A DNA stretch of 5,867 nucleotides from a virus: the UHGV virus genome UHGV-0285353. One strand, 5' to 3'. Below are positions 1 through 5,867 of this stretch, one piece after another. How positions within the stretch are numbered: position 1 is the first letter of the stretch; each line of letters starts with the position of its first letter. The position numbers and the translations under genes are program-made. Below the pieces are notes generated by a model that had not been told where the DNA came from, did not search any database, and saw only the letters and a program-made list of their open reading frames with translations.

Positions 1-885
1 GGGATTTGCTTGAGGTACGGCTTGCCCTTGCGCAGTATTTGAAGTCGGAATAGCTTGAGAATTGTTAAGTTGTTGAGTTACGTCAGTTGCAGGAACAATC
101 TGTCTTTGTTCATCTTCAAGTGCAGTATCAGCAACAGATGACACGTATGCTTTTCCGTCCGCTTTATTAGCAACCGCATCACTAATAACCTGTGATGCTA
201 CAGCATCGTAAGGTAAGTATTTTTCTTCTTTATTAGGTTGAGCAGATGGATTATATGCAGGATTTAAGACACGTATATAACTCCAGTTGAAAGTCTCATT
301 AGCATCAGTCGCTGAGCGCTTAATAACACATTTTGCATCTCTCATACCCGTCTCATCAGTCGCCCAAGAATACGGAGTTACTGAAACAAGTATCCAGCCA
401 TTACCCTGCGCATTTCTCGTACATTGATCATTAGCAGCAGCGGAATTTGAAGAAAAGTATTTAGTAACTCCAAATGCACCTGTTTGATAATAGTATTTAA
501 CAGATGGATCTTTTGGATTTGACGGATCACCAACAACAAAATACTTAACACGATTGTTCGCAGGATCCATTACGTAATCAACAGAACCAATCAAAGCTTT
601 AATAGCTAAATCAACTGCCAAAACAGCACCAGTTCTAACAATCATTTTGCTAACTTGAGTAGCTGTTGGTGTAATTGCAGCAGTTCCCGTGGCTGCATAG
701 TTTTTACCATTTAAAACTACGTTTTTAGCCCCGTCATAGAATGTGGTTGCACCTTGTACAAGTCGTTTAGTTACAGACCAACCTTCACCCGCAACAGTAG
801 TCGCGTTTGCTGCCTGTAAAAAAATGAAGTTAGGCGCAAGAGCAACCAGTAACGAGAGCAAAAATATATTTATTCTGTGGATCAT
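1..885 (-). CDS. pIII-like minor coat/adsorption protein, N-terminal 295 codons. The ORF runs off the window start.
   Basis: ATG at 885..883 preceded by AGGAAATAACT (RBS AGGA). The N-terminus MIHRINIFLLSLLVALAPNFIFLQA/ANAT looks like a signal peptide. A long Gly/Thr/Ala/Pro-rich open frame continues to base 1 without a stop. Its position, downstream of pVIII, is as in Ff phages. Confidence 0.6.
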   Translation of the reverse strand, partial: MIHRINIFLLSLLVALAPNFIFLQAANATTVAGEGWSVTKRLVQGATTFYDGAKNVVLNGKNYAATGTAAITPTATQVSKMIVRTGAVLAVDLAIKALIGSVDYVMDPANNRVKYFVVGDPSNPKDPSVKYYYQTGAFGVTKYFSSNSAAANDQCTRNAQGNGWILVSVTPYSWATDETGMRDAKCVIKRSATDANETFNWSYIRVLNPAYNPSAQPNKEEKYLPYDAVASQVISDAVANKADGKAYVSSVADTALEDEQRQIVPATDVTQQLNNSQAIPTSNTAQGQAVPQANP

Positions 886-887
886 AG

Positions 888-953
888 TTATTTCCTGAAT
901 AGCAAGTAAATGACTACCGTCATTAAGATCAAGTAAAAGAAACCAAACGACAT
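888..953 (-). CDS. 21-aa hydrophobic peptide (MSFGFFYLILMTVVIYLLFRK), candidate pVII/pIX-like cap protein or small membrane peptide. Not in the six-frame ORF track provided.
   Basis: ATG at 953..951 with AGGGGG 6 nt upstream. Its TAA stop (890..888) lies 2 nt before the pIII ATG, suggesting translational coupling. The composition is almost entirely hydrophobic with a basic C-terminus. Confidence 0.35.
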   Translation of the reverse strand: MSFGFFYLILMTVVIYLLFRK

Positions 954-974
954 TTAAGACCCCCTGAAACAGAT

Positions 975-994
975 TCGGGAGCCGAAGCTCCCGA
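975..994 (-). terminator. Stable hairpin (8-bp stem, UUCG tetraloop on the mRNA strand) 15 nt downstream of the coat gene stop. Candidate terminator, attenuator or mRNA stabiliser.
   Basis: Plus strand is TCGGGAGC cgaa GCTCCCGA. The minus-strand RNA loop is UUCG. It is followed by U-rich but non-canonical sequence (AAUCUGUUUCAG...). Confidence 0.4.
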
Positions 995-1009
995 TCTTAT
1001 TAATACCTA

Positions 1010-1255
1010 TTAGGTACGATTGAATGCTTGTTTTACATAGCCCCAAACGACCATAGTCGCTTGCGGTACGATCTTAGCTGCACCAATTACCCCAATTACT
1101 GCTACAGCACCCCCAATAACGGCAGTACCTGCTGAAACGTCTAATTCCGCAGCTAAAGCAGCGTTAGACAATGCAGCAGTACCTACAGCAAGAACTACCT
1201 TCTCAGAAGTAGTTAAAGGACGTTTAGCTTGTTGGTTTTGGTTTTTTTGTTCCAT
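1010..1255 (-). CDS. pVIII-like major coat protein precursor (81 aa; predicted mature form about 46 aa).
   Basis: RBS AAGGGG 7 nt upstream of the ATG. The N-region plus hydrophobic h-region ends in ALA/AE, an AxA cleavage site. The predicted mature protein AELDVSAGTAVIGGAVAVIGVIGAAKIVPQATMVVWGYVKQAFNRT has an acidic N-terminus, a hydrophobic core and a basic C-terminus, the same layout as M13 pVIII (AEGDDP...KKFTSKAS). Confidence 0.75.
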   Translation of the reverse strand: MEQKNQNQQAKRPLTTSEKVVLAVGTAALSNAALAAELDVSAGTAVIGGAVAVIGVIGAAKIVPQATMVVWGYVKQAFNRT

Positions 1256-1260
1256 GGTTT

Positions 1261-1455
1261 TTACCCCTTTTTAAACATGTCGCTAACCATATTGGCTACC
1301 CAAACGCTAGCGAACACTACTAGTATTTGACTAAGCAAGACATTTGCATCAGTCACGGAAATGTTCAAAAGATCGAAATCCTCTTTTGCAACATATGTGA
1401 CACACGTTGTCTGATTGTTTACTTGTGCAATCTCTTTACAAACGTATGTCGTCAT
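1261..1455 (-). CDS. 64-aa small protein with a C-terminal transmembrane segment, sitting in the pVII/pIX position between the ssDNA-binding protein gene and the coat gene.
   Basis: Hydrophobic C-terminal segment VLLSQILVVFASVWVANMV. The stop lies 5 nt before the pVIII start. Codon usage is plausible. The RBS is weak (aaaaag). Confidence 0.45.
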   Translation of the reverse strand: MTTYVCKEIAQVNNQTTCVTYVAKEDFDLLNISVTDANVLLSQILVVFASVWVANMVSDMFKKG

Positions 1456-1470
1456 CTTTTTATTACCCCA

Positions 1471-1515
1471 AAAAAAACACTGACTTGCGTAATACGCTCC
1501 CCAAAAGTCAGTGTT
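1471..1515 (-). terminator. Intrinsic-terminator-like hairpin on the minus (mRNA) strand between the pV-like gene and downstream genes. Stem is 11 bp, loop 18 nt, followed by a U7 run.
   Basis: Perfect inverted repeat AACACTGACTT (1476-1486) / AAGTCAGTGTT (1505-1515). The A7 run at 1471-1477 on the plus strand becomes U7 immediately 3' of the hairpin on the minus-strand RNA. The loop contains a mini-palindrome GCGTAaTACGC. Confidence 0.5.
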
Positions 1516-1540
1516 ATACGGAAAAAACTATTTAAATTTC

Positions 1541-1777
1541 TTAGGCTAAATCGGCAGATGAAAAAACAAGGCTGCGATTACGTTGATGCAAAGTAAGTTG
1601 AGAGATTATCTCTCCAGTGGTTGCAAGAGCATCAAGAGTAGCTGCGTCTTGAGGCTTGTCAGGATTGATATATTTTCGAACAGGTTCTAAAACTTCAACG
1701 AAATAAAAAGAACCACCATCCGATTTTTTAGTGCCTTTTTGTACTTGAGCATTTTCGATAATTGTTTTTACAGACAT
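1541..1777 (-). CDS. pV-like ssDNA-binding protein (78 aa from the ATG at 1777; the ORF track starts at an upstream GTG at 1786).
   Basis: AGGTGG RBS 5 nt upstream of ATG 1777..1775. The N-terminal half VKTIIENAQVQKGTKKSDGGSFYFVEV resembles, from memory, the inovirus gene V DNA-binding wing (Pf3: IQITFTDSVRQGTSAKGNPYTFQEG). Size and position (before the coat genes) fit. Confidence 0.55.
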   Translation of the reverse strand: MSVKTIIENAQVQKGTKKSDGGSFYFVEVLEPVRKYINPDKPQDAATLDALATTGEIISQLTLHQRNRSLVFSSADLA

Positions 1778-1824
1778 TTTTGCCACCTATATGTTTATAC
1801 GGTTAATAAATCAGTACAATTAGT

Positions 1825-1872
1825 ATGTTGTCATGTTGTCATGTTGTCAATACAGCAAGTAATCATGTTGTT
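1825..1872. repeat. Tandem direct repeat (ATGTTGTC) x3 at 1825-1848 plus a degenerate fourth copy ATGTTGTT at 1865-1872, in the divergent intergenic region. Candidate operator or iteron.
   Basis: Exact 8-bp units are seen directly. On the minus strand the array reads GACAACAT x3 and contains a perfect TTGACA hexamer. It lies between the divergent starts at 1777 (minus) and 1913 (plus). Confidence 0.6.
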
Positions 1873-1912
1873 AAAATAAATTTCGTCAGGTGCATAAAGG
1901 TTTGAAAAATCG

Positions 1913-2101
1913 ATGATTTCCGCATATCTAAGGATTAACAAAAAAGAGGAAAAATCCCTCTTAGAATTATCAGAACAAGTTAATAAGCAGAGACTAGATT
2001 TAAAAATGGGCGTACTAAAAGAAAGTGAAATACTTCATCGACTTATCAATGAAGCATTCAAGAAGGCAAAAGCTGAAGATGGTGAAGTAAAAATTAAATA
2101 A
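1913..2101 (+). CDS. 62-aa basic/helical small protein on the opposite strand. Candidate DNA-binding regulator (RHH-like or repressor). Its 3' end overlaps the Rep 3' end convergently by 8 nt.
   Basis: It is the only plus-strand ORF not antisense to a convincing minus gene over most of its length. The protein is Lys/Glu-rich with predicted beta-strand, helix, helix segments (AYLRINK / EEKSLLELSEQ / ESEILHRLINEAFKK). The RBS is weak. The repeats lie immediately upstream. Confidence 0.4.
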   Translation: MISAYLRINKKEEKSLLELSEQVNKQRLDLKMGVLKESEILHRLINEAFKKAKAEDGEVKIK

Positions 2102-3308
2102 TCCCGCGATAAGTCATGAAATCAATTTCATGACTTTCCAATGTATCGATTTCTTTTTGTATTAATAAACTCAAATTATATTCAGCAGATCCAGAACCAA
2201 AGCAGCCATTTTTATAATCATCTTCAAGCCAAACCAAATATTCATGACGCTTCTGGTACTTCTTAAGAATATCAAAAACAATCTTTTCAACTTCAGTAAG
2301 CAGGATACTAGTTAACTCGGTTTCTTCAGCTAGTTCTTCATCTGACTTTTCAGCAATATCTAAATCAGCCTTAGCACCACGTGACCAAACTAACTGACGC
2401 TGACCTTTAAAGGTCAAAGCAAACTCTTGAAATAATTTTGAAGATAATTTTCCATGTATTTCAACATCTTCAACAGAAAGCTGAAGTAAATCAAATGCAG
2501 AAAAAGAATCGCCACGACCCTTTTTAATATGTCCCTTGGTTAATTCGTTCTCAATACCCCATTTCGAAACGTACTTATCTGCATAAGTACCATCTCTTAA
2601 ATCTAAACCATGCTCATTAGGCATTGGTAAACCAGATTTAACACAAGCAGCTTGCCATGCTCTTAATAGTTCACAAGTGAAAGTTGATTCAAGTTGAATG
2701 GATAAATCATTGTTTTCACAAAATAAAAGTATATGAAAATGAGGATGCCAACCATTAGAACCAAAAGTTACTTCAAAAGAACGAACCATGTGAACACGAC
2801 CCAAAAGAGCCAAAGTTTCACGACCTAAACGACCCTCAAAAAATCTTTTTAAGGCAGCACGCTGAGCATAAATCATGCCTTTTAAATATGTATCTGAAGA
2901 GTGCGGATTAGTAAGGGTTAATAGCCTAAGCACGCCACCTCTATTTTTCCATTCAGCACATGCTTTTTTTAATTCTTCTCTACGTTTTTCAGTAACTTGC
3001 TTTGCACAGACAGGACATGACCAGATAGAACCGCAACGCTGAACGTTAGCCCAATGAGCCTTTTGGCGTTCTTCATTGAACATAACAGAGCGTTTCTTTT
3101 CTTTATCGATACGTTTCTTTAAACAGTTAGTTACTCTTTCAGTAGGTAATAATTTAGATGCCTGATCCTGAAGAATATAATCGTGAAGTCTCTCAAACCC
3201 TTTGTTTTCAAGCTTGGCATGAGATTTCGTAAATATACCAAGGGCGGATTTTTTTTGACTTAATCCTAGATCCATATGATAATAGTCCCGTGTGTTAGCA
3301 GTACACAA
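2094..3308 (-). CDS. Rolling-circle replication initiator (HUH endonuclease superfamily Rep, functionally pII/RstA-equivalent). The true start is probably the ATG at 3275 (393 aa) rather than the TTG at 3308.
   Basis: Three RCR motifs in the canonical order: motif I VLRLLTLTNP, motif II GWHPHFHILLF (His-hydrophobic-His), motif III YADKYVSKWG (two-tyrosine Y-x-x-K-Y). An upstream Cys cluster CGSIWSCPVCA follows a zinc-ribbon pattern. The ORF is 404 aa and in the same orientation as the structural genes. Confidence 0.9.
   Translation of the reverse strand: MCTANTRDYYHMDLGLSQKKSALGIFTKSHAKLENKGFERLHDYILQDQASKLLPTERVTNCLKKRIDKEKKRSVMFNEERQKAHWANVQRCGSIWSCPVCAKQVTEKRREELKKACAEWKNRGGVLRLLTLTNPHSSDTYLKGMIYAQRAALKRFFEGRLGRETLALLGRVHMVRSFEVTFGSNGWHPHFHILLFCENNDLSIQLESTFTCELLRAWQAACVKSGLPMPNEHGLDLRDGTYADKYVSKWGIENELTKGHIKKGRGDSFSAFDLLQLSVEDVEIHGKLSSKLFQEFALTFKGQRQLVWSRGAKADLDIAEKSDEELAEETELTSILLTEVEKIVFDILKKYQKRHEYLVWLEDDYKNGCFGSGSAEYNLSLLIQKEIDTLESHEIDFMTYRGII
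2111..2136. repeat. Perfect 11-bp inverted repeat hairpin (AAGTCATGAAA tcaa TTTCATGACTT) inside the last codons of Rep, just past the stop of the convergent 62-aa ORF.
   Basis: Seen directly. The position suggests either a bidirectional terminator for the convergent transcripts or an origin/structural element. Confidence 0.5.
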
Positions 3309-3314
3309 AGTTTC

Positions 3315-3346
3315 AAAAAAGGACCGTCGGCAAACGGTCCTTTTTT
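3315..3346. terminator. Bidirectional rho-independent terminator between the RHH gene and Rep.
   Basis: AAAAAA GGACCGT cggcaa ACGGTCC TTTTTT. A 7-bp GC-rich stem is flanked by an A6 run and a T6 run, so either strand gives a hairpin plus U-run. It sits 12 nt past the RHH stop. Confidence 0.7.
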
Positions 3347-3358
3347 CTTCCCCAAATT

Positions 3359-3556
3359 TTAAGTGTTGTCTTTTTGTCTTGTTGTCATATTAGCATTTTT
3401 AGAATTATTAAATAAATCCTGCTGTGAGAAGCGCTTCACATAATCACGCATATATTTTCTTAATTCTTGAGATGCTGTTGAATCCTGTGATTTACAACAA
3501 GAAATAAAAGCTTCTTTCAATTCCTGATCAACTCGAATTGGTAGATTAGATAGCAT
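3359..3556 (-). CDS. 65-aa ribbon-helix-helix (CopG/Arc/MetJ-like) DNA-binding protein, a candidate autorepressor or early regulator. The 85-aa ORF in the track is shortened here to the internal ATG.
   Basis: GGAG RBS 8 nt upstream of ATG 3556..3554. The sequence MLSNLPIRVDQELKEAFISCCKSQDSTASQELRKYMRDYV fits beta-strand, helix A, S-x-S turn, helix B as in Arc/CopG (compare GRSVNSEIYQRVMESF). Palindromic operators lie immediately upstream. Confidence 0.6.
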   Translation of the reverse strand: MLSNLPIRVDQELKEAFISCCKSQDSTASQELRKYMRDYVKRFSQQDLFNNSKNANMTTRQKDNT

Positions 3557-3572
3557 AATGGTGACTCCTATT

Positions 3573-3611
3573 TGTATATACACAGTATATACACAATAAA
3601 TAGGATGTAAA
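3573..3611 (-). promoter_or_regulatory. Candidate sigma70-type promoter for the RHH gene, overlapped by two palindromic operator sites (TGTATATACA at 3573-3582; GTATATAC at 3585-3592) whose centres are 11 bp apart.
   Basis: On the minus strand: -35 TTTACA (plus strand 3606-3611), a 16-bp spacer, -10 TATACT (plus strand 3584-3589). The palindromes are read directly and cover the -10 and the predicted start site, a classic autoregulatory RHH arrangement. Confidence 0.5.
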
Positions 3612-3625
3612 TACATTATTTGATT

Positions 3626-3817
3626 TTAATCATTATCCCAATGTTTATGTCCATGTGCCTTCCCCCTTCCTTCTTCGCCTCGTCCTCGTCCCTCGTCCTC
3701 GTTGTCGTCGTCAGGTAAAGGCACTAAATCAAGCATAGCGCTTCGAGTGTAATAAAAACTTAAAGCTATAAAAAATAAAGTAAAAAATATAAGACCAAAA
3801 ATCTGCCAAAAAGACAT
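3626..3817 (-). CDS. 63-aa predicted single-pass membrane protein with a low-complexity acidic/Gly-Arg/His tail. First ORF after the intergenic region. Function unknown.
   Basis: N-terminal hydrophobic helix FWQIFGLIFFTLFFIALSFYY. The tail DDDNEDEGRGRGEEGRGKAHGHKHWDND is encoded by a GC-rich polypurine tract that is atypical for this genome. GGGGG lies 4 nt upstream of the ATG. A T-rich or low-complexity artefact cannot be excluded. Confidence 0.4.
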   Translation of the reverse strand: MSFWQIFGLIFFTLFFIALSFYYTRSAMLDLVPLPDDDNEDEGRGRGEEGRGKAHGHKHWDND

Positions 3818-3834
3818 AATACCCCCGAGTCAAA

Positions 3835-3921
3835 GTGTCTAGACTACGCCTTGAGACACTCAAAAAACACGTTAAATCAATTTTTATACACGGTGTGTCT
3901 CAATTCCCCTGAAGACACTTC
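3835..3921. promoter_or_regulatory. Intergenic region between pI/Zot and the early genes carrying alternating GTGTCT/AGACAC motifs and inverted repeats. Candidate origin, packaging signal or early promoter region.
   Basis: GTCTAGAC palindrome (3837-3844). The 9-bp inverted repeat TTGAGACAC (3851-3859) / GTGTCTCAA (3895-3903). Imperfect palindromes TTGAGacaCTCAA (3851-3863) and GAAGacaCTTC (3911-3921). The hexamer AGACAC or its complement occurs four times within about 85 bp. Confidence 0.4.
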
Positions 3922-3977
3922 TCTGTTAATTCCACGTTACATCAAATAGACGGTTTTTGTAATCAAAGAGAAGAAAT

Positions 3978-5153
3978 TTAAATTAAGCCTTGAGCTTTGG
4001 CAGACTGATATTTAGCAATAAATTCAGCATCATATTCTTGAGTCTGGGGCTGGTTAGTGAATTGCTGTACTTGCTGAGGTTGATTACTAAAACCCTGAGC
4101 TTGCTGCTTAAAATAGTTATATGGACGGTCATTGTTTTCAATTAGTTTTCTACAGTCTGATTGACTTACATCACGCAAAATTGTTCCCTGCTCAGTGTAT
4201 GCAACATATCGGGAACCCTTCTTCATACAACCAGAAAACACAGGCTTTGACGTAATCTCATAGCTAATTTGACTAGTATCAACATCATAAGGCTTATTTG
4301 GATTGTACTTAACAGAAATAGACTGCATGTCATTCTGTGTTTTCATTAGGTTTTCCTGATCTCTCTTAGCTTTGTATTCAGGGTCTAAACCTTCCTTACA
4401 CATCTCAGCAGACCAACCGAGTTGTTTTACACATTCATCTACCTTCTTTTGCAACGGATCGGCAGCTTTAGGAATCTCTGCTTTAATTGTTTTAGGCTCT
4501 TCTTTTTGCGAATCTTGTTGCTTTATATAGAAATAGCCAAATGCACCTATTGCAAGAATTAGCATCCAAATCCCTTGTACCATTTTTGCAGGCAATTTAA
4601 TTTTGCCATGAGTATCAGCACCACCTTTTGACGAGGTATACATGCTGAATAAATGTTTTGGGTACGTGAATGTACCAGTATCTTCTGCATCTGCTTTTAC
4701 TGACTTAGTATTCGGGTTCAACTGGTGATACTTCCATAACCACCAAGTTGCCATTTTCATACCCATTGGACGATGCAAGTGATAATGCATCCCAACCATG
4801 TCTAAAACGTCTGCATTCAACAAACGTGGGGCTTGAGTAATGAAAATAATATCCAAGAACTCAGCATGTCTATGCGTCTGTAAAAACTCTACTTCTGGAT
4901 GGTTTTCATTCTTAACCGGATGCTTATATTTTTTTGAAAAGTGGCTGATCTTTTGAGCTTCATCAATCACAACTAAAGATCGTGCCGGATAGTCTTCAAA
5001 ACTAGACTTTAAAGGTTGTGCAGTGTCTAGTTTTAACCCTTCAATATTTGAGAATATATTCCAAGGCTCTGCCTCATTTGCACGTGCAAATATCTCTTTG
5101 ACAGCCCATAAAGTTTTCCCCGAGCCAGGCGTGGCAGTAATTAAATAAATCAT
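3978..5153 (-). CDS. zot: pI/Zot-like filamentous phage assembly ATPase (391 aa).
   Basis: N-terminal Walker A TATPGSGKT and Walker B LVVIDEAQ. A central TM helix GIWMLILAIGAFGYFYI is followed by a C-terminal domain with Cys residues and a Q-rich tail. The AGGA RBS overlaps the upstream stop. Position is after pVI, as in Ff/CTX-phi. Confidence 0.9.
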   Translation of the reverse strand: MIYLITATPGSGKTLWAVKEIFARANEAEPWNIFSNIEGLKLDTAQPLKSSFEDYPARSLVVIDEAQKISHFSKKYKHPVKNENHPEVEFLQTHRHAEFLDIIFITQAPRLLNADVLDMVGMHYHLHRPMGMKMATWWLWKYHQLNPNTKSVKADAEDTGTFTYPKHLFSMYTSSKGGADTHGKIKLPAKMVQGIWMLILAIGAFGYFYIKQQDSQKEEPKTIKAEIPKAADPLQKKVDECVKQLGWSAEMCKEGLDPEYKAKRDQENLMKTQNDMQSISVKYNPNKPYDVDTSQISYEITSKPVFSGCMKKGSRYVAYTEQGTILRDVSQSDCRKLIENNDRPYNYFKQQAQGFSNQPQQVQQFTNQPQTQEYDAEFIAKYQSAKAQGLI

Positions 5154-5164
5154 TATTTTTTATC

Positions 5165-5440
5165 CTAATTCTTCGAAAGTGCAAGTGAAGAACTTGCAAT
5201 AATTGCTCTAGCAATAAATGCCGAAAAAATAATTGAAACGCATTTATCTAGACCAGCTACCCCAACAAGACCAGCTAGATTTCCGACCGCAAAAAAGTCA
5301 GACATAAAGCGATCTAATAAATAATTTACGACCGTTAAAACAATCGTAGAAGACACCAGAGAAATTCCCGCACCTGCTAGTAAACGTCTAAGAAAACCCG
5401 AAGCAAGAATTTCACCTATAAACTTGAATAAATTACCCAC
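5165..5440 (-). CDS. pVI-like minor coat protein (91 aa, GTG start).
   Basis: AGGAG RBS 9 nt upstream of GTG 5440..5438. The protein is highly hydrophobic and multi-TM. The start overlaps the pIII stop, and the gene lies between pIII and pI as in Ff phages. Confidence 0.6.
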   Translation of the reverse strand: MGNLFKFIGEILASGFLRRLLAGAGISLVSSTIVLTVVNYLLDRFMSDFFAVGNLAGLVGVAGLDKCVSIIFSAFIARAIIASSSLALSKN

Positions 5441-5867
5441 CTTTAGCTGCTCCTATAACGATATAAGCTGCATAGATGTACGAACATGCAATCAATGCAG
5501 GTTTAGCCAATTCAAGGATTGAGCAGACAGGTTGAAGGCTTAAAGAAAATGATGTTGTAACACCAAGCACACTAATGGTTTGAGGCTCAGGCGTAGGACA
5601 TTTATCGTCTACAGAAAATCTATTTGCATTGAATACAGAGAAATCAAAAGTACGTTTATCTTCCGTATCAATCTTTGTTTCATCTGCTGTGTAAGGCTTG
5701 GTTTCTCTATTAAGCCAGTCATCCCACTTCTGGAACTTCTCAACGAATAACTTAGGGAAATTAATTGCAGCATTCGCAGCTTGACAGACAGTCGGTGCCC
5801 ACTCACAGAACACTGGAAAGTTAATTGTTATGTCAGTCGGTGGCGCTTTAGGTGCTGTAGGATCATC
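5433..5867 (-). CDS. pIII-like adsorption protein, C-terminal 144 codons. The ORF continues beyond the window end, so the 5433..5813 track ORF is only the GTG-anchored tail of a longer frame.
   Basis: The frame is open from base 5867 to stop 5435..5433. It contains a Pro-rich linker DDPTAPKAPPTD, a Cys-containing domain, and a C-terminal membrane anchor LIACSYIYAAYIVIGAAKGG typical of pIII. It is in the same frame as the 1..885 fragment if the sequence is circular. Confidence 0.6.
   Translation of the reverse strand, partial: DDPTAPKAPPTDITINFPVFCEWAPTVCQAANAAINFPKLFVEKFQKWDDWLNRETKPYTADETKIDTEDKRTFDFSVFNANRFSVDDKCPTPEPQTISVLGVTTSFSLSLQPVCSILELAKPALIACSYIYAAYIVIGAAKGG

Follow-up and report, generated by a model that had tools for sequence, protein, structure and literature searches.

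The region upstream of the replication gene in the phage genome studied here is probably a plasmid-like copy-control module, functionally like the CopG/RNAII system of plasmid pMV158. We put the probability of this reading, which was drawn from sequence comparison, at about 0.6. The window, that is, the whole stretch of DNA that was analysed, comprises 5,867 nt of the virus genome UHGV-0285353, which we take as an approximately 6-kb Acinetobacter filamentous phage. The control principle is not new, being the logic of pMV158 and other rolling-circle plasmids. What the analysis adds is a concrete, testable circuit for filamentous phages of A. baumannii, which comprises operator sites with their coordinates, a terminator in the rep leader and a predicted antisense RNA. 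All the elements listed in a first-pass annotation of this DNA are present in the sequence, their coordinates being exact or off by at most 1 nt, but the roles assigned to some of them had to be revised.

The RHH protein and the predicted operator array ahead of its gene

The features of the upstream half of the module are the following.

3359-3556, minus strand: RHH gene, 65 aa, with ATG at 3556 and TAA at 3361-3359
3565-3569, minus strand: Shine-Dalgarno sequence AGGAG, 8 nt 5' of the ATG at 3556
3574-3581, unstranded: operator O1, a GTATATAC palindrome without mismatch, on the expected transcription start
3585-3592, unstranded: operator O2, a second perfect copy of the GTATATAC palindrome, which overlaps the -10
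3596-3603, unstranded: degenerate operator unit ATAAATAG (5/8), in the same 11-bp register
3607-3614, unstranded: degenerate operator unit GTAAATAC (7/8), overlapping the -35 hexamer, in the same 11-bp register
3584-3611, minus strand: predicted promoter of the sigma-70 type for the RHH gene, with -35 TTTACA (3611-3606) and -10 TATACT (3589-3584) separated by 16 nt

Profile searches support the assignment of the 65-aa protein to the RHH fold, as first proposed from its sequence pattern, and within it to the RHH_9 family. The protein scored 25.2 bits with Pfam RHH_9 (PF19839; gathering cut-off 23.4; E=1.5e-5) and matched phrog_19878 with E=1.5e-40, and the RHH antitoxin YacA was among its tblastn matches. 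Against the PDB, the family profile retrieved two RHH proteins, DinJ (9lew, E=0.006) and SvtR (2kel, E=0.3), with alignments that cover their RHH cores. The secondary structure deduced by alignment has a beta strand at residues ~5-10 and helices at residues 11-22 and from residue 28. The AlphaFold monomer, of moderate confidence (pLDDT 63), shows helices at 11-22 and 28-53 and an extended N-terminus in which no strand was called. A Foldseek search of this monomer model against the PDB gave no match below E=4; the ribbon is impossible in a monomer. No matches were found by tblastn in 50,697 phage records, and the homologues discussed below were obtained from a protein collection, plasmids and contig scans.

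A longer frame of 85 aa is possible from an ATG at 3616. Since the homologues and the Pfam and PHROG alignments all begin at Met21 of this ORF, and the predicted RHH promoter falls within its extension, the 65-aa start is preferred. The ribosome binding site that had been described as strong is indeed found ahead of this start, and it is kept as TAGGAG in L002, L008, L018 and PMBT54. The C-terminal tail of the protein (residues ~52-65) is encoded by iteron DNA, and relatives are without this tail.

The N-terminal 40 residues resemble YacA and the DinJ/RelB antitoxins, and a homologue on a Psychrobacter plasmid has a 100-aa ORF 4 nt downstream, both of which might suit a type II toxin-antitoxin pair with the RHH protein as antitoxin to ORF63 or another neighbour. 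Such a layout had been suggested from the small ORF that precedes the gene, but we find it hardly credible. The similarity is limited to a generic DNA-binding domain, and the protein scores 16.5 on the NCBIfam RelB/DinJ model, whose cut-off is 96. ORF63, the upstream ORF, is a predicted membrane peptide without a toxin domain and is not conserved. It is exchanged for unrelated ORFs in L002, L009 and L090, and the exchange extends to a phage whose RHH protein is identical. Moreover, the RHH promoter sits between ORF63 and the RHH gene, and downstream there is just the terminator followed by rep, with no toxin gene.

The two palindromes that had been reported over the -10 and the start site were recovered with their centres 11 bp apart. 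They are the only two copies of GTATATAC in the window, where 0.07 would be expected, and at least two copies occurred in 0 of 200 shuffles. It is the positions of the promoter hexamers that place O2 on the -10 and O1 on the expected start. This promoter scores 10/12 in a consensus scan and is the joint-best site of the minus strand, tied with that at 1850-1822. Since the window shows no excess of promoter-like sites (12 versus 17 expected), the call is based on where the site lies and on its conservation, and not solely on its score. The degenerate units ATAAATAG and GTAAATAC are additional to the two palindromes of the earlier annotation.

O1 is invariant across a six-phage alignment, and the TTTACA-16-TATACT promoter is found also in L002 and PMBT54, with TTGAAT-16-TATACT in L009. 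The GTATATAC motif with 11-bp spacing stands ahead of every phage RHH homologue (the window, L002, L018, L008, L009 with three units, L130 and PMBT54), in flanks that have diverged. Homologues from plasmids of Acinetobacter and Psychrobacter, as well as from Methylovulum, have arrays of 3-4 units ahead of the gene. The presence of GTATATAC follows the RHH gene, and that of TGACAAC follows ORF62. Because homologues in phages and small Moraxellaceae plasmids share arrays with a TATATA core and 11-bp spacing before their start codons, autorepression by the RHH protein through the palindrome array appears well supported. The idea of an autoregulatory operator thus gains from this co-occurrence of family and array in phages and plasmids alike.

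Dimers of Arc and Mnt of P22, of MetJ and of omega of pSM19035 place a beta-ribbon in the major groove, and their binding to neighbouring sites, spaced by about one helical turn, is cooperative. The protein studied here is unrelated to them in sequence beyond the fold, and both the operator sequence and the number of units differ. A very unlikely alternative in this context is that the RHH protein is an omega/ParG-type centromere-binding or maintenance protein and the array a partition site. The arrayed sites would agree with it, as would the PMBT54 homologue, which is annotated as omega-like in the record of that phage and has weak Pfam matches to ParG and RHH_1. Nevertheless, the window has no gene for a ParA/ParM-type ATPase, the array is placed exactly on a promoter, and a multicopy replicative form hardly needs partition.

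The rep leader and a predicted antisense RNA

Downstream of the RHH gene, the features are as follows.

2094-3275, minus strand: rep gene, encoding a 393-aa rolling-circle initiator of the Rep_1 type (pC194/pUB110-type; Pfam Rep_1)
3255-3283, plus strand: predicted antisense promoter TTGACT-17-GATAAT, overlapping the rep start, with its -10 at 2 nt from the rep ATG
3290-3346, plus strand: predicted antisense RNA (ctRNA) of ~57 nt, complementary to the rep mRNA leader, with inferred ends
3291-3307, plus strand: stem-loop SL1 of the predicted ctRNA, UGUGU / UAGCAGU / ACACA, with a YUNR-type loop
3315-3346, unstranded: bidirectional intrinsic terminator, made up of A6, a 7-bp GC-rich stem, a 6-nt loop and T6
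3364-3387, minus strand: three 8-bp iterons, TGACAACA AGACAAAA AGACAACA, located past the RHH core and ahead of the terminator

Rep matched Pfam Rep_1 with 37.7 bits (cut-off 33.2). Every phage homologue of the RHH gene, that of Pseudomonas phage PMBT54 among them, is followed directly by a rep gene of this type in the same orientation. Between the two, the terminator (A6 3315-3320, GGACCGT 3321-3327, ACGGTCC 3334-3340, T6 3341-3346) begins 12 nt past the RHH stop codon and folds on both strands, with -19.8 kcal/mol (z=-3.1) on the sense RNA and -21.1 kcal/mol (z=-4.6) inside the antisense RNA. Its bidirectional character, proposed earlier, is thus borne out, and its role has to be extended, as it would also end the predicted antisense RNA. 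The accompanying claim that it insulates rep from the RHH gene was not supported. A consensus scan from the terminator to the rep ATG found no promoter, and rep mRNA would therefore have to pass through the hairpin, which would act as an attenuator rather than an insulator. The sense strand of the hairpin carries a good T6 tail, and sense termination could be nearly complete, leaving rep mRNA without a clear source.

Two candidate sense promoters for rep were rejected. The leaderless TTGTGT-18-TATTAT lacks conservation and fails the scan, and the iteron site of the window (ATGACA-17-CACTTA) failed the -10 criteria. The equivalent site of L135 passes the promoter criteria, and in relatives without the RHH gene the iteron site makes up a predicted promoter. 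In the window, the iterons at 3364-3387 may represent a second binding site, for a factor other than the RHH protein.

The antisense promoter, with 10-11/12, is the top or joint-top match in each region scanned. Together with a terminator on the antisense strand, it recurs in about 15 lineages of Rep_1 inoviruses, seven of which were compared in detail. Averaged over all pairs of these seven, identity amounts to 0.92 in the -35, 0.86 in the -10 and 0.45 in the spacer. Rep codons 6-7, read on the opposite strand, spell the -35; the N-termini of Rep are free to vary except at these codons, which are always AGT or TGT, then CAA. There is no conserved protein motif across this part of rep, although some constraint on the protein may contribute to the conservation of what is, after all, coding sequence.

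The seven predicted ctRNAs, which were folded one by one as a MAFFT alignment had misaligned unrelated terminator stems, have in common a stem-loop followed by a terminator. The terminator stems are wholly different between lineages, yet the hairpin itself is maintained. In relatives with 26-30% Rep identity, an antisense T-run is found 74-81 nt upstream of the rep ATG, and in PMBT54 and L101 the T-run of the hairpin is solely on the antisense strand. Termination of an antisense transcript would accordingly seem to be the most widely conserved property of the hairpin. The complement of SL1 is located in the rep leader, and SL1 of L098 has a compensatory change from T-A to A-T. A search of the window against Rfam (E<=1) returned no relevant match, the sole match being a chance scaRNA elsewhere (E=0.41). 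Taken as a whole, the conservation points to a short antisense RNA that is probably made across the rep leader.

SL1 and the iterons could equally be DNA-level elements of the replication origin. We regard it as unlikely that the region is made up of plus-strand origin elements, with Rep binding the iterons, SL1 serving as the nick hairpin and the antisense RNA being incidental. The SL1 loop CTGCTA is conserved on a stem with a compensatory change, the iterons co-occur with the Rep clade of the window, and in pUB110, where the dso borders on the repU promoter, RepU coats the dso and silences that promoter (PMC5703833). However, a search for the pC194-type nick motif TCTTGATA did no better than chance, and the SL1 loop differs (ACTGCTA versus ACGGTAA) among lineages with similar Reps. 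Furthermore, an origin would leave unexplained the conserved -35 and -10 around a variable spacer, the invariance of rep codons 6-7 and the antisense-only T-runs of PMBT54 and L101. Origin function and RNA control are not mutually exclusive.

Distribution of the RHH gene and a probable episomal state

Filamentous phages of A. baumannii were recently described as plasmid-like circles of ~6 kb in clinical isolates (PMC11209303, PMC12285184), and zot-positive contigs of this species were likewise described as plasmid-like (PMC12285184). Among more than 80 collection blocks, the contigs that carry the RHH gene are of 5-10 kb. As none exceeds 10 kb, our data suggest that the phage with this gene is episomal. 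The window has no integrase.

The RHH gene is missing from the close relatives L098, L099, L131, L133 and L135-137, which retain ORF62 and the block formed by iterons, terminator hairpin and rep; in L099, just a ~30-nt remnant of the gene was found. The RHH gene is therefore better seen as an optional cassette than as a master switch, and it is not essential for control. Nor is it a universal partner of this Rep, since in 23 relatives with more distant Reps none of the ORFs that precede rep matched the RHH family HMM. For the other cassettes that L098, L099, L133, L135 and L136 have at the upstream position, Pfam gave no matches.

The first-pass annotation had favoured a lysogeny or early-gene switch, in which the RHH protein, as master repressor, would keep rep silent and the phage dormant. 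RstR of CTXphi and repressor C of Pf4 are indeed small repressors that limit expression of the replication gene in filamentous phages. Both are helix-turn-helix proteins encoded divergently from the replication gene in integrated prophages, whereas here we find an RHH protein encoded co-directionally with rep in a phage that apparently does not integrate. The repressor gene adjoins rep, the one good promoter directed at rep lies under the array, and a strong terminator separates the two genes, all of which a switch of this kind would accommodate. The small contigs, the lack of an integrase, the orientation of the genes and the relatives that keep rep, hairpins, iterons and ORF62 without the cassette leave this proposal weakly supported, and we consider it improbable. 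Additionally, ORF62 and the iteron-filled divergent promoters at 1767-1850 are a far more widely conserved candidate for a regulator.

ORF62 had itself been considered as a second RHH protein from its sequence pattern, which found no support in Pfam, a PDB profile search, an hhalign comparison with the RHH family or Foldseek. Its structural model is confident (pLDDT 94).

A proposed copy-control model and its relation to known systems

In the copy-control model that we prefer, the sigma-70-type promoter at 3611-3584 on the minus strand would drive the 65-aa RHH protein. RHH dimers would line up along one face of the helix, on an 11-bp array spanning -35 to +1 that comparative footprinting suggests to consist of the two perfect GTATATAC and the two degenerate units, and would thereby silence their own promoter. 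Most RHH transcripts would end at the terminator 12 nt past the stop codon, so that rep would receive read-through transcripts only and autorepression upstream would also limit rep transcription. A constitutive promoter on the opposite strand, within the first seven rep codons and suggested by its conservation in about 15 lineages, would yield the ~57-nt ctRNA, with SL1 as its 5' stem-loop and the shared hairpin as its terminator. This RNA would pair with the rep leader beside a weak ribosome binding site and reduce translation of Rep. Finally, the three TGACAAC iterons may be bound by another factor, ORF62 or Rep. The RHH cassette would thus be an optional outer layer over a conserved inner core of ctRNA, hairpin and iterons. 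The promoters and terminators of the model are consensus matches, predicted throughout.

If the model is true, it would explain stable carriage without integration and predict incompatibility groups among these phages, and mutations in the operator or the ctRNA would provide handles to raise or cure phage load.

The recurrence described above suggests that the antisense layer is common to many Rep_1 inoviruses. In our view there is about an even chance that a large clade of Rep_1 filamentous phages uses a so far undescribed ctRNA of ~55-85 nt, with its promoter in the rep codons and its terminator in the leader, in combination with interchangeable upstream repressor cassettes, among them the RHH cassette of the window. 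If so, these phages would set their episomal copy number, and perhaps also incompatibility or superinfection exclusion between related phages, in the way of rolling-circle plasmids and not through a lysogeny repressor. The clade in question extends over Acinetobacter, Pseudomonas and many metagenomic lineages.

Plasmid pMV158 combines CopG, an RHH protein, with the 48-nt RNAII, whose gene lies between copG and repB and which stops at an intrinsic terminator (PMC4485353). In both systems, a small RHH repressor gene lies directly upstream of rep, co-directional with it and with the operator over its own promoter. A countertranscript of about 50 nt, here predicted, arises from the cop-rep interval, stops at an intrinsic terminator and has its complement in the leader, immediately 5' of atypical signals for rep translation (PMC4485353). 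The differences are, however, considerable. The Rep of the window matches Rep_1 and no Rep_2, and the RHH protein, which matches RHH_9 and no RHH_1, is not detectably related to CopG in sequence. The operator of the phage consists of 8-bp palindromes with 11-bp periodicity, whereas that of pMV158 is a 13-bp pseudosymmetric element. The hairpin of the Acinetobacter clade also has a T-run on the sense strand, which makes cop-rep cotranscription uncertain. Lastly, there is an extra iteron site, and the replicon is a filamentous phage. On account of its Rep_1 and RHH_9 matches, the module, although like pMV158 in its predicted working, is outside the pMV158 replicon family.

Plasmids pC194 and pUB110 share their Rep family with the window phage, and antisense RNAs have been predicted across the translation-initiation region of their Rep genes (PMC5703833). 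Unlike the phage module, they have no RHH co-repressor, and RepU silences its own promoter from the adjacent dso.

PMBT54 is a close parallel among the phages. Its ORF13, annotated as similar to an 'omega transcriptional repressor', is a true homologue of the RHH protein (E=5e-19 with the family profile; 28.5 bits against Pfam RHH_9). The gene lies upstream of a Rep_1 rep and has the same TTTACA-16-TATACT promoter with GTATATAC on the -10. PMBT54 differs in its single perfect palindrome, in a terminator whose T-run is antisense-only, in the four iterons TCGTGTTN of its structural operon and in an antisense ORF2 unrelated to ORF62. For this episomal phage, a role of the RHH homologue in copy number had already been proposed by the authors who described it (PMC10534721).

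The RHH gene and its candidate operator array

The window is nearly the entire genome of a ~6-kb Acinetobacter filamentous phage (inovirus), with all major genes on the minus strand:

3978-5153, minus: Zot/pI
3626-3817, minus: ORF63, small and variable
3359-3556, minus: ribbon-helix-helix (RHH) ORF, 65 aa
2094-3275, minus: Rep_1-family initiator (rep)
1913-2101, plus: ORF62, 62 aa, convergent with rep
1010-1255, minus: major coat gene
minus: ssb-like gene, adsorption protein and DUF2523 protein

The closest deposited phage, Acinetobacter phage M02 (L001, OQ693633; 3536-5584), has only part of the structural module in common with the window (90.6% identity, 16% of the window), and its 406-aa Rep is unrelated to that of the window. 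This comparison suggests that Acinetobacter inoviruses exchange their replication and regulation functions as modules. The exact RHH protein is encoded in A. baumannii assemblies, on contigs of 5.9-6.05 kb.

The largest non-coding stretch of the window, between Zot and ORF63 (3818-3977), contains nested inverted repeats, TTGAGACAC/GTGTCTCAA (3851-3859/3895-3903) and AGTGTCT/AGACACT (3834-3840/3854-3860), and may be a packaging signal or an origin.

The RHH ORF proved to be as first described, from ATG 3556 to TAA 3359 with AGGAG 8 nt 5' of the ATG, and its assignment was borne out by a match to Pfam RHH_9 (25.2 bits against a curated threshold of 23.4). A match to phrog_19878 spans the full length of the protein, and a family profile compared with PDB retrieved the RHH cores of DinJ and SvtR. 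Among phages the family is small (5 clusters in 5.8 billion proteins). The C-terminal ~14 residues (…NMTTRQKDNT; 3359-3400, minus) are translated TGACAAC iteron DNA, while in the relatives L008, L009 and L130 the reading frame stops ahead of the iterons (…KK*TAACATGACAAC). The tail is probably no more than an incidental extension of the frame into a DNA element. In the metagenomic relative L008, the interval from the RHH gene to rep has gained a 131-aa P-loop ORF (2594-3122). In three distant inoviruses with a Rep_1, rep is preceded by other small ORFs (L112, 1674-1937; L115, 1613-1894; L093, 5515-5820), with an RHH-like N-terminal pattern (e.g. MLIKINNSTEEFSEQVERLKVRF…) followed by a coiled coil. 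These had no Pfam family match and may be analogous repressor cassettes.

The first-pass annotation placed two palindromes over the promoter of the RHH gene. There are exactly two GTATATAC palindromes in the 5867 bp (3574-3581 and 3585-3592), against 0.07 expected, and none of 200 shuffles gave two. The predicted promoter, TTTACA(3611-3606)-16-TATACT(3589-3584), is the joint-best minus-strand site of the promoter scan, so that one palindrome lies over the -10 and the other over the start site. Two more units keep the 11-bp register: ATAAATAG at 3596-3603, and GTAAATAC, which covers the -35, at 3607-3614. Side-by-side binding of RHH dimers, as in Arc, MetJ and CopG, is expected to use 8-bp palindromes one helical turn apart.

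The strongest support for the array as an operator is comparative. All phage homologues have the motif in the same position within divergent flanks:

L002, L018: two units
L008: ATATATAT-CCT-GTATATAC
L009: three units, GTCTATAC, GTATATTG and GTATATAC
L130: GTATATAC-TGT-TTGTATAC
Pseudomonas filamentous phage PMBT54: GTAAATAT-TAG-GTATATAC, inside an identical TTTACA-16-TATACT promoter

Small plasmids of Acinetobacter and Psychrobacter, and one Methylovulum contig, encode homologues at 45-58% identity; immediately adjacent to their start codons are three to four octamers with a TATATA core, spaced exactly 11 bp apart. RHH_9 members further off have a different inverted repeat, GTGTTAC...GTAACAC, as co-evolution of operator and protein would predict. 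Repression by RHH of its own promoter is a well-supported prediction from these sequence comparisons.

The predicted antisense RNA opposite rep

The bidirectional terminator noticed earlier at 3315-3346, 12 nt past the RHH stop codon, was recovered as A6, a 7-bp GC stem, a 6-nt loop and T6, with ~-20 kcal/mol in both directions. It belongs to a predicted antisense RNA. The plus strand has a predicted promoter, TTGACT(3255-3260)-17-GATAAT(3278-3283), with 10/12 matches. Two nucleotides separate its -10 from the rep ATG, and its -35, read in reverse complement, gives rep codons 6-7. The transcript would start at ~3290 and end at the hairpin and T6 after ~57 nt. Its predicted structure is a 5' stem-loop, SL1 (UGUGU/UAGCAGU/ACACA; loop of the YUNR type), and then the terminator (fold -21.1 kcal/mol, z=-4.6).

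The antisense promoter was the top or joint-top match in every relative scanned:

L099: TTGACA-17-GATAAT, 11/12
L098: TTGACA-16-TAAAAT, 11/12
L009: TTGACT-17-GATAAT, 10/12
L135: TTGACT-16-TATAAT, 11/12
L130: TTGACT-16-TATAAT, 11/12

Across seven lineages, mean identity is 0.92 and 0.86 in the hexamers and 0.45 in the first 11 spacer positions. Rep N-termini vary (MDLGLSQ, MIIEECQ, MNINSCQ, MKNYSSQ, MNAAVSQ, MQTKSSQ), and codons 6-7 alone are fixed, always AGT or TGT and then CAA; on this comparison they appear to be constrained at the DNA level rather than at the protein level. The predicted RNAs of all lineages folded have one common two-hairpin shape. Between lineages the terminator stems have unrelated sequences (GGACCGU, GCCCAUUU, ACAGCG, CCCC), yet the loop keeps the consensus CGSCAA (CGGCAA on the antisense RNA of the window, 3328-3333). 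The loop may thus be a recognition element in its own right, for a protein or for an RNA-RNA kissing contact. PMBT54 and L101 have a T-run after the hairpin only on the antisense strand. In relatives whose Rep is only 26-30% identical (L112-L115, L117, L124), the rep start is again overlapped by an antisense promoter, and a strong terminator for the antisense strand is placed 74-81 nt before the rep ATG, tool-confirmed in L112 and L115.

A second antisense promoter-like site occurs inside rep (3153-3181, plus; TTTAGA-17-TATAAT, 10/12) and also in L009 (5343-5315). Its RNA would be ~190 nt long, cover the rep start and end at the 3315-3346 terminator. The site lies within the conserved HDYILQDQASKL coding stretch, and its conservation may reflect protein constraint.

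Proposed control of rep expression

The hairpin had been taken as a terminator insulating Rep. The promoter scan of the window detected no promoter between it and rep, and the sole good promoter upstream of rep is the predicted RHH promoter; rep is therefore read as transcribed through the hairpin from upstream. Since rep would need this read-through, we interpret the hairpin as an attenuator, not an insulator. RHH would cap the transcription that enters the hairpin, and the countertranscript would act on the read-through rep mRNA.

The model that fits best is that copy number is controlled as in a plasmid, in an apparently episomal filamentous phage and with a predicted, widely conserved countertranscript. 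The control logic is like that of pMV158, with CopG and the 48-nt RNAII (PMC4485353). However, pMV158 combines Rep_2 with CopG, and the window Rep_1 with RHH_9, so that by membership tests this is not a pMV158-family replicon and only works like one. Among Rep_1 plasmids, pC194 and pUB110 have predicted countertranscripts as well (PMC5703833), and a copy-number role for the RHH homologue was guessed earlier by the PMBT54 authors (PMC10534721).

A lysogeny switch, as initially proposed, is a weak reading. The carrier contigs are 5-10 kb or shorter, never longer (>80 collection blocks). No integrase is present, and the RHH gene points in the same direction as rep. Most telling are relatives lacking the RHH gene: L098, L099 and L131 (Rep 58-72% identical) keep ORF62 and the whole block downstream of the RHH gene, and L133 and L135-137 have the same arrangement. 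Their RHH slot holds unrelated ORFs or nothing, with the final ~30 nt of the gene still present in L099. The RHH cassette is thus dispensable and exchangeable. Recent papers describe A. baumannii zot-positive contigs as plasmid-like circles (PMC11209303, PMC12285184).

The toxin-antitoxin layout also raised is unsupported, RHH having no conserved partner. ORF63, predicted to be a membrane peptide, has a transmembrane helix and an acidic/Gly-Arg tail; its slot between Zot and the RHH gene (3626-3817, minus) is hypervariable. Unrelated ORFs replace it in L002, L009 and L090 (75+46 aa, 89 aa or 70 aa); L090 has an RHH identical to that of the window, yet ORF63 is replaced.

Iterons, ORF62 and the predicted structural-operon promoter

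Three TGACAAC iterons (3364-3387) stand in promoter register, ATGACA-17-CACTTA, but with a poor -10; in L135, which is without RHH, the equivalent site is a 10/12 promoter. The conserved SL1 and the iterons could instead, or in addition to the RNA role, be origin elements. A parallel exists in pUB110, where Rep bound at the dso silences an adjacent promoter (PMC5703833), but a nick motif was looked for and none was found. The TGACAAC motif tracks ORF62 and the clade of the window Rep, not RHH. In L008, two such iterons (1238-1253) lie in front of a secretin gene.

The TGACAAC iterons recur as three perfect 8-bp copies (TGACAACA x3, 1826-1849) that fill the spacer of the first of two facing sites:

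1822-1850, minus: predicted ssb/structural-operon promoter, TTGACA-17-CATACT (-35 1850-1845, -10 1827-1822)
1767-1795, plus: promoter-like site toward ORF62, TTTACA-17-TATGTT

This arrangement (1767-1850) is kept in all ORF62-bearing relatives (L002, L008, L009, L012, L098, L099) and looks like the main regulatory node of the phage.

ORF62 overlaps the 3' end of rep by 8 nt. Its 82 homologue clusters are all on ~6-8-kb inovirus contigs, with an invariant N-terminus, MISAYLRIN. The AlphaFold model (pLDDT 94) has two helices and a C-terminal beta hairpin, and no match was found in Pfam, PDB sequences or Foldseek. ORF62, which co-occurs with the TGACAAC iterons, is a candidate iteron-binding regulator. 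M02 has a divergent, unannotated 64-aa ORF (4047-4241, minus) weakly related to it (E=3e-4). Within ORF62, a terminator-like minus-strand hairpin and T-run (1962-1944) could end the rep transcript; the second terminator-like bidirectional hairpin of the window follows the major coat gene (975-994).

Follow-up and report, generated by a model that had tools for sequence, protein, structure and literature searches.

Results

Genome Organization and Position of ORF63

The window, that is, the whole stretch of 5,867 nucleotides analysed here, is a complete circular inovirus genome of ~5.87 kb (5867 bases) whose host is Acinetobacter baumannii, and nearly all of its genes lie on the minus strand. 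The filamentous phages of A. baumannii, a clinically important host, are only now being characterised (PMC11209303, PMC12285184). The nearest deposited phage, Acinetobacter phage M02, has only part of pIII in common with the window. Besides a gene for a DUF2523 pVI-like protein, the genome contains the following features.

885..1 + 5867..5433: TspB-like adsorption protein (pIII), 439 aa, whose ORF closes across the window ends
5153-3978, minus strand: Zot/pI
3833..3920, minus strand: conserved double-hairpin spacer, two units of ~60 nt (GTGTCT..AGACAC), directly upstream of ORF63 and downstream of zot
3822..3826, minus strand: ribosome-binding site GGGGG, 4 nt 5' of the ATG at 3817-3815
3626..3817, minus strand: ORF63, 63 aa, ATG start, a chimeric ORF and probable small membrane-protein gene
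3749..3811, minus strand: predicted transmembrane (TM) helix, residues 3-23 of ORF63
3574..3611, minus strand: promoter-like sequence TTTACA-16-TATACT with the palindrome TGTGTATATAC x2, downstream of ORF63 and upstream of the RHH gene
3556-3359, minus strand: ribbon-helix-helix (RHH) gene, a regulator
3275-2094, minus strand: Rep_1-type rolling-circle Rep, named 'Rep63' at NCBI
After Rep: a small plus-strand ORF, a gene-V-like ORF, a 64-aa ORF and the major coat protein

The translation of ORF63 on the minus strand is exactly the one quoted in the original prediction, and the protein is deposited as WP_057694190.1 ('hypothetical protein', A. baumannii). Its hydrophobicity peaks at residues 3-21 (Kyte-Doolittle 19-residue maximum 2.11), R25 stands just after the helix and basic residues follow the helix in all members of the family described below, which suggests an N-out/C-in topology. 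The ORF63 sequence is identical in eight near-identical contigs of ~5.85 kb, found in three A. baumannii NCBI assemblies and five sequencing runs; strains that carry the phage include those of GCA_001420405.1, GCA_001758085.1 and GCA_001500225.1. Protein searches covering ~15 billion proteins (word-indexed over 5.8 billion clusters, with an exhaustive HMMER scan over 1.84 billion representatives) returned a single real match, the 58-aa sister form P0001; a second HMMER match, P0002, proved to be a eukaryotic tandem repeat (LVPLPEDD x17) and was discarded as spurious. Nothing above the cut-off was obtained with ORF63 in Pfam, PHROGs, PADLOC or NCBIfam, the only sub-threshold matches in Pfam and NCBIfam being FixQ (14 bits, cut-off 29) and puhA (11, cut-off 200).

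ORF63 had been taken for the first ORF of an early operon, a description that the arrangement of the locus contradicts. The sigma-70-like promoter at 3611-3584 overlaps the TGTGTATATAC x2 palindrome, a palindromic operator, and both lie downstream of ORF63, before the RHH and Rep genes. Moreover, the ORF and the zinc-finger gene that follows it in relatives go with the zot/spacer module even beside a different Rep family (Phage_CRI, prophage L048). Since the promoter is downstream and the ORF travels with the zot/spacer module, ORF63 does not head the RHH-Rep 'early' unit.

Composition of the Tract and the 13-nt Repeat

The tail of ORF63 is encoded by a stretch of unusual composition, in which three features were delimited.

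3654..3712, minus strand: T-free tract (A-free on the plus strand), encoding DDDNEDEGRGRGEEGRGKA(H), at the junction of the TM-ORF and zinc-finger-gene homologies
3678..3702, minus strand: perfect 13-nt tandem duplication, ACGAGGACGAGGG / ACGAGGACGAGGC on the coding strand, with a +1 frame shift from DEDE to GRGRG
3658..3676, minus strand: longest unbroken purine run, 19 nt (GAAGAAGGAAGGGGGAAGG), which in the sister genomes is the ribosome-binding region of the zinc-finger gene

On the plus strand, the A-free run at 3654-3712 extends over 59 nt, the runner-up A-free run in the window being 27 nt long. In first-order Markov shuffles the longest A- or T-free run had a mean of 25 nt and a maximum of 43 nt, and 59 nt was reached in none of 3000. 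The near-pure-pyrimidine character previously ascribed to plus-strand positions 3658-3713 was confirmed, with 85.5% pyrimidine over the 55-nt segment from 3658, matched in only 1 of 3000 shuffles. G residues interrupt the plus strand at 3677, 3682, 3688, 3695, 3701, 3704, 3707 and 3710; the regularity once claimed for them holds near enough, with a measured spacing of 3-7 nt in place of 3-6 nt. The tract had also been called GC-rich and out of character for the genome. This is accurate as to strand asymmetry, which is exceptional, whereas the GC content (62.5% vs 37.6% for the genome) is only mildly unusual, an equally GC-rich 55-nt segment occurring in 210 of 3000 shuffles (7%).

The (CCTCGT)n-like array was recovered by Tandem Repeats Finder as CCTCGT x4.0 with one indel, and the same array is described as a 13-nt unit x1.9 with a 100% match. 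The coding-strand hexamer is read at first as GAC-GAG (D-E) and, after an extra G, as GGA-CGA (G-R); because this extra G shifts the reading of the hexamer, 'DEDEGRGRG' is one nucleotide repeat in two frames. Low-complexity protein tails are generated by in-gene tandem duplication or hexanucleotide slippage, and the (GACGAG)n or 13-nt x2 array is likewise repeat-made; it differs from such tails in that its unit is no multiple of three, so that one reading frame is split in two and the repeat is not merely lengthened. All 19 codons of the tract are T-free, for which the probability is 10^-5.9 once the peptide is taken into account together with the codon usage of the phage, in which GAT (77%), GGT (58%), CGT/AGA and AAT (69%) are preferred. 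Given this avoidance of T beyond peptide and codon preferences, the nucleotide pattern is primary and the peptide secondary. For the plus-strand antisense ORFs at 3620-3718 and 3655-3738 there was no supporting evidence.

A Variable Gene Slot behind the Post-zot Spacer

In all relatives that share the double-hairpin spacer, its second hairpin is followed by the start context GTCTAGACACTTTGAC-GGGKGG-TAT-ATG, whichever ORF opens there, and this conserved ribosome-binding site and ATG open the first gene in ~25 related loci. The start of ORF63 is the conserved ATG 25-29 nt past hairpin 2, as in the 42-43-aa family treated below. Comparison of the loci thus establishes both a slot and its start site, and the content of the slot varies. 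Most loci have the zinc-finger gene directly, which encodes a 70-76-aa zinc-finger-like protein (phrog_10717; CxxC-x11-HxxxH) conserved in ~25 related loci; four (L048, L049, L050 and L054) have a TM ORF of 42-43 aa (MQFSDWV...QQDDDQYIP*) and then the zinc-finger gene; L065-L069 have a 74-aa acidic ORF; and the window, L045 and L047 have ORF58/63. Judged from this distribution, the small membrane-protein gene is optional, as most relatives are without it.

3704..3817, minus strand: codons 1-38 of ORF63, probably homologous to the 42-43-aa TM ORF family, with D30, L31 and D36-D38 at identical positions

By score, the assignment of ORF63 to the 42-43-aa family is marginal, and synteny carries part of it. 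BLASTP aligned residues 9-39 with 9-39 of the shorter ORF (31 ungapped residues) at a marginal E=0.048, and hhalign aligned residues 1-38 with positions 2-39 of a 43-column profile template (38 ungapped columns), again marginally, with E=1e-4 and a probability of 56%. Members of this family, all unannotated, include those of an A. oleivorans prophage (GCA_037152625.1; L048 7743-7871) and of IMG/VR UViG_2657245161_000001 (L054). ORF63 resembles them in its N-terminal M-x-F-S/W, its single TM helix with a basic flank, D30-L31 and the DDD at 36-38, the common layout being one hydrophobic helix, basic residues and then acidic residues; the zinc-finger-like gene as next in order is a further shared trait. 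The TM core is only ~29% identical. The reading frame of ORF58/63 differs too, since it runs into the following gene (L045, L047) or ends in the final five codons of that gene (window). ORF63 differs further in its end, QYIP* being replaced by a repeat-derived tail of 20-25 residues, and of QQDDDQYIP* only DDD is kept. Strong purifying selection acts on the termini of the 42-43-aa family (omega 0.08 at dS 0.59), in contrast to a freely changing helix core. As the QYIP C-terminus conserved in that family is lost from ORF63, the chimera may be non-functional.

Sister Genomes and Rearrangement of the Locus

Two sister genomes, L045 (Logan SRR11582156) and L047 (SRR30209014), carry a 58-aa sister form, ORF58, which ends in ...KAHGHK* and was left uncalled by the gene caller in L047. 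There, ORF58 overlaps a 70-aa zinc-finger-like ORF whose ATG lies just past the tract (GAAGGAAGGGGGAAGGCAC-ATG) and whose end reads ...HMQQHWDND*; the 3' end of the tract serves as ribosome-binding site and lead-in to this ATG, and ORF58 ends 12 nt past it. Relative to L045, 184 nt (L045 318-501) are gone from the window, which leaves the following features.

3643..3644, minus strand: junction of the 184-nt deletion, with a 2-nt AA microhomology, mapped against L045
3626..3643, minus strand: HWDND*, the last five codons and stop of ORF63, from the C-terminus of the zinc-finger-like gene (phrog_10717)
3616..3654, minus strand: remnant of the zinc-finger gene start (ATG GAC ATA AAC...), a 12-codon stub (MDINIGIMIKIK*)

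The length of the deletion (184 = 3x61+1) puts the ORF58 frame in register with the final five codons of the zinc-finger gene, so that the terminal HWDND of ORF63 is borrowed. Both ends of the phrog_10717 gene survive in the window, HWDND* in ORF63 and the ATG with the first codons in the stub, whereas its core (CxxC-x11-HxxxH) was encoded in the 184 nt that are deleted. The duplication is equally apparent: removal of one 13-nt copy from L045 or L047 yields an unbroken ORF of 120 aa consisting of the TM helix, the linker DLVPLPDDDNEDEAKKEGGRH and the zinc-finger protein. Read against this restored frame, GRGRGEEGRGKAHGHK is the frameshifted reading produced by the 13-nt duplication. The original prediction had missed both this frameshift and the origin of HWDND in the neighbouring gene.

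Similarity to the 42-43-aa ORF ends at DDD (GAC GAC GAC), and that to the zinc-finger gene resumes at ...AAT AAA ACC CCC (N-K-T-P). The tract fills exactly this DDD-to-NKTP interval, where it replaces QYIP*, the inter-gene spacer and the first eight codons of the zinc-finger gene. No source of the ~45-nt filler was found in phages, plasmids or viral contigs (IMG/VR): BLASTN of 3300-4000 gave no match in phages and, in plasmids, matched the hairpin spacer alone, and the exact pattern of the tract was matched nowhere in IMG/VR (0 matches). Exact-protein look-ups via the RHH gene for further tract haplotypes added no new ones. The RHH protein used as query over genome contigs returned a single cyanobacterial locus, which was irrelevant. 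The known carriers of the tract comprise three haplotypes only, eight of the copies being identical, which gives a small comparative power. On the comparisons above, a history of fusion, out-of-frame duplication and deletion is very probable; the order of the first two events, fusion and then duplication, is deduced from one perfect repeat.

Discussion

The comparison of the window with its relatives makes it likely that ORF63 is a rearranged accessory membrane-protein gene, whose tail records a fusion, a 13-nt duplication and a 184-nt deletion; that it also functions as a protein is proposed with less confidence. Codons 1-38 would be a divergent copy of the 42-43-aa inner-membrane protein (N-out/C-in), an optional first gene after the spacer. 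A purine-rich filler would have joined this membrane ORF, just past DDD, to the 5' end of the zinc-finger-like gene. A 13-nt tandem duplication in the filler would then have shifted the frame, so that the membrane ORF reads GRGRGEEGRGKAHGHK and stops, and the zinc-finger gene would have restarted at an internal ATG with the 3' end of the tract as ribosome-binding site, which is the state of L045 and L047. Finally, in the window lineage, the zinc-finger gene would have been lost with the 184-nt deletion, its last five codons (HWDND) becoming the end of the membrane ORF. In this account the GC- and purine-rich tail is made of junction sequence and is no ancient domain of the protein. The resulting protein may sit in the inner membrane, its acidic tail in the cytoplasm, and serve as a dispensable, host-directed accessory factor. 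The tract is best explained as a product of ordinary, lineage-restricted accessory-gene turnover and not as a phage-wide DNA signal.

The tract could instead be mainly a cis-acting element of the mRNA or of the same-sense packaged strand, acting as a hairpin with tandem G.A mismatches, or as a weak G-quadruplex of two tetrads, to control the downstream gene or to provide a local priming or packaging feature, with the open frame incidental; we regard this explanation as doubtful. The suggestion of a DNA-level element had been raised at the outset, and part of it stands: nucleotide processes made the tract, and it forms an island of synonymous-site conservation. The part that fails is the packaging or replication signal. 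We rejected the tract as such a signal of the family, as it is absent from relatives sharing the Rep or the morphogenesis module. L011 and L012 have a Rep 99% identical to that of the window and a different zot/accessory region, without the ORF, the spacer or the tract; the tract is absent also from L046, L048 and L051-L072, which have the same spacer and zot module, and in the loci sharing that module no T-free run longer than 23 nt was found in the 420 nt upstream of the zinc-finger gene. Since every relative that shares the Rep, zot, pIII or spacer modules is without the tract, comparison establishes that it is not the origin or packaging signal of the family.

The case for a cis-acting element is better at the level of conservation and folding. 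Divergence between L045 and L047 falls from 18.4% in TM codons 1-29 to 2.2% in codons 30-58; it amounts to 10.5% in the spacer, 11.3% over the remainder of the zinc-finger gene and 1.1% in the RHH block. Synonymous divergence over codons 30-58 is 6-8 times less than in the flanks (dS 0.05 vs 0.45 and 0.31), and synonymous changes affect 1 of 19 sites in the tract against 16 of 57 in the flanks (binomial p ~0.016, an estimate). The T-avoidance described above is not explained by the peptide, and a T-free tract can hold no stop in any frame, so that its openness is uninformative. In addition, a hairpin was predicted at the tract.

3655..3724, minus strand: predicted hairpin, in which GUGCCUUU.CCU pairs with AGG..GAAGGCAC and (GACGAG)n gives C-G pairs split by tandem G.A mismatches

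As RNA, the ~100-nt tract segment has a predicted folding energy of about -21 kcal/mol (z = -3.9 to -4.2), a stability matched by none of 200 shuffles; as DNA, its z is -4.1. Both known substitutions fit this fold, one changing G.U to A-U in the stem and the other lying in the apical loop. The zinc-finger gene, the former downstream gene in the window, has its ribosome-binding site and AUG within the 3' arm of the predicted hairpin, and the conserved island spans from the 5' arm to just past the occluded AUG.

Against these observations, the fold of the wider ORF region as RNA is not significant (z=+0.59), and chance alone would supply about one 8-bp stem with a 52-nt loop in a region of such size. 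The G-quadruplex potential is limited to two-tetrad motifs, with GG runs, one G3 and one G5 in place of four runs of at least three G, a G4Hunter maximum of only 1.32 and no G-quadruplex used in the fold by ViennaRNA with the G-quadruplex option. The tract had been proposed as prone to H-DNA, and here the proposal finds little room: the 55-nt tract is broken every 3-7 nt, its longest pure purine run is 19 nt and its mirror is 13 nt (GGAAGGGGGAAGG), too interrupted for classical H-DNA, a long unbroken homopurine mirror repeat. Rfam covariance models gave no match in the tract region, the sole match in the window being a chance snoRNA elsewhere (E=0.41). Furthermore, the frozen synonymous sites would also fit a recent recombination patch in so mosaic a genome, the RHH block being likewise 99% identical.

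A local role in the sister genomes is nevertheless possible, if the predicted fold is correct. There, the hairpin of the tract might hide the zinc-finger start until ribosomes on the membrane ORF open the stem, a form of translational coupling. Overlapping genes of filamentous phages are known to be translationally coupled, as f1 gene V is to gene VII. The genes of L045 and L047 also overlap, with the downstream ribosome-binding site and ATG in the predicted stem, and coupling between them is hypothetical; unlike in the f1 pair, the downstream gene of the window is gone, and any coupling role of its tract would be orphaned.

A different alternative is that ORF63 is decaying, non-functional debris, open only since T-rich sequence reads as hydrophobic and the T-free tract lacks stops. 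In its favour, the protein is an orphan among ~15 billion proteins once the spurious P0002 is set aside, its tail combines a frameshifted reading with a borrowed C-terminus, the slot is without the ORF in most relatives and the loss of the neighbouring gene by deletion reveals a damage-tolerant region. In a neutral simulation of the TM codons with 16 substitutions, the frame stayed open in 46% of runs and both open and hydrophobic in 15%; an open frame after 16 substitutions alone is weak evidence for coding. What makes debris improbable is that a conserved ribosome-binding site and ATG are in use, that omega is 0.32 in the TM codons of ORF58/63 (0.23 in the neighbouring zinc-finger gene), with the helix hydrophobic across 18% nucleotide divergence among haplotypes, and that a positional homologue family has strongly conserved termini. 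The deletion form, present in three NCBI assemblies and five sequencing runs, is moreover that of a circulating, viable phage.

The homologues are also informative for the choice between gene and nucleotide element. The original prediction had set a tract kept with a disrupted frame against the existence of a gene, and in L045 and L047 the tract persists together with the frame, which is open as far as ...GHK. In line with one of the two readings first offered, ORF63 is probably a genuine small single-pass membrane-protein gene, with a conserved ribosome-binding site and ATG, a frame open in all three haplotypes and an ungapped alignment over residues 1-38. Its best reading, start-site conservation included, is that of a real but fast-evolving and optional small membrane-protein gene.

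Very improbable is a reading of the 13-nt repeat as a switch, in which gain or loss of a copy, or +1 frameshifting on rare CGA/AGG codons, toggles between a free and a membrane-anchored zinc-finger protein: L045 and L047 with one copy fewer would indeed encode the 120-aa fusion without interruption, the tract abounds in rare Arg codons (CGA usage 0.10, AGG 0.03) beside internal Shine-Dalgarno-like sequence, and dual-frame use would account for the synonymous-site conservation, but all three haplotypes have exactly two copies, no one- or three-copy variant was found, two 13-mers are a poor slippage substrate, the frames match by chance in one case of three and the zinc-finger gene is wholly lost from the window. 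Taken together, a functional device in the tract, be it a coupling hairpin with G.A mismatches or a copy-number or +1-frameshift switch, seems improbable; either one, if true, would explain why the synonymous sites of the tract are nearly frozen among all known carriers. Should the hairpin and the coupling be real, they would offer a small, tractable case of newly evolved translational control.

If ORF63 is a functional accessory protein, superinfection exclusion is an unlikely role for it, suggested by analogy with PfsE of Pseudomonas phage Pf4, a protein of 30 aa that brings about superinfection exclusion through PilC and is defined by a conserved aromatic YxWGW motif at residues 16-20 (PMC8764522). 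The comparison with PfsE, made when the ORF was first noticed, proved to be one of analogy only. ORF63, like PfsE, would be a tiny hydrophobic accessory protein of its inovirus, not required for virion structure, and the parallel is plausible; unlike PfsE, ORF63 has 63 aa, lacks YxWGW and occupies a different genomic position, with no detectable sequence similarity and no PHROGs, PADLOC, Pfam or NCBIfam match.

The locus provides a worked example of how three ordinary mutations may yield a foreign-looking tract, and warns against taking tracts of this kind for signals or domains. The findings leave the current picture of inovirus biology as it is. What they add is a 'first-gene slot' of variable content, located behind a conserved hairpin spacer in filamentous phages of A. 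baumannii; three or more small accessory genes alternate in it, and each of them might act on host pili, membranes or reinfection.

Mosaicism and the replication module

Strong mosaicism was observed between the window and two of its relatives, L011 and L012, in which Rep is 99% identical to that of the window while the entire accessory region differs, and in which zot also differs (354 aa against 391 aa in the window). Compared with the sister genome L047, the window is a patchwork in which blocks matching at ~100%, namely the ribbon-helix-helix (RHH) gene and the 5' end of Rep, are interspersed with others that match at 40-85%. Four elements were located around the replication module of the window:

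1825-1849, iteron-like direct repeat ATGTTGTC, three copies, with the gene-V-like ORF on one side and the plus-strand orf62 on the other
3322-3350 (approximate), perfect GC-rich hairpin GGACCGT-TTGCCG-ACGGTCC with A6 and T6 flanks, between the RHH gene and Rep
3364-3386, iteron-like direct repeat TGTTGTCT, three copies, at the RHH gene's 3' end
3574-3611, upstream of the RHH gene, promoter-like TTTACA-16-TATACT overlapping a TGTGTATATAC x2 palindrome

The promoter and palindrome, which are kept in L011 and L012 despite wholly different upstream sequence, probably constitute an autoregulated promoter/operator of the RHH-Rep unit. Both sets of iteron-like repeats adjoin the replication module and may be binding sites for Rep or a regulator. 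The GC-rich hairpin, also kept in L011, looks like a terminator or an origin hairpin, and it was not flagged in the terminator scan.

In Acinetobacter oleivorans (GCA_037152625.1, contig JBBCLZ010000001.1; locus L048), an inovirus is integrated in the chromosome, and behind it lies an incomplete second copy, which carries the HTH_3 repressor, a Phage_CRI Rep and a 106-aa ORF. This arrangement is similar to that of CTXphi RS1 and suggests tandem integration of the XerCD/dif type.

The post-zot spacer and the genes that follow it

The post-zot spacer is kept across phages of differing Rep families (Rep_1 and Phage_CRI) and is also present in three PLSDB 'plasmid' records; it could function as a signal for packaging, as an attP site or as an operator. 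A zinc-finger-like gene (phrog_10717; 70-76 aa, CxxC-x11-HxxxH), whose product matched no Pfam family, is conserved in ~25 Acinetobacter inovirus loci, either right after the hairpin spacer or with one small cassette gene between.

Window 3833-3920, minus strand, post-zot spacer: two repeat units of ~60 nt, both containing a GTGTCT..AGACAC hairpin
Window 3626-3654, remnants only of the deleted phrog_10717 gene
L045 307-519, L047 1757-1969 and L011 2135-2362, phrog_10717 gene

A further conserved small TM ORF of 45-49 aa (MTKHDAHV.KFKMQFFPI...), missing in the window, was found in several relatives after the zinc-finger-like gene or zot (L011 2463-2603; L012 188-328; L015 3043-3192; L046 1711-1848). 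In L065-L069, the first-gene position after the spacer is occupied by a third alternative cassette, an acidic and soluble ORF of 74 aa (MTKQVFEYLEEK...), which begins ~25 nt past hairpin 2 and overlaps the start of the zinc-finger-like gene (ATGTGATATG).
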